From Squalus acanthias (Eukaryota), in the NCBI GenBank assembly GCA_030390025.1, contig CM059431.1, forward strand, positions 127,226,001 to 127,290,000: 64,000 bases of DNA, given 5' to 3'. Below the pieces are notes generated by a model, which was given only the letters and a program-made list of their open reading frames with translations, ran no database searches and was not told the DNA's origin. A program made the position numbers and the translations under genes. Of the stretch, positions 1 through 64,000 are shown piece after piece. How positions within the stretch are numbered: position 1 is the stretch's first letter; every line of letters begins with the position of its first letter.

Positions 1-624
1 GCCTCCTGCTGAGAACCCTCCTCCTCCTCCTCCTCCCTCTGCGAGCAGCTTGTCTTCTTTGCTGCCTCTGCTCCATCTCCATCATGCTGCAGCGCGAGGG
101 GGACTGCAACAAGAGTCCCCATGTCTGGGAGCAAGTGGTGTACTCAGAGGCCTTCCAGTACCAGCCAACATCTTCCCAAAGTCCAGAAGTACTCCCTGCA
201 CACTTTAACAACTTTTTAAATGTCTTCCAGCAACCCAGTACTCCTACAAACACTGCAAGAGCCAGTACAAGAGAAATAATTAACTTACCTGCAAGTTGGA
301 TGTGTCCCTTTAAATAGCACGTATGGGGGGTCCCTCATGCAGCTGAACGCATGTTCAGCTGTCCGTGTTTAGGAGAGGGCATTGATTGGAGTGGCGACAT
401 CCAATATGACAGGTCGTGTGTCAAATCTGTGTTACACGCTGACTGACGTCACGATCTGCCTACTCTGCATACTGCCGGCGTGCGCACATCCCGCCCACGC
501 TATCATCTCAACAAGACAGCGAACAGCGCGGGCTGCACCAGAGGTGGGCCAATGCGAGGCGGACCCCATTTTTTTGTCCAAACTGGCCTTAACTACCGGT
601 GCTAAGGTGCTGAATTTCGCAGCC
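1..624 (-). mobile_element. Terminus of a PIF/Harbinger-type transposon (continues beyond window start)
   Basis: Ends in gctgaatttcgcagcc, whose reverse complement ggctgcgaaattcagc matches the terminal motif of other Harbinger elements here (e.g. ggctgcaaaattcggc at 12701). It is followed by ttt-gt like other insertions. Confidence 0.6.
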
Positions 625-1465
625 TTTGTTCCAATGACTCCACAAATTTCCTGTACAATTCTGAAAGCTTCTTGTTGCTGTTAACTGTTTATTAAGTAAT
701 AAACAATGCCCTCAGCCCCACCAATCACACTCCTATACTCCCTTTGGATGGAAGGTATCTCTTCCTGTTGGCAGATAAAGACCAGAGGCAATGATCTCAA
801 TCAGATCATTTACCATTTATCCGTAAGCCAAGCCAATGACTGTAAAAGTTGGAAACTCCTGCACCCCAATATGCTGGATGCATGCAGGTGTCATCCCTCT
901 CAAAGGCTTCCTTACCCAATCTGCCTAACAAAGGAGAGACTGGGATTACTGACCCTTTGCTTGGATATGCTTCCATTTCAACTGCTACACTATCCAGACA
1001 TTTTACACTGATCTTACATTAGCACACATGATAATCTGATGTCATAGCACTCCGACACTGTGACATGAACAACACTACGTTAGACATCATTGATATTGCA
1101 ATGCCTAGCAACCAACTACTGTTAACACTTCTCATTATGGGCTGGCTTCTGGTTAATGCGGTTGAAAATTGAAACATGGGCTTCCAGCAGAGCAGATGCT
1201 ATGCTGACTGTGTGAGTGCTCAGCTTTGTGCTTCTCGAAATGAAATCTAACCCTATCTTCACTTTATACCAGCAATTAAATGTTGTTTTATATCGGAAAT
1301 CTGCCAAAGATGATTTCAGATAAACAAGTCATTCCTGAATGCCAGCACCAAGAACACTGCAAAATAAACAATCTTGCTTACAATTTCCACAGATGTTCTC
1401 CAGTAGGAAGCTGTTGATACATAGGAATATAGGAACAGGAGCAGGCCTATTTAGCCTGTCGATTC

Positions 1466-1970
1466 CACAACCAATGGATCAGATCAAAGCTCTGCAGTCC
1501 TGCCACAGCCAGTTGTGAATGGTGGTGGACAATAAAACAACTAAAGGGAGGAGGAGGCTCCATGAACATCCCCATCCTCAATGTTGGAGGAGCCCAGCAC
1601 GCGAGTGCAGAAGACAAGGCTGAAGCGTTTGCAACCATCTTCAGCCAGAAGTGCCGAGTGGATGATCCATCTCGGCCTCCTCCTGTGGTCCCCACCATCA
1701 CAGAAGCCTGCCTTCAGCAAATTCGATTCACTCCACATGATATCAAGAAATGTCTGAGCGCACTGGATACAGCAAAGGCTATGGGCTCCAACAACATCCT
1801 GGCTGTCATGCTGAAGACTTGCGCTCCAGAACTAGCCGCGCCTCTAGCCAAGCTGTTCCAGTACAGCCAAAACACTGGCATCTACCCGACAATATGGAAC
1901 ACTGCCCAGGTATGTCCTGTCCACAAAAAGCAGGACAAATCCAATCTAGCCAATTACCGCCCCATCAGTC
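1466..1970 (+). mobile_element. Internal fragment of LINE-A (region upstream of and at the start of RT)
   Basis: ORF 1562-1996 (KAEAFATIFSQKCRVDD...ANYRPIS) is colinear with 7923-8427, roughly 90% identical by eye. Confidence 0.9.
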
Positions 1971-2448
1971 AGGGAATCTGGCGCACACATGCATAATCAT
2001 CTTTTTATGGTTGTAGACGAGCTGCACTTCGAGGGAGTGGAAGCCCTTGTGGTTCACAAACACTCCCGGGTGATGCGATTAGGCGAACAGTAGTGTAGTG
2101 GTAATGTCACTGGGCTAATAATCCAGAGGTCTGGATTAATGATCCAGAGATATGAGTTCAAATCCCATCAGGGCAGCTGGGGAATTTAAATTCAGTTAAT
2201 TAAATAAATCTGGAATAATTACTAGTATCAGTAATGGTAACCATGAAACTATCAGATTGTCGTAAAAACCCATCTGGTTCACTAATGTCTGTTAGAGAAG
2301 GAAATCTGCCATCCTTACCTGGTCTGGCCTATATGTGACTGCAGACCCATAGCAATGTGGTTGACTCTTAACTGCCCTCTGAAATAGCCTAGCAAGTCAC
2401 TCAGTTGTAACAAACTGCTACAAAACAAAATAATAAGAATGAAACCGG
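1968..2448 (+). repeat. Second copy of the Harbinger-transposase/LINE-A 5' junction
   Basis: Colinear with 6366-6850, including the junction gggtgatg(c/t)gattagg(c/g)gaacagtagtgtagtg. Confidence 0.9.
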
Positions 2449-4145
2449 CTCTAAGTTTTAGGCTATGTCCCATAGTCCTAAATTCCCCAACCAGCAGAAA
2501 TAGTTTCTCTCTATCTATCCTATCAGTTCCCGGTAATATCTTGAAAACTTTGATTTAGTCACCCCTTAATCTTCTAAATTCCAGGGAATAGAACCCTAGT
2601 TTGTGTAATCTTTTCTCGTAATTTAACCCTTGGAGTTCAGGTATCATTCTAGTTAATCTACGCTGCACTCCCTCCAAGACCAATATATCCTTCCTAAGGT
2701 GTGGTTCCCAGAACTAAACATAGTACTCCAGGTGTGGTCTAACCAGGGCTTTGTACAGCTGTAGCATGACTTCTACCCCCTTGTATTCTAGTCCTCTAGA
2801 TATAAAGGCCAGCATTCCATTCGCCGTTTTGATTATTTTTTGTATCTGTCCATGAAATTTTAATGATCTATGTACATGGACCCCTAGTTCTTTTTGGACC
2901 TCCATTACTTCTAGTTTTTCATCATTGAGAAAGTACTCTGATCTATCATTTATAGGTCCAAAGTGGCTGACCTCACACTTGCCTATATTGAAATCCATTT
3001 GCCACAGTTTTGCCGATTCACTTAATCTATTAATATAGAAGCATAGAATCATCGAATAGTACAGCACAGAAGGAGGCCATTCAGACCATCGAGTCTGCGC
3101 CGGCTCTTTTGATGAGCAATCCAGTTCGTCCCACTCCCCTGCTCTTTTCCCTATCCCTGCAATTTTTTCTCCTTCAAGTATTTATCTAATTTCCTTTTGA
3201 AGGCTACTATTGAATCTGTATCCACCACCCTAGCAGGCATCGCATTCCAAATTCTAACCATTTGTTGCGTAAAAACGTTTTTCTTCATGTCGCCTCTGGT
3301 TCTTTAGCCAATCACCTTAAACCTGTGCTCTCTCATTATCGAACCTTCAGGCATTGGAAACAGTTTCTCTTTATTTACTCCATCTAAATCCTTCATAATT
3401 TTAAACATCTCTATCAAATCTCCTCTTAGCCTTCTCTGTTCCAAGGAGAACAACCCCAGTTTCTCTAGTCTATCCACGTAACTGTAATCCCTCATCCCTG
3501 GAGCTGTTCGAGTAAATCTTTTCTGTACCCTCTCCAAAGCCTTCACATCCTTTCTAAAGTGTGGTGCCCAGAATTGAACACAATAATCCAGCTGAGGCCT
3601 AACCAGTGTTTTAGAAATATCTCTGTAATTTTATGCTTCCCTCTAAACTCCTTACAAATCCGCCTATCTTTGTGTCATCGGCAAACTTGACCATGTGGCT
3701 CTCTATCCCATCATCGAAACCATTAATAAATACAGTAAATAGTTAAGGCCCCAACACAGATCCCTGTTGGACACCATTAGTCGCATCCTGCCAATTTGAG
3801 TACCCGCCCATTATCCCTACTCTCTGTCTCCTGCCACTCAGTCAATTTCCTAACCGGGTCAATCATTTGCCGTCAATTCAATGAGCTTGAACTTTAGCTA
3901 AAAGTCTCTTATGAGGGCCTTCAGGAAGTCCATGTAAATAACATCCAATGACATGCCCCTGTCTACTACTTCAGTCACCTCTTCAAAAAATTCAGTCAGG
4001 TTCATCAGGCTTGAACTTCCGTTTACAAATCCATGCTAGCTCTCTCTGATGAGCTGAACATTTTCAAGGTGTTCAGTCACTCTATCCTTAATTACAGACT
4101 AGTAATTCCAGACAACAGATGTTAGGATAACTGGTTTATAATTCA
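2449..4145 (-). mobile_element. CR1 LINE ORF2 fragment with a second CR1 3' end nested at ~3034-3617
   Basis: ORFs 2714-3067 (WQMDFNIGKC...LVRPHLEY) and 3304-3546 (LERVQKRFTR...LEQRRLRGDLIE) are typical CR1 C-termini. The inner copy has a short-repeat tail at ~3034-3060. Confidence 0.9.
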
Positions 4146-4300
4146 TCCTAATGCAATCAAACCAACTAACAACACACAAGGAGGCCACTTGGCATTGGCA
4201 CTCCACTCTATCATACTCTCCCTCTAAAGATGTAACCCATCCATTCCTTCCACTCATTCCAACACTCTCACTCAACTTTCTCTTCTTTTCCTCCTTTCAG

Positions 4301-5598
4301 GAGAAGAGAGCATACAATAAGAGGGAGAGGGAGAGAATTGGAGGTGGGCATCCATCATTTGTCACCCTCACAACAGCAGAGGAGACTGCGTTGGAAGTAT
4401 GGGGAGTGGCCAAGCAGCTGAAGGTGGGAGACGGAGAGAGGAGGACATCTCAGCAACCTGGTGACAGAATTACATAGCATACAGCTACATGGCATACAGC
4501 AGTCACTCATATGGGGACTGATGTCATCAGCTACTGAATGGTCATCTTGTGCATGATAGTATCTGTACCCATTCTTCATATGGCATATCTAGTTCATCTC
4601 TTTACTTTCCCACAGGTCCATCAAGAGACTCCCCCTCCCCCCCCCCAACTGTCCAGGAGGAAGAGCAAGACGACTCCTCAGAGCAGCCTCCAACCTCTGA
4701 GGGTGCATCGTCACCTGACATGAGCGCACCCAGCACCAATGCAGAGACGCACACGTCGGTGGGTCCCATGTGGGATAGATTAGTGTAGTCACCTGGTGTG
4801 TCACAAGTCACAAGTGAGCAAGAGCAGATGGTGGAGACAGGGACAGAAGTGGAGATTCCTCGCTGGAAGGCACAGGGCGCTCCTAGCTCTGCTCAGCTGC
4901 ATGCAGACGCTGAGCCTCGGGGGCCATCCAGAAAGAGGGCGATCCTGGAGGTGCAGCAAGAAATGCAGGAGGCTTTGACAGGTTTTACAAAAACGATGTC
5001 TGCAGATGTTCAGAGAATGGAGGAGTCCATCTCCAACATGAGCACCACTGTGTCGCAGGCGATGGTGACTGTAGGCTCTTCCATGGATAGGATGGCCACC
5101 TGCATGGAGCAGCTAATGCGCCACTCACAGGAGCACATGGTCTCTATGGAGAATAGATGGCAGAGGCTCATAGACCTCTTCTCTAGGAGGGATGTCAGCA
5201 TAGATGTGGGTCCTCATGGCCCCACTGATGTGCAGCAAGGCGCTCCCCAGCTCCTTGCTAGCAGGGAAGTGCGGGTGGCCCATGAGAGGGATGACAGTGA
5301 GAGGGGAGATGGAAGTGTAGGTTCCTTTCAAACCACTTGCACTTCTCCCCCGTTGCCACCCCCTCAGTCAAATCCCCAGATGGGTCCTTCGATCACAATG
5401 GCCGAGTCTGCCCCTGCACAGTCACAGAAGGAGCAGACTTTGGCGGGGCCATCAGAGGCTCCAAAACCCAGAGAACGTCCTCCAAGTGTGTCTAAGCAGT
5501 CGCAGCAGGGAAGTGAGCAAGCTGCCTCTACCTCTGCTGAAGCCACAGGGGTAGTACCTCATGGATGCACGCGGAAGAGAAAGATGACACACAAGTAG
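4301..5598 (+). pseudogene. Harbinger Myb/SANT-like accessory gene, exon 2 (4301-4460) and exon 3 (4616-5598); exon 1 lost
   Basis: Splice sites tttcag|GAG, CTG|gtgaca and cccacag|GTC are shared with the copy at 19930-21581. ORF 4798-5598 has a coiled-coil-like stretch and a basic C-terminus (RKRK). Exon 3 carries an internal stop. Confidence 0.75.
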
Positions 5599-6493
5599 AT
5601 TCACAAGTGTAGCCACTTGGGTACTTTAGTCAATGTTAATGGCAACCATTAAAATCTTTATTTTCACCACTTTCACCGTCTTGGACATTTGTGTGCACCT
5701 TTGGAAGTGGCTTAGTGAGTTGCAGTGAATGGTGAGACACAACGGTACCTCCAGCAATGGTGGTCAGTGTGAAATGAATGGCTTGGTCATTGTAGGGATT
5801 CTTTATGGTGTTGCTTTGTGGTGATGCCAACCTGGCGCAGCATGTGGCAGCCATAAAGGAGTTAAGTAAATCTGGACATGATGAGGCCATCCCTGGCCTC
5901 CCGGGCAGCAATGTGCTTGGGTGCTGGTGGGATCTGGCCTGCAGCTTCCTGCTACTGCTCCTCCTCCTCCTTTTGCTCCTCCTCCTGTGAAGAGGCTGTG
6001 TGCTCAGTGCCTTGCTCCTCATGCAGTGCTAATCCTCGCTGCAGTGCTATGTTGTGCAGGGTGCAGCAGACCACGACGATTCTGCAGACCCTGGCTGGTG
6101 GGTACTGAAGGGCTCCTCCAGATCTATCAAGGCATCTGAAGTGCATTTTCAGCATGCCGATTGTCTGCTCTATGACACATCTGGTGGACATATGGCTTTC
6201 ATTATGTCTCTCCTCGGCCTCAGTACTTGGCCTCCTCAAGGGTGTCATGAGCCACGTTTTCAGTGGATAGTTCTTGTCTCTAAGCAGCCAGCTGGTAAGT
6301 CTGTTTGTCGGTGCGAAGAGCTGAAGGAGGGTGGACTGGCACAGCACGAAAGAGTCATGACAGCTGTCAGGGAATCTGGCGCACACATGCATAATCATCT
6401 TTTTATGGTTGTAGACGAGCTGCACTTTGAGGGAGTGGAAGCCCTTGCGGTTCACAAACACTCCTGGGTGATGTGATTAGGGGAACAGTAGTG

Positions 6494-6567
6494 TAGTGTA
6501 GTGGTAATGTCACTGGGCTAATAATCCACAGGCCTGGACTAATGATCCCGAGACGTGAGTTCAAATC
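6494..6567 (+). promoter_or_regulatory. RNA Pol III type-2 internal promoter (A box and B box) at the LINE-A 5' end
   Basis: A box TAGTGTAGTGG at 6494-6504 fits TRGYNNARNNG. B box GTTCAAATC at 6559-6567 fits GTTCRANNC. Both are also present in the copy at ~2090-2165. Confidence 0.8.
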
Positions 6568-9046
6568 CCATCATGGCAGCTGGGGAATTTAAATTCAGTT
6601 ATTTAAATAAATCTGGAATAATTACTAGTATCAGTAATGGTAACCATGAAACTATCGGATTGTCGTAAAAACACATCTGGTTCACTAATGTCCGTTAGAG
6701 AAGGAAATCTGCCGTCCTTACCTGGTCTGGCCTATATGTGACTCCAGACCCACAGCAATGTGGTTGACTCTTAACTGCCCTCTGAAATGGCCTAGCAAGT
6801 CACTCAGTTGTAACAAACTGCTACAAAACAAAATAATAAGAATGAAACCGGAAGGATCACCCGGCATCGACGTCAGCACCGACTACGGGCACGGCAACGG
6901 CACACCCAGCCCAGTCAACACTGCAAAGTCCTCCTCACCAACATCTGGGGACTTGTGCCAAAACTGGCAGAGCTGTCCCACAGACTAGTCAAGCAACAAC
7001 CTGACATAGTCATACTCACAGAATCATACCTTTCAGCCAATGTCCTGAACTCCTCCATCATCATCCTTGGGTATGTCCTGTCCCAACGGCAGGACAGACC
7101 CACCAGGGGTGGTGGCACAGTGGTATACAGTCGGCAAGGAGTGGCCCTGGGTGTCCTCAACATTGACTCCGGACCCCATGAAGTCTCATGGCTTCTGGCC
7201 AAGCATGGGCAAGGAAACCTCCTGCTGATTACCACCTACCGCCCTCCCACAGCTGATGAATCCATGTTGAACACCACTTGAAAGAAGCACTGAAAGTAGC
7301 AAGGGCAGAGAATGTACTCTGGGTGGGGGACTTCAATGTCCATCACCAAGAGTGGCTCGGTAGCACCACTACTGACCGAGCTTGCCGAGTCCTGAAGGAC
7401 ATAGCTGCCAGTCTGGGCCTGCGACAGGTGGTGAGTAAACCAACAAGAGGGAAAAACCTACTTGACCTCGTCCTCACCAATCTACCTGTCGCAGATGCAT
7501 CTGTCCATGACAGCATTGGCAGCAGTGACCACCACACAGTCATTGTGGAGACGAACTCCCGTCATCACACTGAGAACACCTTCCATCGTGTTGTGTGGCA
7601 CTACCACCGTGCTAAATGGGATAGATTCAGAACAGATCTAGCAGCTCAAAACTGGGCATCCATGAGGCGCTGTGGGCCATCAACAGCAGCAGAATTGTAT
7701 TCAACCACAATCTGTAACCTCATGGCCCGGCATGTCCCTCACTCTGCCATTACCACCAAGCCAGGGGACCAACCCTGGTTCAATAACGAGTGTAGAAGAG
7801 CATGCCAGGAGCAGCACCAGGCGTACCTAAAAATGAGGTGCCAACCTGGGGAAGCTGCAACACAGGACTACATGCATGCTAAAAAGCGGAAGCAGCATGC
7901 TATAGACAGAACTAAGCGATACCACAATCAACGGATCAGATCAAAGCTCTGCCGTCCTGCCACATCCAGTCGAGAATGGTGGTTGACCATTAAACAACTG
8001 ACGGGAGGAGGAGGCTCCATGAATATCCACATCCTCAATGATGGTGGAGCCCAGCACGTGAGTGCAAAAGACAAGGCTGAAGCGTTTGCAACTAACTTCA
8101 GCCAGAAGTGCCGAGTGGATGATCCATATCGGCCTCCTCCCAAGGACCCCACCATCACAGAAGCCAGTCTTCAGCCAATTCGATTCACTCCACGTGATAT
8201 CAAGAAATGGCTGAGCGCACTGGATACAGCAAAGGCTATGGGCACCGACAACATCCCGGCTATCGTGCTGAAGACATGTGCTCCAGAACTAGCCGCGCCT
8301 CTAGCCAAGCTGTTCCAGTACAGCTACAACACTGGCATCTATCCGACAATGTGGAAAACTGCCCAGGTATGTCCTGTCCACAAAAAGCAGGACAAATCCA
8401 ACCCGGCCAATTACCGCCCCATCAGTCTACTCTCAATCATCAACAAAGTGAAGGAAGGTGTCATCGACAGTGTTATCAAGCAGCACTTACTCACCAATAA
8501 CCTGCTCACTGATGCCCAGTTTGGGTTCCGACAAGACCACTCGGCTCCCGACCTCATTACAGCCTTGGTCCAAACATGGACAAAGGAACTGAATTCCAGA
8601 GGTGAGGTGAGAGTGACTGCCCTTGACATCAAGGCAGCATTTGACCGAGTCTGGCATCAAGGAGTCCTAGTAAAACTGAAGTCAATGGGAATCAGGGGGA
8701 AAACAGTCCACTGGCTGGAGTCATACCTAGCACAAAGGAAGATGGTTGTGGTGGTTGAAGGTCAATCATCACAGCCCCAGGACAGCACTGCAGGAGTTCC
8801 TCAGGGCAGTGTCCTAGGCCCAACCATCTTCAGCTGCTTCATCAATGACCTTCCCTCCAACATAAGGTCAGAAATGGGAATGTTCGCTGATGACTGCACA
8901 GTGTTCAGCGCCATTCGCAACTCCACAGATAATGAAGCAGTCCATGCCCACATGCAGCAAGACCTGGACGACGTTCAGGCTTGGGCTGATAAGTGGCAGG
9001 TAACATTCGCGCCACAGAAGTGCTAGGCAATGACTATCTCCAACAA

Positions 9047-9437
9047 TGATGCGGAGATGCCGGTGTTGGACTGGGGTGGACAAAAGTGAGAAGTCGCACA
9101 ACAACAGGTTATAGTCCAACAGATTTATTTGAAATCACAAGCTTTCGGAGCGCTGCTCCTTCATCAGGGAAAGTGAAGAAATACATATGGGCACAGCATA
9201 AATAGTCAGAGAACAATGCTAGACGACTACAGTTAATCTTTCTAACTGACCTTTATCACAGTGTGATAAAGGGCAGTTAGAAAGATTAACTGTAGTCGTC
9301 TGGCATTGTTCTCTGACTATTTATGCTGCGCCCATATGTATTTCTTCACTTCACCTGACGAAGGAGCAGCGCTCCGAAAGCTTGTGATTTCAAATAAAGC
9401 TGTTGGACTATAACCTGGTGTTGTGCGACTTCTCACT
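9047..9437. mobile_element. Non-autonomous Penelope-like fold-back insertion with 12-bp TSD
   Basis: TSD tatctccaacaa at 9035-9046 and 9438-9449. Inverted arms of 177 bp (9084-9260 / 9262-9438), each with a hammerhead core. Confidence 0.85.
9351..9387 (+). ncRNA. Minimal type I hammerhead ribozyme (Penelope-type)
   Basis: tcac-CTGACGA-a-ggagc(agc)gctcc-GAAA-gc-TT-gtga. Stem I tcac/gtga, stem II 5 bp, palindromic stem III AAGCTT. Mirror copy on the minus strand at ~9135-9171. Confidence 0.8.
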
Positions 9438-11939
9438 TATCTCCAACAAGCGAGAGTCTAACCACCTCCCCTTGACATTCAATGGCATTACCATCGCCGA
9501 ATCCCCCACTATCAACATCCTGGGGGTCACCATTAACCAGAAACTTAACTGGACCAGCCACATAAATACTGTGGCAACAAGAGCATGTCAGAGGCTAGGT
9601 ATTCTGTGGCGAGTGTCTCACCTCCTGACTCCCCAAAGCCTTTCCACCATCTACAAGGCACAAGTAAGGAGTGTAATGGAATACTCTCCACTTGCCTGGA
9701 TGAGTGCAGCTCCAGCAACACTCAAGAAGCTCGACACCATCCAGGACAAAGCAGCCCGCTTGATTGGCACCCCATCCACCACCTTAAACATTCACTCCCT
9801 CCACCACCGGTGTACCGTGGCTGCAGTGTGTACCATCGCCAAGATGCACTGCAGCAACTCACCAAGGCTTCTTCGGCAGCACCTCCCAAACCCGCGACCT
9901 CTTCCACCTAGAAGGACAAGGGCAGCAGGAGCATGGGAACACCACCAGCTCCAAGTTCCCCTCCAAGTCACACACCATCCTGACTTAGAAGTATGTCGCC
10001 GATCCTTCATCGTCGCTGGGTCAAAATCCTGGAACTCCCTCCCTAACAGCACTGTGGGAGTACCATCACCACTCGGACTGCAGCGGTTCAAGAAGGCGGC
10101 TCACCACCACCTTCTCAAGGGCAACTAGGGGTGGGCAATAAATGCTGGCCTTGCCAGTGACGCCCAGATCCCATAAACGAATAAAAAAATTTAAAAAATA
10201 TGGGGTTGCCTTGATTGCCACATGTGCGCAATCGATGACACCCTGCACCTGTGGGAAGCCAGCCAGAGCTGCAAAGCCGAGCGCCCGCTCAGTAACACTG
10301 GCGTCATCAGTGGCAAAGTTGATATAATTAGCTGACTTGTGAAACATGGCCTCGATCACCTGGGTGATGCATGTGTGGGCGGCCGACTGCAAGATGCCGC
10401 TAATGTCCACTGCAGATCACTGGGAGGAGCCTGAGGCAAAGAAGTTGAGTGCGTTGGTGACTTTGACAGCCACTGGTCAGGCATATCCACCTGCTCCTCT
10501 GGGCTGCAGGTCTTGCTCGAGCAATGTGCAAATGTCTGCGATGGCCTGGCGCGATAGCCTGAGCCTCCTTTTGCACTGCTGCTCAGTCATGTTGAGGAAG
10601 CTCATCCTCTGCCTGTATACCCTGTGTTGGGGGTATCACCTCCGGCGCGGTGCAGCCCTGCGCTGATGCCCTCTGTCCTGTGCAGCATCAGGTGTTTGAG
10701 GAGAAGGTGGTGGTGTTGTTATTGGTGCTGCTGGTGTGCCTGCTGCTGCTGGTGTTGGGGCTCATCGTGGTCCCATTGTGAGGACCAAGGTGACACAGTA
10801 TAAATGGCACCCATGCTGATGGAATAGATGGCAGGTCAAGTAGAGATCAGAGGAGCAAGCTGTCAATGGTGTGATAGGTTGTAACAATGAGGTGAGACTA
10901 GATGGCAACTTTGCTGGATACACTTGCAGCCTGTAGAAAGCTCAATGTGTGCTGGGAATGCAGCCAGCAACAGCTTCTGCCTGATGAAAATGACCAGCTG
11001 TGAGGTGGGAGGTTTTATAATACATTTCATGCTGTCACCTAATCAGCTGGAGCAATGGCCACTCAACTCCCGTCTCAGGCTGACAGTCGAGGTTCCCGAG
11101 CTGCGTGAATCCCGTGGGCAGCCAGGGAAATTCGAGAGGTAGGCTGAAAACGGCTCTTAGGGGTCTGACAACTACCTGTTAATGATTTGAATTAGGTCGC
11201 CTGCCTCTGCCAATCGGGTCGCTGCCTCACCGGCAAACGTGCCCAAGGGAAAGGCGTGTGGGGGCAGGATGATGGCGGGTTACCGACCCGCTGCAACTTT
11301 TTTCAAATTTCTCTTCTGACCCGCCTCCAATCGCACCCGCGCGGACCCCAGAAAATTCTGGCCATTGTGTGTGCTGTCAACAAATCTGCACAATCATATT
11401 ATGATCCTTACACATAAGCTGGACATTGACAGAGTACAATTCCATCCTATTCATATCGGTGGCACTCTTCTGCAGAACAGCACAAAGGCCAACACGTGTG
11501 CACGCCATCGACCAATCCTTGGATCCTTACCCACGGGTAAAAAGCCAAGTATCTGCCATGTTCTATAACATCTCCTGGGTTCTATAAAGAAGGTAATGTA
11601 TTAGCTAGCTCTGGCAAACAATGCAGTTTTTAATATTCTGAAAGGTTTGTGTCAAAAAATAATTATTTTTGTCTCAGATTTAGTATGTTATTGGGTTCTT
11701 TGATTCTTTTATGCTACATAACTGGTTAAAAGCAGCTTCACTGAAATATAACTCACTGTGATAGTTTTTAAATATGTGTTTGATTGCCACCTTTTTTGAA
11801 TTAAAGAGACAGTTATTTAAATCTGTTTGATTCTGTCTTGTTCTCTCTTGTTCTGTCTGAAGACTTTGAAGGGAGATAGACTGGATCACTTCTGTAGATG
11901 GTGAGAAAAAGAAAGGGGATCGGGAGAACCCCTGCAGAA

Positions 11940-12022
11940 ATACGAACATACAAATTAGGAGCAGGAGTCGGCCACTCGGCCCTTCGAGCCTGCTCCACCA
12001 TTCAATAAGATCATGGCTGATC
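11940..12022 (-). mobile_element. CR1 3' tail fragment
   Basis: Matches the CR1 3' end at ~59582-59665 (aggagcaggagt.ggcca.tcggccc.tcgagcctgctcc). Confidence 0.75.
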
Positions 12023-12179
12023 CTATGTTGTGTTACAGCTACTATTCGCTTAGTATTTTACTGTTTAAGAAATTTCTTTGGCAGTTAAAGCCTAAGTCAG
12101 AGTCTAGTGTTGTTTTATTCTGCTGCCTTCAGATCACATGAAAAAAACAGTAATTAAAGTAAACTGAAGAGTTCATATT

Positions 12180-13750
12180 AAACAGACTGGTGAAATGGGC
12201 AGACACATGGCAGATTAAATTTAATGCACAGAAGTGTGAAGTGATGCATTTTGAAAGGAAAACTGACAAGAAGCGATATAAACTAAATGGCACAATTTTA
12301 AATGGGGTGCAGGAACAGAGAGGCCTGGGGTTTCACAGACACAAATCTTTGAAAGACGCGGGACAAGTTGAGAAAGCTGTTAAAAAATCATACAGGATCC
12401 TCGGCTTTTTAAATAGAGGCATAGAGTACAAAAGTAAAGAAGTTATGCCAAACCTTTATAAATCATTGGTTAGACCTCAGCTAGAATACGGTGTCCAGTT
12501 CAGGGCGCCATACTTTAGAAAAGATGTCAAGGCCTTGGAGAGGGTGCAGAAGAGATTGATTAGAATGGTACTAGAGATGAGCGGTTTCAGTTACGTGGAG
12601 AGACTAGAGAAGCTGGGATTGTTTTCCTTAGAGCAGAGAAGGTTAAGGGGAGAATTAATAGAGGTGTTAAAAATTTTGGTAGAGTAGATAGGGAGAAACT
12701 GGCTGCAAAATTCGGCTTCTTTGCAACTGCTGTTAGCGCCTCCGGGGGGCGCTAATGGGGCGCAAAGGGTTTATCACCTGGGCAGAGACCCTAGCGCCCC
12801 CCGAAAAATTCGGCGAGGCGCTACTGAGGCACCCTGGGCCGCTGCACCACCGGTGATGACCTCATCACCGTGCAACACAACCCCTTAGTGCCCCGCCACG
12901 ACCCCTTACCACCTCGTAGCAGAAATTCGGCTGCGCCCCGCTTGGCCGCCATGGGCGATATCAGCACCAGCCTCGCGGGTTGTTAGCTGGGCCGACCTGC
13001 ACTCGCAGGGCGCTAATTAAAGGGAGGTGCGGCCGCGACCCGCGCCACCATTTTATTTTTTTGGCCGACCTGCAGGTCAGCCCTCCGTGGTGGCCCTTGG
13101 TGCAGCCACGGCACCCCGCCGTCCTGGTGGGCTAGTGTGGGCCATCGGAGGCCCTGCAGACCTCGCAGCGCCCATCCCCTTTAACGGAAGGGGAGGGGCG
13201 TTGAAACGCGTCAGCACTACGCGGAGCGGCCTCATAACACTCCGGCGCTACCACGCTTTGTGTCCCCGACACCACCCCAAGAGGAAGTGAAGCGCTCGAG
13301 ATAACGCTCCGCTTCCTCGCTGGGGCGGTAAGCCGAATTTAGCGGCTGGGACGGCACTTCCGCACCGGGCGCTAAATCTCCGGCGATAATTCGGTTACTG
13401 CCCCCAAACGGGGCGTAACTGAATTTTGTCCCCACTGTTTCCATTGGCAGGAGGGCTAGTAACCAAAGGACACAGATTGAAAATAATGGGCAAAAAAGCT
13501 AGGGGGAAGATGAGGAGAAATACATTTACTCAGCGAGTTGTTATGATCTGGAATACAGTGCCTGAAAGGGTGGCGGAAGCAGATTCATTAGTAACTTTCA
13601 AAAGGGAATTGGATCTCTCATTAAAAAAAATGCGGGGCTACAGGGAAAGAGCAGGGGCGTGGGACTAATTAGTAGCTCTTGCAGAGAGCCGGCGCAGGCA
13701 CGATGGGCCAAAGGGCCTCCTTCTGTGCTGTATGATTCTATGATTCTATA
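12180..13750 (+). mobile_element. 5'-truncated CR1 LINE interrupted by a MITE
   Basis: ORFs 12190-12687 and 13426-13668 join into the CR1 ORF2 C-terminus. (tatgattc)n tail at ~13731-13750. Confidence 0.9.
12701..13433. mobile_element. Harbinger-type MITE, TSD ACT
   Basis: Splits CR1 gagaaact|gtttcc with act duplicated (12698-12700, 13434-13436). Imperfect TIRs ggctgcaaaattc/gaattttgtcccc. Related to 35997-36889. Confidence 0.85.
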
Positions 13751-14049
13751 AAAGATTGTTCTGTTTATTCCTTGGGCATGCTACAAATTTGCCTAGATAT
13801 CTGGGCAAGAGAAAATACTCTCTCTAGATCATAGCAGTTTGGAGCTCACTTATGAGATTGGTCTGAAATATGGAAGCCAAAAGCATCTAAAGTGCATCTG
13901 TGTTCAGTTCGTGTCTTGGGATATTGAGGAGGTATCATGAGCCATGGCTTCAGGGAATAACCTGTATCACTCAGGAGCCACCTAAGAGTTGTCTTTTTGG
14001 GTCAAATATGAAAATAAAAACAGAAGTACTGTTATGCTGCTGTTGGTTG

Positions 14050-14400
14050 TCGATGGGGACGGAAATTTGTTGCTTAAGCAAACATGGCATCCAGCAATTA
14101 CTTTACGTCTAATGTGGGCGTTATTGCCAGTGGCACCTTGGAATGATCTGGAGGCTGAGAAGTTAAGGGTTGTTGTGACCTTCACAGCCACAAACACATG
14201 CAAGCCTCTAGATAAGTTTGACTGCAGGTCATATGGTTGAACTCATGCACAGCCTCCCTTGCAAACTACAGCCTGTGCAAGCACTGCCCCTCTGACTGTC
14301 GCATGTCTCGGTCTGTAAATGCAGGTGCATGACTATTGGCAGGTAGGCATTGGGTGCCTCTTGTGCAGTCTGACCTGCCCCTGCATCCACTCAATGGTTC
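14050..14400 (-). pseudogene. Old Harbinger transposase relic (N-terminal part)
   Basis: ORF 13982-14203 VAVKVTTTLNFSASRSFQGATG is homologous to VAVKVTNALNFFASGS in the 10.4-kb transposase. Confidence 0.7.
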
Positions 14401-15720
14401 GCTTCATCTTCTTCCAAACAGCACATTAAAAATCTACTGTCGCACTATTGCAGCTGTCAAGAAAAAATGACAGCATAACAACTGCCAAAAAGAGTTATGA
14501 TTAACTAAGTTACAGTAGCAAAAAAAGACAAGGAAAATACTTGAAAAATGAACTAAAAACTATGCAAAGTCTTCTTACAGGGATCTTTAATTGAACGTCC
14601 ATATACAATTCAGTCTCTAGAAGCTGTGGACCATTTTATATGGGCAGGTAGATGAATCAGTATTTGGCATGGATGAACAGTTGAAATTGCTTGGATGTCT
14701 AAATGTCTAAATGATATTGTCATGACCCCATTAACATATCGAAATGAAGCATTCACTTGTTTCAGACAAGAGCATCCTGAGCCCATCAAATTCTCCACCA
14801 GAAATACATAAGCTGAACTAAATGAATGGTGAAAGATCTGGCATTACAGAACTCCATCCTTTTTTCTGATCAGTTATGCTCAATTTGTGCCTGAAAATGT
14901 ACTCGATTGGAAAGTCTAGGTTTTTGGGTAAATTTTCAAGGTTGAATGCTCCACATAGAGCTTTACATTCTGGAAATGCATATTGGGCACATGGGTGCAT
15001 GCCCGAATTTCCAATATATATTTTCGGCATGTAAAGCTCTGTGCCGGGAGTGCTGAACATAAAGATTTCTCCCGTCAGTAGAACATTTGCAATTCACTTA
15101 GTGTATTAACTGTGTTTCAGAGAGGAAAGGTGGAATAGTATACCATTTATTCATTCATGCTGTGTCGCATCTTTTAGTCAAAATCCAAAGCTCATGCAGG
15201 TGTTTTTTATTTACAGATCATATTCACATCAACATTTTCTCTTGAGATTATGGTTCTCTCTTCCTTCCTCTCACTTTATTGTCTACCTGCATCAATCCTT
15301 TATCAGCTTTTTTTCAGATACAGTGGGAAAGCAAATTTTAGCAGTGATTTTCTTAAAATCTGGATTTTCCATCCTTCCTCTTCACCACCACCCCAGCCAC
15401 TTTTACAACAGATCTGGGATGGACGGTGATGAACAATTGCTCAGGGACATAGTTCCTCCATGTCCCTGCCTTGATGTGCGCCCACCCAGTTTTTGACTCC
15501 TTGGGTCCAGCAGCGACCAATACACCTGCCATATTGACTGGCATTTCGAAATAAAAATGCAATTCAAGAAAATATGCCCTCTGACAAGGAGTACCTCTTA
15601 GTCCCAGGCTGGCAGTCATCCAAGGGTGGGAGAGGGGAGCTGGAGAATATGATTGCCAGGCCTGGGCAATTACTCTCAGAGCAATGGATAAAGGTCGGTG
15701 CAAAAACTTTTGAAGAATTT

Positions 15721-16428
15721 GGCTCCAATCTTTACTGAGGTGGGATTTCCAAGTGGGGTGAAAGAGTTCTGGTTGGGAGGAAGTCTGGGTTTCCCCGAAC
15801 GTGGTTTATTTTCAACAGGATCCCTGCCCGGAAGCCAGCCTGATTGACATGCTTGGCTCCCTGTCGGGTGGGGAACGCTGCAGCAGAGGCAGCAGCCCAG
15901 GAGCAGGGAAGTTTGTGTTGTGGGGGGAGGGGGCATGGGTACAGTGTGGTTTTGGAGGGCCCTGGGATGATCGTGGGGGTCAGTGATCATGGGGGGGGGG
16001 GGGCTTGTTGAACATGGGGACGGTGATATCATGGGGGGTCCGATCGGATGGGAGTCCGATCGCGGGAAGGGGTCCGATCACGGGAAGGGAAGCAGGTTAG
16101 CTTGGGAGGCTGGGAGGAAGCACTTGTGTTCCTCCTGGCCCACAAGCACTTACCTCATCCATGCAGCAGTCTCGCCTCCCTTTAGCTGCCGGGTTTCCCG
16201 AGGCCTGGGAAATCCGGCCAGCCAGGGTTAAACCTGGAAGAGAGATAAAATCTGAGGCACGCATCCTCATTAAAATATTTAAATTACCAACCCACCTCCC
16301 GCCCCGCCTCCAGTAAAACAGGAAGTGGGAGCGTTCAAGATGAGGTTGGGTTCAGGTTTGAGATTTAAAACATTTTTTTCTTCCCACCCGACCCAAACCC
16401 ACCCATTTTTGAGGGTTAAAATTCCCCT
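15721..16428. mobile_element. Harbinger-type MITE (same family as 33619-34519, inverted)
   Basis: Right end cccacccatttttgagggttaaaattcccc is close to the reverse complement of the left end of the 33.6-kb copy. G-rich internal repeats. Confidence 0.7.
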
Positions 16429-18990
16429 CTTGTGGCTGTTTCTCAGGCAGCGTGGAGGTTGCCTTCTCCCCTATGATGCAGCAGGCCTTTGAAGCCTCAA
16501 ATATCCAAATAATCAAATACCCCATGGCTGGAGGATCAGCTGGAGTCAGGATTGCAGCTCTGTGGTAAGCAAATATCCTTTTGTCCTTCCCACTCCACGG
16601 ACATATGCCCTATTGACAGAAAGGCAGAAAAACTAGGCTTTGATTTCCAATTCCTTCAGCTTAACAAGTAAAGAGCAAAAAGGCTTTTAGGGAATTGAAA
16701 AGCTGTTAAGTATAAACACATTGGCTCTTTATGATAGATTAAATCTGTTTAGCAACCATTTGACCATATCCCTCAAACCCTTTTCTTTCCAGAATCAATT
16801 GCCTCTTAAACAATTTACATTGATCTCTCTTGGAAACATCATCTTCAAATGTAATACATTTTGGGTTAAAAAGTTCTGCCAAATTTCTAGTTTTATTCCT
16901 TACTTCCAATTTTTGTTTAATTTAGTGAATAATTTGCAAGGATCAACATTATCAATTCCCTTCTTAATCTTGAAAACTTCAATTAGAAATGTTGTGATAT
17001 TGTAACTGCACACTTAATGAGTACAGTATTTGTTTCTCTATCAAGAGCTAAAGACGCAATATACTGAGAAAGACAACATTTGTTCTCATCTCTAATATTC
17101 ACTTTGCCACAAGAAAGATCATTTATCTGCATTCATGAAAATTTACTTTTGGGAAAATCTAAACTGAAATTGTGATCATTTGGCATAGTGAACACCAATG
17201 GGATGCGAGAGTCTTCCAATTCTAGCTAATGATTCAAAAGCATTAGGAGGCATGGGAGATACAATCAATATCCCATTAGTTCTCTTAAAATTAAAAGTAA
17301 CTCTAAAACCTGGTTCAGTGCTACATGTGTATCAAAGCACTGTTTGATCAGTGCAGGATCGCTCACATAACAATTATTCCAAATGAAGTAAAGATTAAAT
17401 TTTATGTTCCATTTTAATTTAACACAAAGTTGCCTTTATATGACAGGATGCATACTTAGACCCTATTTCCCCCCAGAGATCTGCCAACAGCTTAATGTTA
17501 GTAAGTTAGTGATTCACAATTTAGCTCAGAACAAACTTGGCTGAAGCACACCATGCAGGCCAAACATTATTTTGATGAATGCACTTGAAGGAGCAAAAAA
17601 TGTGTTTGGCAAAACTTCTTTGGGGAAGAAGAAGAGCAGGATGAGATATGTGTCATTTTTATTATGATGAGATCATACACAAGGGAGGCATCTTCATGCA
17701 GTTGATGTCAATTATGTAATATTATTGTAAACAAATGAAAAATAATTTTTAAGCATTTTTCTGATGATATAGATCCTTTAATGGCTGTTGACGACATTCA
17801 GATTGCAAGAACACCTACAGTAGAATGACGTTCGGCACCAGATAACCTCAGTGACATATGGATACTATTACTCCTTTGTTTCACAACTGGGCACCTTATC
17901 ACTGTAGACCTGAAATTTAAATGCTGTCCCTCTATGACAGCCAGTAATACACCAATGTTTTCATGAAAATACTGACTGAAATTCACTGATGGGAAATCAT
18001 TAGGGCTGTGGCAGGAAAGCAGCAAGATAGGGAGTGAAGCAAACTAGATCGTATATGTGAGCAAGTTTGTCTATTAGCTGCCTTGCTGCGCATACAATTA
18101 GAAATCAATGTTTAGTTCCCCACGAGCAATAAAACCCGACTTTATACAATGTTACCTGTTTGATTTCCCGCAAGGCATTAGATCAGATTTTCTGTTAGAT
18201 TGTCAATTCTGCTTGTGAGTGGGGTTTGAAACAGCATTTTAGATGTAAATTAGGGAGTATTGGATTGGATGACGATACCTTAAGTGTCAACTAAAAGCTG
18301 AGTAGAATGTCAGCCTAATGGAATACTTCTCTTAAAGTAAATGTTCACTTACAAATGTATCCTCCAATTGGCAGTCTTGAGTCAGGGTAGTTAGTGTTGT
18401 GCTTAGGGGTCAAATTCTGTGACTCTGCCCATTATTCTGTGAAAACTGTATATCAGCACTTTTATCATATATTTCTTTACCTATGTATTTCAGTTTTATT
18501 TCTTACCAATTTTAAAGTTGAGAATATGCAGCATGATGTACCAGTAACAGATAGATAGCTGGTCATTTGTGGGGTTTGGTGTCCTGCAGATGCTTTGCTA
18601 GCATTGGAGACTAGTCCTGGGCTTTGGCAGAACTGGGATGAGGGCTCTGTGGTTTGGCAGCACTCTGGTGGGGCTGCTGGGGTTTGGCACCATGGAGGGG
18701 AGCCTGTGGTCTGGCATTACCATGGAGGGCGGGGGGAGGTGGGAGGGACCTGGGGCTTAACAGCACTGTGGAGGAGGAAGCTGAGGTTTCTCAGAACCAT
18801 GGGGTGGAATGAGGTTTGTCTTACTCGATCTCTGGTGATTTTCAGCAGTGAAGGGAGTCACAGGGCATAACTATTGGAGCATACGTTGTAACTTTCGAAG
18901 ACGCCACTGTAAACATTAAATTTGGTGTTTTGTGATTGGTTCCTGGAAGTGTAGCTTGATGCCTGTCTCTTCCTCTATATGGGTTTCTTT

Positions 18991-21875
18991 AGCCGGATTT
19001 TTCCCGTTGCTGAGTGTGCGGTTTGGGGGCGGGTCAGCAGTAAAAATGCCGGAAATAGCGAGCGCGTCGGGAACCCACTGTCATCCCGCCGCCTTGCGCA
19101 TTTAACTCGAGCGGTTTTGAAGGTGTGACATGGGCCCAATTGGCAGAGGCGGGCGACCTCATTGAAATCATTAATTGCTGGTTGAGAGACCCTTAAGAGT
19201 GATTTTAACACCAGGTTCTGAGTTAAACTTCAGGAGCACGGAATTCACGGAGGTCGAGTACCTCGCCTGTGAAGGGGAGGCGGAAGCTCAGTAGCCATTG
19301 ACAAGTTCATTCATTGACAGCTGGGAAAAGCACATAAATACTGCAACATTACACCTCATTACTTGCCTCATGGAAAGGCTCTTGCTCACTCCATTTTGTC
19401 CACAGATTTCAGTGTCTCCAGCTTGCAGGTCATTTTTGAAATCTCGGAAGCCACTCTCGCCACATTGCTATTCACTATCACAACATTGAGGGATTGGGCC
19501 TCTGATCTCCACTTTACCTGCCATCTACTATAGCAACATGGGTGTCGCTTATACTGTCTCACCTTTGTCCTCAGAATCGGACCAAGATGAGCCCCACCAC
19601 CAACAACACCAGCAACACCAGCATCAGCAGGAGCAACCACAGCAGCAGCCTTCTCCTCAATGACCTGATGCTCCACAGGAGAGAGGGGGCACCACAGAGC
19701 TGCAGTCCGCTGGAGGCGATACCCCCAACACAGGGTATACAGGCAGAGGATGAGCTTCCTCAACATGACTGAGCAGCAGTGCCAAAGGAGGCCAGGTCAT
19801 CACAAACATTTGTAGCTTGCTGGAACAAGACCTGCTGCCCAGAGGTCCTGGTGGACACTCCTTACCAGTGGCTGTCAAAATCACCACCGCACTCAACTTC
19901 TTCACCTCAAGCTCCTTCCAGGGATCCGAGGAAGATTGTGGGGCTCTGACTGAGGGGGGGCAATGGAGGAGAAGTGGGAGTGCTTTGAGAAGAGCTCTCA
20001 CTTCCATGTCCCCTCTCACCATCATCCCTCTCATGGGCCACCCACACTTCCTTGCTAGCAATGCGCTGGCGAGTAACTTGCTGCACAGCAGTGGGGCGAT
20101 GAATGCCCAGGTCTAGGTTTACATCCCTGCTTGAGATGAGGTCTAGGAGCGCCTGCCATCTGTTGTCCACAGCAAGCATGTGCTCATGTGACTGGCGCAT
20201 TTGCTGCTCCATACAGGTGGCCATCCTTTCCATGGAAGAGCACATCTTCGCCATCACCTGCAACATGGTGGTGCGCATGTTGGAGATGGACTCCTCCTTT
20301 CTCTGAACATTTGCAGACATCACGGCTTCAAAAAATTGCCAGAGCCTCATGCAATTGTTGCTGCCTTTCCAAGATCACCCTCTTTCTCGATGGCCCCCGA
20401 GGCTCAGCGTCTGCATTGCAGCTCAGCAGAGCTTGGAGCTTCCTGCGCCCGCCAGCAAGGAGTCTCCACTGCTGTCCCTCTCAACACCACCTTCTCTTGC
20501 TCACTTGTGAATTGTGAGACACCAGGTGACAACTCTACTCTATGACACGAAGGACCCACTGAGGTGTGCGTATCTGTGCTGTTATTGGCTGCGCTTGGGT
20601 CTGCTGATGCTGCACCCTCAGAAAATTGAGCTTCTTCTGAGGAGTCATCTTCCTCCTCTGGCTGGACAATGGGGGTGGTGGCAATGGGCAATTAATGGAC
20701 CTGTGGGAGAGTAAAGAGATGAATTAGAAGTCTTATAATAAGAATGGGTAACATTACCATTATGCACATGATGACATTTCACTGTCTGCTGACATCAGTC
20801 GCCATATGAGTGACTGTTGTATAACTTGAGGCTTTATGAGATGTGATTTTGTCACCAGGTTGCTGGGATGTCCCCCTCTCTCCGCCTCCCACCGCCAGCG
20901 TCTCTCTCGAGCTTCTGAGATCTCCAGAGCCCCCTCCTCTGCTGCTATTAGGTGAGCGAAGTCTGGAGGGCCAACTCTGGTTCTCTCCCTCTCTCTGTTG
21001 TTCTGGGCTCTTTTCTCCTGCAAGGAGGGAAAGAAGAGGAATTTGAGTGAGAGTGATGGAATGAGTCTAAAGAATGAATGGGTTACATCTGCAGAGGGTG
21101 ACAATGAGGGAGTGGGGTGCCAATGCCAAATGCCCTCCTTCTGTGGTGTCACTTGCTATGATTGCATTAGGATGAGGGTGAGTGTGAGATGGGGATATGA
21201 GTAGGTACACAGACAGAGAGGGATGGGTGGACCTGCAAAGTAGGTTGGTGTGAGAAGTGATGTGCAGGAGTAGGCTTGGGAAGGCAGAGTGATGGGGATG
21301 ACAGCCACAGCAGGATAAAGGTGAGTGTGGCATTGCACTCACCTTCCCTACCTCATGAGATCATTGAAGCGTTTCCTGCACTGTATCCAGGTTCTCCTCA
21401 CCACATCTCTGCTGCTGACCTCCTTAGCTATATCCAGCCAGGCTTTTTTTGTTTATTGTGGAGGTCTCCTTCGCCTATTAGCAGGGAAGAGGACTTCCCT
21501 GCTTGCTCTGACTGTCTCCACCAGAGTATGCAGTGATGAGACTGAAATGCGTGGTGCTGCCCTCTGCCTTTGGCTATCCATCCTTGCTACTTTATAAGAG
21601 TACTGTGATCTTTGTTTGTCAGGTTCCACCCTTCTCTAGCAACCTTCAAGTGAGTTGAAAGCAAGGCTGCTTTAAATATCGGCACTGGAAATGAGTCATC
21701 AATGATGTCATCAGATCTCCACCAAATAATAGGGCTGGGAAAAGCGCATGAGTCTTTCAATTGGGGCCATTAAGTTAAAGTCGCTCTGAGCCAAGCGCTG
21801 CTCAGAGCATCGCGTTCCCGACCCATTACGCAGCCCGCACACATCCAACCTGACTCAAAGGTGTAAATTCCAGCC
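18991..21875 (+). mobile_element. Internally deleted Harbinger transposon with both TIRs, TSD TTT
   Basis: ttt at 18988-18990 and 21876-21878. TIRs agccggattt/aaattccagcc. The transposase 5' part (~19538-19930, plus) abuts the Myb-like gene (minus) at a deletion junction near 19930. Confidence 0.88.
19930..21581 (-). pseudogene. Harbinger Myb/SANT-like gene (exon 1 21581-21343, exon 2 21017-20856, exon 3 from 20700)
   Basis: Exon 1 translates MDSQRQRAAPRISVSSLHTLVETVRASREVLFP...KAWLDIAKEVSS...RTWIQCRKRFNDL, a Myb/SANT-like trihelix pattern, with two in-frame stops. GT-AG sites are present. Confidence 0.85.
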
Positions 21876-23614
21876 TTTGTGTCCCTGATTCTGTCCCTCT
21901 CTTTCTCCCTCTGTCTCACAGGTATCAGTAATTAGAATGTTTACATTTTCCAATTATGAACAAAAAATGTGATAATTAGAGGTTCTGTTTCCTTTCAAAA
22001 TTCAATTCATTTGTTTAAAAGAAACTCAAAAATATAATGGGGAAAGACTCTGTCTGTATGTATCTTCATCTACCTTTCTGTCAGTCTCATTTTTCTTTCT
22101 TTCTCTGCCTCTTTCCCTCTGACTCACAGGTGTTAGTATTTAAAATATTTACATTTTCTCACTGTCAACAAAACACAAATGATAATCAGGTGATTAAATG
22201 CTTCATGATTGCTTTCAAAATGTAATTAAGGAAAGCACTTTGTCTAGTGGACACTCAGCTTAATACACTTTCTGAAATTTATAGCGTACTTATAATTCAA
22301 ACACCAATTATAACTATAACGGTTGTGTTATAGTATAGCCTATCATGTTTTTCTCTTTCTCTATCTGTCTGTCTCTTTTATACAAGCACACACACATACA
22401 GAGCCATAGTTTAAAAAATGCTCAATATAAATTCTATCTAATTAAAGCTTTTAAAATGTGTTTTTTATTTTTTCTTCAAATAATTTTGAAAAACAACCAT
22501 ACAGGTTGTTTTGGAGGCTGAGAGAGAAGCATTCTATCATTTGGATGGCTTAAATTCTATTGATGCATTCCATGAAGTTGTAAAAATTCCATATCCTCAG
22601 ACAGCAGGAACTGCCTTCAGTTGTTCAGTGTCACCTCTCTGGACAAAAATATTAGGTCTAAGCCCAGGCTTTTGGGGATGCTGATGCATTCAAGGAAGAA
22701 CAATTCAATGGATAAATGGCATTATGTCATGAAATATGTACTGGATGTTTCAGTTACCATTAGAAATGCTGAACGATTCTTTTTTCCAAAAAGCATTTTG
22801 AGTTATATTTCATAAACAAATTATGATGAAAAATATTTACATCAAGTTTCCCATTAGAAATGTTTACATAGGGAGTTTCCATTCTAAATGTTGATATAAA
22901 AGTGTTATAGGAAGTAAAGTGGATTGAAAATTTGTACCGTATGCAAGACTTTTAATAACACACTAGAGGATTCCCTGCAGCGCTGCTCTCTGTACATCAC
23001 AGGACAGTTAACTTTCTCAATAATGTGCATTGTGTTTATGTTACTGTTTCTCTCTGTCTCTCTCTTTGCAGTTTCCTTTTCAATGGAAGATAGTTAGTGG
23101 TATAGCAATATGAGAAAGGAGTTAATTAAATTGTAGGCCTCATTTTCAGTGATAGGTGCAGAGAAAATGTGGGCTACAGTGTTTAATAGCTCCTTTGAGA
23201 TCACCTGCTCCCTCACAATATCCCTATTGGTTTCCTGTAGAGCGTTGTTGCCATTGCCTGCCATACTGCTTCTTCTTCACAGAACAGCCTTCACAGAATA
23301 TCCTCCTGGTCCCAGCTTCCCTTTTGTTCTGTTGTTTCCCATACCCTTTGCTATTATGTTTCCCATTACTCCAATTTGTCTCCCTGCAGAATTATTGTTC
23401 ACTTGTCACCTCATAAGACATGCTCTGCTCTCCCTCTCTCTCTTGCCAATATATTTCTCTCACTGTCTCTGATCTTTATGGGGATGAATTGTCACACCAA
23501 TAACTTTCATCCACTAGGAAAGAAAAGAGAGACTTAGAAGCACAATAGGCAGACAAAGAGATAGTAACATTAACATGATATACACAGGTGAGAGATATAT
23601 CTTTTCTGCGACTT

Positions 23615-26600
23615 AGTGTTCAATGCTACAAGAAATCCTATAGTATCCTCTACTACTAACAAGAGAACAGACCATCTTAGATTTGGTAATGAATAATGAG
23701 CCTGAATTAGTCAAGAATCTAATAGTAAAGGAACATCTCGCTAACATTGACCATATATGATACAATTCAATATTAGGTTTAAGAGGGAGAAGGATGCGTC
23801 GCAAACTAAGATTTTAAATTTAGATAAGGCTGACGTTGGAGGGATGAGGCAGGAATTGACCACAATAGATTGGATAGAACTATTAAAAGATAAAATTACA
23901 GATGAACAATGGGAGGTGTTCAAAAATGTATTAGATACAATACAATACCTGTACATACCCCTAAAGGGCAAGAGCTCCACATATGTAATTAAACAACCTT
24001 GGTCATCAAGTGAAATGAGAGATAGTATAAAAATAAAAGAAAAGGCTTATACGAAGGCAAAGAACAGTAGAAATCCCATGGACTGGGAGAGTTATAAAGA
24101 ACAGCAAAGGGATACAGAGAAAGTGCTAGGAGCTGCACAAAGGGAATACGAGAAAAAGTTACGAGGATTGTCAAGGACAACACTAAAAGTTTTTACAAAT
24201 TTATTAAGAGAAAGAGAGTGGCTAAGAGTAATGTGGGACACTTAATAATAGACGCAAGTGATATTGTAATTGGAAATCAGGAAATGGCAAACTTGCTAAT
24301 AGTTACTTTATATCGGTCTTCACAGTAAAGGATGTAGATAAAGTACCAGAGATAATAGGAACACTAAAAAGAAATCAAGGGGGGAACTAACTAAATTCAA
24401 TATAAGGAAAAAAATGGTGATGGAGAAACTGATGTGATTAAAGATAAACAAATATCCAGGAACTGATGGTTTCCACACCAGGGTATTAAAAGAAGTAGGT
24501 GAGGAAATTGTTGATGCTTTAATCATGATCTTCCAAAACTCTCTTGATTCAGGAATTGTCCCCTTGGATTGGAAAACTGCCAATAACACTTCATTATTTA
24601 AGAAGGGTAGGAGAGATAAACTCAGAAATTATGGTCTATTACTTTAACAACAGTTGTGGGGAAGGCACTAGAATTTGTTACTAAGGACAGAGTGACTGAG
24701 CATTTGGACAAATATGAGCGAATCAGAGACAGCCAGCATGGAATTTGTAGAGGGTGGTGTGGTAGGGTCAGCTTCACCTCTGACTTCAGTGAGCGATTCG
24801 AATCGCTCCCATTCCCCTGGTTCTAGACCTTGGACTTATTTAGGGGTCTTGAACAAAGGTGCAGTAGACAACAGGTTTTGATGAAAGAACTTTAACTTTT
24901 ATTCAAGAAAAGGTAAATACAACACAAACAATCTTAAAACACACTTAATACTTAAACACAGGTTGGGGAACACACGAGGGAGAATTACAGTATACAAAAC
25001 CCCTTATCCCTCCCAATCCCACTGCCTAGCTAGGTTTGATTCCAGAGGACCAGGAATAATGCTAATTAAATGACAGTTCTTGACAGTTGAGGTATTTCGC
25101 GATTTCGGGGTTCACTGGGGTTTTTGGTTGTTGGGGCCTGCCGTACCCCGGACGTGGTAGAAGACTTCAGTTGCACTCCAGGTCAGTTTGGGTCTGTCCG
25201 CTGATGCGGTAAGGTGCGTATTGGATTATATCAGGTGAGTACCCAATTTTCTTTGTTAGAGGTAGGGTTTAGAGTTTTTTAAGGGAAAATCTTACCCAGG
25301 GGTAAGTCAGGAATAGTTTGTAGCGTGGAAACTTGCGTGTCTTCAGTTTTTCCTGGTGTTGGTCTTTCGGTGGTCGCGATGGCCTGGTTCGCACCTGGTT
25401 GGTCGGTGGCGTTGTGTTGGTTGGTTCGTGGGGCCTTGGTTGCTGCGAGGCATTGGGAACCTTTTTCCTAGTCGGGTCCGCCGGTGACCCCCCTTACTGT
25501 GGCGTGTTGTCCTTGCGTGCCTCGGTACTGTTACTAACTTTAAACTGCCTCTCTGGACAGCCTTGAACTAACTTTTAGTATAGTGTTGTAACAAACTGCA
25601 CGGCTTGAACAGACACTATCACAGTGTCTCTCGGGTTCCTCGTGTCTTCTTGCCCGTGGCTTTAGGCCTGCCTGCCTTCCGAAGGTTCTTCTTGTGACTC
25701 GTTCCTTGTTGCTTGGCTCTGGTGTCGAACCTGTGTGGCTCTCTTTCTTCGCTCGCTTCGCTTGCTTCTTGGGGGAATAGGCCCCCAATTATACTGTTCA
25801 GGTCTATTGTGTTTTTCGTGCCAAAACTGCTTTACTAATCGATTTCGCGTTAAAGTGATTTAGGTTTCAGTTGAGGCCTGTTTATCTTCGCGCCAAATCT
25901 CGCTTCTTTTGTCTTAGGTTTTGGCGGGCTTGTTAAACTGTTCGGTCGATACTTGGCTAATCGGGTTTTGATGGGATGATGGGCTATGAAAGCTGTGTAC
26001 TTGCAGTTTTATTGTTAGGAATTGTTTTCAGACTTCCAGCATCCTGTCTGGACCTGGGGATTTCAAAAGGGGTCTTGGTTTATTCATTTTTGAATGTGTT
26101 TGTGATGTTTTGGATGAGGCTCTTCCACCTTGGTTGGATTGCAGTGCAAACATCTCGCAGACAGCTTGACTTGGTCCCAATATCCAAAAGCTGTCCACTG
26201 CCACACCACACCCCTTCCCGCAGCCTGTGTTTCTGTGACTGCAGGTTTACCCAATGGCCCTTTTTAAAAGGTATCTTATCATCCAAAGTCATTTTCCTCA
26301 GGTTTTTTTTCCTTCCTTGATCCTTTTCAAAATGTACTTCAAAACTGAGGTTTTCACCTCAAATTCCTTCATTTCGGTCCCACCATTCCAAATTCGTGTT
26401 AAGATCCAAAAATCACCCCCTTTAGGGTTCTATTCGAGTTTTTGGGGGATTTTGCGAAGCCTACAAATTGTACAGGGTAAGTCATGTCTAATGAACCTAG
26501 TTGAATTTTTTGAGGAGGTAACTAATGTGGTAGATAAGGGAGTGTCAATGGATGTTATTTATATGGACTTCCAGAAGGCATTTGACAATATTCCACATCA

Positions 26601-27635
26601 AGACTGTAAACAAAAATGAGAGCTCATGGAATTGGAGGCAACCTATTGACATGGGTAGGAAATTGATTTGGAGATAGGAGTCAGAGAGTAGGGATAATCG
26701 GTCTGTATTCAAATTGGCACTATATTTATAAATGACTTAGACCACAAAGTAGAGAGCCATATATCTAAGTTTGCTGATGACATCAAGTTAGGTGGCACAG
26801 TAAATAGTGTAGATGGGGACAGAAAGTTGCAAAGTGACATTGATAGATTAAGTGAATGGGCAAAACTGCGGCTGGTGGAGTTCAATGTGGGAAAGTGTGA
26901 GGTCATCCACGTTGGACCTAAGAAAGATAGATCAGAATATTTTCTAAATGGCAAGAAGCTAGGAACAGACAGGACCAGAGAGGTTGAGGGATCCAAGTAC
27001 AGAAATCACTAAAAACTAGTGGACAGGTACAAAAAAATAATTAAAAGACTAATGGAATGTTGGTCTTTATCTCAAGGGGGCTGGAATACAAAAGGGTGGA
27101 AGTTATATTGCAGCTGTACAAAGATCCAGTTAGACCCCATCTGGAGTATTGCATTTGGTTCTGGGTATTGCACCTCAGGAAGGATATATTGGCCTAGGAG
27201 GGGGTGCAGCACAGATTCACCAGAATAATATCGGGGATGAAAGGGTTAAATTATGAGGACAGGTTGCATAAAGTAGACTTGTATTCCCTTCAGTACAGAA
27301 GATTAAGGGATGATCTAATTGAGCTATTTAAGATGATTAAAGGATTTGAAAGGGTAGACAGAGAGAAACTGTTTCCTCTGGTGGGAGAGACCAGAACAAG
27401 GGGGCATAACTTTAAAAACAGAGCTAGGCCATTCAGACGTGATGTCAGAAAGCACTTTTTCACACAAAGAGTAGTGGAAATCTGAAACTTTCTCTCCAAA
27501 AAGCTGTTGAGGCTCGGTCAATTGGAAATTTCAAAACTGAGATTGATAGATTTTTGTTAGGCAAGGATATTAAGGGATAGCTAAAATACAGATCAGCCAC
27601 AACCTAATTGAATGGCACAACAGGCTTGAGGGGCC
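23615..27635 (+). mobile_element. CR1 LINE (end of EN through RT to 3' end), degraded, interrupted by solo LTR-A
   Basis: Fragmented ORFs containing GKSCLMNLVEFFEEV, YMDFQKAFD, KFADD, FNVGKCEV and RRLRDDLIE. Confidence 0.9.
24746..26465 (-). mobile_element. Solo LTR-A (1720 bp) of an unidentified LTR retroelement
   Basis: Termini TGTAG...CTACA with 4-bp TSD aatt (24742-24745, 26466-26469), cleanly splitting CR1. Minus-strand TATA-like motif (~25789) and AATAAA (~24898) give the inferred orientation. Confidence 0.8.
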
Positions 27636-27859
27636 ATCATCCCATGGCAGCTGGTTCCTGGCATGAAGCTACTGCTGGTTACATCTTTGGAGGGTGCTCT
27701 TAGGCAGCCTGCTCTCCTCTCCCACATTCCCTTTGCAAGGTGCTCTGAGCAAGATCGCTGGAGACCTGGGATGTTGTATTGTTCTGATTGGCTTCGTCCT
27801 CATCATCCTCTTCACCATCACCTTCCTCCTGTTGTGCCGCCGATTGCTGTGGTGGCTCT

Positions 27860-30090
27860 CTTCTTCTTCTTAGGCAGTCTCTCGGAACCGAGGATGACTT
27901 GCTTCCACATTAAAAATGAGTTTGCAGGTGACTGATGAGTCCAATGTGGGACCTACAGTCTCTATCACAGGTGGGGCAGACGGTGGTTGAAGGGGCGGGT
28001 GGGTGGGGTGCTTGGGTTGATGCGCGCTCCTTGCGCTACCTGCGCTTTGCTTCCGCTTGCTCCCGGCGAAGAGGCTCGAGGTGTTCGGCGCCTTCCCGGA
28101 TGCTTCTCCTCCACTTTGTGCGGTCTTGGGCCAGGGATTCCCAGGTGTCGGTGGGGATGTTACACTTTTTCAAGGAGGCTTTGAGAGTGTCCTTGAAGCG
28201 TTTCCTCTGCCCACCTGGGGCTCTCTTGCCGTGCCGGAGCTCCGAGTAGAGCGCTTGTTTTGGGAGTCTCGTATCGGGCATGCGGACAATGTGACCCGTC
28301 CATCGGAGCTGATCGAGCGTGGTCAAAGCTTCGATGCTGGGGATGTTGGCCTGAGCGAGAACACTGGTGTTGGTGCGCCTATCCTGCCAATGGATTTGCA
28401 GGATCTTGCGGAGGCAGCATTGGTGGTACCTCTCCAGTGCTTTGAGGTGCCTGCTGTACATGGTCCATGTCTCTGAGGCATACAGCAGGGCGGGTATCAC
28501 TGCTGCTCTGTAGACCATGAGCTTAGTGCCGGGTTTGAGGTCCTGGTCTTCAAACACTCTCTTCCTCAGGCAACCAAAGGCTGCACTGGCACACTGAAGG
28601 CGGTGTTGGACTTCGTTGTCGACGTCTGCCCTTGTTGACAGTAGGCTCCCGAGGTATGGAAAGTGGTCCACGTTGTCCAAGGCCTTGTCGTGGATTTTGA
28701 TAATTGGGGGGCAGTACTGTGTGGCGGGGGCAGGTTGGTAGAGGACCTTTGTCTTACGGATGTTTAGTGTAAGGCCCATGCTCTCATATGCTTCGGTGAA
28801 GGTGTTAACGATGGTTTGGAGTTTGACCTCCGAGTGAGCGCAGACGCAAGCGTCATCTGCATAATGTAATTCGACGACAGAGGATGGGACGACCTTGGAT
28901 CTGGACTGGAGGCGATGGAGGTTTAACAGTTTCCCGTTTGTTCTGTAAATTAGCTCCACTCCAGCGGGGAGCTTACTGAGGGTGAGATGGAGCATTGCAG
29001 CAAGGAAGATCGAGAAGAGCGTTGGTGCGATGACACAGCCTTGCTTGACCCCGGTTCGTACGTGAATTGGGTCTGTGGTGGAACCGTTGGTCAGGATCAC
29101 GGCTTGCATGTCGTCATGAAGCAGGCGGAGGATGGTGACAAACTTTTGAGGACAGCCGAATTTGAGGAGGACACTCCATAATCCCTCACGGTTGACAGTG
29201 TCGAATGCCTTTGTGAGATCAAAGAAGGCCATGTACAGCGGTTGGTGCTGTTCCCTGCATTTCTCTTGTAATTGACGTGCGGTGAAGATCATGTCCATTG
29301 TGTCCCTTAGTGGGCGGAATCCACATTGCGACTCTGGGAGGAGCTCTTCGGCCACTGGGAGAAGGCGATTTTCGGAGGATTCTTGCGATGACTTTCCCTG
29401 TGGCAGACAGCAGGGAAACTCCTCTGTAATTACCGCAATCGGAGTGGTCACCTTTCTTGAAGATGGTCACAATTACGGCGTCTCTGAGATCCCCTGGAAT
29501 GCTCTCCTCCTTCCAGATAAGAGAAATGAGTTCATGAATTCACGCCAGTAGTGCTTCTCCGCCATGCTTTAGTGCCTCGGCGGGGATTCCATCTGCTCCT
29601 GAGGCCTTGTTGTTCTTCAGTTGTCGGATGGCATTTTCAACCTCATGCCGGGCTGGGGTTGTGCTGAGATGGTGGCGGGTAACATGCTGCGGGATGCAGT
29701 TGAGGACACTCGCGTCGAAGACAGAGTCGCGGTTAAGGAGATCTTCGAAGTGCTCCTTCCAGCGGGCACTGACTGCCTCTCTGTCCTTGATGAGTACCTC
29801 TCCGTTCTTGGCCCGCGGTGGGGTAGGGCCTTGGGTGCTTGGGCCGTAGATGGTCTTGACTGTGCTAAAGAATCCACGCACGTCGTGGTTGTCAGCTAGC
29901 TGCTGGATCTCCTGCGCTTTCTCCACCCACCATCTGTTCTTTACGTCGCGAGTTTTTTGTTGGACCTCGGCCTTCAGGCGTCTGTAGAGCTGCTTTCTTG
30001 CTCTCGAGTTCAGTTGCTGTTTCCAGATCAGGATGCAGTTGAGGACACTGCGCTTGCGGCTTATTAGCTCCTGGATCTCCTGGTCGTTCC
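27860..30090 (-). mobile_element. RTE-clade LINE, 5'-truncated, with 62-bp TSD
   Basis: ORF 28036-29451: LPESQCGFRP...QEKCREQ...FFDLTKAFD...GVKQGC...YADD...QLRWTGH. (GAA)n tail. Flanking direct repeat at 27798-27859 / 30091-30152. Confidence 0.93.
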
Positions 30091-30474
30091 CTTCATCATC
30101 CTCTTCACCATCACCTTCCTCCTGTTGTGCCACCGATTGCTGTGGTGGATCTGCAGGGAGGGTAAAAGACAACAATGGGTGGGCATCACCCACTTGGGAT
30201 TATGGAGAAGCCGAAGAGGGTGGGAGGTTGTGGTCAAGTGGTGCACAGGCTGAAAATTCATTTGAAAAGCTGCACAAAAGTTTGATGCTTTCACAGCTGC
30301 TTGCCGCAGTTTTACACCAATGCATACACAGGAAACTTTTATGTATCTTCTGGTAGGGCCCAGTGGTGGATGTAACACTTCAATGGAAAAAGAAATTTAG
30401 TGAGTTGTAAAATGGGTGGCCGATTCACTAGCATCACTTTGTCGTTAACAGTTAAAGTTACTCCCTTTGTAATT

Positions 30475-31205
30475 TTTATTATTTGTTCCTGGGATGTGGG
30501 TGTCGCTGGCAAAGCCAGCATTTATTGCCCATCGCGAACTGCCCTTGAGGAAGTGGTGGTGAGCCGTCTTCTTGAACCGCTGCAGTCCTTGTGGTGAAGG
30601 TACTCCCACAGTGCTGTTAGGGGGGTAGTTCCAGGATTTTGACCCAGCGACGATGAAGGATTGGCGATATATTTCCAAGTCAGGATGGTGTGTGACTTGG
30701 AGGGAAATTTGCAGGTGATGGTTTTCCCATGCACCTGCTGCCCTTGTCCTTCTAAGTGGGAGAGGACACAGGTTTGGGAGGAGCTTTCAGAGAAGCCTTG
30801 GCGAGTTGCTGCAGTGTATCTTATTGATGGTATACACTGCAGCCACGCTACACCGGTGGTGGAGGGAGTGAATGTTTAAGGTGGTGGATGGGGTGCCAAT
30901 CAAGCGGGCTGCTTTGTCCTGGATGGTGTTGAGCTTCTTGAGTGTTGGAGCTGCACTCATCCAGGCAAGTGGAGAGTATTCCATCACACTCCTGACTTGT
31001 GCCTTGTAGATAGTGAAAAGGCTTTGGGGAGCCAGGAGGTGAGATACTCGCCACAGAATACCCAGCCTCTGACCTGCTCTTGTTGCCACAGTATTTATGT
31101 GGCTGGTCCAGTTAAGTTTCTGGTTAATGGTGACCCCCAGGAAGTTGATGGTGGGGGATTTGGTGATGGTAATGCCATTGAAAGTCAAGGGGTGGTGGTT
31201 GGACA
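30475..31205 (-). mobile_element. LINE-A 3' fragment
   Basis: ORF 30787-31206 matches the 9403-10128 translation, and the same 3' tail is present. Confidence 0.9.
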
Positions 31206-31631
31206 TGCTGGGGGATCAGGTGGAGAGAGCCATTACACAGGGTCTCGCTGCCCTCATTTCTACTTAGAGCCTCGCTGACATGCAGTTTACTGGACATAGA
31301 TTGAAGGAAAGCAGCTGGCTGAATTAGGCATGGTTAAGGCTGTACCTCCCAGAACAATGCCACATTTAGCCCCTCCAGCATACCCCCTCAAATGACAGCC
31401 AAAACGTGCCAGAAAGTGAGCAGGATCAGGCAGCCACTGCAGCAGTAGATATGATGGAGCCAGTTACAAGTGTCAACTCATGACTCAGCACAATGAGGGG
31501 AACCTCAATGCCAAGAGAGTCCCATGGACACCCAGTAGCCAAGAATTGCCATTAGCTAGTAGAATAACTAATCCACATCTTAAGTAAATATTAGACTAAC
31601 TTGCAGCTGTACTTCTTGATCAAGCAGCTCT

Positions 31632-31805
31632 AGAGGTGCATTTCCACGGGGATTCTTCTGCTTGTCCTCCATAACTTCATAGGAAGAGCTGCAGAAAACC
31701 CCCAAAAATGGCGTGAACATAAACGCCAATTTTCTGGGGTTTCTGCAGTTCTTTCGCCAAGGATAAGATGGATGAATGGGAGAACCCCTGTGGAAATTAG
31801 TTCCC
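31632..31805. mobile_element. Short Harbinger-type MITE, TSD TCT
   Basis: Inverted ends ...atttccacgggg / cccctgtggaaat..., with tct on both sides. Confidence 0.65.
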
Positions 31806-32084
31806 TCTGTTTATATAGCATAGCGATCATTTTACAAGTTCTACTGCTGACAGGAAGTGTCATCCATCAGTAGCATTGATAAAGTCATTAAACCCTTTCA
31901 GAATGTAAAGTATATGGGCAATTTACTGATTGGTTCTGATGGCAGGGAGATTGGCCTTTTGAGACTGTTCGGAACTTAAATTGATGGTCAGAAATTCATT
32001 GGTCTGAATTTCCAATATGTGCTCTTGGCTGGCCAGACGCCCTGCCACAAGGTGAAGTCTGAAAATGACCTTTTTTATATATAT

Positions 32085-32696
32085 GGGGTAGATATTACTT
32101 GCGATCGCTTTCATTGGCCGGGTGGCAGGCAAAGTGAGCCCGCCCCCTGCCCGCTGGAAGTGGTTAGACATCCAAATAATTTCTGTGGTCAAGCCTCATT
32201 TAAATATAATTGGCAAGCTGCCATCGCTAAATGAGCTGATCCAGTAAGTAAAAGAGAGTAGGCTATCCCGAGGGAGGGCCACGAAGGGTGAGTCATCAGG
32301 GGGAGGGGATTGTTGAATTCTGTAGATCATTAATGCTCCTCCTGACCCCACAAAAATAATTTACACACCTTTTTTGAAACGTTATTTTGAGTGGCCTGCA
32401 ACAGTCCCTTTAAGGACCACTAGTTAGGCCGTTCAAAGCCAAGTACCAATGGGTGAAGCAAGGCCACACACTGCTCTGCCCATTGGTAATTCAAAATGGC
32501 ATCAGGATCCGATTGGCGGCTTGCATGGGCTAATCAGTGCCCACTTGTGTTCGGCGATTTCTTGGGCCGCCGAGTTCAAAGCCCCCACCATAATTGCGGT
32601 GGCCAGAGCAGCAGTAGGAATGGGGCAGTAACAGCTGCGCTGCGATTTTCAATACACCACCGGACTGTTACTGCCCAGTGGTGATAAATTGGCCCC
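32085..32696. mobile_element. Harbinger-type MITE
   Basis: Ends ggggtagatatt / ataaattggcccc, with flanks tat/tgt. Confidence 0.55.
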
Positions 32697-32999
32697 TGTG
32701 AGATGACAGGCTGAACAATGAACTACCTTGACGATGGGTTTTGATTGCAACATAGTGGGGATGAAGACAAGTGCGTAGAATGACATATTTGGAGACCAGA
32801 AAGAACATAATTAAGAAACCTGAAAGGTGCCGGAGCAGTCTTGGTCCAACTCATTTGATTTTTATCTTCTTGTAAACAGCTGTGTTTTATTATACGTATT
32901 GATTTGAACACAAAATTTTGTAACTATTGTAAAATACTTTTCTAAAGATTGAACAGTGATAGAATCACTGTGGTGTAAGACTGATATTATTGTGATATA

Positions 33000-33038
33000 G
33001 TCACCTGGCAACTGGCATCTGTGCGTTGCTATGGTGAC
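33000..33038. promoter_or_regulatory. Pair of RFX X-box motifs (candidate enhancer)
   Basis: GTCACCTGGCAAC (33000-33012) and GTTGCTATGGTGAC (33025-33038) in unique sequence. Motif match only. Confidence 0.45.
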
Positions 33039-33618
33039 AGCAGATTTGTGAGCTCAGTCATGGCGTGCATTGGAAGGAATTGAAAAGCTCTTCTAATTTG
33101 TCTGCTTTGATGTGCATGTGTCAGCTGCTGCGCCATGAGACTTCAGCAGCGAAGAAGTCGTATCAGTTTAAAATAGAAAACAGCACAAATGAATTCCCAG
33201 TTTAGGATCCATAGATCCATAGATGCAGCAAAAACCAAAATATCAGTTTACAGCTCATCAGAAACCTGACTGAGGTGCAACAGAGGATCTCAGGGCCAAG
33301 AGCAGGCCTCAGTTCGGTGTCCCAGTAGAATAAAAGGCTGAAATTGCAAGGCTTTGTTGTTGGCACATTGCCTCACTGGACATGAGTGTAGCTTACAGAA
33401 TTGTTGGCGTGCAGTTTCAGCCCTTAAAACTCAACAATACATTGCCACCTCCTATTAACTACAGCTTTTTTCAAGTACATCAGGCATTGATTTGGATATC
33501 ATCTTTTATTTTTTTCTGCTTAATTATTTACATCAGTAAGTGCTTCAATTTAGAAATCCTATCATTTTCTGATGGTTAAAAGAGTGGGCAGATATCAATC
33601 AGGAACTAGTAAGAAATG

Positions 33619-34519
33619 GGCGGGGGGGGGAGTTTTAACCCCCAAAAATGGGTGGGTTGGGGTCAGGTGGGAGGTCAAAGAGTTAAAAATCTGAATCCCG
33701 ACTCCAACCCGCTCACTTCTGGTTTTAACAGAGGCGGGACGGGAGGCTGCAGGAGGCGGGTTGGCACTTTGAATATTATAATGAGGCTGTGTGCCTCGTG
33801 GTGATCCACCATTTTAAATTTAACTTTCGGCAAGCGGTTTTCCCAGGCCTCGGGGGACCCACTAGCTGAAGGGAGGCGAGGGCGGCTGGATCCAGGTAGA
33901 AAGTGCCTTTCCACTTACCTGCTGGATCCAGCATTCCTGCAGTGCAAACTCCCTGCGATTGGACACCCCCCTACCCTTCGAATCTCCGCTGTCCCCACCC
34001 CCCACCAGACCTTCGACTCACCCCCCCCCATGAGGCCTACAATCTCCGATCCCCTCTCCGGCCTTCCGACCTCCAGCCCCCGACCCCTCCTCCAGTCCTT
34101 GAGCCCCCCTCCGGCATTTTGACCTCCCCCTCCAGCTTTCCGACCCAATCCAGCCTCCGATCCTCCCTCTGGCCTTCCTCCCTCCCCCCTCCAGCCTTCT
34201 GACCCCCCTCCGGCCTCCAATCCCCCCTCCAGCCTGCCGACCCCACCCCTCCAGCCTTTTGACCATCCTCCGGCCTCCCGATCACCCCCACCCCCGCACC
34301 ACTAATCCCTCCCTCCCTCCTCTCTCCGGCCTGGTGCCACAGCCCTACTCGCCCGACAGCCAGACAGCCTCTCCATCTGTCTGGCTGCAGGCAGGAAATA
34401 GAGATCCAAAATGTTAATCAGGCCCTGCCGTTAAATTCAGCAGGGCCTGAGGGAAACCCAGGTCTCGACCACATTGCAGCCCTCCGCTCCCTACCCGCCT
34501 CCAAATTAAAATATTGGCC
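33619..34519. mobile_element. Harbinger-type MITE, TSD ATG, with internal C-rich tandem repeats
   Basis: atg at 33616-33618 and 34520-34522. Right terminus aaaatattggcc. (ccctccggccttccgac)-like array at ~33960-34320. Confidence 0.8.
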
Positions 34520-35242
34520 ATGATATCTGATTAACTCCTAATAGATTTATGGTAGATAATCAGTAAACAAAATGCCAATCAGGAGCTTATCATGCTCTTC
34601 CCAACTAATTTTCCATTTTATTATATGCCAACTAGTCAAAATCTTTATAGAATTCAATCAGAACTTAGTTAAAATCCAAGCATAACCCTGACAGCATCTA
34701 TGAGAAACCAATATAAAGTCCCACTACACCACCATGGTTGTAAAGAATGCAAGATAAAATAAAGAAGTAATGATTAATAACAAGATGACAGCTGTCTTGG
34801 GTTTAAAAGCCTGAAGAGTATAGGTGGAGAGAACCAAAGACTGAGGAAAGTAAGGAACTCTACAATTTTTAGGTCCTGGGACAGAATGAGTTAGAGTAAA
34901 AGTGTAAAATTTGAGTAATGAGTCTCGATTTGCAGTGGGATTATTTAGGCAGGTCTAAATGGCTTGCTGGATAATTGCACTTGGTGCAAAGCTGGCACGG
35001 TTTCAGCTTTATGGCATCTGGCAGACTTCCCCAGTGCCTGTTCTGATCTTACACCCACAGCCTCAGGGAACCAAAGAATATCTCCCCTTGTGTCTTTGAA
35101 GAGTTGAAGGGAACAGGATGTTTAGTACCACATCAAAAGTTAGAACAATGAAAATTTAGTGATGCAGCCATCGTCCCAAGAGGGTTAGGGATTGTGAGCA
35201 GGAATGGCATTCAATCTGAGGGAAGGTTTTAAATGTTTTTAA

Positions 35243-37105
35243 TTTATTCATTCATGGGATGTGAGCATTGCTGGCAAGGCCAGTATTTATTGCCCATCCC
35301 TAATTGCCCTTGAGAAGGTTGTGGTGAGCTGCCTTCCTGAATTCTGCAGTCCGTGTGCTGAAGGTACTCCCACAGTGCTATTAGGGAGGGAGTTCCAGGA
35401 TTTTGACCCAGCAACGATGAAGGATCAGCGATATACATCTAAGTCAGGATGGTGTGTGACTTGGAGGGGAACTTGGAGGTGGTGGTGTTCCCATGCGCCT
35501 GCTGCCCTTGTCCTTCTAGGTGGAAGAGCTCACAGGTTTGTGAGGTGCTGTCAAAGAAGCCTTGGCAAGTTGCTGCAGTGCATCTTGTAGATGGTACACA
35601 TTGCAGCCACATTGCACTGGTGGTGGAGCGAGTGAATGCTTAAGGTGGTGGATGGGGTGCCAATCAAACTGGCTGCTTTGACTTGGATGTTGTTGAGCTT
35701 CTTGAGTGTTGTTGGAGCTGCACTCATCCAGGCAAGTGGAGAGTATTCCATCACACTCTTGAATTGTACCTTGTAGATGGTGGAAAGGCTTTTTGGATTC
35801 AGGAGGTGAGTCACCTGCCCTTGCTGCCACAGTATTTATGCGGCTGGTCCAGTTAACTTTCTGGTCAATGGTGACCACCCCCCCAGTATATTGATGGCGG
35901 GGGATCTGACAATGGTAATGCTGTTGAATGTCAAGGGGTGGTGGTTAGATTCTCTCTTGTTGGAGATAGTGATTGCCTGGCACTTGTGTGGTGCAAGGGG
36001 GAAAAATTCAGCTGGTTTGCGCCTCCCATTAGCGCCTTAAGAGGGCGCTAATGGGGCACAAAGCATCTAGCGCCCAGGCGCGGCGAAGTTTGCGCCGCTC
36101 ACAAAATTAACTAGACATTTTGCGGCGGCGCTAAACACTACCGCCACGATCTCCTGCGCCGGCAGATCGTGACATCAGTCGAGTGCGCAACGCCCCGGTA
36201 GCGCCCCGGAGCGGATATTGAGTAGCGCCCCCTGCCTTACCGCCTGCCGCTAGCAATGACAGGTTGAGGGGAGCGTTTTGCAGTCAGGAAGGGACTGGGG
36301 GATCGCTATTTAAAGGCGACCGCTTCCTGACTTTTTATGTTGGTGACATTTTTGCACCACGCATTCTGAGAGAGAGAGAGAGACTTCTGGAGAGATTCAA
36401 CGCTGTGTGAAGGAGTTTTGGGTACTGAGCAGCACTTTGCAGGTTCATTTTGATTTGCCCTTCCTTGTATCGATATAGATGAGTCTGTGGGGGCTGCACT
36501 CTGAGCTCTTTCCCTGGTTCTCTCCATTGCTCTTTCCAGCAGATTTGATGTACAGGTCTCTCCAGGCCGAGATTCAAGGCTGCAATTAGCAGGATGTGGA
36601 TGGAGAGCAAGATCAACCATCCCCTTTAAGAACTGGCCGGTGCCATTGTGTCTGTGTTCCATTGCTGACTGACATCACATGAGCTTCACCAGCGCTCTGA
36701 GGTAGCGCCTCGCTCCTCGGCCTTTGCACCTTAAGACAGTTGTGAAGCGCCTGATTTAGCACTCCAATCACCTCTAGGGGCGATAAAAGCCAAGTTTGCA
36801 GTCGGAGACGATAATTAGCGCCAGGCGCTAATCTTTGCGCCTGGCCGATAATTGCGCCCCAAATGGGGCGATACTGAATTTCTCCCCCCCAAATGTTACT
36901 TACCATTTATCAGCCCAAGCCTGGATGTTGTCCAGGTTTTGCTGCATATGGGCAGGGACTGCTTCATTTTCTGAGGAATTGCAAATGGAGCTGAACACTG
37001 TGCAATCGTCAGCAAACATCCCTACTTCTGACCTTATGATGGAGGGAAGGTCATTGACGAAATAGCTAGGCCTAGGACACTGCCCTGAGGAATTCCTGCA
37101 GCGAT
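35243..37105 (-). mobile_element. LINE-A 3' portion interrupted by a MITE
   Basis: ORF 35551-35814 (MEYSPLAWMSAAP), the same tail, and RT sequence resuming at 36893. Confidence 0.88.
35997..36889. mobile_element. Harbinger-type MITE, TSD CAA
   Basis: caa at 35994-35996 and 36890-36892. TIRs gggggaaaaattcag/ctgaatttctccccc. Confidence 0.85.
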
Positions 37106-37712
37106 GTTGATTATTGAAAAAGGCTTTTGTATAATATGTAGATATTGTGATAAAGGAGAAATTCCACTAAAGATCTTTCAAAATAGTGGAAATGGCATTG
37201 TTATATCCAGAACATGCTCTTGGTATTAAACATGGGCAAAAGGGCCACATTTAACATGCCATTTATAATTGCACTGTGATGTTCAATTAACAAACTCACC
37301 CAAATAATCATGTCTTGAACAAAGCTACTTCTAATTTAATTTATCTTCAAACCATTTCCACATAGTTGTGTTGTATTAGCTACAACAAGATCACTTTCAA
37401 ATCTGGTCTATTAGATTTGTCACCTATCAATCAAGCTAATAGGCAGCTTGCTGTTTTGAGTGTGGTAAGTCCGGTGAGGCAGCCACAGAGCAACGGGCCT
37501 GTGGCAACAGGCTAAAGGGGCGAACTGGCTCGATTGGGAGAGGCGATGGGCTACAGAAGCATTTTTGAAGGGACAGTAGATTACCAACAAGGGGCAGGGA
37601 AAGCAATGAAGCTAAAATAATATTCCAAATAAATTGATTTTTATTCTTGCCTGACTTGCTTCCAGCAATCCCTTTAAGTGATGTTTTTTCTGGCTGTTTC
37701 CTGCTCTGTGTA

Positions 37713-37987
37713 GAGAGCAGATTTACCCCTGGGTAGACGCTGTGCTAGAGTCTACCAAAATGGTTTTCGGGTCCTCACGACATCATAGGATCTCAATTTC
37801 CATAGCTTAATGAGGCTCTTGCTTCTCCCGGCAGGAGTGTTGGCTGCCTAAATCAACGTCCACTCGAAAATCACAGCAGCTGGACTTCGGGCAGTAAGTT
37901 AGCAGTACGTAACTTTTTGCAATTTTAGTCTCACTGATGACCAGTTCACACTGGAAACCGGCTGGTAGAGAGGCCAAAATCGGGGCC
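37713..37987. mobile_element. Probable degraded Harbinger-type MITE
   Basis: Right terminus ccaaaatcggggcc and a GC-richer body. Left end approximate. Confidence 0.4.
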
Positions 37988-39731
37988 ATACAGACTTACA
38001 TCCTCTCCCCCCTCAAGCTCCCTGCTAACATCCTCCGTTTTCATGCTTCATTCTTCAGGTGACATTGTGGAAACCACAATTACTGCTCCACACTCGAGTA
38101 TGTCAACTTATAGATGCCCTCTTGACATCAGCAAGTGCCGCTATTTCAGGTTGAGTTTAAAAGCTTATAAATATTCCCTTAATGTTTTATTCAAGCAATA
38201 CATTATATGCAGACTGGAGAAAGAGGTCAGACTGAAAAATGGAAGCTGTAAGCAAAGGTTGAGCTGCTGAATGTTGTCTGAATGTAAAGTTGTTTCAACC
38301 ATAATAAATCTAGGAGCTATTCCTTTATCATTTAATTTATTAAAAACCCTAACCTTAACAATAGTATAAACATAAGAACAACAAAATAGGCAGTGCACTT
38401 TGGTAGAGGCGAGGGGAGATGAAGGATAAGAAAGAGTCAGTTCTACCATTTTTTATTTCTAAGACTGTATCTCCTTGCTATTTATGCTCAGGCTTTACGG
38501 TAAGTGCATGAGTCAAATTCTATTTTTAATAAATGGAACGTTTGGAATTTTACTCCTGTGGCCGAGATTGCATCTTGTGATTCTGTCAATTTTCCATAGA
38601 ATCTTCAAAGCAGTGGCTTTGCTCATGGTACATGGAGGAAGAACACTCCCAAACAGTTTCAGTTATTACAGACTAAAGGTTATTGTTGCCAACATCACTA
38701 GGAGAAAGTTTAATATGTTCATATGATGTTCATTTTTCCTCTATCATAGCAGAGGCATGAATTCATTTAAAACAAATGGGTTGCTGTCTGCCTTAGAATA
38801 GCGGACAAAGGAACATCATATAAGCATAGGAAGCATTTGTTTGCTAATATCACCAACAAAAATTTCTAGAAATAGATAAGCCCCAGGCTTCCATAATACA
38901 CAGAACTGTATCTCATGACAAGTTAAAATCATTTCCTAAACTGACCATCTGATCAAGATACACTAAAAGACAGTTGGTACATAGCACTTTTCTGCTTGCC
39001 AGAATATTCCCCCATAATTCATTGTGTCTCCACATTGGCTTGGTCTTTTCTCCACTTTCTTTTTCCTCCAAAGATGCAGAAGTAACTTTTTAAACATACA
39101 GTACTGAGAATTTGCACCATCAAGTGGTGGGAGTGCAAATTACATTTCATACTTAAACACTTTAGAATATGGCTCGATAATATCCTTATCCTAATGTACA
39201 CTATCTTCAAGAAACAAAGTGGAAGAATATAAAACACAGGGGTATTTCTCAGACTTGGAACTGATGGTAAAGTACTTCATATGGGTAAAATTCCAGGAAT
39301 TCTCTACTCTCCTCTACAATGTAGAAGCAATAGATGAGAAGAAGAATACGAGGGAAAGAAAGAGTGTGGAAATTTGGAGAAAGTGCTTGAGAAATTATTT
39401 AGAGGAAGACCAATTCTCGCTTGAATAATTTATAATTAAAACTGCTATTTTTTTTTTAAAGTGTGCAAAACATGGTCTCCAACCACCAGAACGATTTGCT
39501 TGCGATTATAACTATCTGCTCATGTGGAGGTATCGTCGATACTGACTAGTTTGGCTAAATGGCCTGTTTTTGTGTTATTTCTGTATATTTCTATGTATAA
39601 TAACAGCTGCTAATTTGCTTCAAGCTCCTAACTTATTGGAAATCTAGACTGCTGGGCATGACACCTCAATACATTGTTGAATATTTTCTCACTATCACCC
39701 TGCTGCCTATTTTAATCAATGCAGAATCTGT

Positions 39732-40363
39732 AGCCCTGATATTAAACCTGCCCGCCCAGCCTGAACGGTGTGGGCGGGGAATGTTAAAATGGCGGCTGGG
39801 TGGTACCACTGCATGCCCGCTCCCCGCGATTTTAACTCCTGGGTTTTCAGGAGTGTGGAGGCTGCCCGCCGCATATTACAATGCCAGGATCCAATGATAT
39901 AATTCGGACCCCTGTAATTTTAACATGGAAAAGTGCGAATTGCAAACCGTCTGAGCTGCCAGCAGTTATTGGCTAGAAGAGGCCCAGGTAAATATAAAAA
40001 AAATTAATTTTTGACAGGTTCCTTGTGACCCAGGAGGAGTAGTGCTCTTCCTGGCACAACAAGGAAACTTTGGGCCTCCTCTGCTCCGGGCTTAACCCTC
40101 ATTCTCATCCGGCCCCAATTGACCCGAGCCCCATCTTTTGCATGGCTTTCATTGCCGGGGATACCCAGCGGCTTCCGGTTCTGTCCCAATACTGGATCCC
40201 ACCTGCCATCATTGACATCATTCCCGCTGGCTTCGGGTGGGAGACGGTTTAACACTATTTTTATGAGGCCCGGGAGTTAAAATGTCCCGAGCCTCACGTT
40301 GAACTCTCTCTAGGGGTTTCCTGCTCACCCACTTTGAACGCACCCAGAATTAAAATCAGGGCT
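39732..40363. mobile_element. Harbinger-type MITE
   Basis: TIRs agccctgatattaa / ttaaaatcagggct (13 of 14 match). Confidence 0.75.
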
Positions 40364-40639
40364 TTCAGTCAGTGAGTGACACAAAGGGGTCGATTTTATT
40401 CCACCTCGCATGGGGGGTAACATGATGGTAAGGGCAGTTAAAATGGATCAATTCAATTAACTGCTCATTTTATTTAGGTGGTTGCGGGACCTGCTAGAAG
40501 TAGGTGAGTGCCTCATGAACACATGCAAATCGGGGTCCTATAATGTAATTAGGACCCTGATGTGATTTTAGCTGACAGAAGCCCAAAAAAGCATTGAGTA
40601 AAACCTTCAGGCACTGACTAACTGGAAGCACCATTTATA

Positions 40640-41095
40640 ATACGGATGGGGGATCTTAGCTGCAATGACAGGTTGGAGAAGCTGGATTTGTTTTCATTTT
40701 CGAAAAGGAGGTTGAGGGGTGATTTGATAGAGGTGTACAAGATTATGCCGGGTTTGGATAGGCTAGACGGGGAAAGGCTGTTCCTACTAGTTGATGGTAC
40801 AAGGACTAGGGGACACAGATTTAAGGTTTTGGGCAAGAGATACAGGGGGGATGTGAGAAAAAAGCTTTTTTATGCAGCGAGAGGTGAGGACTTGGAACTC
40901 GCTACCGACAGAAGTGATGGAAGTGGAGACACTCAATGTTTTCAAGGGGAGACTGGATAGGCACTTGAGGGAAATAAACTTGCAGGACTATGGGGCTAGA
41001 GCGGGGGAATGGGACTGACTGGATTGCTCTACAGAGAGCCGGCATGGACTCGATGGGCCAAATGGCCTCCTTTTGTTATGACTCTATGACTCTAT
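40640..41095 (+). mobile_element. CR1 3' end
   Basis: ORF 40646-40960 (RRLRGDLIEVYKI) and an (atgactct)n tail. Confidence 0.88.
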
Positions 41096-41203
41096 AAAAG
41101 TACTCAGCTGCAGGCATTCAGATAATAGGGATCTGCGTGCTATTCTGCTTTGAGGGTTTCCAATAGATTTTTGAAATTGAAGAACATTTGTTTTAGTCGT
41201 TTT

Positions 41204-41942
41204 GGCCTGGAGTTTCCGCCAGGTTGCGCTGTTTTTTTCAGTGCAATTTGCCCAAAATCACCCAAACCAGCGCAAAAGATCAAGGAATTTCAAGTGCAAA
41301 TTACGTCCAGCGCAAATCGAGTTTCCGCGATTTTTTGCGTTAGTTTAAAAAACATTGCGCTAGAAGCTGGTCCCGCCCACAAAACTGGCCACGCCCCCAG
41401 ATTGAATTAATTGCCATGGCGAGATTCCACTAATTATTCCCATTTGAGGGTCCTTCAAGGAGGTTTTTAAAATTAAGCTGGATCTTTTGGGCTCAAGGAC
41501 ACTACTAGGCACATTTTAAAACTTTTGAATATAATTGACTACTGTACACCAATGAAACTAGTAAATGGTTCTGTATAGTTTTATAAAGTCATTTTCAGTT
41601 ATTTAAAATGGGGTACTTACAGGTGGTGGACTAGACACTCTGAATAAAAATACTTATTTTTTTGTGATAATCCCATCTTTAGCTGTATTAATAAAACTGC
41701 ACCAGGTTACCACTCTTAAAGATATCAAGGAATAATTTTTAAAGCAAAAATGTTTTTTTTTAAATTATGTTCTAAAACACTGCCCAATTGTGCTGATTCA
41801 TGGCAGAGATGACATTCCCTGATATGCAAATGAGTTTGCACGGAAACTTGAGGAAATAAAAGCACTTCTCAAAACTAGCTCAATTTCGAGGGGCAATTTG
41901 CGCCCAGATCACCAATTACACCAAAAGCAGAAACTCTATCCC
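41204..41942. mobile_element. Harbinger-type MITE
   Basis: TIRs ggcctggagtttccgc / gcagaaactctatccc, with flanks ttt/ttc. Confidence 0.7.
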
Positions 41943-42594
41943 TTCTGTCTTACTTACCCTCATTAAGCACTCAGTCCCATTTTTGCTCCTGTTGCTTTGA
42001 AATGTGGAACTGTTAGAGGAGAAGCTATAGGCTCAACATCCAGGCTGAGCAGCAGGTGAGCCCATTAGAAGGCAGCAGTTGATCGAGCTGCTTGTAGAAG
42101 GCCTTACCAAGCCCATCGGTCCTATAGGCCAAGAGTCATCTTCCTGGATGTGACTGAAGGAGCAGTGCATCTGGAGGCTGCACTTCACCCAACATGCTGC
42201 TGCTGCTTCATGACCTGTTGCCAGCTGGCCAGAGGAGCCATGCTTTGCCAGTGGCAGTAAAAGTCACCACCACCCTTAGGATTTTTGCCTTAGGCTCCTT
42301 CCAGGCTGTTACAGGAGACATCACCTGCATCTCCCAGTCTGCAGTGCACAGCTACATCAAGCAGGTCACCAACTCACTATTAACCAGGGCAAACCAGTTC
42401 ATTATCACAATGGACGTCAACAGTCAAAATGAGAGAGCTCTGGAATTTGCAGCAGTGACTGGCTTCCCTCGTGTACAGGGTATAATAGACTGCACTCATG
42501 TAGTTCTCAGGGAACAAGAAGATGAGCCAAAATAAAAACAGAAAATGCTGGAAATACTCAGCAGGTCGGGCAGCATCTGTGGAGAGAGAAACAG

Positions 42595-42631
42595 AGTTAA
42601 CGTTTCAGGTCAATGACCCTTCGTCAGAACT
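42595..42631 (-). ncRNA. Minimal hammerhead ribozyme
   Basis: Reverse complement reads agtt-CTGACGA-agggtc(att)gacct-GAAA-cg-TT-aact. The plus-strand partner at 43865-43901 has a core mutation (CTGACAA). Confidence 0.8.
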
Positions 42632-43255
42632 GGAAAAAGCTGGAGATGTAGCAGATTTTAAGCAAGTGTTGGGGCAGGGAAAGGTGGGAGGGGAGGAAAG
42701 AACAAAAGGGAAGGTCTGTGATAGGATGGAAGGCAGGAGAGATTAAGAGACATTAAGAGAGATTAAGAGATGGTGCGAGGCAAAAGGAGATGGTAATGGA
42801 CTGGCAGAATTAAAGACAGCTGCCATGTGGGAGAGAGAAAAAAAAATAAAAATAAAACAAAACACTGTCAAGGGCCGTGTCAACCACAGTAGAGGGGACA
42901 TGACCGTGTCTGTTCTATTTCCCGCACTTCTGCTCTCACCCCTTCCCCTCCCTCCCGGAACCACGATAGGGTTCCCCTTGTCGTCACCTTTCACCCCACC
43001 AGCCTTCACATTCAACTGATCATCCTTAGCCATTTCTGCCAACTCCAGTGTGATCCCACCACCAAACACATCTTCCCCTCACCTCCCTTTTTAGCATTCC
43101 GAAGGGACCGCTCCCTCTGCGACACCCTCGTCCACTCCTCTATCACCCCCAACACCCCTTCCCCTGGCACCTTCCCATGCAAGGGCAGGAAATGCAACAC
43201 ATGCCCTTTTACCTCTACCCTTCCCACTGTCCAGGGCCCCAAACACTCCTTCCAG

Positions 43256-43585
43256 GTGAAACAGCGATATACTTGTACTTCTTGCAATTTAGTATACTGT
43301 ATTCGCTGCTCACGATGCAGTCTCCTCTACATTGGGGAGACCAAATGCAGATTGGGTGACGGCTTTGCAGAACACCTCCGTTCAGTCCGTAAGGGTGACC
43401 CTGAGCTTCCGGTCGCCTGTCACTTTAATTCTCCACTCCACTCTCACTCAGACCTCACTGTCCTCGGCCTCTTACACTGTTCAAATGAAGCTCAACGTAA
43501 GCTCGAGGAACAGCACCTCATCTTTCGATTAGGCACTTTACAGCCTTCTGGACTCAACATAGAGTTCAACAATTTCAGACCATAA
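43256..43585 (+). pseudogene. GIY-YIG endonuclease domain of the Penelope-like element
   Basis: NLVYCIRCSRCSLLYIGETKCRL...EH...HFN...H: GIY-YIG with the CCHH pattern typical of Penelope elements. The upstream part is frameshifted and truncated. Confidence 0.9.
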
Positions 43586-46344
43586 CCTCTGCCCCTATCA
43601 TTTTTTTTCCATTTTTTTTTTCTCTCTCCCACATGGCAGCTGTCTTTCATTCTGCCAGTGCCATTTACACTTCATCTAGAGCCATCTTTTGTTTCTTAAC
43701 TTGTCCCATTACCATCTCCTTTTGCCTTGCACCATCTCTTAATGTCTCTTAATCTCTTCTGCCTTCCATCCTATCACAGACCTTCCCTTTTATTCTTTCC
43801 TCCCCTCCCACCTGTCCCTGCCCCTGCACTTGCTTAAAAACCTGTTACATCTCCAGCTTTTTCCAGTTCTGACAAAGGGTCATCGACCTGAAACGTTAAC
43901 TCTGTTTCTCTCTCCACAGATGCTGCCTGACCTGCTGAGTATTTCCAGCATTTTCTGTTTTTATTTCAGAATTCCAGCATCCGCAGTATTTTGCTTTTGT
44001 ATTAGAAGATGAGCCATCAGGTTTCATCAAGAGGAAGGGATATCGTTCAATTAATGTTCAGCTCGTGTGTGATTACTACGGAAGGATCATGCAAGTCTGT
44101 GCCAATTTTGCAGCAGCTGCCACAATGCCTTCATCCTGCGACACTCATCCATCACCTCACTATTCCACCCTTCCAGGAATGTCAGAGGATGGCTGCTAGG
44201 GGACAAGGACTACCCCCTGCACACATGGCTGATGACACCGCTCAGTGACTCCACCATACCTGGACAGCTCAAGTACAATCACAGCCATGGAACCACCAGA
44301 ACGTCATTGAGCACACTATTGGCCTATTGAAGCAAAGTTTCCTGGATAATTCTGGGGCCTCCCTACAATATGCACCACACAAAGTCTGTCACTTCATTGT
44401 AGTGTGCTGCATGTAGCACAATGTGGCAATGCAGAGAGGATTGCAGTAGGAGGAGGCAGAGCAACAGAAGCATCAGGTCATCACCTGATTGGATGAAGGC
44501 GAGGGAGAACCATAGAAGAAGGGTGATCACAATGCATTGCAGCTAGAGAAGCCAGGGATCAGTTGATAGACCCTCTGCTAAAAAGTTATACAAAGCTCAT
44601 CTGCATTATTAGTCCTTGTTATTGCTTTCACCACTCCCTTAATCCTGCAATAAAGACGTTGAAACCATTCAGCCAACTTTTATATCAATGACACACTAAC
44701 AATGCAGACTCAGAAGCTACTATGGGAAGACACTGCAGACCAAAGCAGCAACTATGACAAAGGTGATTAATAATTACCTTGAATTCATCTCTCAGCCAAT
44801 TGTCAACCCATAGAGCCTCTCTCAAAAGAATGTTTACTAACTCGACTACTCCCCCAGTGAAGCTGGTCAAAGGCTGCTGTTGCTCATGCTAGGACCCTTG
44901 AGATGCTCATGGCCAGGGACTTCTAGGAGCTCGTAGCTGTGAGGGCCAGGCTTCAGACTGCAGAACTTCTGCTGCTGGGGCAGTTGGCCCAGCTGGCTTT
45001 CTGGCACCGTGGTGGATATTGGCTGAGGGGGTGGCGAAGGGGCAGACATGCAGGCATCCTGAAAGAGGACCCAAGTACCGCTCTCATTACGCCACTACTA
45101 CTCCCATGGGGCTGCTTCTCATCAGTCCCACTGATCGGTGGGAGAGCATGTTACAGGAGTTGATTGAAGCCCTGAAAGCCTCTAACTATTTGGTCGAGCC
45201 CAGAGTCTGGATTGCAGCCATTTCAGCGTCCACCTGAGGACCTGGCTGTAGCATCCCTGGAGTTCGCCACACGGTCTAAGGCAGAGAGCAGAGTAGTGAT
45301 GCTGTGCGAGATGATAACATACAAGCTGGACATGGGCTCCTTCATACATTCAGCCATGGTACTGAAACTCTTTTCAGGCCTTCTAATGTCACTTACAACT
45401 GTTTGTGTGAGGTAAGCAATTTTCTTTTCATAGCTGGGCCCCTGAAGTCCACGTTACTATTTTCCTCAGCAGAACAGATTTTCACCATATTTATTAATGA
45501 TTTAGATGAAGGAATAGAGGGTTGTATATCCAAGTTTGCTGATGACACTAAGTTAGGAGGGACAGTAAGTAGTGCAGATGAGAGCAGGAAGTTGCAAAGG
45601 GACATAGACAGATTAAGTGAATGGCAAAACTATTGTCGTCAAGCTGGCTGAATGTGCATTTTTTGAGGTTCATAAATGGGTACAAGTAACAGTTAGAGAC
45701 CCTGTTCAGCGAAGCTACCAGCTCCAAAATTTCCAATTCGAAAAGCTCTCAAGGGCGACTGATCTTTAGAGCTTGCTGCTCCGACTTGGAGAAGACCATA
45801 ATGCTGGTTGTTCCTTCTGGGGTCTTACTTCTCTCCCTTGTGTTCTGTGCTGTTTTGCCCTGCAGATTGAGAGGGTGATAGTTAGTGAGTGTTACCTGAA
45901 TAAGAAAGTGCACATGTGTGAACCCTCTGTGTGCAGTGCATATGCTGAGAGGGAGAAGAAGCAAGATGCAACCAGGAAGGGGTGCTGTTGAAGGAAAACA
46001 ATTGCTGGAGTGTGAAGTGAGGAAGAAGTTATGAGAGGAGTTCCTTGTTCTGTAATTGCTACCATGTGAGAAAAGAATGCTGCTAATGGCAGCTATGAAG
46101 GCAACAAGCAAGAAGTGTCCCCCCCACCTTTTTTTTCCTCCTAGAAGCTGGCAGCTGTCCTTCATTCTGCCAGTAGATTTCACACTTCATTCAGCCTTAA
46201 TCTGTCACATTAACACCACCTCTAGCCTTGCATATCTCTTAATGTCTCTTAATGTCTCTTCATCTCCTCCTTTGTTCCTTTATCCCCTCCCCCTTTTCCC
46301 AGCTTTACCCTGGCCTTAAATCTATTTGATTTCCAGCTCTTCCC

Positions 46345-46381
46345 AGTTCTGATGAAAGGTCATCGACCTGAAACGTCAACT
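46345..46381 (+). ncRNA. Minimal hammerhead ribozyme in a solo Penelope pLTR (~46120-46445)
   Basis: agtt-CTGATGA-aaggtc(atc)gacct-GAAA-cGTC-aact: intact core with a canonical GUC triplet. Confidence 0.82.
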
Positions 46382-48039
46382 CTCTTTCTCTCTCCACGGA
46401 TGCTGCCTGGCCTGCTGAGTTTTTCCAGCGTTTTCTGTTGTTATTAAGAAGTAAGTGGGTGTTTGGTGTGCAAATGAGAGGTTGTATAGTGTACCCATGT
46501 GATGGGTGGTGAAGGACATGATGCATGGGAAAGAATTGTTCTGGGGTAAGGGGCGAAGGATTGCTGCCAGTTGTTATTGAGAGAGACAGAGAAATGAAGA
46601 GCTGTACTCACCCTTGCTGCTTTTATCAGATGTTTGAAACAGTCCTTGCACTGAACTCAGGTTCTGCAGATAATGTTCCTGAGCTGATGATCTAAGTTAC
46701 CTCGCCTCAGGCCAGGTATAGCTCCATATTTAGAATCTTCCTCCCATTGATGGGAAAGAGAACTTCCCTCCTCACCCTCACCTATTCGACATGGACCTCC
46801 GGAGGCTTCAGAAAGCCTGAGGGCTTGGTTCTGCCTCATTACCATAGAAAATCTTCTTGCAACAATCTCGTTTACAATCTGCCAGAAGGGAATTCAACCT
46901 CCCTTGAAATTACGCACTGAAAATAGGCGGGCTTACCGTTCCCAACCCGATTGGGTGGGAAAGATGACAGTCAAATTTAAATGAGGCGCTGGAGTTAAAA
47001 TTTAGGCTAGCAAGTGTCCAACCAAAACCCGCTCCAGGTTAAAATCAACCACAGTTTTTAATTCTTTGAATTATAAGTAATTCCCTTGTTATTCATGGAA
47101 CATAATCTTATTCCAACCTAGAGCATCAAATATTACTTAGCTCGACTGGCCTGTGCTCTGTTATTGGGTTGAGCCATTTTTCAGGCATCCATAGTAGCCA
47201 GCTAAAACAAGCATTAGGTAACTTACATATGTAAATGAGGGGCCTAACATCTGTTTCTGGGTGTTCGCACTTGATTTGCATCCATGGCGGGGGGCGGGGA
47301 GGGGGGAGAAATTGACCCTTAAAAGTTGTATTACATTTCACTTTAGCTGCTTAGTTCTTCTTTGGGACAAACACTAAATAGACACACCTGTAACTGTGAG
47401 TCATAGAACTTTTGTCTTAAAATATTTCTGTCTTAAATTATTATGTGACCAGACATAGCAGAAGCGACATTTGATTGATTGGTCCTGACAGTCTCCAGCC
47501 CTTCCTTGCAATCGATCTGATTGGTTGAAACTCCATTTTCAGTCTGTAAAAAAATATATATTTTTTTTGTTGAACACTAACAAGCTGATACAGGTTGAAA
47601 TGCTGACTGTCAGTTTGATCTATTGATGGTTGGCATGTATGGGACTAGTTCGGCCAGTTTACCTGCTCTTCTCCTGGATTCAGTGGGGGAGAAACCGGAC
47701 CCTGCTCTGTACCAATTTCTGGGTTCTGCCTTCCGCACCTGAAGGGCACCTAAAATATGTCCAACGCCATATTAGGTTGGGCAATATTCAGGCATCTCTG
47801 GTGGCTGCCTAAAGCAGGCTTCAGGCCCCTTGCCTCTCTTAACATGCTCAGTTATTATTTTCTTGTCCAAACATTAATGTTAAGTAGTGGATGTACTGAG
47901 ATCTATCTGAACATGTTTTTAATCCAGCCACGCTATTGTGGGAATGCTCAGACACATTTCACTTGCAACAGAAGCTGTTTTTAAGAACCAACAGTTGGAA
48001 GGACATTGGATTCAAAAATATGAAAGAGAGAAATGCAAA

Positions 48040-48800
48040 TCATGGAATCATAGAATGATACAGCACAGGAGGAGGCCATTCAGCCCATCATGCCTGTGCC
48101 GGCTCTTTGGAAGAGCAATCCAGTTAGTCCCACTCCCCCGCTCTTTCTTCATAGCCCTGCAAGGCATTTCCCTTCAAGTATTTATCCAATTCCCAGCACT
48201 AAAGACATTTTCTAATGGAAGACGGGAAGGACTTTTAGTCAACACAAACAACTCTGCTAAGGAAACCTGAAGTCCGGCGATAATTATTTTCATTAGCTTC
48301 AACTGACGAGAACTCCAAGCAGCAGTTGATTGTAACACTGCTGTAAAAGAAATATTCCGATTATGATATTTTAATACTAATGCAGGAGTTACATGACATT
48401 TAGAAATCCTACATAACATATTGAAGCACTGTAAGAGTTAACTAAGCACCTTTTCACGAAGGCAAATGTTCTTTGATTCATTCAAGCAGGTATCAGGAAG
48501 TCCTTATCTGTGTAAAGTGTAGATAGAAACAGACTGTTGCCAGTGATTGAGTGGTCTAGAATAAGTGGACATAGATAGAAGATGAAATGTAAAATATTAA
48601 GACAGAGCAGGATGGACTTTTTTTTTTAAAAAGAGTTAGTTATTGAGTCAGACACCATGTCAATATGTAAGAAGAGGTTAGATAGGTGGTTGAAGGAATG
48701 GGGAGTAAAGAGATATGGGAGCAGAGCAAGAATTTGGGGTTAGGACTGCTGTTCATGTGGAGGATAACCAGCAACACGTGTTGTAATTTCCATGTAATTC
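48040..48800. mobile_element. Two degraded CR1 3' fragments (minus ~48040-48195, plus ~48480-48800)
   Basis: Similar to the CR1 tails at 3034-3200 and 59105-59305. Confidence 0.6.
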
Positions 48801-49256
48801 TATGTAAAGTGGGCTTATTAGGCGTTGCAGAGATAAGTGGACACATATGAGATTTTTTTATGCACATATTTAAATTGGCAATTAAGAATAATACAATTAA
48901 TAATCAGAATAGTAAAATAAAAGTGTAAAGCAACAGTAAAGATAAGGTGGAACTTTTCCTTTAATTATCAAACAACAATTTAAGAAAGGATCTTATTAGC
49001 TGGGACAAGCAAACCTGTTAAAATTTTGAAAAGCTCAAGAAGTGAGAAGATTTGAATTACTTTCGAAGGCAAGTAATTGGGTTTATGACAGATGTTCATT
49101 ATAAGTGTCCAGATGGCCTAGTTTCTGATTTTGATGGATATAAAAATGGAACCAAAATGAAAACTAAGGTTAGATTTTAGATTCCAGATTCTCTACTGTA
49201 TTTTCCACTCTTCACTTTGTCCAAGTTGAAAATGTTTTGACGTGAATGAAGAGATA

Positions 49257-49951
49257 GGCCCAGAAATTCAGTCATGTCAGTTTTTGGGTGTGTGGGGTGG
49301 GTGGGGGGTTGCAGGGTACGGAATGATCCAAGGGGCCTCACATATTGAGCCTCAGTCCTCATTATAATGAAGCTGGTGCGGCAAAGAACAGTGCAAGATT
49401 GGGCTGCTGCTCGCATCACAGCAGCCCTCAGGTAATTGGGTCTGGGGGTTGGGGATTGACTTCAGGGCCAGGATTGGGTCCGGGAATCTCAGTGACTGGG
49501 AATTGCAGGGGCCGGAGATCGGGGGTCCCGGAACTGCAGGGTTGAGGATTGGGGCAGGGGTTTGGGGCCGGGATCGGGTGAGAGAGAGCGGGGGTCTGGG
49601 CCGGGCACAGGCTGCCTTGGCAAACCAATCTTGGAGAGGGGCCTCATACAGATGTTAGGCCTCTTATTTGCATATGCAAAGGGCCTAACTCCTGTTGCAG
49701 GCATGGGTAAAGGACGCATATTTATTGTCCTTACCCAATATGGCAGGCGCCACACTTCCAGATGGCAATGTATGCACAATTCCTGGCCTTAGGAACGGAT
49801 GGTCAGTGGTCCTATGTCTGAAAAAGCAGATGGCAGCCGGTACTTTATTGGCACAGGAGACGAAAAGAAAGATCTGCTGCATAATAAAGGAAAATGGAAG
49901 CCTCTGCAGATAGACCAAAAAAATGGCGCTGCACGGACCAATTTCTGGGCC
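49257..49951. mobile_element. Harbinger-type MITE
   Basis: Perfect 12-bp TIR ggcccagaaatt/aatttctgggcc, with flanks ata/att-gt. Confidence 0.82.
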
Positions 49952-52950
49952 ATTGTTCTTTGATGACATATTTGGATATGTATTTTCTATCCTACATCTT
50001 CCAACAATCCTCTACCTCTGCTCATTTCACTGGGAAAGAAAGCCAATGAGAAGAGGTTGAGCTATTCTAGGTCTATTATTTATGAAGTTTAGTCTATGTC
50101 AAAGAAGGCAGAAAGAGCTGAAATCGATGGAAATGTAAATCAGGCAGTGTGTAAAACGAGCAGCCAATCCGCTGCTGCCCGTTTACTGCCTGGCGGTAAG
50201 AGTGAAAATTTACTCCCAAAAACATTTCAATCAGCGTGTCAACCCAGAGGGCAGGCTGACTGCTTCAAAGGGTCGAAGTCAGACTTGAATCATTTTGAAA
50301 TATCATCTAGTCAATTATTGGATGAAAGGGGTTGTACCATTGTTGGAATTCCATTTAAGTGGCAGAGTTAATGGGGTAAGTTTTATATTTTACTAGTGTA
50401 CTAGTTGACAACAAAGGGAGCTTTAGCCATCACAATGTGGAAGTGTACTACTTTAGTTCTGGAGGTTGTGCTTCATTGCTATGTTTATGATAATAAAGCT
50501 AGCTTTTATCAGTATTTTTCTTTGACAATCTTCAGCATTTATAATGTAATTTGGTTCCACTCTCTCAGAGCCTGATTTGGAAACCATGTTTTAGACTTGC
50601 ACTCTAAGAGGGTTTTATACCAGAAAGCAACTAACTCTGGATATGAATTCTAAATCAATCGTTCCTACCACCTCCATACAGCAAGTGTATAATTTAGTAT
50701 TATTTGCACAAGATATAATCTTCACGTTCTTTGCATTGTTGCAGCTGTCTCCTCATGTGTGCAGGGCTGCAAACCAAAACTGTGGCTGTAGAAGGTAAGG
50801 GAGTAGTAGTGGAGGGATGATGAACAATTTCCATTGACTTTATCTGCAGCACTGGCATCAGAGAAGAAAACCCACTACTGGTTGGTGGAAATATCTCATC
50901 CCCTCGACTACCGTTGCCGATACTGGTTATGCTTAAAGTAGAACTATAGCTAGCAGTTACATGACTTGTAGCAACCAATAACCTTACTCATTCATAAACC
51001 AAGTGCATATATAATATATATTTTAATAATATTGTTGTGGTTTTTCAAAATTTGATATTTAAATGTTTATGCAATAGAACAAAATACAGCACTTGAAACC
51101 AATAGGGCTTGCTATTAAGGATTCTTGAGGCATTAATGCACCTTTACTGTCACTTGCATTTTGCCAGCTATATAATGTGATGGCCTGACTTTGCAAAGCA
51201 GAACACTAAGACTGCTGGAACTAAAGACTGATGACCACTGTTTCAAATACATTGGAGAAAATTACAGTTATAATGGCAATTTACATCTAGAGTAATTCTG
51301 TGACAAATGCCGGCATCGCTGTTTTAAAGTACTGGATGCACAGAATTCTGAATGATTACAGAAACTGTCACAGTAGAATTTGCTTCAACCACAATTTGTG
51401 TTTAAATAGCACTCCTCATGTGTAGGAAAACATCTCAGAGCACTTTACAATAAAGAGAAAAAAGGCATGGCGGACTCAGATTTATTGCTATTACCCATAC
51501 TAGCTGCGCATAAACTAGAGATATGGCAGGCAGTAACAGCACCTCCAGCAAACACTAACTGGAATACTCGACAGTTATGACCTAACTTTCACACACCAGT
51601 ATGCAAATGTATTCATTATTTTGCATTAGAATGGCTTATTGTATAACATATAGCATGATCTCCTATCTAGCCTGTCATACTAGACTGTTTTAACAAGCAA
51701 AATGTTGCATATTTCATGATTTGTCTGCATACATCTCTTGTTGACAAATAAACTTTCTAAATATTTCCATTCAGACATCTGCCTGATAAAATTTTAACAG
51801 TATCTGAGTAAAATAGAAAAATATGTTATGAAATGTGTTTATCCGCATTCTCCATACATTTTAATAACATTCACGAGGGCACCGCATGCCCTGAAACTAG
51901 AAGACAGGCTATTAAAGTGATCTATTCTAATGTGCATAAACATAAACCTGTAAGTGGATGGAAGGTAGCTGCAGGCACACTCATTTAAACACTGAAGATG
52001 ATAGATATCTGGTCACTCTCCTTGGCTCTATTACAGTTCAATCACTCTCTGATTCAAGTAAAACCACATTAATAGAAGGAAATAACTTCATCACATAACT
52101 TTACAATAATCATTAACCTTACAAACCATACGGTTTATAACATGATTCTATAATTGACACAATAGATGTGATGTTCATTTTTTACCCTGCATTTGTTAGG
52201 ATAGTTGTCTGTGTCAATTAAATATGGCATCAGAAAAGGCCATTCTGCTACAGCCAGTGTTAGTGTGCTAACTGATTGCTTATTTGACAGATTATATTAA
52301 CGCCAAGTGGCTAGATTGACTTCTTGCACCTTTCCCATCTCTGGGAATACTTTCACAGGTGCTGTGTGTTACTGCACAATTACAGAGCAACAATTCTTCA
52401 CTGTCAGATGGCTCAACCTTGTTTATTGTGTCCCTGCTGATTTGCAAACCTAGAAAAAACCCATTGCCGATGAGGACTGAAATTGCAGAAACATGGAGTA
52501 CCTAAAATAATTTTAACGTTGTCTTGGAAATTTTCTTACGTGTCAGCACCAAGAAATATAAAATTATTTTCATAATTAAAATGTGCTGGTATTCTTGAGC
52601 TGTTCCGTTCATTCCTATGGTTCGATAAGGAGTGCTGGTTAAAATTGAATCACAGGTGCCAATGGTTCATATTGCATGCGCTGCTAAACCTTTTGCAAGG
52701 ACCTATTTAAAGAATACATTTTTTGTAGAAGTAAATATTCTGTAAATGTATATGTGTAGCTTAATGACAAAATAAAAAGAAAATATTACAAGTTCAGATA
52801 TCTGTATATAATAAATGATCAGCTGCTATTTGTATAAGATGTAGGAATAGTTTGAACAGATAATTCATGTTACCACAATTTGGTGGGATTATAAAGTATA
52901 TCGGTACGGGAATTATAAGAGGGAGTGAACTTTCCCTTTTAACAAGAATT

Positions 52951-53104
52951 GGTGCAATGAGTATTTTTCTGCATAATTAATGATCTGTTAATGAAATTGC
53001 ATTCTCAGTAATTACATGTTTCAATGATCTGCATTCTGCAATTTCATTAAGAGGTTGTTAATTAGAGAAAAATAGGCATCTTGCTGTCCATTAATTTTAA
53101 TGGA
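52951..53104 (+). other. Imperfect long hairpin plus short perfect hairpin in TE-free sequence
   Basis: ttaatgaaattgca/tgcaatttcattaa (14 bp perfect), extended by G-U-compatible pairs to tatttttct/agaaaaata. A second hairpin tccattaa-tt-ttaatgga lies at 53087-53104. Confidence 0.7.
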
Positions 53105-53358
53105 TGAAAATCCTGTGAGGTCAGCTAACCTCCATGGTAGAATTTCTACTGCGTGAAGCTCCTGAATTCGTAAAATGTAACCTTATATATCTTGCTTCAA
53201 GAAGACAGAGGAGTAAAAAGACATTACTTAGGATTTAAACAGTCTTCCTTTTATCAAGTGAAAGCTACCACCGGAGTAGACAAGCAGCAAAATTGTCTTT
53301 ATTTTCAGATTAATTGAAGTCCACCATCAAATTTTTCTTAAATACAGCTGCAAAATAT

Positions 53359-56300
53359 GGGCCTTGACTGTAGGCCAGTTTTCGGCAAGTGAGTTTTGGT
53401 TTCAGTTTAAAACTCATCCGTTGCATCCAATAACAAACATATTTTAACTCCCGGGTCTCATGATAATCTCACCGGCACATTTCCCAGTGAACTGGCTGAT
53501 CAGATGGGAAACCTGGAGACAATCTCCAGGGCAAAATTTCCAGCTGATCAGCCAGAGGCCTATTTAAAGCAGGAATGCCCTTCTTCTAGAGAGGTTGCAC
53601 TCCCTGGTAGCTTATTTTATTTGCAAGCTGCTTCAACAAGAATCTTCTAAAAAATGGGTAGGATGTAGGTGCCAAGGTTCTCAGAAGCCTCCCTGGCGGT
53701 GCTTGTGGAAGAGGAGGGCGAGGAGGGAATTCCTGTTCCCCATCAGTGCCAGGAGAGCTGCCAATCACATGTTGTCCACCAGCCATGGAGAGAGATTGAA
53801 TAGGTCGTCAGCACCTTCAGGACCTGGATATAGTGCAGGAAGTGCTTCAATGAGCTCACTAGAGTAGCAAGGGTCAGATATGCTCGTCATTTATTCCTCT
53901 CGATCTATAACACATAGCAGCAGTCCTTCACCCCGCCCCCAGCACTGTCAACGACTCCCTTTCCTCGATCACTTCCGTCACCACCTAACACAAGGCCACA
54001 CAGCACCACCTCTCATTCTGATTACAAATGCATTCACCTCTTCATTGTTCATTTCTCAGCAGCCATTAGCAGAATTCGCCACTCACTTGCTAGCCTTTGC
54101 TCAATTACCAATTTCTCTCATAGCTCCTTCCTCATGTCACACTTGTTTCCCATTCATCACTTTCACATCCTGCTTGCATCTTGCTTCTCTTCCCTCTCAG
54201 CATATGCAGTACCAGTACAAGCCCCACACATCTGCATTCTCTTTTTTAGTAGCCACTCACTAACTCTCAGCCTCTTTTTCTGCAGGACAAAATGGCACAC
54301 CATAGTGAGAGGAGCAAGACTGGGGAAGGACCAGCGAACCACATGATCCTGAATGAACTGGAGTAACAAGCCTTGGAAATTGTGGGTCTGCTGTAGCTGT
54401 GCAGATTAGGTATTTCAAGGTGGGGGCTTCACTGAACAGGGTTTCTGACAATTACTTGTACCCCTTCATTAAGCAAAGGAAAGACAAACTTTCAGCCAGC
54501 TTGACTACATCAAATGACATTGTGATACATATCTTCTGCAACTGTGCAACCTCCCAATGCCATCCTAAATCTTGTCCCTTTTTTCTTTTGTTTAAGTCCT
54601 TCCTACTAGCCACAGCCCATTGAAGAAGACACCTAAAATGGAGGAGAATCTTTCTGAGGAGGAACCATGTGATCTTTCACTTCCAAGCACAAGCATAGAG
54701 ATTGGCACCGTGCCTGGGTAAGAGAGTGATCTAGAACGGTCTGCACCTAGTGATGCACCTAGTACTAGTGCACAGAAGTGTAAGGGGTTCGCGTGGCTCT
54801 GTGCTTAGCCTGGGTGCTAGTGCGGGGTTAGGCCTTGTTGCCTGTTCTGGTCTCCAGCCAGCCTGGTAACACTAGACACCTGTGAGTGGTTCGACCCACT
54901 CGCCCTTACGGTTCTGACACTGGACTTAGGTGCGAGAGCAATAATGCAGAGAAAACTCAGGTAGACCCGGTTGAATAGTGCGAAATGGAAAATCTTTATT
55001 GCATATTATTCAAGATTACGAAATACATGTCATAAGCACAGATTAATGACAATACAAACTTACATACATTTATGCAACTAGGTTTAGGGAAACGAGGAGC
55101 GCACGACACATCGTAAAAGGGGACACACATTATAATTATCCTTAAAACAGAAACCCTCCCCTATCAATACCTGTCCTAATCTAGATCTGTAGGATCGAGA
55201 CTCATGCTCACCACTCATGATAACTCGGAGAATTCCGAAACGCTGCTCGGATGTTTTCACCACAGCACCTGACTATTCACGTGTTGATCAGGGGTCCCTG
55301 TACCCCACTTGTTTACTCGCTTTCCTCCGGCTAGCAGGCTGGACCGTCTGCTGTCATGAAGATCTGTGTTGACCTCGGAACTCTGATAAAACTCAAAGAA
55401 GAGTCTTCCTGGACCGGCACCAGTTGTCGGTAGAACTCGAAGAAAAGTCTTCCATGGCCAGTTGTGGAGTATCCGATAGAATTCGAAGAAGTGGTTAATC
55501 GATTTTCGGGCGCGGTCGGGGTTTACTGACCGCGGCGGCACATGTAGTCATCTTCTTCTCTTCTCATCTCATCTCATCTCATCTCCTCTCGGGACCTTCG
55601 GTTCCAACACCGTTTACCGACTTCTTGGGATGGTGCGCCCGCTTACCGGCCTTCGCAGACCAGCTCTCCACAGATCTTCGCGGCAAGCCACGAGGTTGAC
55701 TCCCGGAAAATCAGCGGATCAGAGAATACGAGTCAAGAGTTCTCGAGCGAGTCAAAGGAATAAGAGAAAGATGGACGTTTGGACACTACAGTTATAGTAC
55801 TGTAATTCCTTATCTCCCGCCCAATCTTAATGTCCATCTTTTGTCATGTTTTGGCGCTCAAACTTCTTGTATGGGGTGGTACTTGTCGTTAATGGGTTTC
55901 GGTGATACTTGTAACTGTCTGAGTACCCGTTAATATTTCTCCCCTTGTGGAACCGGCTAAGAGTCTCCCTGGAGGGGTTTTGGGGGCCTCCGAATTCTTG
56001 CTGTGAGTACCCGCGAACGGCTCTCTCATCGTAGAGCCGTGGGGAATTTGCGTATCAATGTCTTTTGGATGGGCCCTTAATTGCCCAGTACAATAGCTCT
56101 CATTTGTGCATGGAAAACCCGATTCCAGCACTTATATTCCTTGCTTGGGTGTTAAAATGCAAAACGATCTCGTCTTGTCTTATCTCAATATGCTGAGTCC
56201 TGTCCGATCTTGCTGAAATGTTTATTGAAACGCCATCTTGTCTGCCTGCTGAAAATCTAGAATCTTCTGCCACGAGGCGTGGTGGCCATTTTACAGGCTG

Positions 56301-56990
56301 TTTGTGTCCGTTTTGAAACCTGACAGCATTTTGCTGAAATAAAGCTGTGTTTACGAAACTGTATGTCTCTTTCTCATTATTTTTTAAATCGCGATAATTT
56401 GCGAATTCTACAGAAGCAGGTAGTGGTGGCAAGGATAGCTCATGAGGCAGCACACCGTGGGCGAGATCCTTTCCCAGCTCTGCTCAGGAGGACAGAATGC
56501 AGACTTCAGGAGCCCAGCAATGAGAGGAAAACTATTTGTTTCACATAAGCAGTCGTACGCAGTATTGTAAGTCCTGTCAAGGTATTTCGACACCATGGCT
56601 GAAAGTCTGATTCCAGCCTGAGTGGTATCATCTCACATGGCATCAGCACTCTGCAGTCTACCTTAGAGAATGCGGCCCACTCCAGGGATGCTGCAGCCAG
56701 GCCCTCACAACAAGAGGCTATGTTAGCATGCCTTGCAGCTTTGATTTAAATGGCTGCCATGCAGACTCTGGGCTCAAACATTGGATAGACTGACATCCAG
56801 ATTGGAGACACTGGTGGAGCAAGTGGGTAGGGGCTTTCAAGGAGTCACTTACCTTCTGCACTCTACCCTCCTGCAGATCGTGGAAGTGATGAGCTCTAGT
56901 CCCATGAGTGTGGCAGTGATGCAGCGGAAGTGACACATGTTGTCCTCTCTCAGGATATCAACACGTTTGTCCTCTTGCCACCTGCTCAAT
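53359..56990 (+). mobile_element. Degraded Harbinger (Myb-like gene side) interrupted by solo LTR-B
   Basis: PRFSE.SLAVL...RARREFLFP exon-1 relic at ~53660-53870. Homologous to ~45630-46860 in inverse orientation. Boundaries approximate. Confidence 0.65.
54779..56412 (-). mobile_element. Solo LTR-B (1634 bp), architecturally related to LTR-A
   Basis: Termini TGTA...TACA with 4-bp TSD gaag (54775-54778, 56413-56416). Minus-strand TATA (~55793) and AATAAA (~54995). Shares the right end tttgcgaa..ctaca with LTR-A. Confidence 0.8.
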
Positions 56991-56999
56991 CAAAACAAA

Positions 57000-58455
57000 A
57001 TACATTGAATTACATAGAACGTACAGCACAGAAACAGACCAATCGGCCCAACTGGTCTATGCTGGTGTTTATGCTCCACATGAGCCACCTCCCACCCCTC
57101 TTCATCTAACCCTATCAGTATAATGATTAGCGTAGCCCAGTACAGGCACAACGGACCAAATGGCCTTCTTCTGTGCTGCAAGATTCTATGATAACTTTCT
57201 ATTCCTTTCTCCTTCGTGTGTTTATCTAGCTTGCCCTTAAATGCATCTATGCTATTCGCCTCAACTACTCCTTGCGGCAGCGAGTTTCACATTCTAACCA
57301 CTCTCTGGGTAAAGAAGTATCTCCTGAATTTCCTATTGGATTTATTAGTGACTATCTTATATTTATGACCCCTAGTTTTGGTGTCTGTGCTGACTCTTTG
57401 GTACTGCTATCCAATTAGTTCCGCTCCTCTACTCTTTTCCCATAGCCTTGCAATTTTATCCCCTTCTGGTATTTATTCCCTTTTGAAAATTACTAATGCA
57501 TCTACTTTCATGCAGTGCATTCCATATCATAACAATTCGCTGTGCAAAAAAAAAATCTCCTCATTTCCCCTCTGATTCTTTTTCCTATTACCTTAAATCT
57601 GTATCCTCTGGTTACTAATCCTCCTGCTAGTGGACACAATTTCTCCCCATTTACTCTATCAAAACCCCTCATAATTTTGAATACCTCCCCTTAATTCTCT
57701 CCTTCACCTTCTCTGCTCTGAGGAGAACAATATCAGCTTCTCTAATCTCTCCACATAACTATGGCACATCTCTGGTACCATTCTAGGAAATTTCCTCTGC
57801 ACCCTCTCCAAGGCCTTCCTAAAGTGTGGTGCCCAGAATTGGACAAAATACTCCAGCTGAGGCCTAACCTGTGTTTTATAAAGGTTTAGCATAACTTCCT
57901 TGCTTTTGTACTGTCTCTATTTATAAAGCAAGCGATCCTGTATGCTTTTTAACAGCCCTATCAACTTGTCCTGCTACCTTCAAAGATTTGTGTACATAAA
58001 CCACACGTCTCTCTGTTCCTGCACCCCAATTAAAATTATACCATTTAGTTTATAATACCTCTCCTCATTCTTCCTTCAAAAATACATCACTTCACACTTC
58101 TCCATGTTAAATTTCATCTGTATGTCTATGTCTTCCTGAAGTCTGTTACTGTTCTCCTCACTGTTGACTACATTTCCGAGTTTTGTGTCATCTGCAAACC
58201 AAAAAATTATGCCCTTTATACCCAAGTCCAGGTCATTATTATATATCAAAAAGAGCAATGGTGCCTTGTGGGACACCACTGTATACTTCCTTCCAGTCTG
58301 AAAAACAACCGTTCACCACTATTCTCTGCTTTCTGTCCCTTAAACAATTTTGTATCTACGCTGTCAGTGCCCCTTTAATCCCATGGGCTTCAATTTTGAT
58401 AACAAGTCTATTACGTAATATTTTATCAAATGCCCTCGAAAGTCCATATACACAT
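57000..58455 (-). mobile_element. Composite CR1 3' fragments
   Basis: ORFs 57704-57892 (VRPQLEY...LERVQR) and 58076-58279 (FADDTKLG). Confidence 0.85.
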
Positions 58456-58810
58456 CAACCATCTACAAGATGCACTGCAGCAACTTGCCAAGGCTTCTTC
58501 GGCAGCACCTCCCAAACCCACGACCTCTACCACCTAGAAGGACAAGGGCAGCAGGTGCATGGGAACACCATCACTTTCAAGTTCCCCTCCAAGTCGCACA
58601 CCATCCTGACTTGGAAATATATCGCCATTCCTTCATTGTTGCTGGGTCGAAATCCTGGAACTCACTACCTAACAGCACTGTGGGAGTACCTTCACCACAT
58701 GGACTGCAGTGGCTCAAGAAGGCGGCTCACCACCACCTTCTCATGGGTAACTAGGGATGGGCAATAAATGCTGGCCTTGCCAGCGACGCCCACATCCCAT
58801 GAATGAATAA
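58456..58810 (+). mobile_element. LINE-A 3' end
   Basis: ORF 58470-58754 and the tail gggcaataaatgctggccttgccagcgacgcccacatccc. Confidence 0.9.
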
Positions 58811-59104
58811 GGGTGTTACAAGGGTGGCTGAGACATACAAGAACATTTAGGATTATATGACCATTATCTGATACTTCCCAATTAATAAGCCATTTTAGTG
58901 TTGATATTTGCAAAGATAGGTCGATAGCTTGAAGTTGACCCTCTTGTTCCCATCATTGTCAGGAACCACTACATAGAAAACGGCCCTGAGTTTTTTTTTT
59001 AAATGGCTTGCTTTTCCCTAGGTCAGAAAGTGTCTCCGTTATGCTGTTCAACACAAAGCTTTAAGTCTGTAATCTGAACAGATAATCCAGTTAATAAGTT
59101 TTAT

Positions 59105-59305
59105 GGATGTGGTTGAAGCGAATAGTATAGATGCATTTAAGGGGAGGTTAGACAAGCATATGAGGGAGAAGGGAATAGCGAGTTATGCTCATAGATTTAG
59201 ATGAGGAAAGACGGGAGGAGGCTCATGTGGAACATAAACACCGGCATGGATTGGTTGGGCTGAATGGCCTGTTTCTGTGCCGTATATCCTATGTAATCCT
59301 ATGTA
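59105..59305 (+). mobile_element. CR1 3' tail
   Basis: gatgcatttaaggggaggttagac... followed by (atcctatgta)n. Confidence 0.7.
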
Positions 59306-59457
59306 ATAAAAGTACCACCCCCTTTTGTCTTGCACCATCATCCCTTTTGTCATTTAATCTCTCCTGCCTTCCACCCTTCCCTTTTATTCTTTCCACCCTC
59401 CCACCTTTCCCTGCCTCTGTACTTGCGTAAAAACTTGTTACATCAGTTACATTTTCC

Positions 59458-59494
59458 AGTTCTGATGAGAGGTCATCGACCTGAAACGTTAACT
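59458..59494 (+). ncRNA. Minimal hammerhead ribozyme in a solo Penelope pLTR (~59310-59560)
   Basis: agtt-CTGATGA-gaggtc(atc)gacct-GAAA-cg-TT-aact. Confidence 0.8.
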
Positions 59495-60467
59495 CTGTTT
59501 CTCTCCCTGCAGATGCTGCCTGACCTGCTGAGTGTCTCCAGCATTTTCTGTTTTTATTGCATGTAGTCCATGATGCCCTGTACATAAGAACATAAGAAAT
59601 AGGAGCAGGAGTAGGCCATTCGGCCCCTCGAGCCTGCTCCGCCATTCAATAAGATCATGGCTGATCTGATCTTGGCCTCAACTCCACTTTTATGCCTGTT
59701 CCCCATAACCCTTGACTCCCCTGTAGCTCAAAAATCTGTCTATCTCAGCCTTGAATATATTCAATGACTCAGCTTCCACAGCTCTCTGGGGTAGAGAATT
59801 CCAAAGATTCACGACCCTCTGAGAGAAGAAATTCCTCCTCATCTCCATCTTAAATGGGCGACCCCTTATTCTGAAACTATGCCCCCTAGTTCTAGATTCC
59901 CCCATGAGGGGAAACATCCTCTCAGCATCTACTCTGTCAAGCCCCCTCAGAATCTTATATGTTTCAATAAGATCACCTCTCATTCTTCTAAACTCCAATG
60001 AGTATAGGCCCAACCTGCTCAATCTTTCCTCATAAGACAACCCCTTCATCCCAGGAATCAACCTAGTGAACCTTCTCTGAACTGCCTCCAATGCAAGTAT
60101 ATCCCTCCTTAAATAAGATGATCAAAACTGTACGCAGTACTCTAGGTGTGGTCTCACCAATGCCCTGTAGAGTTGTAGCAAGACTTCCTTACTTTTATAC
60201 TCCATCCCCCTTGCAATAAAGGCCAACATTCCATTTGCCTTCCTAATTACTTGCTCTACCTGCATGCTAACATTTTGTGTTTCATGTACGAGGACACCCA
60301 GATTCCTCTATACCGCAGTATTTTGTAGTCTCTCTCCATTAAAGTAATATTTTGCTTTTCTATTTTTCCTACCAAAGTGGATAACCTCACATTTTCCCAC
60401 ATTAAACTCCATCTGCCAAATTTTTGCACACTCACTTAGCCTATCTATGTCCCTTTGCAGACTGTTT

Positions 60468-62548
60468 GGCTGCAATTTTGCCACGCTCAGAGGGCGGGTT
60501 TGGAGGCGGGTCAGAGGTTAAATTTGATTTGATTGACGGCAGGTTCCGAATCCGCCATCAACCTGCCTCCAAACAGCTTTTCCAAGTGTCCGGTCCCCGA
60601 TTTGCAAATGGATCCGACACCTAGTGGTGGGAAGTGGATTAACAGGTACTTGTCAGTAGTTTTCAGCCTGTTTTTCTATTTTCCTGCTTCTGGGTCGGGC
60701 TTCCCGATGTCCGGACACCACGCCAGGTAAGTGTGGCGTGTTGTGAGTCTGGTGTATTGTTTGTGAAAAGATGACAGCTGCAGAAGTGGTGTGAAGGATT
60801 CAATGTTGCACATGGTGGGCTGGATTTTGTCTTGGGGTTGGGTTGGGGTCGTGTAATCCGCATTTTGTGTTTCCCCCCCGACTTCAGATTAATGTGGATG
60901 CCTGATGCAATTTTCACTTAATTGGGCAATTGAGTTGCAGCATGTGGGAACCCATGAACTAATTAGTGGTTTCAGTCTGAAACCCGCCTCTGATGATGTC
61001 ATCATTGCTGACTGCCTGCTCTCAGAGAGTGTTGGTGAGAGAGGACCTGCCTGGCTTTTGATGTGAGTGGACCTGGACGCAAAAATGGGGGGGGGGGTAG
61101 GAAGGAAGGAGAGAGAGAGAGAGAGAGAGAGAATTTTTTTGCCAAGCAAGTCCTCCCCGGCAGTCTCTGAAGACCTTCAATGCAGCAGCATCAGCATCAG
61201 AGGCGACGTTCAGACCTAATGCTACTACTACTACCTTCATCACATCTCCGTTGTAATAGTGGACCTGCAGCCGATAGTCAGCTATCCACTTGTGCTCCTG
61301 CCAGGTTTCACTGGAGTGTTTCACACCAGGCGTGCTTCACGTCAGAAGAGGGTTAAACTAGCTACAGCGTTTCAAAATGGCATTACAGAGCCAATTTAGA
61401 GCTTGTTAAGGGCTTTAATGGCCTCTCCCGCCTCTTGAAGGTGGGACGGAGTCGGGAACCCCGTGACTGATTCTGTCAAAATTGCGTGGAGGCGGGATGG
61501 AGTCGGGATGGGGTCGGAAACCCCGACCCCGCATATTTAACCCCCCACACGCCTCCAAACCCGACTCCATGGGTCATTCAAAATCCAGCCCGAACTGTTT
61601 TTTGCATTGTTTCTGATGTGAGTGGACCTGGATATATATCAGAGAGAGAGAGAGAGAGAGAAACTTTTTGCATCCAAGTCCTCTTACACCAAATGCCATG
61701 ACATTGAATGTAGCAGTATCAGAGGCGACTTTCACACCTCATACTACTACTACCTTCATCACATCTCCGTTGTAATAGTGGACTTCCAGCCGATAGTCAG
61801 CTATCCATTTGTGCTCCCGCCAGGTTTCACTGGAGTGTTTCACACCAGGCGTGCTTCACGTCAGAAAAGGGTTAAACTAGCTACAACATTTCAAAATAGC
61901 ATTACAGACCCAATTTAGGGCGACTTATTTTGTCAAAATTGCGTGGAGGCGGGATGGAGGCGGGATGGGGTCGGAAACCCCGACCCCGCAAATTTAACCC
62001 GCCACACGCCTCCAAACCCGACTCCATGGGTCATTCAAAATCCAGCCCGGTGAGTTTCAGAGCAAAGAAAATATTGGTTACTGCATTTTTAAAACATTTA
62101 CAGATTTCTTTAGCTTACAAGTTTTTAAATCCAACTATATGTCCAGTGCCACCTCATTGGGAGAACCTCTCTCACCAGTGACAGATCGCTTCTGTCACCT
62201 CACCTGCAGCTGCCATGTATTCCAGCATATGGGGGGAGTCATTGGAGAGCCTGGGTGCAAGAGTTCACCTTTGTGCAGTGATTGTCAGTGTTTTCAGCAC
62301 CTCAATGCTGTCAAAAACTGAGAAATCAACTGTCAAAATAAAATTGTGCATGGTCCCTTTAAGGAAACTGGCAGATGACGTCATCAGACCCGCTTCCCGT
62401 TAATTGGCCAGCAAGCCCGCAGGGCGGGCTTAACAAGGTCAATCAAGGGAAAATTACGTCTGCGGAGCGGAGGCAGCTGGGGGCGGGACTGGAAGCCGGA
62501 AACAAGCTGTCCCGCACCCATCCCGACAACGCTGACAAAATCACGGTC
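60468..62548. mobile_element. Composite non-autonomous Harbinger-type element, TSD TTT
   Basis: ttt at 60465-60467 and 62549-62551 within CR1. TIRs ggctgcaattttg/caaaatcacggtc. Contains an internal duplication. Confidence 0.8.
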
Positions 62549-63269
62549 TTTGTGTCCTCCTCACAACTTGTTTTCCCACCTATCTTTGTATCATCAGCAA
62601 ATTTGGCTACAGTACACTCGGTCCCTTCATCAAGTCATTAATATAGTTGAGGCCTCAGCACTGATCCCTGTGGCACCCCACTAGTTATACTTTGCCAACC
62701 TGAAAATCACCCATTTATCCCGACTCTCTGTTTCCTGTTAGTTCGCCAATCCTCTATCCATGCTAATATATTATCCCCAACACCATGAGCTCTTATCTTG
62801 TGCAGTAACCTTTTATGTGGCACCTATCGAATGCCTTTTGAAAATCCAAATACACTACATCGACTGGTTCCCCTTTATCCATGCTACTCATTACATCCTC
62901 AAAGAACTCTAATATATTTGTCAAGCACGATTTCCCTTTTATAAAATCATGTTGACTCTGCTTGATTGTATTATGATTTTCTAAATACCCTGCTACTACT
63001 TCCTTAATAATGGATTCCAGCATTTTCCCTATAGTTTCCTGCTTTCTGTGTCCCTCCTTTCTTGAATAGGGGCGTAACATTTGCGGTTTTCCAATCCGCT
63101 GTGATCTTTACAGAATCTAGGGAATTTTGGAAGATTGCAACCAATGCATCCACTATCTCTGCAGCCACTTCTTTTAAGAGCCTAGGATGCAGGCCATCAG
63201 GTCCAGGGGACTTGTCAGCCTTTAGTTCCATTAGTTTGCCTAGTACTTTTTCTCTAGTGATAGTGATTT

Positions 63270-63890
63270 TTTTTTATTCGTTCATGGGATGTGGGCTTTG
63301 CTGGCAAGGCCAGCATTTATTGCCCATCCCTAGTTGCCCTTGAGAAGGTGGTGGTGAGCCACCGCCTTGAACAGCTGCAGTCCATGTGGTGAAGGTACTC
63401 CTACAGTGCTGTTAGGGAGGGAGTTCCAGGATTTTGACCCAGCGACGACGAAGGAATGGCGATATATTTCCAAGTCAGGATGGTGTGTGACTTGGAGAGG
63501 AACTTGCAGGTGGTGGTGTTCCAATGCACCTGCTGTCCTTGTCCTACTAGGTGGTAGAGGTCGTGGGTTTGGGAGGTGCTGCCAAAGAAGCTTTAGTGAG
63601 TTGCTGCAGTGCATCTTGTAGGTGGTACACACTGCAGCCACGGTACTGGTGGAGGGAGTGAACGTTTAAAGTGGTGGATGGGGTGCTAATCAAGCGGGCT
63701 GCTTTGTCTTGGATGGTGTCGAGCTTCTTGAGTGTTATTGGAGTTCCACTTATCCAGGCAAGTGGAGAGTATTCCATCACACTCCTGACTTGTGTTTCGT
63801 AGATGGTGGAAAGACTTTGGGGTGTCAGGAGGTGAGACACTCACCGCGGAATAACTAGCCTCTGACCTGCTCTTGTAGCCACAGTATTTA
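63270..63890 (-). mobile_element. LINE-A 3' fragment inserted in CR1
   Basis: ORFs 63330-63641 and 63547-63840, poly-T tail at ~63270, probable TSD tgatt. Confidence 0.88.
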
Positions 63891-63984
63891 TGATTGTTTT
63901 AAGTTCCTCCCTCCCTTTTTCCCCTTGATTTTCCACTATTATTGTGATGCTTTTTGTGTCTTCTACCGTGAAGACAGATACAAA

Positions 63985-64000
63985 GGCCGGAATCTTACCT
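63985..64000. mobile_element. Probable start of another Harbinger-type element (runs off window)
   Basis: CR1 homology stops at gatac-aaa and is followed by ggccggaatctt, a TIR-like motif. Only 16 bp are visible. Confidence 0.45.

Follow-up and report, generated by a model that had tools for sequence, protein, structure and literature searches.

The analyzed window, a DNA stretch of 64,000 nt, contains at positions 6481–10199 one decayed, full-length copy of an approximately 3.3-kb, single-ORF non-LTR retrotransposon (LINE). The parts of this element are, in order, a tRNA-derived head, a body of about 240 nt, one endonuclease-reverse transcriptase (EN-RT) frame, and a tail of about 75 nt; an ORF1 is absent. 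A tRNA head, a body, a 973-codon EN-RT frame and a hairpin tail form the standard layout of a whole family, a reading to which we give a probability of about 95%. In every sampled copy that reaches the 5′ end, a coding jumping gene opens with a tRNA-like module that is normally restricted to short non-coding SINEs.

The first-pass annotation had let the element begin at 6476. The start was corrected to about 6481, as the sequence just upstream is part of a minus-strand Harbinger-like transposase frame, which is interrupted by the LINE and picks up again at about 10198. Among the sequences compared, no empty paralogous site was found for this insertion. The head (6481–6575, plus strand, as are all parts of the LINE) has the same 5′ end at unrelated loci and carries the A box TAGTGTAGTGG (6494–6504) and, within the B box (6558–6568), the core GTTCAAATC (6559–6567), both exactly where they had been annotated. 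The window head departs from the family form by a short internal duplication and by a CpG>TpG change within its A box. The body or leader (6576–6812) is base-for-base common to a partner SINE up to ...CACTCAGTTGTA, as seen when 10 SINE copies were aligned with the LINE 5′ end. An endonuclease frame follows the leader as described before, but the approximately 330 nt attributed to the leader comprise head plus leader, of which about 245 nt lie past the B box. The lack of an ORF1 was likewise correctly noted: there is no room for one, and the sole upstream frame is an ATG-initiated frame of 48 codons (6842–6988), which runs in a different reading frame across the EN-RT start.

The EN-RT frame of the window copy is broken twice. 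A frameshift splits the N-terminal part of the endonuclease (KVLLTNIWGL...DIVILTE...; 6814–7281; Exo_endo_phos, E 1.3e-4; 90% identity to the majority protein) from the C-terminal part plus reverse transcriptase (7260–9046; RVT_1, E 4.3e-36; Exo_endo_phos_2, E 5.2e-11; 93.6% identity), whose open frame extends from 7260 to 9026. At 9047 it is cut by a foreign palindromic (foldback) element of 391 bp within the RT region (9047–9437, no strand assigned), which is bordered by an approximately 12-bp duplication (TATCTCCAACAA) and is not LINE sequence. In full-length copies, the matches to element positions 18–2571 and 2963–3714 abut at the insert site with an overlap of about 12 nt. Further copies of the foldback element are present at other loci; its miRNA-like hairpin matches in Rfam are sub-threshold, and apart from these hairpins no Rfam family was found in the window element. 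The C-terminal domain of the ORF (9438–10128, stop codon TAG at 10126–10128) is 94.9% identical to residues 740–973 of the majority protein. The 3′ tail (10114–10189), delimited by alignment with SINE copies and by the 3′ ends of 17 copies, starts 12 nt before the stop (TCAAGGGCAA...) and includes a hairpin GCTGGCCTTGCCAG(C/T) at 10144–10158, two AATAAA motifs and the end ...CGAATAAAAAAA. Past the terminal A run lies TTTAAAAAAT (10190–10199), and a T run was present at the same place in 5 of 18 copies. The window also carries 3′ fragments of this LINE family.

The joining of head and ORF, read as a family feature from this locus alone, proved not to be a one-off. For an unbiased sample, a 24-mer from the EN start was used as seed and the first 20 places on one contig (C1) were taken; all 20 copies, chosen without use of the head, were collinear with the same leader. 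Nine of them begin at element base 1, two at base 4–5, and nine are truncated at bases 74–336; 11 of 20 thus reach the first five bases of the head, and none has an alternative 5′ sequence. A leader-only query gave the same junction at 27 of 30 loci. A query of head, leader and EN start spanned it in 40 of 40 scored genomic matches (92–94% identity, many contigs), a count that is biased because the query itself contained the head. The upstream flanks of the copies are mutually unrelated. The idea of a chimera, or of a SINE beside a 5′-complete LINE, at the window locus only could draw on the lack of a tRNA call by ARAGORN and Rfam in the window copy and on a second head at 2078, which resembled a separate SINE. 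The latter was rejected as an independent insertion: positions 1968–2448 (plus strand) are a segmental duplicate of 6366–6851 that includes 111 nt of the same flank (96% identity), followed by head, leader and the first ORF bases. Given this and the junction counts at loci with unrelated flanks, we regard the one-off explanation as refuted. A single template-switch chimera of the U6/L1 type was discarded as well, the same junction being present at all sampled independent loci.

The LINE family is young and very abundant. The EN-start 24-mer had 3,790 exact matches and its reversed control none, so that the ORF start is present in at least 3,790 copies, and a 24-mer from the 3′ part of the ORF had at least 39,230 exact matches in the 3.7-Gb genome. 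The copies are dispersed; they share their 3′ end and are truncated to different extents at the 5′ side, and of 20 copies retrieved, 18 extend to the 3′ tail, with lengths of about 3.25–3.3 kb. The majority sequence of 18 copies is 3,312 nt long and has a single 973-codon open frame, and APE-type endonuclease and RT are combined in this one element (Pfam EN and RVT_1). The copies differ from the majority by 2.4–4.1%, and a tree of the 37 copies most like the window copy was star-like, without deep subfamilies. The head is also present on copies that are just 80–88% identical to the majority, so that headed copies span about 2% to 20% divergence.

The 5′ end of the family is GGGAACGGTAGCGTAGTGG, with an A box TAGCGTAGTGG at nt 9–19, which fits the consensus TRGCNNAGTGG, and a B box AGTTCAAATCC at nt 73–83, the two being 53 nt apart. 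This spacing is workable for a type-2 Pol III promoter, and the start lies about 10 nt upstream of the A box. Among 61 heads, 39 fit the A box and 48 the B box; both boxes are retained in the family master, including old headed copies at 80–90% identity. In the window, ARAGORN at standard setting found no tRNA anywhere, and Rfam none at E ≤ 1 in the LINE copy. Better-kept copies scored 17.5–26.6 bits with the Rfam tRNA model in five of six heads tested, below the gathering score of 29, and in these five heads the model aligned D, anticodon and T arms, likewise sub-threshold. ARAGORN, at a relaxed threshold only, classified the head as tRNA-Thr(AGT)-like with a long variable arm. In distant relatives, no tRNA was found by ARAGORN at 15 metagenome loci and no A or B box motif upstream of the ORF in 12. 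The family possesses the tRNA-derived 5′ head with A and B boxes that characterizes SINE2 elements.

The first-pass annotation had also predicted a SINE derivative composed of head and tail, and such an element was found: it has the same head, body and tail as the LINE and lacks the ORF. Leader end joined to tail start gave 88 exact matches (control: 0) that fall into several junction forms, one of which retains extra bases of the LINE ORF end (..GTA joined to CCTTCTCAAGGGCAA). In 10 aligned SINE copies all three modules agreed nearly base-for-base with the LINE. Common to both is a predicted tail hairpin GCTGGCCTTGCCAGC; in the LINE tail, AATAAA motifs at nt 3260 and 3303 precede an A run, and both motifs are found in the SINE as well. 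Most likely, the LINE gives rise to SINE subfamilies time and again, through internal deletions or template switches from leader end to tail start. The LINE itself is not short (<~700 bp) and non-coding as SINE2 elements are; with its 3,312 nt and 973-codon EN-RT frame it is not a SINE, although every SINE module is present. A repeat of at least 7 nt flanked 1 of 17 copies, about the control rate for target-site duplications (TSDs). A 3′ stem-loop tail common to a partner SINE and no or short TSDs are traits of CR1/L2-type LINEs, and from the tail hairpin, the absent TSDs and the C-terminal motifs we read ORF and tail as CR1/L2-like. Database relatives have at most 49% identity and bear only automatic 'jockey-like' names or none. 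The SINE body is, we assume, that of SacSINE1-type DeuSINEs; with regard to its naming (Deu or V domain), its sequence words matched no paper in the literature searched.

The start of the EN-RT frame is unusual. In the majority sequence, this frame has no in-frame ATG before nt 1188. The sole ATG near the ORF start (nt 358) opens the 48-codon frame instead, and since its spacing to the EN motif is the same in 38 of 50 distinct copies, it is out of frame family-wide. The leader contains eight ATGs before nt 358, several of them out-of-frame, and AATAAA at nt 121 and 132, an awkward arrangement for a capped, scanned Pol II mRNA. Inspection of the overlap by eye revealed no canonical slippery heptamer for a -1 frameshift from the 48-codon frame, and initiation might occur at a near-cognate ACG at nt 339. 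In stability, the first 522 nt do not exceed shuffled sequences (z = +0.72); therefore, nothing points to a structured entry site or IRES. None of 18 full-length copies is intact; one genomic match among 74 scored has an open frame of 971 amino acids, with deletions at its ORF start. With no in-frame ATG and the ATG at nt 358 off-frame, no model accounts for translation, and the young burst may have been mobilized in trans.

The complete absence of runs of four or more T (T4) from the sense strand, which the first-pass annotation had noticed, is real: there is none in 6476–10199, the foreign 391-bp insert included, next to 17 runs of four or more A. Its expectation of about five matches a mononucleotide estimate (5.5), but dinucleotide-preserving and synonymous-codon shuffles give only 1.6–2.2, and against these values zero is not significant (P(0) ~0.10–0.23). 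With 0 runs compared to 1.6–1.8 expected (P ~0.15), absence of T4 alone is thus a weak signal once composition is respected. Other fragments of the family in the window have one T4 in 3,560 nt, at 31016–19, as spot checks had indicated. The many T4 runs claimed for pieces of other LINE families amount to 15 in 4,783 nt, but the longest piece (1,609 nt; 28036–29644, minus strand) has none. The majority sequence of 18 copies, for which the same had been expected, has neither a sense T4 nor an ORF1. Of 17 copies 15 lack T4, and the other two have one each, located in the terminal tail.

A clearer signal came from shorter runs. The majority ORF has five runs of three or more T (T3+) compared to 11.4 expected from synonymous shuffles (P 0.004–0.006) and eight codon junctions with T on both sides (T-T) compared to 23.5 expected (P = 5e-5, 20,000 codon-order permutations), whereas A, C and G runs are at expectation. 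TTC occurs 15 times vs three TTT, and CTN 82 times vs nine TTR. None of 15 control LINE frames showed such a T3+/T-T depletion; these were not sister families of this genome but 14 related LINE ORFs from metagenome contigs, distant relatives belonging to other organisms, and one LINE in the window. The 14 metagenome ORFs have 4–33 T4 runs each, with observed/expected ratios of 0.89–1.27 for T3 and 0.68–1.12 for T-T, and two of them have a T content of 0.20, equal to that of the family ORF. The in-window control has eight T-T junctions vs 10.2 expected and no T4 in 1.4–1.6 kb. Avoidance is restricted to T runs on the sense strand. A transcribed strand free of T4, as expected for a Pol III unit, is found in the majority sequence and is significant only as T3+/T-T avoidance.

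LINEs must carry their promoter within the transcript. We consider it plausible, with the odds about even, that Pol III is the polymerase making the full-length retrotransposition template. The head would serve as a portable internal promoter, with TFIIIC and TFIIIB on the A and B boxes and a start of RNA polymerase III at element base 1. As T4 terminators are kept out of the sense strand, Pol III could transcribe the entire 3.3 kb, with termination at a T run further downstream. The 3′ hairpin and tail, in cis on LINE RNA or in trans on SINE RNA, would be recognized by the RT, which would copy the RNA into a new site and in many cases leave the 5′ end incomplete. Such an uncapped LINE RNA would have to be translated in a non-canonical way, since a nearby in-frame ATG is lacking and out-of-frame ATGs crowd the leader. 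Translation of uncapped Pol III RNAs is poor, and among natural Pol III transcripts we know of none that reaches 3.3 kb and of none serving as mRNA. The two AATAAA motifs in the tail, the usual Pol II poly(A) signal, also count against Pol III, though they occur in the SINE, too. The more far-reaching reading of these sequence features, an autonomous protein-coding Pol III LINE with a tRNA-derived promoter, selection against oligo-T, cap-less translation without a conventional start and repeated ORF loss yielding its own SINE, is tentative, and we would call it possible rather than probable.

A serious, if doubtful, alternative is a LINE transcribed by Pol II whose 5′ end was borrowed from a SINE. 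The module would then be a 5′ UTR or an internal Pol II promoter, and the RNA would be capped and polyadenylated at the terminal AATAAA. Head and body might have been obtained via template switching or recombination with the partner SINE, or the body might always have been the LINE 5′ UTR, the head alone being gained by that homology. Described LINE promoters are all Pol II, a view stated in the available text of Kojima 2018 (PMC5786205); derivation of SINE bodies from LINE 5′ UTRs has precedents, the AATAAA motifs at nt 3260 and 3303 with the A run behind them suit such a transcript, composition accounts for the T4 absence taken alone, and an internal Pol II promoter would equally give a discrete 5′ end. 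However, this explanation gives no reason for a T-specific avoidance on the sense strand that is absent in 15 of 15 control frames. It also has to accommodate two AATAAA motifs 120–135 nt from the 5′ end, eight ATGs ahead of the ORF region, and A and B boxes kept in the master and in old headed copies. Unlikely in our view is a division of labor as in a 'long SINE', in which the Pol III RNA would be template only, EN-RT would be supplied in trans, by rare Pol II read-through transcripts or by a related LINE with proper initiation, and the observed burst would be effectively non-autonomous. The off-frame ATG in 38 of 50 copies, the lack of intact copies among 18, the T-run avoidance, a star-like tree as from a single burst, and the fact that the same machinery clearly acts in trans on the SINE would all suit it. 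Yet the majority keeps 973 codons open, which speaks for selection having acted on the frame of the master until recently; moreover, LINE proteins usually prefer their own RNA, and a non-exhaustive search found no separate ATG-bearing donor family.

The closest known systems share parts of this layout. tRNA-derived SINEs with LINE-derived tails (SINE2) likewise have a tRNA head with A and B boxes, a conserved body and a LINE-shared tail; elasmobranch examples are SacSINE1 (DeuSINE; partner 'CR1-4_DR-like' or L2-2_CM) and HE1 (V-SINE; partner HER1). Unlike these, the Squalus element has 3.3 kb and a 973-codon EN-RT frame between body and tail, and for L2-2_CM of the chimaera, the available text of Luchetti 2017 (PMC5499810) describes a SINE-LINE similarity confined to the tail. 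Compact single-ORF LINEs of the L2/CR1 type, such as UnaL2 of eel and ZfL2-2 of zebrafish, have about 3.3 kb, one EN-RT ORF and partner SINEs; their RT recognizes a 3′ hairpin plus a short terminal repeat, a SINE with the same tail is mobilized in trans, and TSDs are lacking. The Squalus LINE resembles them in size, single EN-RT ORF, 3′ hairpin, same-tail SINE and lack of TSDs. To our knowledge, the 5′ UTRs of UnaL2 and ZfL2-2 are not tRNA-derived. In the part of the literature available to us, UnaL2 is tabulated as partner of UnaSINE1/2.

SINEs built on bipartite LINE derivatives, for which the available text of Kojima 2018 (PMC5786205) names Bov-tA/Bov-B, AfroSINE, other RTE-derived SINEs and SINE2-1_ACar/Vingi, are similar in that the SINE body corresponds to the LINE 5′ UTR and the tail to its 3′ UTR, generated by internal deletion or template switching. 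In those cases, as far as described there, only the short derivative has a tRNA head and the autonomous LINE is head-less and taken as Pol II-transcribed, whereas in the Squalus family the long coding element itself bears the head. The contributing clades given in that text are RTE and Vingi only, while the Squalus ORF and tail look CR1/L2-like. The trypanosome pairs ingi/RIME and L1Tc/NARTc also consist of a long coding element and a short deletion derivative with a common promoter-bearing 5′ end and a common 3′ end, but their shared 5′ module (Pr77), according to the available text of PMC1874656 an internal Pol II promoter, is without tRNA origin. U6-L1 and other chimeras of small RNAs and LINEs formed by RT template switching (Buzdin 2002; Garcia-Perez 2007; both as cited in the available text of Kojima 2015, PMC4494074) likewise have a Pol III-type RNA sequence joined 5′ of LINE sequence. 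By analogy, RT template switching is a plausible route by which the head may have been acquired. The chimeras are described there as single, non-propagating events on truncated LINE pieces, unlike the Squalus junction, which is standard in thousands of copies of several ages.

SINEs are defined as Pol III-transcribed, non-coding parasites of LINEs. A tRNA-type head kept across copies of several ages blurs the division between LINE (Pol II) and SINE (Pol III), and the family offers a concrete system for asking whether Pol III can make a long, translated RNA in a vertebrate. If the family is indeed a protein-coding Pol III unit, at least one conserved SINE 'body' would simply be the 5′ leader of a Pol III LINE. 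It is also a system for studying the translation of an ORF without start codon behind an ATG-rich leader and the origin of SINE heads and conserved bodies: since SINE and LINE share head, body and tail, internal deletion or exchange is traceable subfamily by subfamily. As the family is large, copies of its 5′ module supply the genome with thousands of potential TFIIIC/Pol III sites. The published papers searched contained no description of a tRNA-headed coding LINE. Leader, ORF and SINE-type junctions were also present in sequencing-run contigs, of unstated library type, from four other organisms.

The genome of Squalus acanthias contains an abundant and recently active family of tRNA-headed LINEs with a single ORF, together with a matching SINE, and the element at window positions 6481-10199 (+) is a decayed member of this family. 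It opens with GGGGAACAGTAGTGTAGTGTAGTGG and carries an A box at 6494-6504 and a B box at 6558-6568, followed by a leader up to about 6812 and an endonuclease-reverse transcriptase (EN-RT) frame that ends with TAG at 10126-10128; Pfam assigned an APE-type endonuclease plus reverse transcriptase to this frame. The tail ends with ...CGAATAAAAAAA at 10189. In this copy the frame contains one frameshift (near 7260-7281) and is further disrupted by foreign palindromic DNA inserted at 9047-9437. No ORF1 was found in the window copy, and neither ARAGORN nor Rfam called a tRNA in its decayed head. A minus-strand frame resembling a Harbinger transposase is split by the element; the two flanks of this frame read ..IDCAHVAIKATPY and a further 15 residues, indicating a single insertion event for head and LINE together.

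We take the sequences at 5952-6476 and 10198-10416 (minus strand), and also at 19455-19926, to be a decayed Harbinger/PIF-like transposase frame on the basis of its motifs; the first two of these are the halves of the frame split by the LINE, and a related, internally deleted copy is present at another locus (L015). The insert in the RT region, 391 bp long, is a foldback element forming a near-perfect palindrome, and about 12 bp of target sequence (TATCTCCAACAA) are duplicated around it. It was also seen at the loci L015, L019, L026, L037, L048, L057, L070, and L080, and Rfam gave only sub-threshold matches resembling miRNA precursors (MIR6288, 52.5 bits; gathering score 74).

To analyze the head-to-ORF junction, which the first-pass annotation had noted in the window copy, we searched the genome from which the window was taken (3.71 Gb, 3,882 contigs). 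With a query covering head, leader, and EN start, all 40 scored candidates matched from query position 18-28 (mostly 18) to 617-625, with 92-94% identity on many contigs, the query's own locus excepted. The upstream flanks were unrelated in 30/30 loci, and most copies start with GGGAACGGTAGCGTAGTGG. When the leader alone served as query, 27 of 30 loci ran on into the ORF; the remaining three comprised a segmental duplicate in the window, a short piece, and L047, a copy with an internal deletion. Since head- and leader-containing queries carried SINE-type sequence, a separate sample was drawn from the ORF start. An EN-start 24-mer had 3,790 exact matches in the genome vs. none for the reversed control, and for the first 20 of these matches on contig C1 the sequence on the 5′ side was inspected. 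Nine copies started at element base 1, two at base 4-5, and nine were truncated at bases 74-336; an alternative 5′ sequence was found in none of the 20. Head, leader, and ORF start were kept even in some copies with no more than 80-88% identity to the family majority. The collinearity of the ORF-seeded copies, including these divergent ones, shows that the head forms the regular 5′ terminus of the LINE lineage across a range of ages. A SINE-type head variant was present in two LINE copies (L094 and L104). A one-off chimera at the window locus, an alternative explanation for the joined head, is refuted by the family-wide junction. The second head in the window, at 2078, belongs to a segmental duplicate of the main copy's flank, head, and leader, including 111 nt of the same flank. 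This duplicate (1968-2448) lies in a rearranged patch (1460-2448), where it abuts an internal LINE piece at 1460-1970 (element nt 1442-1952).

Of 20 copies retrieved at full length, 18 reached the 3′ tail, at about 3.25-3.3 kb. A majority sequence was built from 18 copies, i.e., 17 full-length ones and the window copy, and comprises 3,312 nt with a single open frame of 973 codons (nt 330-3251 of this sequence); it contains no further frame above 120 codons. The combination of a tRNA head with an EN-RT frame lacking ORF1 and T4 runs, which had been described for the window copy, was confirmed there and holds for the whole family: the majority sequence has no ORF1 and 0 T4, compared to 15 A4, 11 C4, and 9 G4. 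The 18 copies diverge from the majority by 2.4-4.1%, and a tree of 37 distinct copies was star-like, pointing to a single recent burst. No intact copy is present among the 18. A 24-mer located in the 3′ portion of the ORF had 39,230 exact matches in the genome; compared with the matches to the EN start, this means that about one tenth of the copies keep the ORF start, the usual 5′-truncation profile of LINEs. Target-site duplications were not detected above the control rate. The nearest named database proteins were fragments within Heptranchias perlo gene models (70-88% identity), all others showing ≤49% identity. Based on its tail and C-terminal motifs, we regard the family as probably CR1/L2-like.

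The A-box consensus is TRGCNNAGTGG. The family A box TAGCGTAGTGG at nt 9-19 fits this sequence, and the B box AGTTCAAATCC is located at nt 73-83. Among 61 distinct LINE heads, the A box still fits in 39 and the B box in 48. In five of six well-kept heads the Rfam tRNA model aligned the D, anticodon, and T arms and a long variable region, with head scores of 17.5-26.6 bits, under the gathering score of 29; ARAGORN reported a tRNA-Thr(AGT)-like fold at a relaxed threshold only.

The first-pass annotation had taken the lack of T4 runs as a possible sign of selection against Pol III terminators. The lack itself is real, as the window copy's sense strand contains no run of four or more T vs. 17 of four or more A, but by itself it is weak evidence for terminator avoidance. 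A mononucleotide estimate alone gave higher expectations (3.8 T4 for the majority sequence, 5.5 for the window copy), whereas dinucleotide shuffles predicted 1.6-2.2 T4 per copy and synonymous-codon shuffles 1.6, with P(0) = 0.15. Stronger evidence came from shorter runs in the majority ORF, where five T3+ runs were observed vs. 11.4 expected (P 0.004-0.006) and eight junctions of a codon ending in T with one beginning with T vs. 23.5 ± 4.1 expected (P = 5e-5). Runs and junctions of A, C, and G were at expectation. T-rich codons are also shunned (TTC 15 vs. TTT 3; CTN 82 vs. TTR 9), and T-run avoidance in the ORF exceeds the level that would follow from its codon usage. The controls were metagenome relatives and, within the window, a LINE belonging to a different family, i.e., not sister families from the S. 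acanthias genome. Each of the 14 related ORFs from metagenome contigs had 4-33 T4, with observed/expected ratios of 0.89-1.27 for T3 and 0.68-1.12 for T-T junctions, and two of them with equal T content (0.20) had 4-5 T4 each. The other-family LINE (28036-29644, minus strand) had 0 T4 in 1.6 kb at a T content of 0.19, the same as the headed family, with 8 T-T junctions vs. 10.2 and 8 T3 vs. 9.1 expected. It contains an RVT_1 domain and a 476-codon open frame, with 28-31% identity to the RT of the headed family. Neither set of controls shows the depletion of T3+ runs and T-T junctions seen in the headed family, the counts of the other-family LINE being normal. Such a depletion is the trace expected from selection against Pol III terminators, although none of the controls is a sister family.

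Some features are harder to reconcile with this picture. No in-frame ATG precedes nt 1188 in the 973-codon frame, and the sole nearby ATG, at nt 358 with A at -3, starts a frame of 48 codons in a different phase, overlapping the EN-RT frame at majority nt 330-504 (window 6814-6988, +). The spacing of this ATG is kept in 38 of 50 distinct copies. Head and leader hold eight further ATGs and two AATAAA; unusual structure was not found in the first 522 nt. On a contig of another organism, the leader is joined to the ORF by a shorter linker ending in ATG, possibly in frame, the joint being ambiguous by one base. Indirect support for Pol III transcription of the full-length LINE comes from the intact promoter boxes, the discrete start, the specific oligo-T avoidance, and a leader ill suited to Pol II; we consider such transcription about as probable as its absence (roughly 0.5). 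In five of the 18 full-length copies (window 10190-10199, L069, L072, L075, and L076) the terminal A run is directly followed by 3-11 T, after which comes AAAT or AAT. The T run could be a terminator footprint, i.e., carried-over oligo-U of a terminated transcript, or result from tail slippage or target preference.

Head-plus-tail SINE derivatives, anticipated by the first-pass annotation, are present: a pattern joining leader end to tail start had 88 exact matches vs. 0 for the control, with several recurrent junction forms. Ten aligned copies have the head and the body of the LINE, the body extending up to CACTCAGTTGT(A), and then its tail, starting at TCAAGGGCAA; in the LINE, this shared tail begins 12 nt upstream of the stop codon. 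The SINE forms probably arose by repeated ORF loss from the LINE, descent in the reverse direction being less probable. One junction form retains extra bases of the LINE ORF end (GTA/CCTTCTCAAGGGCAA), diagnostic bases of the young LINE recur in some SINE copies, and in L047 (G000:C19, ~51.07 Mb) an internal deletion has removed everything between nt 413 and the final 200 nt. The L047 junction differs from the common SINE forms, making it an independent SINE-like derivative. These three features point to repeated ORF loss.

In the sections of Kojima 2018 (PMC5786205) on this subject, LINE 5′ parts in SINE bodies are found for RTE and Vingi only, Pol II transcription is assigned to LINEs and Pol III transcription to SINEs, and heads are proposed to be added onto deleted LINE derivatives. 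For SacSINE1-CM and L2-2_CM, the relevant part of Luchetti 2017 (PMC5499810) gives similarity in the tail only, and a table in Ohshima 2013 (PMC3747384) contains the elasmobranch SINE/LINE pairs HE1/HER1 and SacSINE1/'CR1-4_DR-like'. No description of an autonomous LINE with a tRNA-derived head was found by full-text literature searches, an unpublished or catalogue-only (Repbase, Dfam) account being possible; to our knowledge, this architecture has not been described so far. Contigs of four other organisms cover leader and ORF of the headed LINE, and the SINE junction is also present. One headed LINE copy (L153, G000:C3445), the head of which lacks 4 bases, directly follows a tandem array of at least five copies of a 23-nt unit (GTGTAATATAAACAGAGACAGGGTCTA...).

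Follow-up and report, generated by a model that had tools for sequence, protein, structure and literature searches.

The window, a stretch of 64,000 nucleotides of contig CM059431.1 of Squalus acanthias, carries a solo LTR with TG..CA ends between the two copies of a 4-bp target-site duplication (Table 1), and from base 2 of this element inwards the four stems described by the original prediction can be read directly from the sequence. In full-length copies of the family, the primer-binding site adjoins the end corresponding to 54779 and gag, pol and env are read away from that end, so that the Pol II direction is the minus strand of the window, as had been proposed. As the AATAAA signal is situated about 86 nt upstream on this genomic strand, in 30 of 30 LTR loci, and the primer-binding site beside the folded end, the fold lies in U5, also in agreement with the earlier suggestion and relative to a presumed cleavage site.

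Table 1. Features of the solo LTR and of the fold at its U5 end (window coordinates; the strand is that of the window, a dot standing for none)
Feature	Position	Strand	Basis or remark
Solo LTR of lokiretrovirus-like element, 1,634 bp	54779..56412	- (genomic/Pol II sense)	TG..CA ends, paired full-length copies
Left 4-bp target-site duplication	54775..54778	.	sequence
Right 4-bp target-site duplication	56413..56416	.	sequence
Closing stem, LTR-end strand (3' strand on genomic RNA)	54780..54786	-	followed after 5-6 nt by the primer-binding site in full-length copies
Closing stem, inner strand	54903..54909	-	folding, pair tables
Small variable arm (D-like arm of the original prediction)	54795..54810	-	loop of 6 or 8 nt; other subfamilies lack it or have a different arm
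Long arm, 54813-54822/54870-54880 around 47 nt	54813..54880	-	pairing registers shifted by subfamily; absent in family C
Conserved hairpin (T-like arm of the original prediction), holds GTTCGACCC; loop 54890-54895	54884..54901	-	folding, copies
Adjacent conserved motif	54910..54926	.	hairpin with G-T wobbles on plus strand only
A-box-like 11-mer	54794..54804	+	7/9 positions; chance-level, not conserved
7-nt site complementary (genomic RNA) to nt 52-58, T arm, of tRNA-Arg(TCG)	54888..54894	-	reads as a B box on the plus strand
Poly(A) signal AATAAA	54995..55000	-	upstream of the fold on genomic RNA; kept in 30/30 LTR loci read
Candidate Pol II promoter: CCAAT box, GC box, TATA-like word	55792..55825	-	conserved in LTR loci

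The element, its family and its primer

A genome search returned 6,582 candidates, among them at least 40 near-full-length LTR copies of 92-100% identity, and the conserved hairpin, searched with its loop left free, has 12,921 matches in the 3.7-Gb genome as opposed to 10 for a control. Paired LTRs are spaced by 11-15 kb; the identity within three such pairs (96.3-99.0%) and the ratio of observed to expected CpG (LTR 0.88, whole window 0.40) indicate a young family. Between the paired LTRs, all on the window's minus strand, are encoded gag with a zinc knuckle, pol with reverse transcriptase (RT), a degenerate and a second RNase H (PF17919/PF17917, then PF00075) and integrase, and env. The nearest named RT relatives, taken as labels of nearest matches and not from a tree, are frog and coelacanth 'NYNRIN-like' proteins with 52-54% identity, while an RT search of the same genome for distant families yielded 146 scored matches, all of them 98-100% identical. 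No Pfam match, direct matches to PF00523 included, and no PDB match was obtained for env, the first match of which in a protein-model atlas is a Fusion_gly cluster (score 0.93, 203/256 features). By these sequence features, the element fits a young, high-copy, lokiretrovirus-like retrovirus.

Among 30 LTR loci, the words of the candidate promoter are retained almost throughout (CCAAT 30/30, GC box 28/30, TATA word 30/30), and conservation extends to a second TATA word, at element position 356. With the CCAAT/GC/TATA cluster as promoter, the stretch 55000-55795 would make up an R of about 800 nt, which would contain many upstream ATGs; the leader holds 5 to 17 of them depending on the start site chosen, and 0 in its last 225 nt. 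Diversity along 30 LTR copies is lowest of 17 bins in bin 101-200, a weak signal as the value (0.013) is near that of others (0.017). A scan for bacterial promoters and terminators gave 0 matches and is irrelevant to this element. The 17 sequencing runs considered consist of contigs throughout, and four of them, from four organisms, match the family along the LTR at 80% likeness; they carry no strand, ends or level and their RNA origin is a guess, and they were not taken as evidence of expression.

In two of three junctions compared, the primer site beside the folded end is identical to the 3'-terminal 15 nt of a tRNA-Arg(TCG) gene of this genome, the third junction having a mismatch; four junctions from subfamilies B and D and from family C agree over the same length with a second tRNA-Arg(TCG) gene. 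One gene accordingly fits the window's subfamily (A) and the other B, D and C, with the same primer type displayed by the single one of 20 family C copies that shows a junction. Judged by these matches, the family is primed by tRNA-Arg(TCG).

LTR end and primer site are separated by 5 nt in the junctions L005, L007, L014, L017, L029 and L030 and in ten junctions of B and D, and by 4 nt in family C; the usual gap is 2 nt. The start of the primer site is overlapped by an ATG in good context and in frame with gag, which is the first ATG, 5 nt after the LTR end and closing stem, in 6/6 A junctions and recurs in 10/10 B/D junctions; family C is without it and has its first ATG 45 nt after the LTR. 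Sequence resembling tRNA-Arg(TCG) is also present in tandem arrays with a spacing of about 1.6 kb on four contigs (C603, C394, C247 and C26 of G000; L149), where an insertion follows the anticodon and the T loop is altered, and is not called by ARAGORN.

A conserved fold at the U5 end

Folded as minus-strand RNA, the interval 54779-54910 has the cloverleaf as its minimum-energy structure, with pair probabilities of 0.94-1.0 for the four helices. The plus strand as RNA forms the closing stem and the hairpin, with probabilities of 0.01 for the D-like arm and 0.05-0.08 for the long arm, and as single-stranded DNA it folds all four helices (0.78-0.99, z -2.0). In a shuffle test of the RNAs, z was -2.9 for the minus strand (1/200 shuffles) and -2.2 for the plus strand (8/200), values which are inflated since the ends of the interval were picked by the stem; the plus strand of the full interval of the original prediction has a z of -1.09. 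Among 31 sliding windows along the minus strand of the LTR, z fell below -3 in two, the one with the fold and the one at 651-780.

Of 59 short loci fetched from the genome, 52 had the hairpin and both stem ends, four without the exact end were dropped and three lacked the anchor, two of which were restored as family C copies while one was removed as a chance match. Together with the window copy, the retained loci represent 47 distinct variants, 45 of them long, which are related to each other and were each compared with 30 shuffles, with ends chosen by the stem and pair tables derived from fixed offsets in a script. The z-score was below -2 for the genomic strand in 47/47 variants versus 35/47 for the other strand, and the lower z and the lower ensemble diversity were each on the genomic strand in 38/47. 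A closing stem probability above 0.9 was reached in 47/47 variants, and the long arm was part of the centroid structure in 45/45 long variants on the genomic strand versus 21/45 on the other. The hairpin alone, at the same cutoff of 0.9, is slightly stabler on the plus strand (42/47 variants versus 39/47 on the genomic strand), where in 20/47 variants an inner pair is a G-T that corresponds to a mismatch on genomic RNA. A cloverleaf on the antisense strand, as in the original prediction, is not supported, with the genomic strand folding better in 38 of 47 variants.

From stem end to stem end, the fold measures 118 to 165 nt in subfamilies A, B and D; across families, as inner arms are gained and lost, the total varies between 42 and 165 nt, and the closing stem and the TTCGA hairpin alone persist. 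The D-like arm changes its loop size or is replaced or lost between subfamilies, and subfamily B possesses an additional arm. Most distant is family C, the Gag of which is 40% identical over 237 residues and the LTR start of which is otherwise unalignable (best E 0.84); its fold is reduced to 42 nt, made up of the hairpin and a closing stem of 5 bp, both of which show two-sided changes, and 14 nt of the hairpin core are identical between the otherwise unalignable LTRs. The word GTTCGA, lying in a loop that was free in the query, is kept in 97 of the first 100 listed matches, followed by CC in 59, AT in 36, AC in 1 and CT in 1, as well as in 18/20 family C copies. In the 45 long variants, invariance of the stems is partly given by construction, because the search patterns fixed both hairpin strands and both stem ends. 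Across the collected copies the stems are conserved and structured, where a lack of conservation would have counted against the original prediction; the fold is a genuine, conserved RNA fold, beyond chance as a fold, and most likely acts on the genomic RNA, that is the minus strand, beside the arginine-tRNA primer site.

Just inside the U5 end, the stretch 54787-54812 and its homologous positions are hypervariable, with unrelated hairpins in the different subfamilies, one of which repeats the 8 nt that precede the conserved hairpin. One copy (L002, G000:C3:48646518-48648957) bears two tandem extra copies of the first 402 nt, on the U5 side, before a full LTR.

The likeness to tRNA on which the cloverleaf had been named is loose. 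Transfer RNAs have a T stem of 5 bp with a T loop of 7 nt, a GG in the D loop, an anticodon arm and a CCA end, whereas the T-like hairpin has 6 bp and a loop of 6 nt, or 5 bp and 8 nt in variants, the D-like loop is without GG, anticodon arm and CCA are absent, and in their place the third arm encloses an insert of 47 nt. ARAGORN detected 0 tRNA genes and Rfam 0 matches in the window. The fold is probably not a separately made tRNA mimic; of the proposed tRNA mimic in U5 there remains, in weakened form, a genomic-RNA loop that resembles an anticodon or is complementary to the T arm.

Proposed docking of the primer T arm and other readings of the fold

With a probability of roughly 0.5, the fold is a U5 primer-initiation domain, and its apparent B box would mirror a stretch of U5 that is complementary to the primer's T arm. 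In the minus-strand transcript, a 7-bp stem would close U5 directly before the primer-binding site and the fixed hairpin would stack coaxially on this stem, with dispensable arms in any number looping out between the two. In retroviral priming, the last 18 nt of the tRNA anneal and the T arm is freed (PMC11181671); tRNA-Arg(TCG), annealed in the same way, could then pair by its freed T arm with the 7-nt site in the loop and 3' strand of the hairpin, which may help to select or activate the primer for reverse transcription. Stem and hairpin would thereby hold the loop within reach of the T arm while the inner arms vary. Seen in reverse on the plus strand, a T-arm complement resembles both a T arm and a B box, which would account for their having been recognized at this place, and in this solo LTR, which has no primer site, the fold would be a relic.

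On genomic RNA, the invariant letters are the exact complement of nt 52-58 of the primer, the only perfect site in the LTR, and the hairpin is the best partner of the T arm of the window's primer gene in the whole LTR (-15.5 versus -10.8 kcal/mol for the next, that is 4.7 better). With this gene, the duplex extends to 11 bp with one bulge, and at most 5/100 shuffles match it in 45/47 variants. With the second primer gene, the cognate of B, D and C, which shares nt 52-58, the duplex is 7 bp long and was equalled by 74/200 shuffles for B and 15/200 for D, not above chance, and by 7/200 for C, a borderline value. The extension consequently does not follow the primer and the match does not covary with it, and the argument for docking is one of position, conservation and precedent and not of a primer-specific match. 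Moreover, the 7-nt core is common to tRNA T arms and therefore fits a B box or a T loop equally. In the window's subfamily, opening of the hairpin costs 9.2 kcal/mol compared with -10.9 to -13.2 kcal/mol gained. The somewhat higher stability of the hairpin on the plus strand speaks against docking, as does the adjacent motif, which pairs on that strand only.

Four tRNA fragments were tried, three of which gave nothing: pairing of the primer 5' end under the D-like arm, an 8-nt match, beat shuffles in 1/47 variants, pairing of the anticodon arm in 0/47 and pairing of the whole free part of the tRNA in 2/47. A 5-mer for tRNA nt 52-56 occurs three times round the closing stem, at 54786-54790, 54888-54892 and 54910-54914, and once elsewhere on the same LTR strand; the three near the stem are possibly alternative docking sites.

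Other roles on the genomic RNA are, even taken together, less probable than docking. A dimerization or packaging signal, in which the loop palindrome would mediate a kissing contact between two genomic RNAs, is an unlikely one of these: in subfamily B and family C the loop is a perfect 6-nt palindrome (self-duplex -5.1 kcal/mol), the fold prefers the genomic strand, and as gag starts almost at the primer site, with the first ATG close behind the LTR in all six A junctions and also in family C, U5 would have to carry such a signal, but the commonest loop (59 of the first 100 listed matches and the window's own) keeps only a 4-bp core with -3.7 kcal/mol, and the invariant letters extend past the palindrome. 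Mimicry of the anticodon, as by the tRNA-like element of HIV-1 (PMC5113203, PMC11181671), appears slightly less probable. The genomic-strand loop in the four hairpins examined, from all families, does read UCG followed by AA, the triplet being the anticodon of the primer; its length, however, is 6 or 8 nt and not 7, the base before the triplet is G and not U in the window's subfamily, and UCG needs no second cause, as it is unavoidable in any complement of a T loop. It is also improbable that the fold is a translation element that would carry ribosomes over the many AUGs of a long leader to gag, through internal entry or shunting, for which the in-frame ATG at the start of the primer site and the 5 to 17 upstream ATGs could be adduced; family C, without that ATG and with nearly all arms missing, nevertheless keeps the core.

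Readings on the other strand or as DNA have the B-box core as their common ground. This core, kept in 97 of the first 100 listed matches, varies between subfamilies in two letters which fall on free positions of the box, and an A-box-like word is located at +16 in the window's subfamily. With Pol III cassettes known from LTRs of foamy viruses (PMC3993851) and TRIMp3 elements (PMC10886601), a B-box-only TFIIIC site, with an insulator or integration-related role, or a plus-strand Pol III gene could be envisaged, and would on sequence grounds be hardly probable. The A-box-like 11-mer matches the A-box consensus at 7/9 positions, a score reached by 110/200 shuffles, and across 47 variants the best score is 7/9 in 34 and 6/9 in 11, with no room for the box in 2 of family C, so that it is absent or cannot be placed in 13/47. 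A run of four Ts as a terminator was not found within 170 nt past the fold in 30/30 LTR loci, the first such run being at position 476 of the element in the window copy and at 304 at the earliest among the 30 loci. With an A box at chance level, lost in whole subfamilies, and no terminator, the fold has the hallmarks of neither a tRNA nor a Pol III gene, and a Pol III gene on the plus strand is disfavoured; the pairing of A and B box in the original prediction thus stands in its B-box half only and the proposed LTR-borne Pol III RNA is not upheld. A DNA site for TFIIIC, on the other hand, would need no covarying stems. Even less probable is a mimic of the top half of a tRNA on antisense RNA or minus-strand strong-stop DNA, in which closing stem and hairpin would make up a stack of 13-14 bp capped by the T-loop-like TTCGA. 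All four helices do fold on the plus strand as single-stranded DNA, the G-T wobbles of the hairpin and the neighbouring motif point to that strand, and a two-sided change in one subfamily lengthens the stem to a contiguous 8+5 stack; yet the loop size is unlike that of a T loop, the GG of a D loop is absent, folding as DNA is weak and less well defined (mean z -2.2, 26/47 below -2) and the plus strand of family C prefers another fold. Least of all is it to be expected that the fold merely shields or displays the attachment end for integrase, or is in part accidental, with a T-arm match by chance: a 7-nt match to some tRNA part is to be expected in a U5 of 190 nt (by rough arithmetic about 0.6), and the match to the second primer gene is not significant, but the 14-nt identical hairpin core between otherwise unalignable LTRs speaks against such an origin. 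Finally, the plus-strand wobble pairs and the changes at free positions of the B box allow the stem-plus-TTCGA core to serve both strands, in primer docking on genomic RNA and as tRNA top half or B box on antisense RNA or strong-stop DNA. This dual use has a slim chance only and, if true, would mean that some 13,000 loci of the genome give rise to a small processed RNA or serve as a TFIIIC site.

Comparison with known systems

A structured U5 with a primer-complementary site is of an already known kind. Pairing between U5 and the TpsiC arm has been proposed in avian sarcoma virus (Aiyar 1992 and Morris 2002, as cited in PMC3185550), and HIV-1 has a primer activation signal (PAS) of 8 nt, itself disputed (PMC3185550), which is sequestered in a stem, the opening of which raises priming, and has been reported across retroviruses (PMC11181671). 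With both, as they are portrayed in these two sources, the present element would share a short T-arm-complementary U5 site upstream of the primer site and within a stem-loop, and an LTR end paired in a stem. It differs from them by its primer, tRNA-Arg(TCG), and by a site covering nt 52-58, known here from sequence and folding; by the placement of this site, which occupies the loop and the 3' strand of a hairpin, with the stem beneath that hairpin enclosing 40-160 nt of U5; and by inner arms gained and lost as modules, while the extension of the site does not follow the primer. The tRNA-like element of HIV-1 described in PMC5113203 is similarly a U5 hairpin near the primer site with the primer's anticodon triplet in its loop, but the present primer is Arg and not Lys, the loop has 6 or 8 nt, and the likeness is one of sequence only.

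B-box-like words in LTRs are also found in the Pol III miRNA cassettes of foamy viruses and BLV (PMC3993851) and in the TRIMp3 elements Helenus and Cassandra (PMC10886601). The foamy virus cassettes need A box, B box and a terminator (PMC3993851), and Helenus LTRs conserve both boxes (PMC10886601). Unlike those, with their A and B boxes and, in foamy virus, T-run terminators, the fold has a chance-level A box and no terminator, and the element is of an autonomous type of 11-17 kb.

Lokiretroviruses were delimited by a dual RNase H in pol (a tether and a new domain), an Env similar to the F protein of Mononegavirales (PF00523) and an RT clade sister to other retroviruses (PMC7947760). Common to them and the present element are gag-pol-env between LTRs and a degenerate and a second RNase H, and protein-model features suggest a candidate F-like env here, whereas cartilaginous fishes are not among the hosts in the text of that paper (PMC7947760). 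Its main text contains no mention of 'tRNA' or 'primer binding', and in the published consensus file the 7-mer is present at at least 31 places, none visibly in U5 among the 30 listed, with line breaks that may hide matches. In the open-licence literature, no description of this fold in lokiretroviruses was found. If docking is right, U5 T-arm pairing of the avian sarcoma virus and HIV-1 kind would extend to a group that has been placed as the sister of all remaining retroviruses, and the size range of 42 to 165 nt found in nature would delimit the smallest working core with no need for mutants. An apparent 'B box' antisense to a U5 can be nothing more than a primer-complementary site.

Two separate proviral copies (L032 and L033) contain a related transposon, which we take to be Harbinger-like, between env and the 3' LTR and opposite to the proviral sense, with nuclease and Myb-like frames. 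Elsewhere in the window, at 9077-9445, a 184-nt inverted repeat of 95% identity with 1 nt between its arms lies inside a LINE reverse-transcriptase frame.
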